Part shown: in pieces, positions 1 to 64,000 of the stretch
How the letters are laid out: each line of letters opens with the position of its first letter
Numbering within the stretch: position 1 is the stretch's first letter
Assembly (NCBI GenBank): GCA_910588195.1
Contig: CAJUPN010000001.1
Coordinates: forward strand, 211,343 to 275,342
Length of the DNA stretch: 64,000 nt
Source of the DNA: an uncultured Bacilli bacterium
GTDB lineage: Bacteria > Bacillota_I > Bacilli_A > RF39 > UBA660
Reading direction: 5' to 3'
Made by a program: the position numbers and the translations under genes
Notes under the pieces: model-generated
Databases searched by the model: none
Seen by the model: the letters and a program-made list of their open reading frames with translations, nothing else
What the model was told of the DNA's origin: nothing

Positions 1-143
1 AACTTGCTGATTTAAAAAAATATGTTTCTTTCACTATTGATACTAGTGATGAAGAAAATATTAGTGGTTCAAAGAAGATTATTAATATGATAACTCGAGA
101 GATTAAAACTAAAGAAGAGTTAAGAAAACCACGATTTGAATAA
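1..143 (+). CDS. 3' end of an upstream gene (partial, product unknown)
   Basis: Open frame from the window edge to TAA at 141-143 (...ITREIKTKEELRKPRFE*). No recognisable motif. Confidence 0.35.
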   Translation, partial: LADLKKYVSFTIDTSDEENISGSKKIINMITREIKTKEELRKPRFE

Positions 144-144
144 T

Positions 145-170
145 GAAAGACATAATGTCTTTTTTTATTT
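145..170 (+). terminator. rho-independent terminator
   Basis: Hairpin gaaagacat/aatgtcttt followed by a T6 run directly after the stop codon. Confidence 0.6.
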
Positions 171-260
171 AACAATTAAATTAGCAATTTGCTATTTTTA
201 GTTATGCATGTTATAATTTTAATCAATTGTTGATTTTATTAACAATGAGGGGGATTTTTA

Positions 261-1160
261 ATGGAAAAAATAAGTGTTTTAAATAACTTAGAAAGAGAAA
301 AATTTAGATTAGAGTTAAATAGTGAAGAATATGATTGTTATAGTACTAGTCAAAAAGATATGATAATGCAAGCAATTAGACTTACTGATTGGGATTTGTC
401 ATTTGTAAGAATAATTTTTCAAAGTAATAGTATTAAAATAGGTATAGATTATTTTCTTCAAATTCTTTTAAGCACCAATTCTAAACATTTTATAATAAGT
501 AATTTTGCAGATTTTTTATTAAGAGGAATTTTGCAGAATTTACAAGGTGGAATAGATATTCTTTTAGCAGCAAAATTGTTAGATCAATTTACAAAAGATT
601 ATATGGTATTATACACATCTGATAATTATTATTCGACTATTTCGGAGAAAAGAATGAATGCTATATTTAAGTATAGTTATGATGTTTTATTTGATGATGC
701 GTATAGAAAACTTATAAGCGGTAATATTATAGAAATATTTGAAAGTTTAGTAAAAGCTACTGATATAGGAATAGATATTGGGTTCGATTTGTTCTCATTA
801 TATAATAAACTTAATGATATTCATTTTGATCATTTAAGAAAAGTATATAGTGTAAAATCAAAGTATTCTGATAAATTTAAAGTGTTTGAAATGGATAAAA
901 AGCTTAATTTTGATAAGAAAGTATTAGAGTTAATAACAATGGCTTATGAAGGAGTTTTTGATAATAACCAAGATATTATTACTATCGTTCAAGAATGTGG
1001 AGAACTTTTTACTCAGAATTATGATGATTCGGTAAATTTGTTGGATGCATTAAGTGTTTATGCTCAACTTATTTCTGAAGAGACATTAGTACAAATGACT
1101 AAAGCTGACTTAATTGAAGGAAATTTTGTTCCAAAAAAGGAAAAATGTAATACTATCTAA
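261..1160 (+). CDS. hypothetical protein, YDCYS-motif family, copy A (paralog of 2129..3277)
   Basis: 299-aa ORF with RBS gagggggatt. The N-terminal ~70 aa align closely with the ORF at 2129 (EYDCYS..QK..IMQ.IR.T.W.L.FVR..F.S.S.K..ID.F). Family not recognised. Confidence 0.6.
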   Translation: MEKISVLNNLEREKFRLELNSEEYDCYSTSQKDMIMQAIRLTDWDLSFVRIIFQSNSIKIGIDYFLQILLSTNSKHFIISNFADFLLRGILQNLQGGIDILLAAKLLDQFTKDYMVLYTSDNYYSTISEKRMNAIFKYSYDVLFDDAYRKLISGNIIEIFESLVKATDIGIDIGFDLFSLYNKLNDIHFDHLRKVYSVKSKYSDKFKVFEMDKKLNFDKKVLELITMAYEGVFDNNQDIITIVQECGELFTQNYDDSVNLLDALSVYAQLISEETLVQMTKADLIEGNFVPKKEKCNTI

Positions 1161-1189
1161 AAAAGACATTTTTCTTTTTTTATCCAATA

Positions 1190-1222
1190 AAAAAATCATT
1201 ACGATGTGTAATGATTTTTTAT
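1190..1222. terminator. bidirectional palindromic terminator between convergent genes
   Basis: Perfect palindrome aatcattacgatgtgtaatgatt flanked by A-run and T-run. It serves the + ORF ending at 1160 (which also has a small upstream hairpin at 1162-1188) and rpsD on the minus strand. Confidence 0.6.
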
Positions 1223-1224
1223 TA

Positions 1225-1824
1225 TTATCTGTTATAGAATTCTACTACTAGAGATTCATTGATTTCAGCGTTAAGTTCGCTTCTTTCAGGTAATCTAGTA
1301 AATGTACCAGATAGTTTCTTCGAATCAAATTCAACAAAAGCAGGTCTTGTAACATTAGCTTCAAGAGCTTGTCTAATTGCTGGATGTTCTAAAGAGTTTT
1401 CTTTAACACTGATTACATCACCAGGTTTACATTGGTATGAAGGAATATTAACCTTTTTACCATTAACTAGGATATGTCCATGATTAACAATTTGTCTAGC
1501 TCCACGACGAGTATTAGCCATTCCCATTCTATATACTAGATTATCAAGTCTTGATTCAAGTAATTTTAGGAAACATTCACCATGAACACCATGCATTTTA
1601 GCAGCCTTGTCAAAAAGACGTCTAAATTGTTTTTCATTTAATCCATACATAAATCTGATCTTTTGTTTTTCTTGTAACTGGATACCGTATTCAGAAACTT
1701 TCTTTCTTCTTCCAGCACCATGTTGCCCTGGAGCATAAGCTCTCTTAAGGTCTTTACCATTTTCTAAAGTAGAAAAACCTAATCTTCTAGATTTTTTATA
1801 AGCTGGACCAGTATATCTTGCCAT
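1225..1824 (-). CDS. rpsD: 30S ribosomal protein S4
   Basis: 199 aa. [18 protein letters not shown]...[10 protein letters not shown]... is the hallmark S4 N-terminus, and the S4 RNA-binding domain is present. Confidence 0.95.
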
Positions 1825-2000
1825 AAATATTCTCCTTTCTTAATATTACGTAAAAAAGGATTTTATTATATTTTAGTACTAGGGTGTTTAGTCATCTTTC
1901 CCTTAGGCAGTTTAAGTTACTAGAACTATTTCAACTAAACACATCAATACTTTAATATAATGCTGCCTTCGTTGTTACGCACTTAGTAATATACACTAAT
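1825..2000 (-). promoter_or_regulatory. rpsD 5' leader (possible S4 autoregulatory leader)
   Basis: About 180-nt untranslated GC-enriched stretch upstream of rpsD. B. subtilis rpsD is autoregulated through its leader. By inference only. Confidence 0.3.
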
Positions 2001-2128
2001 TATATGCAAAAGTCAATGATTTTATTTGTATAATAACTTTAATAATTTGCAAATTTTGCTAATATGTGTTATAATCGTTTTCAATTCAAAAAACTATGGT
2101 GCGATGAATTAGAGGGGAATGGTAATTT

Positions 2129-3277
2129 GTGGGTACAAATAAAACTAAAATTGGAAAATTAGAAGCTTTAAAAAGGGAGACATTTAAGTTTGAACTGAAT
2201 ACGAATAAAGAATACGACTGTTACAGTGATTTTCAAAAAAGAGAGATAATGCAAATAATAAGACAAACGAGTTGGGAACTTCCGTTTGTTAGAACTGTTT
2301 TTCGAAGTGAAAGTGTTAAGAATGATATAGATAAATTTATTTATATTTTTTCCTTTTTAAATTCAGAAGTTTCTGAGAAAAGAGATTTTGTATGGAATTT
2401 AATATGTGGGATTTTAAATAATTTACAAGAAAATATAAATTTTTCTTTAATAATAGAATTTTTAACGTTATTTTTTGATGATTTTGATGAGGTATATAGT
2501 AATGATAACTCTATAGATTCTAGTCAAAGAAAACAAGCTATTTTAAATTACGGCTATGACTTGTTATTTAAAAAAGAATATAATTTTTTATGTGATCCAG
2601 AGAAGAAAATATTATTTAAAAGTATTATAAGATCTAGTAGTAGTGGATTACATTTTGGGGAAATGTTGTTAAAATTATATCAGGTAATTAATATTAATCT
2701 TTCCATTTCATATCTTATTTCTTCTGATAAGTTAGGTTGTTATGGAAGAAAAGTTGAATCTCCAATTTATTTACCTGATCCTAGTTCTATTTTTACAATT
2801 GGGAAAGTTTATGAGGGTGAACTAGATTGTTATCCTGATATTGCTAAATTTATTTCCAATTATTTTCAAAAATATGCTAGTGAAATACCTTATTTGATAG
2901 ATTATTTAGATAAACTTAAAAGAAAAGCATTAGTGTTAGAATTGCAAGAATTAATACAAACAAAAGAGTTATTTAAAAATTTGATCGGAAAATATCCAAA
3001 TAGTAAGGATATATTAATCGTTGAGCAAAATTATGAAGATGCAAATCTTCGTTTAAAAGCATTTTGTAATGCCCATCCTGACATTGCATTAAGTGATGAA
3101 CAAGTGGAAATAAAAGCCATAAAAGACTATAAAGAAATAGTTGATTTATTTAAATCATTAAAAACATGTGTTGAACTAGCATCAAGCATTGTTCCGATAG
3201 ATTTAGAAGGTGTAGGATTAAAAGTTTGTGAGGGCACAAATTCTATATCTAGACCAACAGTTAGTCCTAAATTATAA
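2129..3277 (+). CDS. hypothetical protein, YDCYS-motif family, copy B (paralog of 261..1160)
   Basis: 382 aa with a GTG start and RBS agaggggaatgg. N-terminal region is homologous to copy A; C-terminal extension is unique. Confidence 0.6.
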   Translation: MGTNKTKIGKLEALKRETFKFELNTNKEYDCYSDFQKREIMQIIRQTSWELPFVRTVFRSESVKNDIDKFIYIFSFLNSEVSEKRDFVWNLICGILNNLQENINFSLIIEFLTLFFDDFDEVYSNDNSIDSSQRKQAILNYGYDLLFKKEYNFLCDPEKKILFKSIIRSSSSGLHFGEMLLKLYQVININLSISYLISSDKLGCYGRKVESPIYLPDPSSIFTIGKVYEGELDCYPDIAKFISNYFQKYASEIPYLIDYLDKLKRKALVLELQELIQTKELFKNLIGKYPNSKDILIVEQNYEDANLRLKAFCNAHPDIALSDEQVEIKAIKDYKEIVDLFKSLKTCVELASSIVPIDLEGVGLKVCEGTNSISRPTVSPKL

Positions 3278-3298
3278 AAGACTTCGGTCTTTTTTTAT
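3277..3298 (+). terminator. rho-independent terminator
   Basis: aaagacttcggtcttt hairpin plus T7. Confidence 0.6.
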
Positions 3299-4029
3299 TT
3301 GTCTAATTTATAGAAGAGTCTTTTAGCGTTACTATCTAATATTGTTTTTGTTTCTTCCAAGCCCAAATTTCGAAGTTCTTGAATTTTTTTGAAAATTAAT
3401 TTTCCTTCAGTAGTAGGATATCTGCTCATAAAAGGATAATCAGTTTCAATTAGTAGATGATCTAGTGAAACACTTTTTACAACTTCTAAAGATTTTTTTG
3501 CTGTTTTTTTTGTAATTGGTATTCCAACTGATATGTAGCCATCCTTTTTTTGAATTTTTTCTAGAATTAATAAGTCTGGTTGAAAACAGTGAAAAACAAA
3601 ACCATAATGAGGTGGGTGATCATTTAATAAGTTTATAACTAATTCGTTAGTATTATTGGCATGGATAATTATTGGTAAACGAAGATAATTTGCAAGTTCG
3701 ATTGATTCAATGAACTTGCGTTTTTGTGGTTCTAATTCACTTGATGCATCTAAGCCAGTTTCACCAATTGCAACGACTTTTTCTAATGCTTCTTCATTCG
3801 GTATTAGTTTTAAAATGTCTTCAATATTTCCCTCATAAAGTGGATGAATTCCTAATGATGCATAAAATTTTTTAAAAGAAGCAGCTATTTTTAGAACCTC
3901 TTTATTAGTTTTACTGTCAGTCCCAACATTGATTATTTTATCTAAATAAGCTAAATTATTTATCTGTATAATTTCTTCTTTAAGATTTTTTAAAGTGTTT
4001 GAGTTTATGTGTGCATGTGTATCAATCAT
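3295..4029 (-). CDS. TatD-family metal-dependent hydrolase/DNase
   Basis: Starts MIDTHAHIN.. (HxH motif) and is about 244 aa with a TIM-barrel TatD pattern, YabD-like. Confidence 0.85.
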   Translation of the reverse strand: MIDTHAHINSNTLKNLKEEIIQINNLAYLDKIINVGTDSKTNKEVLKIAASFKKFYASLGIHPLYEGNIEDILKLIPNEEALEKVVAIGETGLDASSELEPQKRKFIESIELANYLRLPIIIHANNTNELVINLLNDHPPHYGFVFHCFQPDLLILEKIQKKDGYISVGIPITKKTAKKSLEVVKSVSLDHLLIETDYPFMSRYPTTEGKLIFKKIQELRNLGLEETKTILDSNAKRLFYKLDK

Positions 4030-4140
4030 GGTTTCTCCTATAAATATTTTTTAGTATATCATAGTCTATAAATTAAAAAAATAAAATTGTTCTTTCTTAC
4101 AAAATATGTTAAAATAAACAGTAGAATAAGGGTGAAGGGT

Positions 4141-6549
4141 ATGGCAGAGTTACAAGAACACTTTAAGATGGATTACAAAAGAATATTACCTAATGCTAAT
4201 CATGTTATTAAAGGTAATAAATATCGTATTACTGTGTTATCTGATTTGTTAGTTAGACTTGAGTATTCAGAAACTGGTGCATTTGAAGATAGACCAACTG
4301 AACTTGTGATGAATAGAAAGTTTCCTGTAGCTAATTTTGAAAAAAAAGAGGATAATAAATTCCTTACTATTAAAACTTCTTATTTTACTTTAACTTATCA
4401 AAAAGAGATGCCTTTTATTGGGTCAAAAGTATCTCCAGATCAATATTTAAGAATTGATTTAAATGGTACTGATAAGTTTTGGTATTTTAATCATCCAGAA
4501 GTTAGAAATTTTGGTGGGACATCATTTTCTTTAGATGGAGCTGATGGTCATGCTAAATATGGAAAGGGTCTTTATAGTACTGATGGTTTTGTTTCTCTAG
4601 ATGATGCCAATACTTTAATATTTAATGAAGATGGAACTTTAGGGAAAAGAAGTGACAAGAGAGTAGACACTTATGTATTTATGTATAAGCGTGATTTTGG
4701 TGCTTGTCTAAGAGATTACTTTACTTTAACTGAGTATCCACCGTTAATTCCAAGATATTCTTTGGGTGTGTGGTGGAATAGAAATATTTTATATGATTCT
4801 AAAGAGATTGAGAGATTGGTTTATAAATTTAATAAAAACAGGGTCCCTTTATCAATTATTATGTTGGGAGATAAATGGCATAGACAAATGAGTAAGATGT
4901 CCTCTGGTTTATCATTTGATGAAAAATTATTTAAAAGACCGAAAAGAATGACCGATTTTTTACATAGTAAAAATATTCGTTTAGTTGTTAAAGTTAATCC
5001 TTTAGAAGGAATAAGTAAAGATGAGGATTATTTTTTACCATTTAAAAATGCGTCAGGTTTAGAAGGGGATATAAAGTTGCCTTTCAATGTCTTTAATAAA
5101 AATGTCTTAAGTGCCTATTTTGATTATTTAATTCATCCTCTTATGAATTATGGAGTGGATTTCTTTTGGATAGATTATGATAACATTAATGATCGAACTA
5201 ACTTAAGAGCACTTACACATTATCATTTTAATGATTTTAAACAGATAACTAATCGTCGCGGAATAACTCTTGCACGAAATGCTTTAATAGCAGCTCATAG
5301 ATATCCTATTCATTATACTGGGGAAACTCTAGTAAGTTGGAAGAATTTAGAGTTACTACCAACATATAATTCTACAGCATCAAATTTAGGATTATCTTGG
5401 ATTAGTAATGATATAGGCGGTTATACTGATGGTATTGAAGATGGGGAGTTATATTCAAGGTTTGTTCAATTTGGTTGTTTTTCTCCTATTTTGCGTCTTT
5501 CTGCTGATGAAGGAAGATATTATAAAAGAGAGCCTTGGAAATGGGATATTACAACTCAATCTGTCGTAAGTCAATATTTACGATTAAGACACGCGTTAAT
5601 ACCATATCTTTATAGTGAAGCTTTTAGATATACTAAAACTGGACTTCCACTTGTACAACCTTTGTATTATCGTTACCCAGAAATTTATGATGAACCATTA
5701 TATAAATCAGAATATTATTTTGGATCTTCTTTATTTGTTGCTCCTATTACAACAAAAAGAGATAACTTAATGGATAGAACAATTTTAAAGTTATTTTTAC
5801 CTGATGGAGTATGGTATGACTTTACAACTGGTAAAAGGTATGCTGGTGGTAAAAGATATACTACATTTTATAAACAAGAAGATTATCCAGTATTTGCTAA
5901 AGCAGGGACAATTATTCCCATGGCAATACTTGATGAAAGAAATATAAATGATACGAACCCTCCTAAAGCTATGGAAATTCAAATATTTCCAGGGGAGAGT
6001 AATACTTATGAATTATATGAAGATGATGGAATATCTTCTCTTTATGAAAAAGGCTTTTTTATAGTTTCGGATATTGATTATACATATCAAAAAAATAATT
6101 ATACTGTTACTATTAGACCTGTTGCTGGTAAGAGTGGAATAATTCCGCCTCATCGTGCTTATCGAATTAGATTTAGAAATGTTAGAGAGCCAGAAGAAGT
6201 TCTTATTAGAGTTGGTAATGAAAAAGTTAAAGGAGCAGAAAGTTATGTTGATGATAATGATTTTGTAATTGAATTACCAGCTTTATCAACATTAAAACAA
6301 GTAACTATATCTGTTAAAGGAAAGAATTTAGAAATAGATGCAGTAAGATTAGTTAATGATGATATAGAATCAATTCTAAATGACTTACCTATTCAAACAA
6401 AGATTAAAAATGTTATTGGTGAAACACTTCTTAGTGATACTGATATAAAGCAAAAACGTATTGAAGTTCGTAAATTAAAGAAATTAGGAGTTCATCAAAA
6501 ATATATTAATTTATTCTTAAAACTCCTTGAATATTTAGCTGAAGTTTAG
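4141..6549 (+). CDS. glycoside hydrolase family 31 (alpha-glucosidase/alpha-xylosidase-like)
   Basis: About 800 aa. GH31-like catalytic region ...VDFFWIDYDN... is present, plus an N-terminal beta-sandwich and C-terminal domains. Start chosen at ATG 4141 after RBS agggtgaaggg; the ORF track begins earlier at 4087. Confidence 0.75.
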   Translation: MAELQEHFKMDYKRILPNANHVIKGNKYRITVLSDLLVRLEYSETGAFEDRPTELVMNRKFPVANFEKKEDNKFLTIKTSYFTLTYQKEMPFIGSKVSPDQYLRIDLNGTDKFWYFNHPEVRNFGGTSFSLDGADGHAKYGKGLYSTDGFVSLDDANTLIFNEDGTLGKRSDKRVDTYVFMYKRDFGACLRDYFTLTEYPPLIPRYSLGVWWNRNILYDSKEIERLVYKFNKNRVPLSIIMLGDKWHRQMSKMSSGLSFDEKLFKRPKRMTDFLHSKNIRLVVKVNPLEGISKDEDYFLPFKNASGLEGDIKLPFNVFNKNVLSAYFDYLIHPLMNYGVDFFWIDYDNINDRTNLRALTHYHFNDFKQITNRRGITLARNALIAAHRYPIHYTGETLVSWKNLELLPTYNSTASNLGLSWISNDIGGYTDGIEDGELYSRFVQFGCFSPILRLSADEGRYYKREPWKWDITTQSVVSQYLRLRHALIPYLYSEAFRYTKTGLPLVQPLYYRYPEIYDEPLYKSEYYFGSSLFVAPITTKRDNLMDRTILKLFLPDGVWYDFTTGKRYAGGKRYTTFYKQEDYPVFAKAGTIIPMAILDERNINDTNPPKAMEIQIFPGESNTYELYEDDGISSLYEKGFFIVSDIDYTYQKNNYTVTIRPVAGKSGIIPPHRAYRIRFRNVREPEEVLIRVGNEKVKGAESYVDDNDFVIELPALSTLKQVTISVKGKNLEIDAVRLVNDDIESILNDLPIQTKIKNVIGETLLSDTDIKQKRIEVRKLKKLGVHQKYINLFLKLLEYLAEV

Positions 6550-6555
6550 TATAAT
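6527..6555 (+). promoter_or_regulatory. sigma-A-like promoter (TTGAAT-17-TATAAT) for the leuS leader
   Basis: ttgaat at ~6527 and tataat at ~6550 with a 17-nt spacer, located in the last codons of the GH31 gene. Confidence 0.45.
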
Positions 6556-6559
6556 CATT

Positions 6560-6750
6560 ATCAAGCAGAGGAAGAAAAAGTAGTAGATTAGGAGTCTATA
6601 AAAGAGAGTTACTGGTGGTGGAAAGTAATATAGATGAATAATTGAACTTGTTTTTGGATGTGTTAGGGTGATTTCTTTATTAATCATTAGAGTATAAATT
6701 AAGGTGGTACCACGAGTCTTTCGTCCTTTGGATGAAGGCTTTTTTTATTT
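6560..6750 (+). promoter_or_regulatory. T-box riboswitch leader (controls small membrane ORF + leuS)
   Basis: T-box consensus aaggtggtaccacgag at 6701-6716. An AGAGAG box lies upstream, and the terminator (tcgtcctttgg...gaaggcttttttt) overlaps the T-box as expected for an antiterminator/terminator switch. Confidence 0.75.
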
Positions 6751-6764
6751 AAGGAGGAAAGTAT

Positions 6765-7109
6765 ATGCAATATTTATTATGGTATTTAATAATTTTTTTG
6801 ATAATATTATTAGTCCTCTATATATTAGAGTTTTATATACCAGATAAGAAAAATACGTTAGGTAATAGTAAGGTATATAATTTTATATCTAAAAAGTTTA
6901 ATTTAAATATGGGTAAAAAAAGAGTTAGAATATTGAGTAAAATAATTGTTTTTGCTAATACTTTTATTTTATCAATACCAATAATGATGGTTTTATTTGT
7001 TAATTTAAATTATCTGGAAGTTTTAGGTATTTCACTTTTAATTTTTACGGTGTTAATATTAATAGTTTATAATTTTATAGGATATATATTGAAAAAGAAA
7101 GGTTGGTAA
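6765..7109 (+). CDS. small multi-pass membrane protein (3-4 TM), unknown function
   Basis: 114 aa with strong RBS aaggagg and hydrophobic segments. It lies between the T-box terminator and leuS, and its stop overlaps the leuS start region. Confidence 0.45.
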
Positions 7110-7111
7110 TT

Positions 7112-10100
7112 ATGGATTATAATTATAAAGAGATAGAAAAAAAATGGCAAAATTTTTGGGATAGTAATAAGACTTTTAAAACTGATATAAGGGATTTTTC
7201 TAAACCTAAGTTTTATGCGTTAGATATGTTTCCTTATCCTTCAGGAGTTGGATTACATGCAGGACATCCAGAAGGTTATACAGCAACAGATATTATATCA
7301 AGAATGAAAAGAATGCAAGGATATAATGTTTTACATCCAATGGGATATGATTCATTTGGACTTCCAGCTGAACAGTATGCTGTTCAAACAGGAAATCATC
7401 CTAGTAAATTTACAGATGAAAATATTGAAACATTTACTAAACAGTTAAAAGAATTAGGTTTTGATTATGATTGGGATCGTGTAGTTGCTACATCTGATCC
7501 AAGTTTTTATAAATGGACTCAATGGATATTTAAACAATTGTATAATGATGGTTATGCAAAGTATATTGATATGCCTGTTAATTGGTGTGAAGAGTTGGGA
7601 ACTGTTTTATCCAATGATGAAGTAATAGATGGTAAAAGTGAACGTGGAGGATATCCAGTAATTAGAAAAAATATGCGTCAATTATGTATTGATCAAGCAG
7701 CATTTGCAGAAAAGTTACTTGAGGGACTTGAAACTATTGACTGGCCAAATTCTACTAAAGAAATTCAAAAAAATTGGATTGGTAAGTCAATTGGTGCTCA
7801 TGTTGATTTTGTTGTGGATGGTTATTCTGATAAATTTACAGTTTTTACAACAAGATGTGATACTTTATTTGGTGCAACATACTGTGTCTTAGCACCAGAG
7901 CATGAATTAGTTGATAAAATTACTACTGAAGATAAACGTCAAGAAGTAGCAGATTATAAAGCTCAATGTGCTTTAAAAAATGATATGGAAAGAACTGAAT
8001 TAAATAAGGAAAAAACTGGTGTATTTACGGGTGCTTATGCAATTAATCCTGTTAATGATTCACGTATACCAATTTATATAAGCGATTATGTTTTATCTAC
8101 ATATGGAACTGGTGCTATTATGGCTGTACCAGCACATGATGATCGTGATTATGAATTTGCTAAAAAGTTTAATATACCAATAGTTCAAGTTTTAGCAAAA
8201 TCTTTTGTAGGTACAGGAGACTCACAAATTAGAGAAGATAAGCCAATGACTAATCGTAATGTAGTAAATGTTGTTATTAAACATCCTAGCGAAAATAAAT
8301 ATTTATGTGTTCATAATAAAAAGTTTAATTGGATAAACTTTGTTATGGGTGGAATTGAAGGAAATGAATCAGTAATTGAAGCTGGTATTAGAGAAGTAGT
8401 TGAAGAAACTGGTTATACTGATATTAAAATAGATAAAGAATTAGAATTTATTTACTTTGATAATTTCTATGCAGCTCATAAAGATGTTAATCGTCATATT
8501 ACTTGTCATACGATTGTTGGACATTTAAATAGTTTAGAACAAGTAAATATAAGTGATGAAGAAAAAGCTTTAGCTGATTACTTATGGATTCAGGAAAATG
8601 AATTAATAGACTCTTTAACAACGGAAGCTCACAAGTATGATGCTAGACGTGTACTTAACGGAGAAGGTGCAATGACTGAAGATGGTGTACATATTAATTC
8701 TTGTACTCCATTACAAGTTACTGGAACACCACATGAAAATGAATTTAAAAAGAATTCAATTGTCGCTATTGTTTATGATGAAAAAAATGATAAGTATTTA
8801 ACAATAAATTGGAAAGATAAAGGTGGACGTTTATTTATTGGTGGATCTATTAATGACGGAGAAACTCCACTTGAATGTGCTTTAAGAGAAGTAGCCGAAG
8901 AGACTGGTTATAAAAATTTAGAATTTATTTCTGAACTTCCAAAAATAAATCATCATTATTATGCTTTTAATAAGGATAAATATTTTAATATAATATCGAC
9001 TGGTTTTTTATTTAAATTAGTAGATGATGAAAAAGGTTCTCAAAATTTAGATGATGATGAAGAATTTAGTGTTGAATGGGTTTCAAAAGAAGTTATCGAG
9101 TCAGAAATAAAAGATGAATTACATATAGAAACTTATAAGCATTCTAAAGCAATAGATAAGATAGATATTTTAGATTTAAATGATTTATTAAAGAGTGAAG
9201 CTATTGAAAAAACAATATCTTGGTTAGAAGAGCATGGTAAAGGAACTAAAAAAGTTAATTATAAAATGCGTGAATGGATATTTGCAAGACAAAGATATTG
9301 GGGGGAGCCTGTACCAATCGTTCATATGGAGGATGGATCAGACTATATTTTAGAAGATCAAGAATTGCCACTTTGTTTACCAGAACTTGATGATTATAAG
9401 GGACATATTGGACTTGCTCCTCTTGAGAATGCCAGTGAATGGAAAAAATATGAGAAAAATGGTGTCAAAGGAGTTAGAGAAACTTCTACAATGCCAGGGA
9501 GTGCAGGATCTAGTTGGTATTTCTTAAGATATATTGATCCTAAAAATGATAACGCTTTTGCAGATCAAGAGTTATTAAAACATTGGATGCCAGTGGATTT
9601 ATATGTTGGTGGACCAGAACACGCAGTTGGACATTTAATGTATTCTAGAATTTGGAATCGTTATCTTTATGATAAAGGATTATCTCCTGTTGCTGAACCA
9701 TTTAAGAAGTTAGTTCATCAAGGAATGATTTTAGGAGAAAATGGAATAAAGATGGGTAAGAGATTCCCTAAATATGTTATTAATCCATCGGATATTATCC
9801 GGGATTATGGAGCAGATACTTTAAGACTTTATGAAATGTTCATGGGACCGCTTGAAGCTTCTAAGCCTTGGAGTCCAACAGGTGTTGAAGGGGCTAAAAA
9901 GTTTTTAGATCGTATTTGGAGATTATATGCTGATGAAAATAGAATATCTGATAGTGAGAATAAAAATTTAGAAAAAGTTTATCATGCTACTGTTAAAAAG
10001 GTAACTTCTGATTATGAGGCATTAGCATTTAATACAGCAATAAGTCAATTAATGGTATTTATTAATGCTGTATATAAAGAGGATGTATTCCCAAGAGAGT

Positions 10101-10429
10101 ATGCAGAAGGTTTCATAAAATTACTTAATCCAATTGCTCCACATATTACAGAAGAATTATGGAGTACTGTTTTAGGACATGATGATACAATTGCATTTGA
10201 ATCTTGGCCAAAGTTTGATGAGTCTAAAATAGTTGAAGACTTCTTAACTATTGGAGTACAAGTTAATGGTAAATTAAGAGGAACTATAACTGTACCAGTT
10301 GATAGTACAGAAGATCAAATTAAAGAATCAGCATTTGAAGAAGAAAATGTAAAAAGACACACTGATGGAAAAGAAATAGTAAAAGTAATAGTAATTAAAG
10401 GAAAAATAGTTAATATCGTTATAAAATAA
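7112..10429 (+). CDS. leuS: leucyl-tRNA synthetase with ~280-aa insertion carrying two Nudix hydrolase motifs
   Basis: Class I aaRS signatures are present: HAGHPEGY (HIGH), a KMGKR (KMSKS-type) loop, and an editing domain ([24 protein letters not shown]). Two perfect Nudix boxes are inserted: [23 protein letters not shown] and [24 protein letters not shown]. Length is 1105-1108 aa versus about 800-860 for typical bacterial LeuRS. Confidence 0.9.
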
Positions 10430-10455
10430 GAAAAGTCACTAAGTGACTTTTTTTG
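10430..10455 (+). terminator. rho-independent terminator
   Basis: aaaagtcact/aagtgactttt hairpin plus T-run. Confidence 0.6.
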
Positions 10456-10579
10456 TTTATAATAATGTAAAGATATGTCTAAATTTATAAAATATCTTCT
10501 TGAAATTTGGACTTGACCTTGCTAATAAAAGTAAACATGTTATGATTATGTAAGTATGTCAAAATAAAGGAGGGATAAA

Positions 10580-11779
10580 ATGAAAAAGATGAATGCGTTT
10601 TTATTAATATTATTTTTAATTATAGGTTTTGCTGCAGTTTCTACCAATCTATTTATTAATGTTATTGCAAATATCGGTGAAAATAAAGAAGATTTTGATG
10701 TGATTTTTTATAGTGCGATGTTAGATGAGTTAGTAGTCTCTAGTAGTGTAATAAGCGAAGACAAGAAAACTATTAATTATTCGACGAATGAGCTTACAAT
10801 TCCAAATGAATCATCTGTTTTAGTATTTTCAGTTTTAAATAATTCAAGTTTTTATGATGCTGAGGTCTCGATTGAATGCAATATTCCTTTAAGTAATGAA
10901 TATTCAGTATCAGTAACACCAGAAGAAATGGTTATATCTGCCGGAAAAAGAAGAGATGGAACAATCTCTGTAAACTTAAATAAACCGTTGATAGAGGCAA
11001 AAGAAATTAACTTTTCTTGTAAATTAATTTCTAATGCAATTGAAAGAGATTCAAGTGTCGATAAAGTATATGATAGAACTAATTATGATGTTGTTTTAGT
11101 TGGAGACAGCATCATGAATGGTTATGGAAATGATCAAAAGAGTTTTGATTATTATTTGAAAAATGATGGTTTAGCTAATAATGTTTTAAATTTATCAGAA
11201 AATGGAGCAATGCTATTCAACTCTACATATGTTGATGAAAAACAGTTAATATTAGAAAATCAAATAAGAATGCAACTGTTTGGAAAAGCAGTAAATATAA
11301 GAGATGGTTCATTGTTAATTATGAATGGTGGAGCAAATGATTTGGTTTATAATTTGCAATATGATTCTTATAAATTGGGAGTTGAAAGTGTAGATGATTT
11401 TTTGCAGGTATCATATTTTAATGATGTTATGAATAGTGATAATTTAGTCAAAAGAATATATGATTCATTATCTGGAGTTGCTACTACCTTTCCAAATGTT
11501 AAAATATTTTATATAAAACCAAGACTAATACCATCAGAGATAACTAAATATTATAAGGATACTAACTTAATAAATGACGATATTGCTTTATTTAATCAAG
11601 CAATTGATATTTGGGAAGAAAGAATAGGTTCTAAAAAATATCCAAATTTGCATATATTGGATAGTAACGATTATATCTTAGAAAGTGATCTTAAATATTC
11701 TAGTGATTCATCAGATGGTCTTCATTGGTTGGAAAGTGCATATCTTAAAATGTATGATGAAATAAAGAAAATCAATTAA
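10580..11779 (+). CDS. secreted SGNH/GDSL-family hydrolase with shared N-terminal module
   Basis: N-terminal signal/anchor MKKMNAFLLILFLIIGFAAVST.. GDSL block VVLVGDSIMNGYGN. N-terminal ~100 aa are homologous to the ORFs at 12912 and 48930. Confidence 0.65.
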   Translation: MKKMNAFLLILFLIIGFAAVSTNLFINVIANIGENKEDFDVIFYSAMLDELVVSSSVISEDKKTINYSTNELTIPNESSVLVFSVLNNSSFYDAEVSIECNIPLSNEYSVSVTPEEMVISAGKRRDGTISVNLNKPLIEAKEINFSCKLISNAIERDSSVDKVYDRTNYDVVLVGDSIMNGYGNDQKSFDYYLKNDGLANNVLNLSENGAMLFNSTYVDEKQLILENQIRMQLFGKAVNIRDGSLLIMNGGANDLVYNLQYDSYKLGVESVDDFLQVSYFNDVMNSDNLVKRIYDSLSGVATTFPNVKIFYIKPRLIPSEITKYYKDTNLINDDIALFNQAIDIWEERIGSKKYPNLHILDSNDYILESDLKYSSDSSDGLHWLESAYLKMYDEIKKIN

Positions 11780-11802
11780 AATCCACAGTTGTGGATTTTT
11801 TG
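11779..11802 (+). terminator. rho-independent terminator
   Basis: aatccacag/ttgtggatttttt hairpin. Confidence 0.55.
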
Positions 11803-11860
11803 TGAATAAAAAATGCAAGCCATTTGAGGTCTGCATATTTATAATTTTTATGATGATTTA

Positions 11861-12226
11861 TTATTTTAATTTATCATAAATTATTTCTAAGTCAACTATT
11901 GGTTGGACAGAATCATACCCTGGGGTTAGATGGATATGAAAATGCTTAATTTCTTGACAAGATCCTGAATTAGTTATTACTTGAAATCCTGTGCAATCTA
12001 ATCTTTCTTGAACTAATACAGATAAATCTTTTAAAATTTTATTTATATGAACATTTTCTTCATCAGTTAATTTAGTAAAGTTTTCGGCATGTCTTTTTAA
12101 TAGAATAAGTAAGTCTCCATTTTGTTCAGGATTAATATTCATGATAACTTTAACAATATCATCTTCATAAATCTTTTTTGATGGTATTTCATCTTTTATA
12201 ATTTTACAAAATATACAATCTTTCAT
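11861..12226 (-). CDS. HIT-family (histidine triad) nucleotide hydrolase
   Basis: 121 aa with C-terminal HFHIHLTP histidine triad motif (HxHxHxx). Confidence 0.85.
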   Translation of the reverse strand: MKDCIFCKIIKDEIPSKKIYEDDIVKVIMNINPEQNGDLLILLKRHAENFTKLTDEENVHINKILKDLSVLVQERLDCTGFQVITNSGSCQEIKHFHIHLTPGYDSVQPIVDLEIIYDKLK

Positions 12227-12369
12227 AATTTCACCTAAGTTGATTATATCATAATTTTTGTAAGTTGGTGATATTTAATTTGTGTATATAAAATGTATAC
12301 TTTACAAAATTGGATGGCTTTGTTTTTCTGTTTTTTATATAATTAAATACATAGAAAGAAGCTTTTATT

Positions 12370-12891
12370 ATGAAAAGAAAATATATGATGATATCTTATT
12401 GTGTTTTTGCGGTTTTTTTCATGCTTGTTGTGGTGATTAACCTGTTACCAGATAAAAACGTAAGTGGAACACCAGAACTTAATACACAGGAAAATGAAAT
12501 TGATGAAAATTTTTTTGATGATGAAAATTTAAGTAGTGAAGATGGAGAACAGGGAAAAGAGTACGCAGATGCGAAAATGATTCTTGGTGAAGAAGATCTT
12601 GCTGGCTTTAAAAAAGTAAGTACTGGAGATAATGTTAATTTAGAAATTAGTAATGTTAATATAAAAAAAATGAGTAAACTCACAAGTGTTACAGGAACAA
12701 TTAAAAATACTGATATTGGAAGAAATGTAGTCATAAAAGTCGAGTTTTATAATGGTGAAAACCCATTAGGTTCATCTAGTATTTTGTTAGAAAGAATCGA
12801 AAAAAATGAAAGCAAAGATTTTGTGATTAAGGTGGCTAATAATATTGTAAGTGATGACTATAGAGTTTTTGTAGATTATGTAGGTGAGTAA
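12370..12891 (+). CDS. secreted hypothetical protein
   Basis: 173 aa with an N-terminal hydrophobic signal/anchor and an acidic linker. No known motif. Confidence 0.5.
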   Translation: MKRKYMMISYCVFAVFFMLVVVINLLPDKNVSGTPELNTQENEIDENFFDDENLSSEDGEQGKEYADAKMILGEEDLAGFKKVSTGDNVNLEISNVNIKKMSKLTSVTGTIKNTDIGRNVVIKVEFYNGENPLGSSSILLERIEKNESKDFVIKVANNIVSDDYRVFVDYVGE

Positions 12892-12911
12892 TTTTAAAAA
12901 ATAATAATAAG

Positions 12912-13208
12912 TTGTTAGTTGTTATTTTGTTGTTGGTAATAGGTTTTGCGGGAGTAGCTACTACACTTGTTATTAATGGTAAAGCTTTTATTGGAGCTAA
13001 CGAAAGTGATTATAAAATATATTTTAGTGAAGCTATATTGGATGATAAAGATAAGACTAATTCTATAATAAGCGAAAATAAACAAGAAATAAGTTTTGAA
13101 ACGAAGGAATTAGTAGAATTGATGGATGAATCTAACTTAAACTTTGAGGTTACAAATAATTCCAGTCAATATGACGCAGAGGTAAAATTTATGGTGGAAA
13201 AATTGTAA
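12912..13208 (+). pseudogene. fragment of an N-terminal-module protein (signal anchor + NNSxYDAEV domain only)
   Basis: The 98-aa ORF has the same N-terminal module as 10580 and 48930 (IGFAGVATTLVING...VTNNSSQYDAEV) and then stops. Protein-like sequence continues out of frame downstream (..SASDSSTISITAGKLELIDGE..). Confidence 0.4.
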
Positions 13209-13377
13209 GTGCTAGTGATAGCTCAACGATATCTATAACTGCTGGGAAATTAGAACTAATTGATGGAGAAGTTATAAATAATGGAAAAGGTAAGAAAATG
13301 TCTTATCTTTTTTTATTTATTAAATTTATTTTAGGTCATGCATACTATATAGTAAAAGGATATTTTAGGAGGTATTT

Positions 13378-13893
13378 ATGGCTTATTATAAAGAAATTGT
13401 TACTAAGGCAGTAATTGGAAAGGGTAAAAAAACGATAAGAGAAGATAGAGAAGTGTCTTTTGGTGATAGGCTTGATAATGTTTTAGGTTGTTGGGTTATT
13501 AATCATACATTTTCAGGAAGTATTTTAAATGGTGTAGTTGTAGTATCTGGTAACTATGATGTAAATATTTGGTATTCTTATGATAATAATACAAAAACTA
13601 ATGTTATTATTAAAAATTTTAATTATCAAGATCCAATGAAAGTTAAATTAAAAGAAAATTCAAAAATAAATAATAATTCTGAAATAATTGTTAGAAGTTT
13701 AAATCAGCCAAGTGTAACAGATGTTAGTGTTGAGGATGGAATAATAAAACTTACAGTTGATAAACAAATGGGAGTTGAAGTTATTGGGGATACAATGGTT
13801 AGAGTAAGTGTTGAAGATGAAATGGACGATTATGAAGAAATAGAAGATGATATTGTTGATGAAATTGATATAAATGATGATTATTTAAAATAA
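13378..13893 (+). CDS. cotE: outer spore coat morphogenetic protein CotE
   Basis: 171 aa. It is collinear with the recalled B. subtilis CotE consensus (starts MAYYKEIVTKAVIGKGKK; shares W[IV]INH and Y[DY][IV]N[IV]WYSY..NTKT) and has the acidic C-terminal tail typical of CotE. Confidence 0.8.
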   Translation: MAYYKEIVTKAVIGKGKKTIREDREVSFGDRLDNVLGCWVINHTFSGSILNGVVVVSGNYDVNIWYSYDNNTKTNVIIKNFNYQDPMKVKLKENSKINNNSEIIVRSLNQPSVTDVSVEDGIIKLTVDKQMGVEVIGDTMVRVSVEDEMDDYEEIEDDIVDEIDINDDYLK

Positions 13894-13917
13894 GTCTCTA
13901 AAAGGAGACTTTTTTGC
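13892..13917 (+). terminator. rho-independent terminator
   Basis: aagtctct/aaaaggagactttttt hairpin plus T-run. Confidence 0.6.
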
Positions 13918-14011
13918 TTTTTTTTAAGTGTTGTTATATAATATCTGATAAATTTGTTAGGAAATATTATGTAGAGAATAAAAATTTGATTATATTAGAG
14001 GGGTAGTTTTT

Positions 14012-14467
14012 ATGGAAAGAATTAAACTTTCATCATTTGAATTAGAAGAATATGATAGTTGTAATTCTGATCATCAGGAATATACAAAATATTTTGAAGA
14101 TGATGAAGATTACAATGCATATATGGAACCATTTTGGTCTTTTGAAAATTCAGTTAATTATGACAGAAAAAATGGTAGGTATGCATCTATTTATTTTGCA
14201 TATCACAATGGTGTGTTAGTTGGTATGGTGGGGTTAATTTGGATATTTGACCTCCCAGAACTTGTAATTGGTATATTAAAAGAGCATAGAGGACATCATT
14301 ATTCAAAACTTTTGTATAGAGAATATGCAGAATATGTATTAAAAACTTATCAAGAATATAAGGCACTATATGTAAGTATTCAACCAGAGAATATACATTC
14401 AGTAGAAAATGCTTTGGCTGCTGGATTTAAACAAATTGATGAATATAAATATGTTAAGAGGGGATAA
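14012..14467 (+). CDS. putative GNAT-fold acetyltransferase
   Basis: 151 aa with a weak GNAT-like pattern (..VGMVGL..., conserved aromatic/Ala motif near the C-terminus). Low certainty. Confidence 0.4.
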   Translation: MERIKLSSFELEEYDSCNSDHQEYTKYFEDDEDYNAYMEPFWSFENSVNYDRKNGRYASIYFAYHNGVLVGMVGLIWIFDLPELVIGILKEHRGHHYSKLLYREYAEYVLKTYQEYKALYVSIQPENIHSVENALAAGFKQIDEYKYVKRG

Positions 14468-14562
14468 AATACTTTTACGATAAAAAAGATTTATTCATTT
14501 AGGTAAATACAATTCTTTCTTGTATTTTGTGATATAATATAAACGTTTTTGGTGGGGTATAT

Positions 14563-14919
14563 ATGAAGAAACTATTAGAATATGATTTTTTAATGAAAGA
14601 TGTCTTTTATAAATGCTGGCATATTTTAGAGTATATTGATAAACATCCTAACATGAGTGAACTTGATAGAGAAGCTATCAAAGCAACTATCATGGATGCC
14701 TTAGTATATAAAGATTTAATTGAAGCAGAAAAACAATCTTTAGACTTAGACAATATGTGCATAAGAGAAGATTTAGAACATTATAAATATGAATCACATC
14801 CCAATGTATGTGGTATTCCACAATGGATGAAAGAAGAATTTAGATATAAATGTCTTTGCATTACCGGAGGATGTCCCATATCTGTTTTTTTAGCTAAACC
14901 ACCTAGTAAATATTTATGA
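14563..14919 (+). CDS. hypothetical Cys-containing protein
   Basis: 118-aa ORF with own RBS ggtgggg. No motif recognised. Confidence 0.4.
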   Translation: MKKLLEYDFLMKDVFYKCWHILEYIDKHPNMSELDREAIKATIMDALVYKDLIEAEKQSLDLDNMCIREDLEHYKYESHPNVCGIPQWMKEEFRYKCLCITGGCPISVFLAKPPSKYL

Positions 14920-15022
14920 TCCAAATACAGCTGTTAGTTCTATTTTCCCTGATGCCACATTCTATAATGTCTTTTATAATTCTCCTACTAGGGGAGTAAG
15001 GATTGATAGTAAAAGGCCATTT

Positions 15023-15424
15023 GTGGAAGTCAAAATAGATGGTGTATTATATTTAATTGATACTATAACTAAAAGGATATTTAAAAGTAGTTATTTTAAA
15101 GAAAACTATGGCTTTGAAATTGTAGATGAAGCAAGAGTCAGCGAATTGACTGGTAAAGAACTAGAAATTTATAAAGAACATACATCAATTACTAAAAGTT
15201 ATGATGACACCATTCCCTTTATAGAAATGACTATTCCAGCCTTAACAAATAATCCAGAACAAGCAGAAATGATATATGAATTTGAAAAGTCCCGTTCCAT
15301 TTATTCAGAATATTTTGAAGAAGCTAGAAGGTTCTTACAATTAGTTTCTGGACAAATAAATCCTGAAGAAATGAAAAAGTATGGTAAAGAGAGAGATGAA
15401 AGAAGGAAGAACTATAAATTTTAG
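15023..15424 (+). CDS. hypothetical protein
   Basis: 133-aa ORF, Lys/Glu-rich. No motif recognised. Confidence 0.4.
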   Translation: MEVKIDGVLYLIDTITKRIFKSSYFKENYGFEIVDEARVSELTGKELEIYKEHTSITKSYDDTIPFIEMTIPALTNNPEQAEMIYEFEKSRSIYSEYFEEARRFLQLVSGQINPEEMKKYGKERDERRKNYKF

Positions 15425-15650
15425 AAAAAGAAAATTTATAGTTTTTTTCTTTGTAAGGGAAGATTTTACAAAAGATAAATAGGAAAATAGTCAACAAGAT
15501 AATATTTCGATATCAAAAAAAGATATTAAGTTTTTGAGATATTATTATTTAACTTTTGTTCATTTACTTTTTTGTGGAATATTCATCTTATTTGTGTTAT
15601 AATGGAACTACTGAGTCGTCTTTATTTCTTTTTTTGAAAGAAGGAAAAAA

Positions 15651-17285
15651 ATGAGTAAAATAAAAATGTTCGCTTTAGGTGGACTTAATGAAAGTGGTAA
15701 AAACACTTACGTTATTGAAATAGATAATAAAATATTTATTTTTGATTGTGGTTTAAAATATGCAACTGATAGTATGTATGGAATAGATTATATTATTCCT
15801 AATTATCAATATTTAATTGATAATAAAGATAGAATAGTTGGTGTATTTTTAACTCACGCCCATCTAGAAAATATGGGTGGAATATTTGATTTAGTTAGAG
15901 AGATACCTAAAATAAAAGTATATGCTACAAATTATACTAAACAATACCTTTTATTAGAAGGATTGAATGAAAAAAATATAGTTGAAATAAAGGCGCAGAA
16001 GAAGGTAAGTTTCAAAGATGTATCAATATTCCCAATAAATGTTAGTCATTCAGTACCAGATGCTGTAATGTATGTAATTAATACAAAAGATGGAGCTATT
16101 TGTTATACTGGAGACTTTATAATTGATCCAACAATGGATGGGGCTTATTCAATGGATTTAGGTAAAATAGCTTATGTTGGTAAACAAGGTGTTTTAATGC
16201 TAATGAGTGAGTCTTCATTTTCAGAGCATCAAGGACATACTAGTCCAAATCACCGTTTAACAGGATGGTTTAAAGATATGATGAATCACAATGATGGAAG
16301 ATTGATTATTTCTATTCTTCCAATTCATTTACATACCATTCAAGAAGTAATAGATGCTGCTAATAATATGCATCGTCGTATTGTTATAATGGGAAAAAAA
16401 TTACAAAATATTGTTAATATGGCTTTAAAAAATGGTTATTTATTTGATGATAAAAAAATAATAGGTGATTTATCAGATTTAGATAGTAAAAATTGTATAT
16501 GTTTAATTTGTGATGATCGTGAGAAACCTTATCGAGCAGTGGAAAGAATTGTTTATGGGAATGATAAATTCATTAAATTAAAGACAAGTGATACTTTTGT
16601 TTTTGCTGAACCAAACTATGATGCTAATGAAAAACTTTTAGTTTCAATTCAAAATGATATCGCGATGCTTGGGGCAAAAAGTTTTACCGTTCCAAAAGAG
16701 AAAACAATTTTACAGCACGCTTCGCAAGAAGACTTAATGATAATGTTAAATCTTGTTAATCCTAAGTATTATATGCCTGTTAAGGGAGAATATCGTTTGA
16801 TGGTTAATAATGCTGATTTAGCAACATCTTTAGGAATACCTGCAAGTAATATAATTTTAAAACAAAATGGTGATGTAGTTTCTTTTGTTGATGGTGTTTT
16901 AGAAAATAAGTTTGAAACTATTAAAGTTGAAGATGTTTTAATTGATGGTAAGTCAAGTGATGATGTTGGTGAACTTGTTATAAAAGACCGTGAAATGTTG
17001 GGGGAAAATGGTATTATGTTAATTTCCGCAACATTAGATAAGAAAAGCAAAAATGTATTGGTTGGTCCAGAAGTAACTACTAGAGGATTTATTTATGTTA
17101 AGGATTCCTTAGAGATGATAGAGGAAATTAAACGAATGAGTTTAGATATTATTGAAAAAAATACGACACCTAATTATGTGGATTATAATCAAATAAAAAA
17201 TGAGATTAGAGAAGAACTTAGTAAATATTTTTATCATGAAACTGAATGTAAGCCAATGATTATTGCTGTTATTCAAGAGGTATAA
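15651..17285 (+). CDS. rnj: ribonuclease J family protein with degenerate catalytic motif (RNase J2-like)
   Basis: N-terminus IFALGGLNESGKNTYVIEIDNKIFIFDCG is the RNase J hallmark. The beta-lactamase motif II reads THAHLEN instead of HGHEDH. The beta-CASP and C-terminal domains are present. Confidence 0.85.
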   Translation: MSKIKMFALGGLNESGKNTYVIEIDNKIFIFDCGLKYATDSMYGIDYIIPNYQYLIDNKDRIVGVFLTHAHLENMGGIFDLVREIPKIKVYATNYTKQYLLLEGLNEKNIVEIKAQKKVSFKDVSIFPINVSHSVPDAVMYVINTKDGAICYTGDFIIDPTMDGAYSMDLGKIAYVGKQGVLMLMSESSFSEHQGHTSPNHRLTGWFKDMMNHNDGRLIISILPIHLHTIQEVIDAANNMHRRIVIMGKKLQNIVNMALKNGYLFDDKKIIGDLSDLDSKNCICLICDDREKPYRAVERIVYGNDKFIKLKTSDTFVFAEPNYDANEKLLVSIQNDIAMLGAKSFTVPKEKTILQHASQEDLMIMLNLVNPKYYMPVKGEYRLMVNNADLATSLGIPASNIILKQNGDVVSFVDGVLENKFETIKVEDVLIDGKSSDDVGELVIKDREMLGENGIMLISATLDKKSKNVLVGPEVTTRGFIYVKDSLEMIEEIKRMSLDIIEKNTTPNYVDYNQIKNEIREELSKYFYHETECKPMIIAVIQEV

Positions 17286-17512
17286 GCTTGGGATACATTC
17301 TTAATAAGAAAAATGAAGAATTAGGTGAAGAGTTAAATGAAATACTTTCTTCTTTGGGGTATGAAATTGAAATTAAACCAGATGAAGAAACAGAAGAAAA
17401 AGAAAAAAAGAATGATGAAGAAGATGCTTAGGTATCTTTTTTGTTTTGTGAGTAATAAAAATGTGTTAGAATAATGGTGATACATAAAAAACTTTATAGT
17501 GAGGTGATAAAG

Positions 17513-18793
17513 ATGAAGGGCACTTATCCAGCTGATACATATGTTGTTGTAAATCAAACTGTATTAACAGAAAATGATAAGAAAACGCTTATTAGTCTTT
17601 ATGAACCAATAATTGGTCCAATTGCTGTAAGTTTGTATTTGACTCTTTGGAGTGATTTGGATAAGTTAGAGATTGTTAGTACTACTTATACACATCATCA
17701 TTTGATGACTATTTTAAAAAGTTCTCTAGAAATAATTGTAAAAGCTCGTCAATCTTTGGAAGCTTTAGGTTTGTTAAAAAGTTTTTTTAAAGAAGATGAA
17801 AATATAAGTGAATATATATATGAACTTTATTCGCCTATGGCACCAAGTGATTTTTTGAATCATCCTATTTTAGGTGTTTTGCTTTTAAATAATATTGGCG
17901 AAAAAGAATACAATAATCTCGTTCAATATTATAAAAAGCAAAGTATAAAAAAAGAAGGATTTACAGAAATAACTAGTAATATGAATGTGACATTTAAATC
18001 AGCAACTCAAAGAGAAGCTCTAAAAGAGGAAGTTAGAAAACAAACTCGTGCTGTTATTAATTTAAATGATGTTATAGATTTTGATTTATTAGAAATTTCT
18101 ATTCCCAAGGGAATGGTTAATGCAAAAACTTTTAATAAAAGGACAAAAGACTTAATTAATCAATTAGCTTATATTTATAATATTGATACGATAAAGATGA
18201 GTGAGATTTTAAGATTAGTTATAGATGAATATGGCCTTATCAATAAAGAAAAGTTAAGAGATGCTGCTAGGAAGAATTATGAATATAATCATAACGGTAG
18301 TTTACCTACAATAGTCTACAGAACTCAACCAGATCATTTAAAAACACCTGAGGGAGACACTTCAAATCGAGCTAAAATGATTTATGTTTTTGAAAATACG
18401 AAACCTTATGATTTTTTAAAAAGTAAAAATAAAGGAATAAAACCAACAGTAAGAGACTTAAAACTAATGGAACATTTGGCAGTAGATTTTAATTTGAACC
18501 CTGGGGTTATAAATGTTTTAATAGACTATGCTTTAAGAGTTAATGATGGAAAATTAAATCAAAAATATTTAGAGGCCATTGCTTCTACATGGAGTCGAAA
18601 AGGAATTAAGACAGTTCCAGAAGCTATGGAAGCTGCTAAAAAAGGACATAAAAGAGTAGTAAAAACAGTAAAAGAAGGTAGTCAAAAGACAGAAATCAAG
18701 GCTCCATCTTGGATGAATAAAGAAAATAGTCGTGAAGAGATGAGTGAAGAAGAACTAAAAGAACTTGAATCGATGTTTGAGGAGTTTAGGTGA
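17513..18793 (+). CDS. dnaB: replication initiation/membrane attachment protein DnaB (DnaD-like domains; helicase co-loader)
   Basis: About 427 aa. C-terminal DDBH2 motif YLEAIASTW (YxxxIxxxW) is present, and the gene is followed by an overlapping dnaI as in the B. subtilis dnaB-dnaI operon. Start chosen at ATG 17513 after RBS gtgaggtga; the ORF track starts at 17474. Confidence 0.7.
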   Translation: MKGTYPADTYVVVNQTVLTENDKKTLISLYEPIIGPIAVSLYLTLWSDLDKLEIVSTTYTHHHLMTILKSSLEIIVKARQSLEALGLLKSFFKEDENISEYIYELYSPMAPSDFLNHPILGVLLLNNIGEKEYNNLVQYYKKQSIKKEGFTEITSNMNVTFKSATQREALKEEVRKQTRAVINLNDVIDFDLLEISIPKGMVNAKTFNKRTKDLINQLAYIYNIDTIKMSEILRLVIDEYGLINKEKLRDAARKNYEYNHNGSLPTIVYRTQPDHLKTPEGDTSNRAKMIYVFENTKPYDFLKSKNKGIKPTVRDLKLMEHLAVDFNLNPGVINVLIDYALRVNDGKLNQKYLEAIASTWSRKGIKTVPEAMEAAKKGHKRVVKTVKEGSQKTEIKAPSWMNKENSREEMSEEELKELESMFEEFR

Positions 18794-19710
18794 AGCAAAT
18801 GAGAAGTATAGATGAAGTAAATAAAAATATGGATACCAAAAATTTGGATAATGAATTGTTAAAAAGTTATAAAGAAGCCTTAAAAGATGAAGAGTTTGTT
18901 ACTTTAATAAAAAGATTAAAAATAACTGATGAGGTAGCAATAAAATATACTTCAAAATTAGAAACAACGGTTAAAGAACTTGAAAACTGTAAAAAATGTC
19001 GTAGCTTATTAGAGTGTAAAAATAAGATGGAAGGGTGCGTTTGTTATCCTAAAGTAAATGATAACCGACTACGTTTTGACTTTGTTGCATGTAAGTATAA
19101 GAATAAAGCTTTAAGTGAAGAATTATATAGTTCAAATGTCTTTGAAGAACCTTTAATAATAAAAAATGCTCGTATGTCTGATATTGATCTTAATGATAAA
19201 AATCGAGCTCATGTTATAAAATGGGTAAAAAACTTTTATACTAATTATCAAAAAAATTCTAATATTAAAGGGTGTTATCTTCACGGTTCTTTTGGTTCGG
19301 GGAAATCATTTATTTTAGCTTCTTTGCTAAATGAACTCGCAAGAAAAAAGGTTAAGACGACAATAATATATTTTCCTGAGATGTTAAGAAATTTAAAAGA
19401 ATCTTTTTATGATGATTTTGATGTAAAGATGGATTTACTAAAAAAGACTGATATTTTACTTATTGATGATATTGGGGCAGAAACAGTTACTCCTTGGAGT
19501 AGAGATGAAATACTTGGAACTATTTTACAGTATCGAATGGATTCTAAATTGCCAACTTTGTTCACTTCTAATTTGACGATTGAAGAGTTAGAAGGACATT
19601 TAGCTAATACTAAAAATTCAATAGATATTGTTAAGTCTAAAAGAATAATTGAAAGAATTAAACAGTTAACAGAAGATTTAGAATTAATTAGTGAGAATAG
19701 AAGAAAGTAA
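18790..19710 (+). CDS. dnaI: primosomal helicase loader DnaI (AAA+)
   Basis: Walker A GSFGSGKSF and Walker B LLIDDIGAE are present, with an N-terminal Cys-rich zinc-binding domain (CKKCRSLLEC). It overlaps the stop of the upstream gene. Confidence 0.85.
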   Translation: MKQMRSIDEVNKNMDTKNLDNELLKSYKEALKDEEFVTLIKRLKITDEVAIKYTSKLETTVKELENCKKCRSLLECKNKMEGCVCYPKVNDNRLRFDFVACKYKNKALSEELYSSNVFEEPLIIKNARMSDIDLNDKNRAHVIKWVKNFYTNYQKNSNIKGCYLHGSFGSGKSFILASLLNELARKKVKTTIIYFPEMLRNLKESFYDDFDVKMDLLKKTDILLIDDIGAETVTPWSRDEILGTILQYRMDSKLPTLFTSNLTIEELEGHLANTKNSIDIVKSKRIIERIKQLTEDLELISENRRK

Positions 19711-19806
19711 ACAATTGAGTTTTTGATTGTCAACTAGGTTGCAAAGTGCTGATAGATACTTTATAATTTAGTTATAGTGAATTTTAAAGACTGTGGGTGA
19801 ATTTTT

Positions 19807-28661: not shown

Positions 28662-29807
28662 ATGAGTTTTGTTGATAAGTTTAAAAAGATATTATTTGAT
28701 GATGTTGATGATAATGAGGAATTACCTGAAAGAACTCCAAAAGGGAAAAAAGAAGAAAAACATGAGTCGTCTGGTTTTATAGATTATCATAATAATGAAG
28801 AAGATGAAGAAAATCCGATTAGGGAAATAAAAATACCTAAACAACCAGAAGAAGAAAAAGAAGTACCTAAAGTAGCAGAAGAAGCTAATAATTTTAAATT
28901 TCCAGATGTAAGAGATTTTGATGATAAAATTCCAACACGTGAAAGAAATTATGAAGATATGAATTTAAATTTCTTTGATGAAGAGCCAGAGGAAGAAATA
29001 AAATTAGTTAAGGAAGTAAATTCTTTTACAACAGAAAAAGCTCCACAGAAAAAGAAAAGAGAAATAAAAGATTATCGTAAAATGCTTAGTGCTGATGAAG
29101 AACCTTCTAAGGAGAAGAAACCATTTACTAATACACCGGTTATCTCGCCTGTTTGGGGTATTCTTGATAAGAATTATAAGCCAGAGGAAATTGTTGATAG
29201 AACAGAAACTTTAACTAAATTAAATACGGGAGCAGTTCCTAGAAGTTATGGACCAGTTAGTTACAATGATCAACCTTTAGTACAAAAGAAAAAAGAAGAG
29301 AAAGCTCTTAAAGAGAAAAAAGAAGCAGAATTAATTGAATTAAATACTGCAATTACCGATTTAATTAATGAGCCAATTGAAGAACAACCAAAAGTAATTA
29401 ATAAGCCCAAAAAGGTAAGTGAGAGAGAATTACCGAATGTTATTCAAGAAGAAGAGGTTCCAAAGCATTCAATTGATGATATTGACGATGACATAATAAA
29501 AACGGATAATTATGATGATATTGAAGAAGTTAATGCAAATTATAATGATCATAGTATAGAAAATGAAGAAAAAGCTAATAATAATATAGAAGATGCATTT
29601 GAGAGTACAAGTGAGTTTGACAGTATAAGAGAAAATGATTCAGTAGAAGAAAATGATCAAGAAGATGAAGAAGAACTAGTTGATTTAGATTCAATAGTTA
29701 ATAAAACTTCAGATGATGAAACAGATGATGATGCTGGATTAGATAACACTATTGAAACAGATTTATTTAATTTGATTGATTCAATGTATAAAGATGAGGA
29801 TGAATAA
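28662..29807 (+). CDS. acidic Lys/Glu-rich protein with N-terminal amphipathic helix
   Basis: About 381 aa. It starts MSFVDKFKKILF and is extremely charged and low-complexity. Start chosen at ATG 28662 after RBS agaggatgagg; the ORF track starts at 28653. Confidence 0.45.
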   Translation: MSFVDKFKKILFDDVDDNEELPERTPKGKKEEKHESSGFIDYHNNEEDEENPIREIKIPKQPEEEKEVPKVAEEANNFKFPDVRDFDDKIPTRERNYEDMNLNFFDEEPEEEIKLVKEVNSFTTEKAPQKKKREIKDYRKMLSADEEPSKEKKPFTNTPVISPVWGILDKNYKPEEIVDRTETLTKLNTGAVPRSYGPVSYNDQPLVQKKKEEKALKEKKEAELIELNTAITDLINEPIEEQPKVINKPKKVSERELPNVIQEEEVPKHSIDDIDDDIIKTDNYDDIEEVNANYNDHSIENEEKANNNIEDAFESTSEFDSIRENDSVEENDQEDEEELVDLDSIVNKTSDDETDDDAGLDNTIETDLFNLIDSMYKDEDE

Positions 29808-30136
29808 TGGAAATATTAAATATTCTATTACCAATAATAGTTAATATATTACTGATAGTCTTACTTGTATGTGGTATTATTTTACTTATTAAATGCATAT
29901 ATATAATTGACAAGATTAAAGCAATTGCTTTAAATGTCGAAGAAAAAGTTAATAGTTTAAATTCTTTATTCGCGATTATTTCACTTGTTAGTGAAAAAGT
30001 AACTGGCTTAACGGAAAAATGTGTTATAGCTATTGAAAACTTTTTTGTTAGGCTTTTGAATCGTAAGGATGAAGAGGAACTAACAGACGAAGAAGAAGAG
30101 TTAAAGGAAATACTAAAAAAGGAAAGGAAAAAGTAA
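29807..30136 (+). CDS. DUF948/YtxG-like membrane-anchored protein
   Basis: N-terminal TM then a coiled-coil, immediately upstream of a YtxH-like gene as in B. subtilis ytxG-ytxH. Confidence 0.5.
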   Translation: MEILNILLPIIVNILLIVLLVCGIILLIKCIYIIDKIKAIALNVEEKVNSLNSLFAIISLVSEKVTGLTEKCVIAIENFFVRLLNRKDEEELTDEEEELKEILKKERKK

Positions 30137-30137
30137 G

Positions 30138-30533
30138 ATGGGAAAAAAAGGTTTAGGAAAAGTTTTAGCAGGAGCTGCAGTAGGTGTTGGAATTGGAATG
30201 CTTTTAGCACCTAAAAGTGGAGAAGAAACTAGAAAAGATTTAAAAAAAGGAGCTAAGAATTTAGCTAATAAAGTAAAAGATATTGATCTTAATGAAGTTA
30301 AAGATGATTTGGTAGATCAATTTGAGAAATTAAAAAAAGATTTATCTAACATGGATAAAGAAAAAGCAAAGAAAATTGCTAAAAAGAAAATCAATGAGTT
30401 AAACGATAAAGCTCAAGATTTAATGGAGATGGCTAAAGAGAAAAGTGCTCCAGTTGTTGAAAAAACAGCAAAAGATTTAAAGAAAAAACTAGCAGATTTA
30501 CTTGCTGATATGCATGATAAATTAGAAGATTAA
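30138..30533 (+). CDS. YtxH-like general stress protein
   Basis: Starts MGKKGLGKVLAGAAVGVGIGMLLAPKSGEETRKDLKK, the YtxH-family N-terminus, followed by a Lys-rich coiled-coil. Confidence 0.6.
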   Translation: MGKKGLGKVLAGAAVGVGIGMLLAPKSGEETRKDLKKGAKNLANKVKDIDLNEVKDDLVDQFEKLKKDLSNMDKEKAKKIAKKKINELNDKAQDLMEMAKEKSAPVVEKTAKDLKKKLADLLADMHDKLED

Positions 30534-30568
30534 ATATAATAGGATTATTATTATTTAAATAAATTAGT

Positions 30569-30596
30569 AACCACACTACAAATAGTGTGGTTTTTA
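30569..30596 (+). terminator. rho-independent terminator
   Basis: aaccacact/acaaat/agtgtggtt hairpin plus T5. Confidence 0.65.
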
Positions 30597-30889
30597 TTTA
30601 AGAAAAGTAGTAATTTTGTATTTTATTAAAATAAGACATATTTTGATATAATATCATCATATAGTTTTTTTACATTAAACTGACAATATCATAAAATGCA
30701 AAAGATTTATTATTATGAAAAATAAAATAATATATGAATATCTAAAAAAAATAAGAGTATAATAAACTTTTGCAAAGTAAGGACTAAAAGTTATTTAGAA
30801 TTTATGAATGAGGTAAAAAAAACAATGTTTTTCTATTTAAAAAAGAAATCATATAATGTATAATGATGTTAAGAGTAGTGAGGCATTTA

Positions 30890-31969
30890 ATGGATTTTAG
30901 ACAAATTGGTGAGTTTATTAAAAAATTAAGAAAAGAAAGAGGCGAATCTCAACAGCAGCTTGCTGATAGTATTAATATGGATCGTTCTAATCTTAGTAGG
31001 ATTGAATCGGGTAAAGTTATGATATCATTAGAAAATTTAGAATTAATTTCTACTCATTTTGATATATCGATTAATCAGATTTTATGTTCAGGAATTAAAA
31101 AGAGCTCAGAGAAAGAATCTTCTGTTAAGTATTTATATAAAAATAATTTAAGGATATCTAAGGTTAATAAGTTTTTGAAAATTTTAATTTTAACAGTTAT
31201 TTTTTTTCTTATTTTGTTTTTGAGTTATTTTTTTATTTTTTTTTATAATTCTGTAAAAGTATTTTCTATAGAATGTGATGAATATGATTTTATGGTGACT
31301 AGTGGTATCATAATGAAAACCAATGATAGAGTGTATCTATCTTTTACTCCTCTTTTTTTAGATGAAAATTCAATAAAAGATTATTCATTGCTATATAAGA
31401 GTAATGGAAAAAATAAGTATATTATGAGCAGCGATGTTATTCGTCCTATTGAGTTTACTGATACTTATAACTATCAAGAATATATAAATTTTCTTGATTT
31501 TCAAGAAATTATAGAAAACTTCTATTTTGAAATAAATTATTTGGATGGGAGTAGCAAAATTTATAAGTTAAATGTATCTAAAAATTATAGTAGTTCTAAA
31601 ATTTTTATAAACTATCAAGATAAAGATGAAAGGATTTTAGAAGACGAGTTATATGAAGAAAATGAAATAATAAAAAAAGTAACTGATAAATATTTTAATT
31701 TAGGTAAACCTCTATATATAAAATACGATAAAAAAGAATATGAAGTTTTTATTGGTGAAAATTTTGTTTCAGTAATTTACATGGAAGAATTAAACAAGAT
31801 TACTTTAAAATATATAGCACTTGATGGTGGAGATTTTTTTAAATATGTTAATGGTCAAAATAAATATGGTAAAAGTATAAATAGCGACAATTGTGATTTT
31901 GACTGTGATGATTTTTTAGTTGATTATAATTTATTTATGAAAGTTATTAGCAAAATTATAGAAAAATAG
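30890..31969 (+). CDS. membrane-anchored XRE-family transcriptional regulator with extracytoplasmic domain
   Basis: HTH_3 motif (ESQQQLADSINMDRSNLSRIESGK), one TM segment (FLKILILTVIFFLILFLSYFFIFFY) and a ~230-aa C-terminal domain. The ORF track starts at 30863; start chosen at the internal Met preceding the HTH. Confidence 0.6.
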   Translation: MDFRQIGEFIKKLRKERGESQQQLADSINMDRSNLSRIESGKVMISLENLELISTHFDISINQILCSGIKKSSEKESSVKYLYKNNLRISKVNKFLKILILTVIFFLILFLSYFFIFFYNSVKVFSIECDEYDFMVTSGIIMKTNDRVYLSFTPLFLDENSIKDYSLLYKSNGKNKYIMSSDVIRPIEFTDTYNYQEYINFLDFQEIIENFYFEINYLDGSSKIYKLNVSKNYSSSKIFINYQDKDERILEDELYEENEIIKKVTDKYFNLGKPLYIKYDKKEYEVFIGENFVSVIYMEELNKITLKYIALDGGDFFKYVNGQNKYGKSINSDNCDFDCDDFLVDYNLFMKVISKIIEK

Positions 31970-32113
31970 TTATTGTGTATAATTTGCACAACGAAAATCT
32001 TGAATGTGCATTAAATGCACATAAATTTTCATGTTTTATATGTTATTTTTTTAGTGTAGGAAGTTTACTTTTATAGTTTTTCTTACAGAAAAATGTGAAA
32101 GGAGGAAAATTGA

Positions 32114-32557
32114 ATGAAAATAATAAAGTATAGTTTCATGATGTTGGGAGTGGCTATTATTGCAAACATAGCATTAGTTCAAGCATTAACTAATCTTAAT
32201 CAGTTTGGACTTATTTATGGAACTGCGACAATTCCAGCTGGAAAGACTGTTCAATTAAATAACGATGTTCAAAAGACAGAGTTAGGTGTACAGTCTGTAA
32301 CTAATACGAGGACCTTTACTCCATTGACAGATCCTTGTCCAAAATGCAATATTGAAGTAAATTTATTACGTAAATTATCTTCGGGAAAATATGATAAAGT
32401 TGGAACAGTATTTGTCAAACAAGGGCAAACTGATTATTTTTTGTCTCAAAGTGTAAGTCAATCATTCGGAGAGTTTAATCTATCATTTAGAAGAGTTGAT
32501 GCAACTGCTCTTACAACTTATGTTGGCTTTGACTGGAGAGTTCAAGATTCTAAGTGA
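32114..32557 (+). CDS. small secreted protein (possible bacteriocin-like or immunity-associated)
   Basis: 147 aa with a Sec signal and AxA-type site (VQA). Beta-rich composition, two Cys (CPKC). RBS ggaggaaaat. Confidence 0.5.
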   Translation: MKIIKYSFMMLGVAIIANIALVQALTNLNQFGLIYGTATIPAGKTVQLNNDVQKTELGVQSVTNTRTFTPLTDPCPKCNIEVNLLRKLSSGKYDKVGTVFVKQGQTDYFLSQSVSQSFGEFNLSFRRVDATALTTYVGFDWRVQDSK

Positions 32558-32627
32558 TAATAACACTAAATACACAAAGAAGTTTTATACTTCTTTTGTG
32601 TTGATTAAAAGATATTGAGGTAAAAAT

Positions 32628-33554
32628 ATGAGAAAAATAAAAGATAAAATGTTTGTTGTTATGTTGAGTTTTTTTATAATATTTGCTTTTTTTGTTTCTT
32701 TTATGGGAATTAATGATGTTGTTGAACATGAAAAAGTTATGAAATTTTTGGAGGACGACCTTGTTCGTCAATGTCAAGAATTAGACAGAAATGTTGCTAG
32801 TGAAGAAAATTTGGATTTTTGTGATAAAGTTCTTGGGGATGATTATGAAAGATACAAGCGAACAGCATACGAAACTTATGATTATTATGTTTTGGAAATA
32901 GTTAGAAAATATTGCAATGAATTTGTACTTATATTGATTATTGTAATAGGAAGTACTTTTTATGTTACAAAATTTTTAAGAAGTCGTGTAATACTAAATG
33001 AGTTAGTTAGAAATAACTATAATGATGTTAAGAAAAAGTTGTTTTTTTCTTCTTGGAAATATTCTCTTTTAGTGTCTTTGATGCTTTTTATTATTTTTAT
33101 TATTATAATATTATTTGTTGGTAATATAGAACTTAATGTTTATCATTTATCAAATACAATATTTTCAAGTAACATTTTAGTATATTTTGGAGTTCTTTTG
33201 TTAAATGCTTTTATTTTAACTTTAATTTATACAAATATAAGTTTAATAGTTGCAAGAAAAGAGCATAATTATATTTTAGCAGTAATTAAATCATATATAC
33301 TTATAATTGGCATTGAAATTTTTTTTGAAGTGATTTTATATAATATTATATTTAAGTTATTTGGTTCATCATTTGGAGCATATTTTAATCTTCTAGCTGT
33401 CTATAATTATTCATATACAGATGAGAATTTATTAGTAATTTGGTTGTTAATAGCCATATTGATAATTACATTTGTTATTTTACATTATAGGTATAGAAAT
33501 AAAGAAAAGTTGGTAATTGATTGTGAAAAAAATGATAATAAAGAAGAGGATTAA
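32628..33554 (+). CDS. integral membrane protein
   Basis: 308 aa with 5-6 TM helices. Immediately upstream of the ABC ATPase. Confidence 0.5.
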   Translation: MRKIKDKMFVVMLSFFIIFAFFVSFMGINDVVEHEKVMKFLEDDLVRQCQELDRNVASEENLDFCDKVLGDDYERYKRTAYETYDYYVLEIVRKYCNEFVLILIIVIGSTFYVTKFLRSRVILNELVRNNYNDVKKKLFFSSWKYSLLVSLMLFIIFIIIILFVGNIELNVYHLSNTIFSSNILVYFGVLLLNAFILTLIYTNISLIVARKEHNYILAVIKSYILIIGIEIFFEVILYNIIFKLFGSSFGAYFNLLAVYNYSYTDENLLVIWLLIAILIITFVILHYRYRNKEKLVIDCEKNDNKEED

Positions 33555-33556
33555 TT

Positions 33557-34198
33557 ATGAAAATAGAATTAAAAAATGTATATAAAAGTTTTAATAAGAA
33601 TAAAGTTATTAAAAATGTTTCTATGACTTTAGAGGGTGGGAATATTTATGGCTTTTATGGCAGGAATGGAACAGGGAAAAGTGTGCTTCTAAAAATTATT
33701 GCTGGTTTATATGTTCCAACTAGTGGAGAAGTTATTATTGATGGTGTTGATATAAACAAAACTGGAGATTATCCTAAGAATATGCGAATTTTAATTGAAA
33801 AATCGGCTTTCTTTCCTGATATTTCGGGATTTGAGAATTTAAAACTTCTTGCAGATATAAATAAAGCAATAGATGAAGAAAAAATATTAGAAACCTTAGA
33901 AATTGTTAATTTAATTGGTGAAAAAAATAAAAAGTATTGTAAATATTCTTTAGGAATGAAACAAAAGCTTGGGATTGCGCAAGTAATTATGGAGAATCCT
34001 GATATTTTAATATTTGATGAACCTTTTAATGGAATAGAGCAAGTTACTGTAGATAAACTTACTAAATATCTTTTAAATGAGAAGAAAAAGGGAAAATTGA
34101 TAATTATTAGTACACACATTAAAGAAGATTTAATTAAATTATCTGATGAAATTTATTTGTTTGATAATGGGTTAATCAGTAAGGTTAAAAATGTTTAA
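33557..34198 (+). CDS. ABC transporter ATP-binding protein, LanF-like (E-loop variant)
   Basis: Walker A GRNGTGKS, signature YSLGMKQKLGIA and Walker B ILIFDEP are present. Where the Q-loop should be, the sequence is ..RILIEKSAFFPD.., with Glu replacing Gln as in LanFEG immunity transporters. Confidence 0.8.
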   Translation: MKIELKNVYKSFNKNKVIKNVSMTLEGGNIYGFYGRNGTGKSVLLKIIAGLYVPTSGEVIIDGVDINKTGDYPKNMRILIEKSAFFPDISGFENLKLLADINKAIDEEKILETLEIVNLIGEKNKKYCKYSLGMKQKLGIAQVIMENPDILIFDEPFNGIEQVTVDKLTKYLLNEKKKGKLIIISTHIKEDLIKLSDEIYLFDNGLISKVKNV

Positions 34199-34901
34199 AC
34201 AGGTTTATAATAGATGTAAATTTTACTTAAATTCATATGTTACTTTTGGAACAATATTTGTAATACTTTTTCTTTTGATTCTACCAACATTTGATTTTAA
34301 ATTATCTAATGGTTTTTTCTTTAATATTAGGTATGCCTCCCAAAATATGTTGGTTGTTGAGGGAATGTTACTTTTATATGTTTTTAATATATGGTCGTAT
34401 TTAAAGAAAAATAAAAACAACTTTTATCAAGCACATCGTTACGGAAATATTAGAGTATTAATAAAAAATAATATTTGTGATGTTATTTTCATAGGTTGGA
34501 TTCTAGAAACTGTCTTTTGGATTTTAAATATAACTGTAGCTACGATATTTAGTGATGGTTACTATTTGGGGGTATACCAGTTTTATAAAATAACAAATGT
34601 CATTTATTTAGTATATTTAGTTATATTAAGATATCTTATAATAAGTCTTATGTCTATAATTATTTATTTTATTTTTCATACAGGTAATAAAATATTAAAG
34701 ACAAGTTTATTTCTTGTAGTTGCATTTAACATTCTAGTTTTTCCGAATAGTTTTCCAATTTCTTTTGCAACGTTAGTCTTTGGGTATAAGTTTAAATATT
34801 TTGCAATTGAAATTATATATGCTATATTTTTAATAGTTTTTTATATAGTAGGATTAATATTAATTAAGAAAAAGTTTATAGACAAGAAAAGAGATTTGTA
34901 A
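34191..34901 (+). CDS. ABC-2-type permease (LanE/G-like)
   Basis: 236 aa with 6 predicted TM segments. Translationally coupled to the ATPase. Confidence 0.55.
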   Translation: MFKQVYNRCKFYLNSYVTFGTIFVILFLLILPTFDFKLSNGFFFNIRYASQNMLVVEGMLLLYVFNIWSYLKKNKNNFYQAHRYGNIRVLIKNNICDVIFIGWILETVFWILNITVATIFSDGYYLGVYQFYKITNVIYLVYLVILRYLIISLMSIIIYFIFHTGNKILKTSLFLVVAFNILVFPNSFPISFATLVFGYKFKYFAIEIIYAIFLIVFYIVGLILIKKKFIDKKRDL

Positions 34902-35551
34902 TGGGATATGAAATAAAAATGGCAGAAAAATCTTTATTTAAAACACTAGTAGTATTAATCTTTTATTTATTTGTACTTTTTTTTCATATATATTCTTTTT
35001 TATGTTTACCCAAAAACGATGTTGAAATATTTAATCAAGTCCTTAATTGTCTTTCTTATCCTATGTTTAAAGAATATTCTTTTACAGAAGAATTATTATA
35101 TGTTTTTAACAATGTATATTTTGTTTTATATTTTGCTATGTTTTATATATATGAATATATTCATATTCATGGAATAATTGCAACAAGATATGATAAAAAA
35201 AGATGGGTTACTCATAAATATGTAGTTGGAATTCTTTTTATTATTTTAATTAGTTTAGTACAGTACTTGTTAATTGCTTATTTGTTCAATTTTAAAATGC
35301 CACTAGATATGAAATATTATTTATATCCAGTTTTGTTTAAAATGTTAATTATGTCTATTTTGTATACTCTTTATAATTTCTTTAAAACAAATAAGATTGC
35401 TTTTTTTATCATTTTGATAATATCTTCTTTTTTATTACGTTATTTTAATCCTGTAATTGCAATTATTATTTTCGTAGCCTCATTTATTTTTAATTATGTG
35501 TTTTTTGACTTGAGAGGTTTTAAATATAATTTTATGCGATTAAATAGTTAA
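34901..35551 (+). CDS. ABC-2-type permease (LanE/G-like)
   Basis: 216 aa, 6 TM. Overlaps the stop of the upstream gene. Confidence 0.55.
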   Translation: MGYEIKMAEKSLFKTLVVLIFYLFVLFFHIYSFLCLPKNDVEIFNQVLNCLSYPMFKEYSFTEELLYVFNNVYFVLYFAMFYIYEYIHIHGIIATRYDKKRWVTHKYVVGILFIILISLVQYLLIAYLFNFKMPLDMKYYLYPVLFKMLIMSILYTLYNFFKTNKIAFFIILIISSFLLRYFNPVIAIIIFVASFIFNYVFFDLRGFKYNFMRLNS

Positions 35552-35623
35552 TTGAAAATATCTTTTATATTGTAAATTTATTTAATCTAAAGTATAATTG
35601 TAATAGAGTAGGAAGGTGGAATT

Positions 35624-37027
35624 ATGAATTGTGGCAATTGCGGTAAACCATTATTTGCTGGGTCAACTATATGTCCTGTTTGTGGTGTCGATAATGCTAA
35701 TTTGGTGAATAATCAAAGTGTTAGTAACAATTCTATGGTTCCACCACAAGAACAAATATTAAATAATGGTGAATCACTAGTAAATGAAAGTGTTGTTAGT
35801 GATGCCAATACTTCAGTTGATAAGCTTGAGGTACTTGAGACTTTAGACAGTGGGGATATAAACGCGAATAATTCTTATCAAGAAGTTCCTCAAAGTTTAG
35901 AACAAGTTACTGAGAATGAGCCAACAAATTTAGTTGGTGAAAGTCAAAGTTTAGGAGCTACAGAGTATTTAGAAAGTAATGAAGAAATAGCACAAGATGA
36001 AGAGGAACCTAAAGTAGATATAACTGAAAATATGGCACCACCTACACTAAATGTTGAAGAAGAAAACTTAACTCAAGGGGCTGGTGAATTATCCAATGAA
36101 AACAGTGTTTCCACATATTCTGAAGAAGCATTAACAGAACAAAAACATGAAGAACAAGCGGAGCAGATAAGACAAGAGGAAAGAGTGGATATTGCTATAC
36201 CAACGGTTGGTGAAGTTTCTCAAGTAGCTCTTCCTTCTGATGGAACAGCTCCGGAGGTAAAAGAAAATACTGATACGGTTGGGGAAACAACAACTACTGG
36301 TCAGGAAGTTTTAGAAGAACCAAATAAAAAGAAAAAATTTAAAATAACTTTATCTTCAGGAAGTAAAAGTGTTCCTAAAACAATTATGATAATAGTAGCA
36401 ATTATATTTTTAGTTATTGGTGTACTTTTAGGTAAAATGTTTTTTTCTAAAAATTATTGTGCAACAACGAATAGCAGTAATCGAAATATTTTAAATAATA
36501 AAAAGATAAAATATGTTAGTGATGGCAAAAATAATATAACTAATATTTTAGGTGTTACTTATAAAATACCAGAACAGTATACTTATGATAAAAGAGAAAA
36601 TGGAGTTTTAATATATGGTGAAGGTGATACTTTTAGATTATATATTAAAACAGAGCAAGGTCTTTATTCTGATTTAACTGGTGCCAAAAATTCTATTAAG
36701 GCATCAATGGTAGAAAATAGTATAAATGTTTCTAATGTTAAAGAGTTAAAAGCTAATGATGTTGAGTTTTTAGTTTTTGAGACTACTACTAAATTAGTGA
36801 ATAGAATGATTGCCTTTGCTTCTGCTCCACAAGATCAAGTATATTATTTAGAAATTGTTAATACTAATAATAACTATGATTATGATGTTTTAGATGTAGC
36901 TGCTGATATATTAAAAAATGCTACTTATGAAGAAGTTAGTACAAATATGGAAAAGATAGATATAGAAGATATTTCTGAAGTGTCGATAAAAGCAGCTTTA
37001 GAATATAAAAATCTTGTTAAGAGATAA
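35624..37027 (+). CDS. zinc-ribbon membrane protein (N-terminal CxxC-x11-CxxC, acidic linker, TM, extracytoplasmic domain)
   Basis: Starts MNCGNCGKPLFAGSTICPVCG. Long acidic low-complexity linker, one TM (IMIIVAIIFLVIGVLLG) and a ~190-aa C-terminal domain. Confidence 0.5.
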   Translation: MNCGNCGKPLFAGSTICPVCGVDNANLVNNQSVSNNSMVPPQEQILNNGESLVNESVVSDANTSVDKLEVLETLDSGDINANNSYQEVPQSLEQVTENEPTNLVGESQSLGATEYLESNEEIAQDEEEPKVDITENMAPPTLNVEEENLTQGAGELSNENSVSTYSEEALTEQKHEEQAEQIRQEERVDIAIPTVGEVSQVALPSDGTAPEVKENTDTVGETTTTGQEVLEEPNKKKKFKITLSSGSKSVPKTIMIIVAIIFLVIGVLLGKMFFSKNYCATTNSSNRNILNNKKIKYVSDGKNNITNILGVTYKIPEQYTYDKRENGVLIYGEGDTFRLYIKTEQGLYSDLTGAKNSIKASMVENSINVSNVKELKANDVEFLVFETTTKLVNRMIAFASAPQDQVYYLEIVNTNNNYDYDVLDVAADILKNATYEEVSTNMEKIDIEDISEVSIKAALEYKNLVKR

Positions 37028-37033
37028 AATAGT

Positions 37034-37063
37034 TTGACAAGTTAGATAATTTGTTAGTATAAT
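37034..37063 (+). promoter_or_regulatory. sigma-A-like promoter TTGACA-18-TATAAT for the tyrS leader
   Basis: ttgaca at ~37034 and tataat at ~37058. Confidence 0.5.
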
Positions 37064-37064
37064 T

Positions 37065-37205
37065 ATTTTGTTGATGGAGATTAGGATTTACGACCCTAGG
37101 AGTCAAATCGTTATGTCGCGTTAAGATATTATAAGGTGATTTAAAGTCATGAATTAAGGTGGTACCACGGGTTTCTCGTCCTTAAGTTTCATGACTTTTT
37201 ATTTT
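37065..37205 (+). promoter_or_regulatory. T-box riboswitch leader (tyrS), UAC specifier candidate
   Basis: T-box aaggtggtaccacggg at 37155-37170, overlapping terminator (..gtttctcgtccttaagtttcatgacttttt). A candidate Tyr codon lies in gatttacgacc. Confidence 0.75.
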
Positions 37206-37225
37206 TATAGAAAAGAGGAGAATAG

Positions 37226-38401
37226 ATGATGAATTGTTTTGAAGATTTGGAATGGAGAGGCTTAATAAAAGATATCTCTAGTCCAGAATTAAGAAAAAAA
37301 TTAAATGAAGAGAAGCTAACTTTTTATATAGGAACAGATCCTACAGCGGATTCTATGCATATTGGTCACTTTTCGTCGTTTTTGATTGCTAGTAGGTTAG
37401 CTAAATATGGACACAAACCAATTTTATTAATTGGGGGAGCTACTGGTTTAATTGGAGACCCTAAACCTAGCAAGGAACGTCAAATGATTACGAGAGAAGA
37501 TGTTTTAAAAAATGTAGCTGGTTTAACTAAACAAGCAAAAGAAATATTTGGTTTTGAAGTTGTTAATAATTATGATTGGACGAAAGATTTAACAACACTT
37601 GATTTTTTGAGAGATTATGGAAAATATATTAATGTAAATTATATGTTAGATAAAGATATCATAAGCAGAAGATTGGAAACAGGTATTACTTTTTGTGAAT
37701 TTGCTTATACAATTCTTCAAGGTATGGATTTTGTTGTTTTAAATAAAACTAAAGGAGTAACTTTACAAGTTGCTGGATCAGATCAATGGGGGAATATTAC
37801 AACAGGTATTGAACTTGCTCGTAAACGTGATAATGTGGAGTTATTTGGTATGACTATGCCACTTGTACTTGATGCAAATGGTGTTAAGTTTGGTAAGACT
37901 GAAGGTAATGCTTTATGGCTTGATAAGAATAAAACTTCTTCTTATGATTTATATCAATATTTAATAAATTCTAGTGATGAATGTGTAATTGATTATTTGA
38001 AAAAGTTAACATTCTTATCTAAAGAAGAAATCTTAAAAATAGAAAAAGAACATATGGAGAAGCCTGAACTTAGAATGGCTCAAAAACGTCTTGCACATGA
38101 AGTTATTTCATTTCTTCATGGAGAAGAAGAAGCTACTAAAGCTCGAGAAACTAGTGAAGCCATATTCTCTGGTAAAGTTAGTGAGGATATGCCAGCTGTT
38201 AAAGTTACATCAAAAACAATTTTAGATATTTTAGTTGAATCTGAATTAGCTCCATCTAAATCAGAAGCTAGAAGATTAGTGGAGCAAGGTGGTGTAAGTA
38301 TTGATAATGAAAAGATAACTGATGTTAATTTTGTTGTAGAAAAAACAGAATTTGTTTTACAGAAGGGTAAAAAGAAAATTGTTAAAATTGTTATTGAATA
38401 A
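37226..38401 (+). CDS. tyrS: tyrosyl-tRNA synthetase
   Basis: Class I HIGH motif (MHIGHF), KFGKT (KMSKS-type) and C-terminal S4-like domain. N-terminus ..LEWRGLI.. is typical of TyrRS. Confidence 0.9.
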   Translation: MMNCFEDLEWRGLIKDISSPELRKKLNEEKLTFYIGTDPTADSMHIGHFSSFLIASRLAKYGHKPILLIGGATGLIGDPKPSKERQMITREDVLKNVAGLTKQAKEIFGFEVVNNYDWTKDLTTLDFLRDYGKYINVNYMLDKDIISRRLETGITFCEFAYTILQGMDFVVLNKTKGVTLQVAGSDQWGNITTGIELARKRDNVELFGMTMPLVLDANGVKFGKTEGNALWLDKNKTSSYDLYQYLINSSDECVIDYLKKLTFLSKEEILKIEKEHMEKPELRMAQKRLAHEVISFLHGEEEATKARETSEAIFSGKVSEDMPAVKVTSKTILDILVESELAPSKSEARRLVEQGGVSIDNEKITDVNFVVEKTEFVLQKGKKKIVKIVIE

Positions 38402-38438
38402 AGAAGTTGTGGTTGAGTTTCACAACTTTTCTTCTTTT
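38401..38438 (+). terminator. rho-independent terminator
   Basis: aagaagttgtg/gttgagttt/cacaacttttctt long hairpin plus T-run. Confidence 0.65.
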
Positions 38439-38502
38439 ATAAAAGGGTAAGTTTATTGCAATTTAGTTACCAATAAACTATAATTGATATGAGGTGGCCT
38501 TT

Positions 38503-47065: not shown

Positions 47066-48844
47066 GTGAACGATATGTTTGATATAAAAATTAAAGATAA
47101 GTTACTTACTATTGGCAAAGTAATAACTTCTGTATTTGGAGATAAATATAAAGATATTATATGCAAAAAAATAGATGAAGCCATATATATTTATTATTGT
47201 AATCATATTGGTATGGAAAAATATGCTAATGAAATGTTAGATTCTAAAAGAGATGAGTTATGTTTAAAGTTTTTATCTGTATTGGGAATCAATATTAGTA
47301 AGTACGATGGAATGTATTATAATGAAATAGCATATCAGAGATTTTTAGAAGATATTAAACTTTTTATGGGAAATCATAATCCTTTTTTGAATGATGGACA
47401 TATTTATTTGGGAATATTTTCTTTTAAAAATGAGTCCATTTTTAATGAATTAGATGAAGTATCTCAAATAGAGTTTTTAAATGACTATTTTTTTAAAGGA
47501 GAAGATGTTTTAAATGCCAATAATTATAATGATTTTAAAGAAACTAAATACTTTAAAAGATTTTATAGTAAGTTAGAAGATTATTTAAAATACTTTGAAG
47601 AATTAAAAGTTGAGTATATAAGTTATAAAAAGAAATATGCTGATTCATACTTAGAGTATTCTTCTAGAAAAAAAGAAAGATTTGAATTTATAAAAGAACA
47701 AAATAAAGTTTCTTTATATAAAGCTATTGAAGATTCTTTGCCAGAAGCAGTTCAAGATATATTGAAAAGTAAATATTCTAGTAAAAAGGATAGGGCACAA
47801 ATACTAGGTGATGTTGATGATGAATTGTTTGGATTTAAATGTTTTTCTACTCCTTCAATTGAAGAAGATGTTTTGGATAGTTTATTAGATTATTTTAAAT
47901 TTCTTGAAGTTATAGATGAAATTCCAACTTCTTTAAGTGAAAAGATTGAATTATATAATAAGATAACTAAAGATGAAAAATATGAAGCGTTTATTCCTTC
48001 TTTGGAAGTGATAAGTGATATTCAAGAATATAAAAAGGAGTTATTATTTAATTCTATTCTTATGCTACTTATGGAGGATGAAACGTTTAACAAATATGCA
48101 GATTTAAATAAAATTAGTTTTGAATCTCGTTTAAATTTTGCTTCATGTATGATTAATTTATGTAATTTTGTTTCTTCTGCTAAATGTGGTAGTGATTTTG
48201 TTTCGGTATTATTTTGTACTATTGTTACTTCATCACTAGGGCATGTTGATGCTGTTATGATTCATGAATTTATTCACCTTATTTTTCAAATTTTTGTAAA
48301 TGATGAATATAAAGTTTCAGGATTTGAAATGTTATATTTGGATTGTAATAATAATAAAATTAAAGACCCTAAAAATTTGAATCCTTATAACAATAATTAC
48401 AGAATTAATGAAAGATTTAATGAGACTATTGTTGATATTCTTACGGATAAAGTTTTGTATATGCTTCATAAAATGTGGGGAATATATTTATTTGAAGATA
48501 AGAGTTTGATAAAGCCTTATGACAATATTAATACTGATTCTATATTAAGGCGTATTTTAGAGCCATTTGTAAATGATTATTTTGATATTCTAATTGAAGC
48601 AATGATGGTGGGGGATTTAAATATTTTATATGATCGAGTAGGAAAAGATAATGTTATGAAATTAAATGAAGTTATAAATTATGTAGACTTTCTTATAGAT
48701 AAGTTCCATTTAGTTAAGGAAATCGATGAAGATTCTAATTGTTCGCAAGTTTATAAAAAATATATTGAAGAAGTTGAGGAAGTCTTAAATATATATGAGC
48801 AAATGAGAAATTATGAAGATAATAAAAGTAGGAAAATTAGTTAA
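47066..48844 (+). CDS. hypothetical protein with HExxH zincin-like motif
   Basis: 592 aa, contains ..DAVMIHEFIHLIFQ.. (HExxH). No other family signature recognised. Confidence 0.5.
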   Translation: MNDMFDIKIKDKLLTIGKVITSVFGDKYKDIICKKIDEAIYIYYCNHIGMEKYANEMLDSKRDELCLKFLSVLGINISKYDGMYYNEIAYQRFLEDIKLFMGNHNPFLNDGHIYLGIFSFKNESIFNELDEVSQIEFLNDYFFKGEDVLNANNYNDFKETKYFKRFYSKLEDYLKYFEELKVEYISYKKKYADSYLEYSSRKKERFEFIKEQNKVSLYKAIEDSLPEAVQDILKSKYSSKKDRAQILGDVDDELFGFKCFSTPSIEEDVLDSLLDYFKFLEVIDEIPTSLSEKIELYNKITKDEKYEAFIPSLEVISDIQEYKKELLFNSILMLLMEDETFNKYADLNKISFESRLNFASCMINLCNFVSSAKCGSDFVSVLFCTIVTSSLGHVDAVMIHEFIHLIFQIFVNDEYKVSGFEMLYLDCNNNKIKDPKNLNPYNNNYRINERFNETIVDILTDKVLYMLHKMWGIYLFEDKSLIKPYDNINTDSILRRILEPFVNDYFDILIEAMMVGDLNILYDRVGKDNVMKLNEVINYVDFLIDKFHLVKEIDEDSNCSQVYKKYIEEVEEVLNIYEQMRNYEDNKSRKIS

Positions 48845-48929
48845 TAATTATCCTATTTTTTTTGTTTAAATAAGTACTTCATTTTTTATGTCAATTATGC
48901 TAGAATTATGATAGTATGGTGAGGTTAAA

Positions 48930-51900
48930 ATGAGGATAAAGAAATCAACTATTTTATTATTAATTTTTGTATTAACTATTGGATTTGCAACAATAAGTAC
49001 GATTCTAAATATGAATGGAAGTTTAGCATTAGGAGAGAATGATTTAAAAGTAAAGTTTAATAGATCATTATTAAATGGAGCCAACAGGCCAACGTTCATA
49101 AATAAAGAAGGAAATATAATAACTTTTGGATCAGGAGATTTAATAGAAGAAGGCGAATCTGTCTTAGATTATGAAGTAGTAAATATGAGTAGACAGTATG
49201 ATGCTAATGTACAAGTAACATGTACAACAGATGCTAAAAATGTAACTATAAATAATCCATCAGAGCCAACAAGATTAAATTCAGGAGATGTAATAACAGG
49301 AAATGTATCTTTAGTTTCTACAAAAAGAGAAGAGACTGGAGAAGTACCAAGTGACGCTATAAAATTATATGATTATATAAAAGGGCAATCAAAAGGATTA
49401 GATACAACTGTTGGGCTTGATTATAATGAAGTAAATAAAGAACATGGAGTATATGAGACAACTAGTACAGATTCAGGAAAGTCTGTATACTTTTATAGAG
49501 GATTAGTAAATAACAAAATAATCTATGCAAATAAATGTTGGGATATTGTAAGAACAACAGAAACTGGAGGTACAAAACTTTTATATGCAGGAATACCAGT
49601 TAATGGAAGTTGTGATCAATCAAAAGTTTTATCAGGGGCAACCGAATTTATAGGTTCATCAGTTTGGGTGGAAAAGGTAACAACTGATAAAGAAGTTGCT
49701 GATGTTGGATACATGCATGGAAAATACAATGCTTCAAGTTACGAGGAAGCTCATGAAAACTTATATGATTCTGATATTAAAAAGAAAGTTGACAATTGGT
49801 ATGAAAAAAATATAAAAGATACAAAATACGAAGAAATGTTAGAAGATACAGTATATTGTAATGATAGAAGTGTTGTAAAAGACTTTTCTACTGCAACAGG
49901 AGATATGGTTTTAAATACAACTGTTGAGTGTGAGGTAAGTGAGAGTGACCCTGATTGCAAGGATGGTAAAAAAGTAGTTGAAAATATAGTTACATTGAAA
50001 GATTATTATAAAGATAATTTAGGATATGGAACACATCCAACTTTATTTAAAGCAGCAACAAGGTTAGGAACAGGAACTTTAGGAAATTCTACGAATCCAA
50101 CTTTAAAGTGTGAACAGTTAAATGATAGATTTACTGTATCTGATAGTATTGGAAATGGAGATTTGAAATATCCAATAGCATTATTAACAGCCGATGAAGC
50201 AATTTATGCTGGTACTACCGATGGGTGGGGTAACAGGAGTAATTTTGACAATTATTTATATCGTAAGGATCGCTTTAGCTCAAATATTGATTATACTTCT
50301 ATATCATTTTGGCTGATGACTCCTTTATTTAGTCATCCTCAAGGTGGTAATATGATGTCAGTAGCTAAATATAAAAATAATGCAAGATTGGGACATGATC
50401 ATATAAAATATATAACTTCTTCTATCGTCCCAACAATATCATTAAATAATGAGAACTATATAGTATCGGGAGAAGAAAGTGTAGATGATCCTTTCATATT
50501 ATTTACAAAGGGAACAGTAAGTGATAAGGTAACATGTACATTAGATATGCAAAGAATAGAAAGAGAAGAATTAGGAGAAGAATTTGATGGAGTAAGATCT
50601 TTGTATGAATCGGTAAAGTTATTATCATTAGGAACAGATAAAGAGAATAATATAAATTATAATAAGATATCAAGTGATAGTAATGGAAAAGGTGTGTATG
50701 AGACAAGTGATACAGATTCAGGAAAGAAAGTATATTTTTATCGAGGAAATGTAGAAGATAATAATGTCATATTTGCAGATAAATGTTGGCAAATAGTGAG
50801 AACAACATCAAGTAATGGAACGAAGTTAATATATAATGGAGAAGTATTAGAAGATGGAAGTTGTAATAGCAGTGGAGAAGAAAGAGGAATTGGATTAAGT
50901 TCTTGGAATTCTGTTTATGGAGATAATACATATGCAGGATATATGTATGGAACACCAAATGCAAGTACTTATGAAGAGACACATCAGCCAGTTTCAGATA
51001 CAGTCATAAAGACCATGATAGATAGTTGGTATGAAGAGAATATAAAGGATACTAAATATGAAGAGTTGTTAGAAGATATCGTGTTTTGTAATGAAAAGTC
51101 AGTAGAGATAGATTTTTCAAATTATACATATCCAGGGTGGTTAAAAGTAGATAATTATAAAAATGATGGATCAGGAACAAAGAATACATTGTATCAAGGA
51201 AGTGGACGAGTAGGAATAAATGCAGGAATAACTAAGCCAACATTGACATGTAGTCAGTTAAATGACCGATTCACTGTAAGTAATAGTATCGGAAATGGAG
51301 CATTAAAATATCCAATTGGTCTTTTAAGTGCCGATGAAGTAGTGTATGCAGGATCAACAGGAGGATTCCAAGGAAAAAATACTGAGGCCAATAATTTTGA
51401 TTATTATTTATTTGTTGGAGGAAAACACACATGGACAATGACACCACATCGAGCAGATGCCAATAATATAATGTTGGTAATAGGAGCCGAAGGAAATATC
51501 GGAAATGAAGTAGTGCAGATGGATAATGTTTTAGTAAGACCAGTAATCTCGATTAGAAGTGATATAATGATAGTCGATGGAAATGGAACAAAAATATCAC
51601 CATATATCTTAAAAGCAAAAAAAGAAGTAGATGAAAGTAAAATACCAAGTGAATGGAAAGATAATGGAATATTTAAAGAATATTATGTAGATGCCTATAC
51701 AAAATTAAATACATTAACAGTAGAAGAAAAAGTTGGACAGTTAATAATGGCTCATCATAATCAGAAAACAGCAATAGAAGGTGTAACTAAATATAATATT
51801 GGTGGATATACATACTTTGAACCAGACTTCTTAGGAAAAACAGAAGGAGAAGTCAAGAAGATGATAGCTGATGAACAAGCAGCAAGTAAAATACCATTAA

Positions 51901-52730
51901 TAACAGCTGTTGATGAAGAAGGTGGAAGAGTAGTAAGAATATCTTCAAATACTAGTTTAGTAAGTAATGAGATGAGTAAATATCCAAATTTATTCTATAC
52001 TAATATAAATAATAAAAATGCCTGGAAGTTATCGAAAGATTTATATAGAGAGTCAGGAAATAATTTTACTTTAATAGAACAAGAAACAAGAGTAAAAAGT
52101 GCAGTATTAAAAAGATTAGGATTAAATGTTAATTTTGCACCAGTAGTAGATATGGCAATAGAAGGAGCATATATTTCTGATCGTGTAATCGGATTAGATG
52201 CTAGAGGAACAGCAGAGTATGGAAAAACAGTAATAAAAACAAGTAAAGAAACAGGAGTTTCATACTGTTTAAAACACTTCCCAGGGTATGGAAACAATTC
52301 AGATACTCATGATACAGGAAGTGTAGATAATAAAACATTAGAAGAATTAATGGAAAATGATATCGTACCATTTAAAGAATCTATAGATAATGGGGCAGAA
52401 ATTATTATGGTTGCTCATAACACAGTAGCAGCAATAGATTCAAATAATCCAGCATCTTTATCAAAAGGAGTGCATGATTTATTAGTAAATGAGCTAAACT
52501 TCACTGGAATAATGATAACTGATGCTTTAGATATGGGAGCAACAAAAGATATACCAGATAAGTTTGTTAAAGCAGTAAAAGCAGGAAATCATTTATTACT
52601 AGTACAAGATTATGCTCGAGCATATACTGAACTAAATGAAGCTGTAAAAAATGGAAGCATAAGTGAAGATGAATTAAATAAACAAGTCTTCAAAGTATTA
52701 GCTTGGAAATATTATAAAGGTCTTTTATAG
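48930..52730 (+). CDS. large secreted protein: shared N-terminal module + two ~400-aa tandem repeats + C-terminal GH3 (NagZ-like beta-N-acetylhexosaminidase) domain
   Basis: N-terminus MRIKKSTILLLIFVLTIGFATISTIL...VVNMSRQYDANV is homologous to 10580 and 12912. Two internal repeats each carry (V/Y)FYRG..KCW(D/Q)IVRTT..GTKL(L/I)Y. C-terminal GH3 motifs KHFPGYG and GIMITDALDM. Confidence 0.75.
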   Translation: MRIKKSTILLLIFVLTIGFATISTILNMNGSLALGENDLKVKFNRSLLNGANRPTFINKEGNIITFGSGDLIEEGESVLDYEVVNMSRQYDANVQVTCTTDAKNVTINNPSEPTRLNSGDVITGNVSLVSTKREETGEVPSDAIKLYDYIKGQSKGLDTTVGLDYNEVNKEHGVYETTSTDSGKSVYFYRGLVNNKIIYANKCWDIVRTTETGGTKLLYAGIPVNGSCDQSKVLSGATEFIGSSVWVEKVTTDKEVADVGYMHGKYNASSYEEAHENLYDSDIKKKVDNWYEKNIKDTKYEEMLEDTVYCNDRSVVKDFSTATGDMVLNTTVECEVSESDPDCKDGKKVVENIVTLKDYYKDNLGYGTHPTLFKAATRLGTGTLGNSTNPTLKCEQLNDRFTVSDSIGNGDLKYPIALLTADEAIYAGTTDGWGNRSNFDNYLYRKDRFSSNIDYTSISFWLMTPLFSHPQGGNMMSVAKYKNNARLGHDHIKYITSSIVPTISLNNENYIVSGEESVDDPFILFTKGTVSDKVTCTLDMQRIEREELGEEFDGVRSLYESVKLLSLGTDKENNINYNKISSDSNGKGVYETSDTDSGKKVYFYRGNVEDNNVIFADKCWQIVRTTSSNGTKLIYNGEVLEDGSCNSSGEERGIGLSSWNSVYGDNTYAGYMYGTPNASTYEETHQPVSDTVIKTMIDSWYEENIKDTKYEELLEDIVFCNEKSVEIDFSNYTYPGWLKVDNYKNDGSGTKNTLYQGSGRVGINAGITKPTLTCSQLNDRFTVSNSIGNGALKYPIGLLSADEVVYAGSTGGFQGKNTEANNFDYYLFVGGKHTWTMTPHRADANNIMLVIGAEGNIGNEVVQMDNVLVRPVISIRSDIMIVDGNGTKISPYILKAKKEVDESKIPSEWKDNGIFKEYYVDAYTKLNTLTVEEKVGQLIMAHHNQKTAIEGVTKYNIGGYTYFEPDFLGKTEGEVKKMIADEQAASKIPLITAVDEEGGRVVRISSNTSLVSNEMSKYPNLFYTNINNKNAWKLSKDLYRESGNNFTLIEQETRVKSAVLKRLGLNVNFAPVVDMAIEGAYISDRVIGLDARGTAEYGKTVIKTSKETGVSYCLKHFPGYGNNSDTHDTGSVDNKTLEELMENDIVPFKESIDNGAEIIMVAHNTVAAIDSNNPASLSKGVHDLLVNELNFTGIMITDALDMGATKDIPDKFVKAVKAGNHLLLVQDYARAYTELNEAVKNGSISEDELNKQVFKVLAWKYYKGLL

Positions 52731-52758
52731 AAAGAATAGCAATATTCTTTCTTTTTTG
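52731..52758 (+). terminator. rho-independent terminator
   Basis: agaatagcaatattct hairpin plus T6. Confidence 0.55.
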
Positions 52759-52793
52759 ATATAATAATTTTTACTAGATTGGAGAGGATATGA

Positions 52794-53432
52794 ATGAGAG
52801 AATTATATAATAAACTTTTTAATATAATAGTAAATAAAAAAAGTGATAGGAATGACTTAATTTATGAAGCTATCAACCTTTTTTTAGAGCATTCTGATGA
52901 GATGAGTATGGATGAGTTTTTTACTATTAGAGAATTTTTAAGAATTTTGTCTTCTAAGAATGATTTGTCAGTAGAATCATTAGATGCTGAAAAGCCTGTG
53001 CTTACACTTGATGATTTAATAATAAAATTACAAATTCCAAAGTTGTCTATGAACCCATCAACGTTCTTTAAAGAAGAAAAGCATTATACTAGTTCAAATG
53101 CTTTATATGATGATTTTAGATTAGTTCTTTTAAATAAAGATTCTTTTAAAACTAAACATAAGGATTATATCCATAATTGGTGTTTAATGGTTGCAAGAAT
53201 TGTTTCAGATGAACTTGAAAAAATGGAATTAGAAGAAGATGAGAATTTAATACAGTTTAAGTATCTTTTGCATTTAATAATATCTGGCTATGGTGTGGAA
53301 GAAAATGCAGAACACTTATCAGAACTTGATGAAAGAGTTAATATACAAAGGGAAAAAGTAACAGAAGCTTCTATTCTCGTTTTATTTAAAAAATATATGA
53401 AAGGTAAACGCCTAGAAAAAATAACACGTTAA
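52794..53432 (+). CDS. hypothetical protein
   Basis: 212-aa ORF with RBS ggagagg. No motif recognised. Confidence 0.45.
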   Translation: MRELYNKLFNIIVNKKSDRNDLIYEAINLFLEHSDEMSMDEFFTIREFLRILSSKNDLSVESLDAEKPVLTLDDLIIKLQIPKLSMNPSTFFKEEKHYTSSNALYDDFRLVLLNKDSFKTKHKDYIHNWCLMVARIVSDELEKMELEEDENLIQFKYLLHLIISGYGVEENAEHLSELDERVNIQREKVTEASILVLFKKYMKGKRLEKITR

Positions 53433-53448
53433 AAGCGTGTTATTTTAC
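53420..53448. terminator. bidirectional hairpin terminator between convergent genes
   Basis: aacacgtt/aaa/agcgtgtt hairpin with flanking T/A runs. Overlaps the first copy of an 18-bp direct repeat. Confidence 0.5.
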
Positions 53449-53456
53449 ATTTAAAT
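53439..53456 (+). repeat. 18-bp direct repeat copy 1 (gttattttacatttaaat)
   Basis: Exact 18-mer recurring at ~54045; preceded by gcgt in both copies. Confidence 0.5.
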
Positions 53457-53460
53457 ATTT

Positions 53461-53805
53461 CTAATTAGATACATGTTCTGATATCCATTCGTAATACTTT
53501 TTACGTTTTAGAATAGATAATTTATATTTATCGCCATTATTCATTGTTAGTAAAATTCCAAAAGGGAAGAAAGGTGGCGTTAGACATGTTTTTACAGTGC
53601 TTATATCTTTTATATCAATTTCCCAACTGACACTTTCCGTTCCAAATAATCCTGATGCTAAAAATGCAATCCTTTTATCTGTAAAATAATATCTTCCTGA
53701 TACTTGTTTGTTAATGGTGAATTTTGGCATTTTCCAACAATCACCAGCTACATTTCCAGCAAATAATTGTTCATCTTTTTTTGTTTCAAATAATTTTTTT
53801 CCCAT
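53461..53805 (-). CDS. small PH/GRAM-like domain protein
   Basis: 114 aa. Beta-rich with ..YYFTDKRIAF.. pattern reminiscent of bacterial PH (bPH/GRAM) domains. RBS aaaggag on the minus strand. Confidence 0.4.
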   Translation of the reverse strand: MGKKLFETKKDEQLFAGNVAGDCWKMPKFTINKQVSGRYYFTDKRIAFLASGLFGTESVSWEIDIKDISTVKTCLTPPFFPFGILLTMNNGDKYKLSILKRKKYYEWISEHVSN

Positions 53806-54044
53806 ATTAATCTCCTTTTAAATCTTTATTACTAGATAATTATATCATTAAAAAACTAAATTTAAAATAGATACTTTTTTATAAAGAAATAAAGGGGATT
53901 ATTGTGACGATTGATGTTAGAAAATATAAATTGTTTTAAGTAATGTATATATCTTATTATCTTTATATCATTTTAATTGTTCATTGTTCAAAAGTTATGA
54001 AGTAAATATAAGAAGTTATTTAGTATAGTGGTTATCTTTTGTGC

Positions 54045-54062
54045 GTTATTTTACATTTAAAT
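54045..54062 (+). repeat. 18-bp direct repeat copy 2 (gttattttacatttaaat)
   Basis: Identical to 53439-53456; lies in the ftsK upstream region. Confidence 0.5.
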
Positions 54063-54120
54063 TTACAAATATAATTTATTAAAAGAGATATTTAATGTAT
54101 AATAAAATTAGGGTGATATT

Positions 54121-56367
54121 ATGGCTAAACGTAAGAGAAAAAAACAAAGTAGTCCATCGGGTTTTAAGTTTTCTGTTGAAATAGTTGGTCTAATATTAAT
54201 TTTAGTTGGGGTTATTGGTTTAGGAGTATTTGGTCCCGTTGGTAATATTATAAAAGAGTTTGCTATTTTTTTATTTGGATCTTATTATAATGCTTTAATT
54301 GTATTAGTTTTATTACTTGGAACTTATATGTTATTTAAAAGAAGTTTACCTAATTTTTTTAATTCAAGACTTATAGGTTTATATTTAGTGTTTTTAGTAA
54401 TTTTAACTTTTGCACATATGAATCATGTTGAGGCAGGAGTTAAATTAGGGACGGCTATTAATTCTTCAACGGAAGTTTATTTAAATGTTATTGGAAGTGG
54501 AAACTTTGTTGGACTTAGTCAAACTGGTGGAGGAATAATAGGTCTTATTTCCTCTTGGTGTTTTGTAAGTTTATTAGATAAAATTGGGACTTATATTATT
54601 TTAGTTGTTATAAGTATATTTGCATTAATTATGTTATTTAATATTTCTTTTGCTGATATGATTGATAAGATTCAAGATATGTGGAAAAATCGCGAAAAAC
54701 CAGAACGTAAAGAAAAGAAAAAAGAAGATAAGGAAGAAAAAAGAAAGATTTATGATCAAGATGAGGAAGATGATGATGATCCTACAATATTAATAAATTC
54801 TGTTCAAGAACTTAAAAATCATGTTAAGGAAGAAATAGAAGTAAAACCAGAAATTCCTTTATCTCCTGTTCAAGAAGTTCCTTTGATTACAATAAATTCT
54901 AATTATCGTTTACCTAAACTTGATGAAGTTTTAGATCCACTTAAAAAAAATAAAAAACAAAATAGTGAAGATTTTATTAAACAGACTAGTCTTTCTTTAC
55001 AAAATGTTTTAGCTGATTTTCAAATAACTGGTAAAGTAGTTGACTATCATGAAGGACCAACGGTTACACAATTTGAGGTTGCTATAAAAAATGGTACAAA
55101 GGTAAGTAAAATAACTGGTTTGTCTAAAGAAATTGCTCTTGCTTTAGCTGCTAAAGATGTTCGTATAGAAGCTCCAATTCCAGGGAAGACAACTGTTGGA
55201 GTTGAAATTCCTAATAAGACAACTTTAAGTGTTCCAGTAAGAGAAGTTTTAGAATCAAAACAAAGAGACATGTCAGGTATGAAAATACCAGTATCTTTAG
55301 GTAAAGATATTAATGGTAATAATTGTGTTGCTGATCTTTCAAAAACACCTCATTTACTTGTTGCTGGTTCTACTGGTAGTGGTAAGTCAGTATGTATAAA
55401 TTCTTTTATTAATAGTATTTTAATTAATAAAAGACCTGATGAAGTAAAACTTTTATTAGTTGATCCTAAAAAGGTTGAGTTATCAAATTATAATGGAATA
55501 CCTCACTTATTATGTCCAGTTGTGTGTGATCCTAAAAAAGCTAGTATAGCTTTACAAAATATTGTTAAAGAAATGGAAAAGAGATACGATTTATTCGCTG
55601 ATGAAAAAGTTAAAAACATTTCAGGATATAATGAAAAGATGGCAGGGTTAAAAAAGAAAAATCCAGAAGATAATACGATACAATTAATGAGTTATATAGT
55701 TGTTATAATTGACGAGTTAGCAGATTTGATGCTAGTTGCTTCTAAAGAAGTTGAAGATTCAATAATGCGTATCACGCAGATGGCTCGTGCTGCTGGTATT
55801 CACTTAATTGTTGCAACACAAAGACCATCAACAGATGTTATTACTGGTGTTGTTAAGTCTAATATACCTTCAAGAATCGCTTTTGCTGTTGCTTCTCAAA
55901 TTGATTCTAGAACAATTTTAGATATGGGGGGAGCAGAAAAATTATTAGGTAAAGGTGATATGCTTTATAAACCTATGGGTGAAAATACACCTTTACGTAT
56001 TCAAGGTAACTTCATAAGTGATGAAGAAATAGAAAGAGTAATTTCGTATGTTTCTAAAGAACAGGCTGCTTCTTATGATGAATCAATAACACAAGCAAGT
56101 GGAGACTCTATTTCTACATCTAATGTTGGAGGAGAAAGAGATACTGATGATGATGATCCTTTATATAATGAAATAGTTGATTTTGCAATTGAGTCGAGAA
56201 AAGTTTCTGCTTCTTTATTACAAAGAAGGTTTAGATTAGGATATAATCGTGCAGCTAGAATAGTTGATTTACTTGAAGAAAGAGGAGTTATTGGTCCTGC
56301 TAATGGAAGTAAACCAAGAGAAGTTTTGATTGGTAAAGACGGAAGTTCTATGGAATCTGTTGAATAG
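54121..56367 (+). CDS. ftsK: DNA translocase FtsK/SpoIIIE
   Basis: N-terminal 4-5 TM, Walker A GSTGSGKSV, Walker B IVVIIDELADLM and C-terminal gamma winged-helix (..LYNEIVDFAIESRKVSASLLQRRFRLGYNRAARIVDLLEERGVIGP..). Confidence 0.9.
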   Translation: MAKRKRKKQSSPSGFKFSVEIVGLILILVGVIGLGVFGPVGNIIKEFAIFLFGSYYNALIVLVLLLGTYMLFKRSLPNFFNSRLIGLYLVFLVILTFAHMNHVEAGVKLGTAINSSTEVYLNVIGSGNFVGLSQTGGGIIGLISSWCFVSLLDKIGTYIILVVISIFALIMLFNISFADMIDKIQDMWKNREKPERKEKKKEDKEEKRKIYDQDEEDDDDPTILINSVQELKNHVKEEIEVKPEIPLSPVQEVPLITINSNYRLPKLDEVLDPLKKNKKQNSEDFIKQTSLSLQNVLADFQITGKVVDYHEGPTVTQFEVAIKNGTKVSKITGLSKEIALALAAKDVRIEAPIPGKTTVGVEIPNKTTLSVPVREVLESKQRDMSGMKIPVSLGKDINGNNCVADLSKTPHLLVAGSTGSGKSVCINSFINSILINKRPDEVKLLLVDPKKVELSNYNGIPHLLCPVVCDPKKASIALQNIVKEMEKRYDLFADEKVKNISGYNEKMAGLKKKNPEDNTIQLMSYIVVIIDELADLMLVASKEVEDSIMRITQMARAAGIHLIVATQRPSTDVITGVVKSNIPSRIAFAVASQIDSRTILDMGGAEKLLGKGDMLYKPMGENTPLRIQGNFISDEEIERVISYVSKEQAASYDESITQASGDSISTSNVGGERDTDDDDPLYNEIVDFAIESRKVSASLLQRRFRLGYNRAARIVDLLEERGVIGPANGSKPREVLIGKDGSSMESVE

Positions 56368-56434
56368 TATTGACTTCTTATCTATGTGTATGGTAGAATA
56401 ATCGGCACATACATTAACCGTCATGCTTGTGAAA

Positions 56435-56463
56435 TTGACAAAATTAGGGCGTAATGGTATAAT
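56435..56463 (+). promoter_or_regulatory. consensus sigma-A promoter TTGACA-17-TATAAT
   Basis: ttgacaaaattagggcgtaatggtataat followed by RBS gaatgaggggg. Confidence 0.5.
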
Positions 56464-56496
56464 AATCTCGAATTTAAGGAATGAGGGGGAAACTAT

Positions 56497-56916
56497 ATGA
56501 AAGGATACATTCTTGATTATATCAACGAAAATGAATTTAAGAAGCTTGAACGTGCATTAAAAAAGTATAATATGTTAGCGTTTAAGAAGTTGAATTTTGA
56601 ATATTATCCGTCCTTAAGAAATGGTGAATTTTTAGGAGAACTTATGAGTAGTGACAAAAAAAATGACACTGAAACTTATGAGTTAAAATTACCTAGTGAT
56701 CACTTGTTTACTCAAGTACATGGAGAAGTCAAATTAAGATATATTGTTTATAAGAAACAAAATGTTGTTATGCTTGATACAATAATGCCTACTGATATAT
56801 TATTAGAAGGACATGTAGCCGAGCTTACTACATATAAGGGTGTAATGATATCTAAAGCTAATGCTGATAAAGATAAATTTATGATTAATCTATTCTCAGC
56901 AATGGATAATAAATAG
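56497..56916 (+). CDS. hypothetical protein with possible RelE/ParE-like toxin fold
   Basis: 139 aa. Weak resemblance to RelE/ParE (N-terminal helices ..FKKLERALKKY.. and C-terminal ..VKLRYIVYKKQNVVMLDTI..). No adjacent antitoxin-like ORF. Confidence 0.35.
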   Translation: MKGYILDYINENEFKKLERALKKYNMLAFKKLNFEYYPSLRNGEFLGELMSSDKKNDTETYELKLPSDHLFTQVHGEVKLRYIVYKKQNVVMLDTIMPTDILLEGHVAELTTYKGVMISKANADKDKFMINLFSAMDNK

Positions 56917-56918
56917 TA

Positions 56919-56946
56919 GAAGGTACCATATAATGGTACTTTTTTA
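56919..56946 (+). terminator. rho-independent terminator
   Basis: aaggtaccatat/aatggtactt hairpin plus T6. Confidence 0.6.
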
Positions 56947-57015
56947 AATATCTAAAGTTTACAATTTTTGTTTTTTTTGTTAGAATAGGTGGCAATCGTT
57001 TGGGAGTGCTAATCT

Positions 57016-64000: not shown

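Follow-up and report, generated by a model that had tools for sequence, protein, structure and literature searches.

Two Nudix modules nested in the CP1 editing domain of a leucyl-tRNA synthetase from an uncultured gut 'Bacilli' lineage

The leuS gene of an uncultured low-GC gut 'Bacilli' lineage encodes a leucyl-tRNA synthetase (LeuRS) that carries two Nudix modules, N1 and N2. Both are nested in the editing domain, CP1, within its C-terminal part; they occupy neighbouring loops, and a native strand is retained between them. The gene lies in the window, i.e. the whole 64-kb stretch of DNA analysed here, which contains a single leuS. That these are real, nested and exchangeable modules we regard as highly probable. 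The overall explanation that we favour, with a probability of about 60%, is that of a LeuRS whose nested, exchangeable CP1 modules would be active Nudix hydrolases of the ApnA type.

The leuS gene and the geometry of the insertion

The leuS ORF spans positions 7103-10429 of the forward strand and encodes 1108 aa from a TTG codon. Translation from the ATG at 7112 yields 1105 aa (7112-10429, stop included), the in-frame TTG at 7103 being a possible start. The nearest Nudix-less relative has 801 aa, leaving an excess of 304 aa, so the unusual length of about 1105 aa noted in the sequence-only reading is borne out. The product matches the NCBIfam model leuS_bact (TIGR00396) with 984.6 bits against a cut-off of 548.4, and Pfam recognizes the editing domain (PF13603, aa 220-364, E = 7.7e-59) as well as Anticodon_1. 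The HIGH motif reads HAGH (aa 49-52, 7256-7267). The main part of CP1, delimited by PF13603, motifs and alignment with Thermus thermophilus LeuRS, covers aa 220-361 (7769-8194) up to its final strand IPIVQVL and aligns within residues 4-363 of the latter enzyme. Both editing signatures are intact, namely, the T-rich motif TTRCDT (aa 246-251, 7847-7864) and the motif with the conserved Asp of HDxRD, here AHDDRD (aa 332-346, 8105-8149). According to Pfam, alignment and motif searches, the C-terminal half of the body (9248-10426) contains the rest of the catalytic fold, the anticodon-binding domain and the C-terminal domain. The KMSKS motif is represented by KMGKR (aa 880-884, 9749-9763), a variant which keeps both lysines and is also found in the Nudix-less relative P0126. 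The leucine-specific domain is absent. With its aminoacylation and editing motifs complete, the enzyme is predicted to leucylate tRNA-Leu and to edit. The Nudix segments are additions to an otherwise intact LeuRS, as had been proposed. A T-box leader was not detected 5' of leuS at the Rfam gathering score.

A search with the pattern GX5EX7REUXEEXGU confirms the two exact Nudix boxes, located at aa 413-435 (8348-8416) and aa 578-600 (8843-8911). Besides the full bacterial LeuRS, profile searches recover two significant stretches of the Pfam NUDIX family (PF00293; E = 2.9e-25, 89.3 bits versus a cut-off of 21.1). N1 comprises aa 362-516 (8195-8659), as defined by Pfam, the pattern search, AF2 and Foldseek, and relatives such as P0102/L009 have it as their only module. 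N2 comprises aa 537-681 (8720-9154), as defined by the pattern search and Pfam. AF2 models of both modules are confident and display the alpha/beta/alpha Nudix fold; the N1 model has a pLDDT of 91.1 and its Foldseek matches are Nudix structures. N1 and N2 share 22% identity, indicating two Nudix lineages and ruling out tandem duplication of one module. A foreign composition of the modules was considered and not seen: the GC content is 0.29 in N1 and 0.26 in N2, versus 0.31-0.32 in the LeuRS body and 0.27 in the whole window. No further Nudix or CP1-Nudix genes are found elsewhere in the 64 kb.

The geometry of the insertion was established by aligning empty-site, N1-only, N2-only and double forms. 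The extra material consists of aa 362-681 plus a remodelled tail (8195-9247), close to the extent of 8220-9240 first given. However, it was then placed between CP1 and the catalytic core, whereas it lies within CP1: the corresponding part of T. thermophilus LeuRS, residues 363-396, belongs to the editing domain. N1 occupies the loop of a hairpin whose strands read IQVL and GAMTxDGxHINS, and N2 occupies the following loop, ahead of the last CP1 helix. The native CP1 beta-strand retained between the modules (aa 517-530, 8660-8701) aligns with GAMTGDGIHINS of the Nudix-less P0126. It is followed by the linker CTPLQV (aa 531-536, 8702-8719). Alignment with N2-only enzymes, which read IPIIQVLEEVTGTPHE, suggests that an '..IIQV(LEE)' strand was once duplicated, the linker probably being what is left of it. 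Downstream of N2, the remodelled CP1 C-terminal tail and helix (aa 682-712, 9155-9247) were recognized by alignment, with a match to T. thermophilus from residue 396 on. The description of the modules as a tandem pair has to be abandoned, given their divergence, the occurrence of each alone in relatives and the native strand that stands between them.

Distribution and exchange of the modules

Joining of separate Nudix genes to leuS by an assembly chimera or a frameshift is effectively refuted. Related genes are sometimes fragmented, the one at locus L005 is frameshifted, and many database entries are fragments of 280-600 aa. However, the window gene is a single uninterrupted ORF, and hundreds of metagenome contigs, independent of one another, encode the same protein, which excludes an assembly artefact. 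In the assembly collection, this exact sequence is listed in 550 blocks; it corresponds to NCBI MCI8794405.1, present on 449 contigs, and is identical across ENA, JGI, NCBI and Logan assemblies. Locus L002 differs from the window by five synonymous substitutions and nothing else, and orthologous double-Nudix genes of other species are 73-84% identical. The host organism is abundant in gut metagenomes. Split LeuRS genes were also considered and rejected: an insert-only homologue search gave only fragments of up to 616 aa, and a full-length search together with translation of L006 gave intact enzymes. The intact homologues carry one or two Nudix modules; the fragments comprise genuine free-standing paralogues together with calls that come from short contigs or contain frameshifts.

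The architecture is not confined to this one gene. Hundreds of LeuRS in databases, labelled only leucine--tRNA ligase, contain modules, and more than 100 protein clusters (50% identity) carry one to three of them, in MAGs of Bacilli, Clostridia and Saccharibacteria. Modules are found at three LeuRS sites, with up to three per enzyme. The only other double enzymes at the window's site are P0099-P0101, L012-L014 and the distant L038 and P0243. At least four clusters (90% identity) and three GTDB species combine N1 with N2. Among close relatives, the insert varies between four states: syntenic genes with 86-92% identical LeuRS bodies carry no module (P0126/L008), N1 only (e.g. P0102/L009), N2 only (L010/L011) or both. 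The natural forms measure 801 aa without a module, 954 aa with N1 and 940 aa with N2. Genomes with N2 only are under-sampled, because the genome scan used N1-specific patterns.

There are two types of LeuRS bodies, which are ~46% identical to each other, versus 70% for the CP1+Nudix cassette and 83-84% in CP1 and N1; identity shifts abruptly where CP1 begins and ends. At L012 and L014, a foreign LeuRS body is embedded in flanks similar to those of the window, with GH31 79-81% identical. These comparisons show that the modules are accessory and exchangeable, and that recombination between two LeuRS bodies of deep divergence involved the CP1+Nudix cassette as a whole. A phage origin gained no support, as the scans of viral contigs yielded nothing beyond generic Nudix genes with no more than ~40% identity over short stretches.

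Free-standing paralogues, which we refer to as mini-CP1-Nudix, also exist. They retain ~100-120 aa of the CP1 scaffold, with the T-rich motif lost and HDxRD mostly lost. In two species, leuS lacks Nudix modules but is preceded, at a distance of 15-17 nt, by a free-standing N2 paralogue. Stand-alone N1-type proteins without a CP1 remnant are found as well. The free-standing N1 paralogues belong to a conserved module consisting of a variant radical SAM protein, an unknown protein, a CYTH protein and the Nudix protein, which resides on mobile elements beside prokaryotic viperin, nucleotide kinases and an extra IleRS.

A HIT-family gene is indeed present near the window leuS (11861-12226, reverse strand), but the functional link to the Nudix modules suggested for it fails on synteny. 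The same gene adjoins the Nudix-less leuS of the close relative L008 and is missing beside the N2-only leuS (L010/L011) and at the more distant loci L003 and L006.

Predicted activity and possible roles of the modules

In the explanation that we favour, the CP1 editing domain would have turned into a carrier for accessory enzymes. N1 and N2 would be active Mg2+-dependent hydrolases, each cleaving a nucleotide substrate at its pyrophosphate bond; being tethered to LeuRS, they would be stoichiometrically co-expressed with it. The most likely class of substrates would be dinucleoside polyphosphates or related adenine nucleotides of the Ap4A type, and the preferences of N1 and N2 would probably differ. 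Ap4A-type nucleotides are by-products made by aminoacyl-tRNA synthetases (aaRS).

The modules are likely to be catalytically active. The full Nudix box is conserved in 309 of the 350 LeuRS-associated modules (88%), most of the others keeping the EE pair, and dN/dS is 0.06-0.17 for N1 and 0.16-0.21 for N2, similar to the LeuRS body; both the box conservation and dN/dS of ~0.06-0.2 speak indirectly for catalysis. It is very unlikely that the Nudix folds are instead non-catalytic, serving as structural, regulatory or ligand-sensing elements (e.g. with a nucleotide tuning CP1 movement) or persisting as tolerated passengers. LeuRS works without modules in close relatives (P0126/L008), and in the family at large ~12% of the modules have a non-canonical box, often with Arg replaced, as such a role would allow. 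On the other hand, both window modules have perfect boxes, the box is kept across phyla under dN/dS well below 1, and N1 and N2 are maintained together in several clusters and species.

The prediction of an ApnA-type substrate is tentative. The best sequence matches in the PDB are Ap4A hydrolases (5cfi for N1, E = 4e-3; 3i7u for N2, E = 2e-4), weak ones with ~20-23% identity. Characterised Nudix enzymes as a whole are only 15-23% identical to the modules, with PDB E-values of 1e-3 to 1e-4. An aromatic pair follows the box, F/Y at +17/+18 in N1 (FYAAHK) and Y/Y at +16/+17 in N2 (HHYYA), and is invariant within each lineage. An aromatic residue (Tyr) ~16-18 residues past the Nudix box is, we presume, a feature of ApnA hydrolases, and we treat it as a lead only. 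Substrates could not be assigned from fold neighbours, which are of mixed specificity and include ApnA, RNA-decapping, ADP-sugar and NTP hydrolases. Leu-AMP is an unlikely substrate because it is a mixed anhydride rather than a nucleoside diphosphate derivative, as would be expected from Nudix chemistry. Housekeeping clearance of by-products fits poorly with the presence/absence pattern among close relatives and with horizontal exchange.

That same pattern raises the question of whether the Nudix domains may destroy a nucleotide-type toxin in a biological conflict, guarding LeuRS or translation. Proposed targets are an aminoacyl-nucleotide antibiotic, a chain-terminating modified NTP or a signalling nucleotide. 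If so, the patchy, combinatorial and horizontally exchanged modules would be explained. The swaps of N1 and N2 among close relatives, the exchange of the cassette and the whole gene, and the position of free-standing N1 in the mobile module near viperin, nucleotide kinases and the extra IleRS are all consistent with this role. So is the match of all modules to the PADLOC candidate PDC-S07, although it is weak (E = 1e-5 to 1e-7) and at the level of generic Nudix similarity. However, viperin is a neighbour at one locus only, the scanned viral contigs contain no close relatives, the N2 lineage is tied to leuS rather than to mobile elements, and no candidate toxin is named. Overall, we consider a protective role rather unlikely.

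RNA ends are the other candidate target. The modules might strip a pyrophosphate or cap-type modification from tRNA-Leu, e.g. a 5'-triphosphate, Np4 or NAD cap or a 3'-pyrophosphorylated CCA end, thereby deprotecting or repairing the tRNA in cis. The domain in which they sit is the one that handles the 3' end of tRNA. The top NCBIfam Nudix matches are YtkD ('RNA deprotection pyrophosphohydrolase') and RppH, and sequence and fold searches place RppH and decapping enzymes of the Dcp2 type near the top. In addition, retention of the CP1 scaffold in free-standing paralogues despite the loss of editing motifs suggests that the scaffold still matters, e.g. for RNA or LeuRS docking. Yet the matches fall far below the family cut-offs (49 versus 154.4 bits for YtkD and 47.4 versus 118 for RppH), as does the one to NudB. 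Binding of A76 by the free-standing forms is doubtful because their T-rich and HDxRD motifs are degenerate, stand-alone N1-type proteins lack a CP1 remnant altogether, and an RNA-binding extension is not evident. We judge action on RNA ends to be quite unlikely. A mixed scenario is likewise unlikely: the CP1+Nudix cassette would be a horizontally mobile protective module of a conflict system that shields LeuRS or tRNA-Leu by destroying a nucleotide-type toxin or reversing a tRNA-end modification, with the free-standing paralogue serving an undescribed nucleotide-modifying system, radical SAM+CYTH+Nudix.

Significance and comparison with known systems

To our knowledge, bacterial aaRS are regarded as architecturally conservative. 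An unrelated catalytic domain nested in an editing domain, in one to three copies, from two lineages and at three sites, is unexpected. In the literature searched, neither a LeuRS-Nudix enzyme nor any other combination of an aaRS with Nudix is described, in agreement with the initial impression, and the protein is now annotated simply as 'leucine--tRNA ligase'. The architecture would physically link a synthetase to nucleotide-pyrophosphate metabolism, be it Ap4A alarmones, RNA caps or nucleotide toxins. Should the cassette prove to be a mobile protective module as in the mixed scenario, this would be the first 'armoured' aminoacyl-tRNA synthetase. Close relatives with none, N1, N2 or N1+N2 provide natural controls. 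The exchange of CP1 between LeuRS bodies as divergent as ~46% identity bears on the modularity of class Ia enzymes and on LeuRS-directed drugs that bind CP1.

Several known systems are comparable in part. The mini-CP1-Nudix proteins resemble the autonomous editing paralogues YbaK/ProXp and AlaX (PMC3973320) in being stand-alone derivatives of aaRS editing domains. Unlike these, they have lost the T-rich motif and mostly HDxRD and gained a Nudix domain, and trans-editing is not implied. The isoleucine--tRNA ligase NF040702 also combines a synthetase with an unrelated enzyme domain, GNAT versus Nudix here, a likeness by name only. Small free-standing Nudix proteins, namely, the uncharacterised Enterococcus faecalis 2AZW, the Ap4A/Ap6A hydrolases 3I7U, CT771, Ndx1 and Rv2985, and RppH, are autonomous, whereas the window modules are nested. 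The identity is only 12-23% and the modules fall below every curated family cut-off, so the substrate is not transferable from these proteins. Canonical bacterial LeuRS (T. thermophilus 1H3N/2BYT, Escherichia coli 4AQ7) have the same domain order and motifs. In the T. thermophilus alignment, aa 3-362, 696-875 and 894-1105 of the window enzyme correspond to residues 4-363, 396-579 and 650-877. The window enzyme differs in ~304 extra residues (the two Nudix modules in CP1), the KMGKR loop and the lack of a leucine-specific domain. Single-Nudix LeuRS (e.g. P0189, P0102, P0103) have a module of the same lineages (N1 or N2) in the same CP1 hairpin loop, the close relatives also sharing the locus and the body. 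These enzymes carry one module, whereas the window LeuRS has both, with N2 displaced to the next loop.

Nudix modules nested in the editing domain of LeuRS

The leuS gene is a single unbroken ORF on the plus strand (7103..10429), which gives a protein of 1105 aa from the ATG at 7112. The product is a bacterial leucyl-tRNA synthetase (LeuRS; NCBIfam TIGR00396, 984.6 bits versus a cut-off of 548.4), in which Pfam recognizes two stretches of NUDIX (E 2.9e-25, 89.3 bits versus 21.1) beside the CP1 editing (aa 220-364), class I catalytic and anticodon-binding domains. The strict Nudix box GX5EX7REUXEEXGU is matched exactly twice, once in module N1 (aa 413-435, nt 8348-8416, plus strand) and once in module N2 (aa 578-600, nt 8843-8911, plus strand). 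The HIGH motif reads HAGH, the KMSKS variant is KMGKR, and the editing motifs are kept (T-rich TTRCDT; GTG...HDDRD). Profile matches, exact boxes and synthetase and editing motifs thus uphold the sequence-only reading of an intact LeuRS with added hydrolase modules. That an assembly error fused a separate Nudix gene into leuS is excluded by the unbroken ORF and by independent contigs: 550 blocks of the assembly collection index hold the exact protein, the identical NCBI entry MCI8794405.1 ('MAG: leucine--tRNA ligase [Bacilli bacterium]') is found on 449 contigs, and leuS of the independent contig L002 differs by five synonymous changes only. Directly before the leuS start lies the end of a 114-aa membrane-protein ORF (6765-7109), which relatives also have upstream of leuS. 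No T-box leader reached the Rfam gathering score in the upstream region (6550-6764), and the sole RNA genes detected in the window are those for tRNA-Leu(TAG) and tRNA-Met(CAT) on the minus strand (61587-61756).

The anatomy of the insertion was read from an alignment with the closest relatives. The empty site in P0126, a Nudix-less enzyme of 801 aa, is IPIIQVL-QDEDGNSD-GAMTGDGIHINS-EWLNGLNKTEAIDKM. Single-module enzymes carry either N1 (P0102, 954 aa) or N2 (P0103 and P0106, 940 aa) in the same hairpin loop, between IQVL and GAMTxDGxHINS. In the window LeuRS this loop holds N1 (aa 362-516), followed by a retained native CP1 strand (aa 517-530), a short CTPLQV segment that looks like the remnant of another '..IIQV' strand, N2 (aa 537-681), and, at aa 682-712, a remodelled tail with the last CP1 helix; from aa 713 on the sequence is again that of the core. 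Residues 3-362 align to residues 4-363 of Thermus thermophilus LeuRS and residues 696-875 to 396-579. Since the editing domain of the latter spans residues 224-417, both modules are additions inside CP1, and not, as originally proposed, between its end and the core. Neither do they represent a recent tandem duplication, because the identity between N1 and N2 is a mere 22%.

Distribution and exchange of the CP1 and Nudix cassette

A full-length search recovered three more 90%-identity clusters of double-Nudix LeuRS (P0099, 98%; P0100, 84%; P0101, 78%), >100 clusters of single-Nudix enzymes of 937-954 aa (for example P0189, with 599 members) and two Nudix-less enzymes of 801 aa. An exhaustive HMMER search with aa 330-740 against 1.84 billion cluster representatives matched 120 proteins at E<=1e-30 and 1463 at E<=1e-10. 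When matches were classified by phmmer with window LeuRS segments as queries and counted over 50%-identity representatives, the module sites were the C-terminal part of CP1 (105), the junction of the N-terminal catalytic part with CP1 (17) and the C-terminal half (4). One module is present in 119 proteins, two in 12 and three in 2, including the LeuRS P0220, with the order A-N-N-CP1-N-C. A GTDB scan of one genome per species with N1-specific peptide patterns yielded 71 loci, exclusively from MAGs labelled as uncultured Bacilli, 'Tenericutes/Mollicutes', Clostridia, Candidatus Saccharibacteria and other Patescibacteria. The uncultured Bacilli probably come from the gut of mice and rabbits, to judge by isolate names such as MGBC and Lapin. 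About 55 of the 71 encode LeuRS in which N1 takes the position that it has in the window enzyme, and L012, L013 and L014 encode double-Nudix enzymes like that of the window. Nudix modules are not unique to the window LeuRS, and some enzymes, such as those of 801 aa, lack them.

LeuRS bodies that are 86-92% identical to that of the window occur in four states (no module, N1, N2, N1 and N2) at a common locus, GH31 - 114-aa ORF - leuS - (GDSL) - HIT(-) - CotE. Among these relatives, the modules diverge from the window more than the body does (identity of ~80% for N1 and 65-72% for N2). In L012 and L014, the N- and C-terminal body is 48-49% identical to that of the window, versus 83-84% for CP1, 78-83% for N1 and 67-77% for N2; the switch is sharp, at ~aa 226-250 and ~aa 700-725, and is visible at the nucleotide level too, while the flanks mark these genomes as close relatives of that of the window (GH31 79-81% identical, same synteny). 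Two body types were found among 27 N1-bearing enzymes, type I with KMGKR and without Zn cysteines, and type II with KMSKS and CxxC. Their mean identity is 46% in the body versus 70% in the CP1+N1 cassette, the latter value being about equal to that within one body type (71-74%). Comparison of window 7112-10426 with L012, L014, L015, L020, L021, L023, L026 and L036 showed that, in related MAGs, both types occupy one syntenic locus and have one CP1+Nudix cassette in common. At locus L013 the flanks are distant (GH31 46% identical), yet leuS is window-like throughout. Cassette mosaicism and the L013 pattern together indicate that both the CP1+Nudix cassette and whole leuS genes have been horizontally exchanged. 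On the 799-kb contig of L005, a single-Nudix leuS (4853-7740) is split by a frameshift near position 6000 into ORFs of 386 and 579 aa. The frameshift may stem from a long-read error, or the gene may truly be split or a pseudogene; this leuS region resembles Saccharibacteria-labelled loci.

A functional link between the Nudix modules and the nearby HIT gene (11861-12226, minus strand) had also been proposed. The HIT gene, however, also adjoins the Nudix-less leuS of L008 and is missing beside the N2-only leuS of L010 and L011, as well as in L003 and L006. Its adjacency is local synteny and no evidence for paired function. The GDSL-lipase ORF (10580-11779) and a 98-aa ORF (12912-13208) have a similar hydrophobic N-terminus and a segment ending in '..NNSS.YDAEV', a likeness suggestive of a repeated secreted or pilin-like N-terminal module.

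Free-standing paralogues and a possible role in conflict

Mini-CP1-Nudix proteins (~270-296 aa) are encoded separately from leuS and combine a Nudix domain with a shortened CP1 and its last helix. The Nudix box is kept in them, whereas the T-rich motif is gone and HDxRD mostly so. In two species (L003, L083), a gene of the N2 type precedes a Nudix-less leuS, which encodes 806 aa, by 15-17 nt. Stand-alone N1-type proteins of ~165 aa, devoid of any CP1 remnant (L035:5956-6465; L037:5947-6498; L043:1373-1867), are 57-63% identical to window N1 over the matched segment, a similarity that includes the N-terminal extension F.GTGDSAIRPDKPMT.R. The inserted module may derive from such proteins, or they may be products of its excision. 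Separate Nudix genes (170-290 aa) also lie ~0.7-1.2 kb downstream of Nudix-bearing leuS in Saccharibacteria and other Patescibacteria (L059, L061, L062, L064, L065, L068, L077, L079), and directly after nusB in L005, a locus similar to the Patescibacteria ones.

Mini-CP1-Nudix genes of the N1 type belong to a four-gene module conserved at three loci (L007:6001-9641; L084:2151-5834; L085:2191-5861; 28-45% identity between loci), which encodes proteins of four kinds: variant radical SAM (~410 aa; NF045502, 161.7 bits versus a cut-off of 125), unknown (~340 aa), CYTH (~190 aa) and mini-CP1-Nudix (~280 aa). PADLOC did not recognize the module as a known system; possibly it represents a nucleotide-modifying or defence system that has not been described. 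Mobile-element genes (integrase, relaxase/MobC, TraG, IstB or TnpV) flank it. In L084 the mini-CP1-Nudix gene is followed directly by a second CYTH protein (5875-6714) and a prokaryotic viperin (6724-7509; PADLOC pVip E 4.5e-47; NCBIfam viperin_w_prok 153 bits, under the cut-off of 180), whose place is taken by uridine kinase in L007 and cytidylate kinase in L085. In L085 the module adjoins an extra IleRS of 1045 aa (6880-10017; TIGR00392 955 bits; MupA model 980 bits, under the cut-off of 1900), which may be a second copy of the resistance type. This mobile context, close to viperin, nucleotide kinases and an extra IleRS, and a cassette that is patchy, combinatorial and exchanged horizontally make a conflict-related reading possible, although the viperin link comes from one locus only and scans of viral contigs found no close relatives.

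Catalysis, substrate and novelty

The catalytic box is perfect in both window modules and kept in full in 309 of 350 LeuRS-associated modules. Nei-Gojobori dN/dS values (0.06-0.17 for N1, 0.16-0.21 for N2, with dS near saturation) are akin to those of the LeuRS body, and several species hold both Nudix lineages side by side. We infer that N1 and N2 would both be active Mg2+-dependent pyrophosphohydrolases. The role of N2 is probably tied to LeuRS, since this lineage is found inside leuS or immediately upstream of it.

Neither sequence nor fold similarity singles out a substrate. NCBIfam matches (YtkD 49 bits, RppH 47 bits, also NudB and MutT) are all far below cut-offs, and the neighbours by fold differ in specificity. 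Among PDB sequences the best matches, albeit weak, are Ap4A hydrolases (5cfi, E 4e-3 for N1; 3i7u, E 2e-4 for N2), and an aromatic pair 16-18 residues past the box, a feature typical of ApnA hydrolases and taken here as a lead, is invariant in both lineages. On these grounds an ApnA-type or related adenine nucleotide is ranked first, tentatively, at a probability of about 0.3; the alternatives are an RNA end (tRNA) as substrate and a role in toxin clearing or conflict. Of the substrates suggested earlier, Ap4A agrees with this ranking and Leu-AMP is unlikely, because it is not a nucleoside diphosphate derivative. Direct action of the modules on the synthetic site is also unlikely.

No description of a Nudix-bearing LeuRS was found in the searchable literature. 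LeuRS enzymes whose editing domain has Nudix domains nested in it form a sizeable family, to which the window LeuRS belongs; its form, with two lineages, is the rarer one. Both the enzyme and the domain are known; what is new is their nested, exchangeable architecture.

Follow-up and report, generated by a model that had tools for sequence, protein, structure and literature searches.

A nisin-immunity-like ABC transporter operon with three unlike membrane subunits and a small secreted protein is conserved in uncultured gut Bacilli

Known LanI immunity proteins are lipoproteins or membrane proteins. The lactococcin 972 operon, which lies on a small plasmid, encodes the bacteriocin, a membrane immunity protein, and an ABC ATPase. 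BcrR is an XRE-type regulator with four transmembrane (TM) helices and is not known to have a large outside domain. In Enterococcus, a resistance ABC operon next to its gene is under the control of this membrane-bound one-component regulator, whose HTH is N-terminal (PMC10269533). Among the LanFEG transporters (NisFEG, EpiFEG, NukFEG, and LtnFE), NisFEG has been placed in type V (10.1101/2025.10.09.681468). CprABC-type operons sometimes adjoin a gene for an extra outside protein, such as the lipoprotein CD1348 (PMC5786555).

We analyzed a 64-kb stretch of DNA (the window) from an uncultured gut Bacilli genome and found a real, conserved five-gene operon. It encodes a nisin-immunity-like ABC pump with three unlike membrane subunits and a small secreted protein, and does not qualify as a textbook lantibiotic-immunity cassette. 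The operon comprises genes for a 147-aa secreted protein (32114..32557), the 308-aa membrane protein p308 (32628..33554), a 213-aa E-loop ABC ATPase (33557..34198), permease 1 (236 aa; 34191..34901), and permease 2 (216 aa; 34901..35551), preceded by a membrane-anchored one-component XRE regulator (30863/30890-31969). All ORFs of the cassette lie on the + strand, and an ORF listing reproduced the coordinates of the initial annotation. The p308 and ATPase genes are separated by 2 nt, the ATPase and permease 1 genes overlap by 8 nt, and the permease 1 and permease 2 genes overlap by 1 nt (ATGA-type), confirming the two translationally coupled 6-TM permeases described earlier at 34191 and 34901. 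At a genomic GC content of 27%, these six ORFs are too long to be chance occurrences, and their protein-level conservation in a sister species, where all six proteins are 56-83% identical and the gene order is the same, indicates that they are real genes. As first noted, lantibiotic biosynthesis genes are absent among the long ORFs of the window. Of the 18 that reach 380 aa or more, 17 contain no LanB, LanC, LanM, or LanT domain, and the 18th is SufS, with aminotransferase Pfam domains at the identical locus. A neighbouring ORF on the + strand (35624..37027) encodes a 467-aa protein with a zinc-ribbon (weak matches), an acidic linker, one TM helix by hydropathy, and a ~190-aa outside domain. 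It has a 59% identical orthologue in L024 and was not found 3' of the module in L005, L008, L013, L018, or L062; it adjoins the module in close relatives only and is a neighbour rather than a component.

The ATPase matches Pfam ABC_tran (107 bits) and carries Walker A (G35-S42), signature (Y130-SLGMKQ-136), and Walker B (D154-E155) motifs and H187. E81 (codon 33797-33799) aligned opposite the Q-loop Gln of ABCA3 and opposite the Glu of LtnF, the lacticin-3147 immunity ATPase, and 49 of 50 related module ATPases retain this Glu; the earlier placement of a Glu at the Q-loop position is borne out. The window ATPase and LtnF have the signature YSLGMKQKL in common as well as the E-loop Glu. The best NCBIfam model was LanF (TIGR03740) at 166 bits, under the cut-off of 309.75; the experimentally studied LtnF likewise falls below it, at 182.6 bits. 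LanF was the top model for the window ATPase and every relative tested (158-191 bits), with DrrA or GldA as runner-up (134-141 bits), whereas the LptB model gave the window ATPase 101 bits and L_ocin_972_ABC 95 bits (cut-off 254.85). The same Glu is present in uncharacterised Clostridium and Bacillus plasmid cassettes, one of them annotated 'BcrA', and throughout the module family. Contrary to the initial annotation, the E-loop is not diagnostic of LanF. The accompanying assignment as a LanFEG cassette held for the ATPase and for the F-E-G gene order, but the permeases could not be assigned to LanE or LanG.

The product of the gene ahead of the ATPase, first described as a 5-6-TM protein, is indeed a membrane protein with six hydrophobic segments, but it models as a third permease of the ABC-2 (type V) class. 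Its AlphaFold2 (AF2) model (pLDDT 72.7) resembles type V ABC permeases including the PSM exporter subunit PmtD, and also NosY, CcmB, Wzm, KpsM, TarG, and LptF/G; p308 matched no Pfam or NCBIfam model. Hydropathy places a ~70-aa loop after the first segment. In the probable topology, the N-terminus would lie inside, followed by TM1, this loop as a helical outside loop, and five further TM helices. The outside loop contains conserved Cys49 and Cys65. Among 46 sequences counted, the TM2-TM3 cytoplasmic loop is highly conserved with an invariant Arg128, and the C-terminus carries a Y-x-x-K-E motif. Permease 1, with six hydrophobic segments, and permease 2, with about six, also have an invariant Arg in the TM2-TM3 loop (Arg83 and Arg96, respectively), making these three residues candidate E-loop contacts. 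Of the partners of the ATPase, p308 is the most constant, and L008 carries an additional orphan copy of it. Permease 1 has orthologues in L004, L005, L008, L013, L018, and many metagenome loci; permease 2 is shortened or missing in some lineages. For neither was there a hit in Pfam or NCBIfam, even with the threshold relaxed to E<=5, whereas authentic LtnE is a passing match to Pfam ABC2_membrane_2 and ABC2_membrane_4.

The 147-aa protein was correctly described as Sec-secreted and beta-rich with a CPKC pair. It has a signal-peptide-like N-terminus with a nearly invariant -1 Ala across the family, a mature form of ~123 aa with a predicted pI of ~9, and a predicted all-beta jelly-roll beta-sandwich fold (AF2 pLDDT 81). 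The cleavage site is of the Ala-x-Ala type and a lipobox is absent, so the protein would be released unless docked. A profile search of 1.84 billion representatives returned 108 clusters, all full length at ~130-160 aa. C75, C78, and R127 are invariant, as is the loop T-D-P-C-x-x-C; both Cys of CPKC (residues 75-78) are kept in all 67 family members compared. With no Pfam family and no PDB sequence relative, the protein founds its own undescribed family, tied to the transporter. The closest folds to its model are the receptor- or ligand-binding jelly-rolls C-CPE, PirA, YPM, PliG, and CBMs. The initial proposals of a LanI-type or lactococcin 972-type protein were both rejected: neither gave an HMM signal, Lcn972 was absent from the fold matches, and LanI showed no signal by fold. 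Net charge is highly variable across the family (pI 5.1-9.7), and cross-lineage identity is 24-65% for the secreted protein versus 59-83% for the ATPase. The gene is lacking in L063, the sister of L062, and only a pseudogene remnant of it is left in L039; the transporter persists in both L063 and L039, so some lineages can dispense with the secreted protein. In L078 and in plasmid cassettes, secreted proteins without detectable similarity occupy its place.

The regulator has an HTH_3 domain at residues 19-71 (Pfam, 50 bits), a single hydrophobic segment at ~105-127 by hydropathy, and a ~240-aa outside domain; the initial annotation gave the same layout with ~230 aa outside. Its true start is probably M10 (30890) rather than the upstream alternative at 30863; the L004 orthologue (56% identical, equivalent position) aligns from M10. 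It is not a conserved component of the module: a homologue in L005 (28% identical) lies 5.7 kb off the module, no adjacent copy was found in L008, L013, or L018, and adjacency is confined to the window species and close relatives. Beside the regulator gene, at the putative operon promoter, are two conserved TGTG-N9-CACA palindromes of 17 bp, unique in the window. Palindrome 1 (31974..31990; TGTGTATAATTTGCACA), a candidate operator, occurs once in the window at 0 mismatches and retains its TGTG...CACA ends in L004 and L024; palindrome 2 (32005..32021; TGTGCATTAAATGCACA) lies 31 bp past it and coincides with a site that a scan scored as terminator-like. Palindrome 2 would overlap a possible -35 element, ATGCAC (32015-32020), separated by 18 nt from a possible -10 element, TATGTT (32039-32044). 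Between this putative promoter and a strong ribosome-binding site ahead of the secreted-protein gene (32097-32105; GAAAGGAGG) is a second inverted repeat (32055..32087; TGTAGGAAG-N15-TTTCTTACA), which is conserved in L004 and L024 and has a similar counterpart 5' of the L008 module. Folded as RNA, it did not outperform shuffled sequences (z -0.34), so it is more likely a DNA site.

Dozens of gut contigs from mouse, human, and rumen repeat the order secreted protein, permease, ATPase, and one or two permeases, in most cases surrounded by housekeeping genes such as trmB...tyrS and tlyA...rpsL-fusA. In several lineages the module occupies conserved chromosomal sites by murJ-like, trmB, or ribosomal-protein genes, in compact gene neighbourhoods. 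It lies on the chromosome rather than on phages or plasmids, and its synteny holds between species. Exact copies of the ATPase and secreted protein occur in hundreds to about 1000 contigs, the secreted protein being invariant within the species (about 1000 contigs). Such a chromosomal, vertically inherited pattern is consistent with intrinsic resistance. Comparison of the window species with its sister species L004 and L024 gave 63-66% identity for module proteins, against 90% for TyrRS (window versus L024); judged by these identities, the module evolves at a far higher rate than housekeeping proteins do. The closest ATPases in plasmids show 41-46% identity. Two of them, at 44-46% and with the E-loop, belong to look-alike cassettes on the 10-kb mobilisable Bacillus cereus plasmid pH308197_10 (CP001168) and on a Clostridium tyrobutyricum plasmid (NZ_CP047468), the latter with a signal peptidase I gene 3' of the cassette. 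In E. eligens, a related ATPase and several membrane proteins lie inside an agr quorum-sensing cluster, where no small secreted protein was identified.

We tentatively propose, at somewhat less than even confidence for the statement as a whole, that the operon encodes an inducible envelope-defence ABC exporter of the LanFEG/CprABC/BcrAB kind with a secreted binding partner; a defensive role for the ABC part alone is reasonably probable. Two copies of the ATPase would power type V subunits drawn from p308, permease 1, and permease 2, and the complex would dislodge or remove, from the external face of the membrane, an antimicrobial peptide or protein that targets the membrane or cell-wall precursors. 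The jelly-roll protein may act as an extracellular binding partner, LanI-like in function, probably docking on p308 at its Cys-stabilised outside loop. The adjacent regulator of the window species would sense an outside signal through its ~240-aa domain and, binding the two palindromes in a BcrR-like manner, turn the operon on. This proposal draws on the grouping of the ATPase with LanF and its LtnF-like E-loop and signature, the F-E-G layout with overlapping stops and starts of two unlike 6-TM genes, the p308 model, and the TM2-TM3 Arg of all three membrane proteins. It also draws on the binding-type folds nearest the secreted protein, the dispensability of that protein while the transporter persists, the chromosomal, vertical, and fast evolution of the module, and the position of the palindromes next to an XRE regulator, with BcrR as precedent. 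Against it, none of the three membrane proteins matches a LanE, LanG, or ABC-2 HMM, three permeases per ATPase lack a characterised precedent, the 147-aa protein is not a LanI-like lipoprotein or membrane protein, and the regulator is unlinked to the module outside the window lineage. The earlier reading of an orphan bacteriocin-immunity transporter is partly supported, but not as a textbook cassette.

A leading, hypervariable secreted-protein gene and small-plasmid look-alikes would suit equally well a toxin-immunity system, with the 147-aa protein as an antibacterial protein exported by Sec, or as an effector that binds competitors or the host, and with the transporter as the producer's dedicated self-immunity. 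We consider this main alternative rather unlikely, although the layout follows lactococcin 972 operon logic, the first gene has a strong ribosome-binding site, and its product diverges much faster than the ATPase and is replaced by secreted proteins of no detectable likeness in L078 and the plasmid cassettes. Moreover, the retention of the transporter after loss or decay of the small gene (L063 and L039) and the extra p308 of L008 are orphan-immunity-like, the cassettes of the nearest plasmid ATPases combine an E-loop ATPase with three membrane proteins and one small secreted protein, and the top fold matches PirA, YPM, and C-CPE are toxin parts. However, the module is chromosomal and syntenic amid housekeeping genes, and its secreted protein is invariant within the species, unlike strain-variable bacteriocin loci. 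That protein is a ~116-aa jelly-roll without a recognisable lytic or pore-forming part, its family varies widely in net charge, and homology to the plasmid cassettes is limited to the ATPase plus a single weak match between permeases (hhalign 72%, E 3e-5). We find it less probable still that the complex is a housekeeping machine, acting as a mechanotransmitter or else exporting or extracting a lipid-linked or hydrophobic component of the cell's own envelope, with the jelly-roll as outside acceptor or partner. LptB2FG-LptA/C and NosDFY would offer parallels, as would the likeness of the p308 model to their permeases and to CcmB, Wzm, KpsM, and TarG; the conserved chromosomal sites are compatible with such a role, and the tight coupling of four transporter genes is expected of a fixed-stoichiometry complex. 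Yet the ATPase is nearest to LanF-type domains, not to Wzt, TagH, LptB, or NosF, some lineages do without the secreted partner, the module proteins evolve fast, and a dedicated sensor-type regulator with operator-like sites suggests conditional expression in this lineage.

LanFEG is one of the known systems nearest to the operon. Both have an E-loop ATPase with a YSLGMKQKL-type signature, its gene followed by two unlike, translationally coupled genes for 6-TM proteins of ~215-250 aa, and a type V fold class, as which p308 models. The 236 and 216 aa of the window permeases match the sizes of NisE/NisG and CprB/CprC (PMC5786555). The window module differs in lying outside any lantibiotic gene cluster, in an ATPase under the TIGR03740 cut-off, in permeases that match no MutE, MutG, or Pfam ABC-2 model, unlike LtnE, in having a third permease, of full length, whose outside loop is long and bears Cys, and in being paired with a cognate secreted protein that belongs to a new family. 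With the orphan LanFEG-like resistance operons CprABC of C. difficile and LctFEG and NsrFE1E2G of S. mutans, it shares one ATPase with two unlike 6-TM permeases, a chromosomal location, and the absence of nearby biosynthesis genes. CprABC-type operons are controlled by two-component systems, whereas the window has a membrane-anchored XRE regulator and other module lineages have none or different regulators. No secreted jelly-roll partner is known for CprABC-type operons, and NsrE1/E2 represent a split E subunit, whereas the third permease here is full-length; no characterised LanFEG or Cpr system offers a precedent for three full-length permease genes per ATPase. The bacitracin-resistance system BcrR-BcrAB(D) also combines a membrane HTH regulator with an adjacent resistance-type ABC operon, a likeness at the level of description. 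BcrR has four TM helices versus one plus ~240 outside residues in the window regulator, and BcrB is a single permease. The lactococcin 972 operon, on a small plasmid like the look-alike cassettes, has the same operon logic, in which a beta-rich protein exported by Sec leads and membrane protein(s) and an ABC ATPase come after it, but the 147-aa protein has no Lcn972 family match and the membrane partners are ABC-2-like rather than a large Lcn972-type immunity protein. The CP001168 and NZ_CP047468 cassettes are plasmid-borne, whereas the module is chromosomal, and their small proteins and second and third membrane proteins have no detectable similarity to those of the window. They nevertheless combine a small signal-peptide protein, three membrane proteins of ~240-290 aa, and an ATPase; a weak p308 homologue stands first among the membrane proteins of the C. 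tyrobutyricum cassette, and the plasmid-cassette gene order recurs in module variants L078/L079.

Six open reading frames lie on the plus strand at exactly the positions claimed for them in the initial annotation. They encode the XRE regulator (30863/30890-31969), a 147-aa secreted protein (32114-32557), a 308-aa membrane protein that we call p308 (32628-33554), the ABC ATPase (33557-34198), and two permeases of 236 aa (permease 1, 34191-34901) and 216 aa (permease 2, 34901-35551). From p308 onward the genes are tightly packed, the successive junctions being a gap of 2 nt and overlaps of 8 nt and 1 nt. Because the GC content of the window is 27%, ORFs of 150-370 codons are far beyond chance. 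The six genes recur in identical order in the sister species (L004 and L024), with 56-83% protein identity. Exact copies of the ATPase were present in 1048 indexed blocks of an assembly collection, one mouse-gut sample among them, and exact copies of the ATPase and the secreted protein were found on hundreds to about 1000 contigs; the window species is very common in gut metagenomes. Pfam recognises just two of the six proteins: the ATPase, as ABC_tran at 107 bits, and the regulator, whose HTH matches HTH_3 at 50 bits. For p308, permeases 1 and 2, and the 147-aa protein, there were zero matches in Pfam, NCBIfam and PADLOC, and the only database name of the 147-aa protein, a member of a secreted-protein family lacking a Pfam model, is "MAG: hypothetical protein [Bacilli bacterium]".

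We reached further lineages (L005-7, L008, L013-15, L016-17, and L018-19) through homologues of the 147-aa protein and permease 1. Throughout the lineages followed, the gene order was constant, with a small secreted protein, a ~300-aa membrane protein, a ~212-aa ATPase, and proteins of ~240-250 aa and ~165-215 aa, whereas the neighbourhood differed from lineage to lineage. A metagenome scan seeded with p308 yielded 59 loci, many of them with a human gut label, and modules were counted among the non-redundant p308 loci with enough flanking sequence. The module ATPase followed p308 immediately in 38 of 41 loci. A member of the small-protein family was encoded directly upstream of p308 in 26 of 40 loci and elsewhere in the locus in 2 of 40, and the gene was undetected in 12 of 40. 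One such locus, L063 (5910-5968), lacks the gene that its sister L062 possesses, and in L039 (5849-5974) only a 41-codon C-terminal remnant is left; the transporter genes are intact in both L063 and L039. In L078, the same position holds an unrelated-looking 140-aa signal-peptide protein, and both L078 and L079 show the alternative order p308-permease 1-permease 2-ATPase. Some modules have one further permease only, for example that of L062, located between tlyA and rpsL-rpsG-fusA.

The regulator had been counted as a component of the cassette. It does adjoin the operon here, but it flanks the module only in the window species and close relatives, and the conserved unit is a five-gene module that excludes it. 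The window and the sister species share 83% identity in the ATPase, 63-66% in the other module proteins, and 56% in the regulator; for TyrRS, compared with L024, the figure is 90%. By this comparison, the envelope-exposed parts of the module evolve fast.

We next consider the ATPase. The proposed glutamate at the Q-loop position was verified against both ABCA3 and LtnF, the lacticin 3147 immunity ATPase of pMRC01. HMMER placed Glu81 on the Q-loop Gln of ABCA3 (...RILIEKSAFF... vs ...LGLCPQHDILF...), and the alignment with LtnF agreed, this protein having Glu at the same position. Ile80-Glu81 was invariant in a MAFFT alignment of the window ATPase, LtnF, and nine relatives, and the window ATPase and LtnF have the unusual signature YSLGMKQKL in common. 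Across 50 module-type ATPases, the E-loop residue was Glu in 49 and Asp in one. The best NCBIfam model for the ATPase was TIGR03740 (LanF), at 166.3 bits against a cut-off of 309.75 bits, which it did not reach; the DrrA model scored 134. We used LtnFE of pMRC01 as the LanFEG reference sequences, and LtnF, which has been studied experimentally, also missed the TIGR03740 cut-off (182.6 bits). This calibration indicates that the cut-off is strict for the gallidermin subgroup only, and that the window ATPase resembles LanF about as closely as does a genuine LanF from another subgroup. The view that the E-loop is diagnostic of LanF did not hold, since the same Glu occurs in Clostridium and Bacillus plasmid cassettes outside lantibiotic clusters, one of which carries the annotation "BcrA". 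Its presence in these uncharacterised cassettes means that the E-loop is not confined to lantibiotic immunity: it is the mark of a clade of gut Firmicutes ABC exporters that is wider and for the most part unannotated. The E-loop alone is therefore no ground for annotating "lantibiotic immunity". It is necessary, but not sufficient, for LanFEG membership.

The "5-6-TM protein" ahead of the ATPase, p308, is indeed a multi-TM membrane protein, but it is a third permease and not a separate accessory protein. Its hydropathy profile comprises TM1, a ~70-residue loop, and five further hydrophobic segments. As modelled, p308 has the six TM helices and the type V fold of an ABC-2 (type V) exporter. Among 46 p308 sequences, Cys49 is invariant (46/46) and Cys65 is kept in 43/46, both in the outside loop; Arg128, within the highly conserved cytoplasmic TM2-TM3 loop, and a C-terminal Y-x-x-K-E motif are likewise invariant. 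Permeases 1 and 2 have about six hydrophobic segments each and also an invariant Arg in the TM2-TM3 loop, and this Arg of each membrane subunit may be the partner of Glu81.

For permeases 1 and 2, the comparison with LanE and LanG gives a mixed picture. Gene order, sizes, six segments, and translational coupling all fit, and the sizes of 236 and 216 aa agree with NisE/NisG and CprB/CprC as tabulated (PMC5786555). However, the permeases match no LanE or LanG model: searches against TIGR03732, TIGR03733, and all Pfam ABC2_membrane families gave no match at E ≤ 5. By contrast, LtnE, the lacticin 3147 immunity permease, matches both ABC2_membrane_2 and ABC2_membrane_4. The three membrane proteins were rejected as paralogues of one another and of LtnE: hhalign was negative, and the families stayed apart through four rounds of iterated HMM searching across all the loci fetched. 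In L008 (6681-7726), an extra orphan p308-type permease gene, followed by the apparent start of a decayed ATPase gene, lies directly upstream of an intact module.

The 147-aa protein is predicted to be Sec-secreted and beta-rich and has a Cys pair, as first described. Its signal peptide would be cleaved between ...ALVQA and LTN, with Ala24 at the -1 position of an Ala-x-Ala-type site conserved in the family, and its AF2 model is an all-beta jelly-roll (pLDDT 81). A profile search of 1.84 billion representatives yielded 108 clusters, all of ~130-160 aa and matching end to end; the family has no Pfam family and no sequence relative in the PDB. Across 67 members, both cysteines (Cys75 and Cys78) and Arg127 are invariant, and Lys5, Ala24, Lys54, Thr69, Pro74, Thr131, Thr135, and Trp141 are nearly so. 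The mature proteins are ~116 aa long, with a pI of 5.1-9.7 (median 8.4) and usually just two Cys. Both known families suggested for this protein, Lcn972 and LanI, had to be discarded for want of HMM and fold support. For an Lcn972-type bacteriocin, there was no match in Pfam or NCBIfam (E ≤ 1), none in the 67 members, and Lcn972 was absent among the fold matches listed. For a protein of the LanI type, the lipobox Cys and any family match were missing, and NisI and SpaI were absent among the listed folds, of which the nearest were generic jelly-rolls.

The regulator combines an XRE HTH with one TM helix, as annotated; the former is recognised as HTH_3 and the latter is its single hydrophobic segment. 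Two palindromes of 17 bp (TGTG-N9-CACA), TGTGTATAATTTGCACA at 31974-31990 and TGTGCATTAAATGCACA at 32005-32021, 31 bp apart, are located in the 144-bp spacer that separates its gene from that of the 147-aa protein; the second overlaps a plausible -35. Both are unique within the 64-kb window, and their TGTG/CACA ends are kept in L004 and L024. The XRE protein presumably binds these palindromes. A 'terminator' reported by a consensus scan at 32004-32022 was dismissed as the second operator-like palindrome. A further, conserved inverted repeat, TGTAGGAAG-N15-TTTCTTACA (32055-32087), immediately precedes the 147-aa gene's ribosome-binding site, and one resembling it is found upstream of the L008 module (L008 ~7850-7880). 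We rejected it as an RNA hairpin, its stability being no better than that of shuffles. The TGTG/CACA palindromes are absent from the modules of L005, L013, and L018, which argues that regulation of the module is lineage-specific. No histidine kinase or response regulator adjoins the module in the gene tables of the window, L004-L008, L013-L019, L062, or L078.

Two other loci bear on the XRE gene itself. L005 encodes a homologous membrane XRE protein 5.7 kb from the module and a stand-alone 72-aa XRE protein after it. On the minus strand of L005 (13923-17559), the membrane XRE homologue has as neighbours an ECF-type sigma factor and a 279-aa gene, possibly that of the corresponding anti-sigma factor, which hints at a separate envelope-stress cluster near this module. 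In L002, a locus of the window species (GCA_965645955.1), the regulator gene is called as two pieces of 279 and 62 aa (3336-4413), which suggests either that this genome carries a frameshift or stop, or that the assembly is in error.

Regarding genomic context, the reported absence of lantibiotic biosynthesis genes nearby was upheld for the larger ORFs. A Pfam scan of 17 of the 18 window ORFs of at least 380 aa revealed no lanthipeptide-synthetase or LanT domain; the eighteenth is SufS (39889-41082), whose aminotransferase domains were seen in an identical locus. Those with a family match (GH31, LeuRS, RNase J, MurJ-like, GH3, FtsK, SerRS, hybrid kinase, and others) are housekeeping or unrelated genes, and the neighbours of the module are trmB, ytxH, tyrS, and sufCDS. 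A phage-defence or mobile origin was rejected: PADLOC returned only generic HTH and ATPase matches, and a viral-contig scan was empty. In tblastn searches, p308 and the 147-aa protein were unmatched in plasmids, and p308 was unmatched in phages.

The surroundings also contain features of separate interest. A neighbouring 467-aa protein (35624-37027) has a zinc ribbon at its N-terminus, followed by a long, acidic linker of low complexity, a single TM helix, and an outside domain of ~190 aa, and it adjoins the module only in the window species and close relatives. Upstream of tyrS (37034-37225), a short T-box-like leader (37068-37186) comes after a sigma-70 promoter of perfect consensus (TTGACA-18-TATAAT); the leader scores 50 bits (E 5e-9), below the Rfam gathering score of 93. 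In the leucyl-tRNA synthetase ORF (7103-10429, 1108 aa), the synthetase is interrupted by a NUDIX domain (residues ~552-665).

The anatomy of the module is solid and its family is sizeable and unannotated; its function we infer. Given the affinities of the NBD, the F-E-G arrangement of the genes, and how quickly the exposed parts evolve, it is fairly probable that the ABC part works like LanFEG, CprABC, or BcrAB, as a type V exporter. Such an exporter would clear from the outer leaflet an antimicrobial that targets the membrane or a cell-wall precursor. The secreted protein would act as an extracellular binder, functionally LanI-like and docked on the Cys loop of p308. We put forward this full combination, a LanFEG-like pump with a LanI-like secreted binder, tentatively and at somewhat less than even chances. 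A housekeeping role in envelope export would agree with the genomic setting and with the fold matches of p308 to NosY, Wzm, and LptFG, but it fits neither the affinities of the NBD nor the dispensability of the secreted partner, and we consider it improbable.

The small protein might instead be a Sec-dependent antibacterial or surface-binding effector, with the transporter as its dedicated immunity. Its gene stands first in the operon, the protein is hypervariable, the small gene has been lost where the pump was retained, L008 carries an orphan p308 copy, and cassettes of this kind occur on plasmids. A binding role is favoured over this reading because the fold is a bare binding-type fold, because the protein is dispensable in some lineages, and because the module is chromosomal, vertically inherited, and species-invariant; we thus regard an effector as rather unlikely. 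The same low likelihood attaches to a new secreted-protein/ABC system among the uncultured Bacilli of the gut, in which a Cys-paired jelly-roll effector of ~116 aa, either a novel Sec-dependent protein bacteriocin or a binder of host or competitor surfaces, would be served by the transporter as an immunity or handling machine, with the outside loop of p308 as the recognition site. If the effector reading were true, the Bacillus and Clostridium plasmid cassettes would be mobile versions with swapped effectors. The module is a candidate means by which uncultured gut commensals withstand host or bacterial antimicrobial peptides, or attack competitors. It adds three membrane families and one secreted family (~108 clusters at 50% identity) that lie outside Pfam, NCBIfam, and PADLOC models, and its combination of a single ATPase with three distinct type V permease genes poses a problem of subunit composition.

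In the plasmid collection, the ATPases nearest to that of the window share 41-46% identity with it. The cassette of B. cereus pH308197_10, a 10-kb mobilisable plasmid (L022), encodes a signal-peptide protein of 140 aa and three membrane proteins along with an E-loop ATPase; a C. tyrobutyricum plasmid (L011) has the same layout, to which a signal peptidase I gene is added downstream. In the C. tyrobutyricum cassette, the first membrane protein is weakly homologous to p308 (hhalign 72%, E 3e-5; hmmsearch against a small database, E 8e-7), and that of the B. cereus cassette just misses Pfam ABC2_membrane_4 at 23.9 bits. The small proteins of these cassettes were ruled out as homologues of the 147-aa family by hhalign and iterated search. 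Beyond the ATPase, homology between the plasmid cassettes and the window module is weak. In E. eligens (L012), a related ATPase and several membrane proteins are encoded inside an agr quorum-sensing cluster.

Among described systems, we found no counterpart with three full-length type V permease genes per ATPase or with a dedicated secreted-protein family; NsrE1/E2 of S. mutans represents only a split subunit (PMC5786555). The module resembles LanFEG in its E-loop NBD and F-E-G gene order, but it is not part of a lantibiotic cluster, its NBD scores under the curated cut-off, and its permeases fall outside all LanE, LanG, and ABC-2 models. It shares an orphan NBD with permeases with CprABC, whose two-component system is replaced in the window by the XRE transmembrane regulator. 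For that regulator, BcrR provides a precedent, a one-component, membrane-bound protein that controls an ABC operon for resistance (PMC10269533). Like BcrR, the window protein has an N-terminal XRE HTH and a membrane anchor and is encoded beside an ABC operon, whereas its architecture of one TM helix and an outside domain is unlike that of BcrR.
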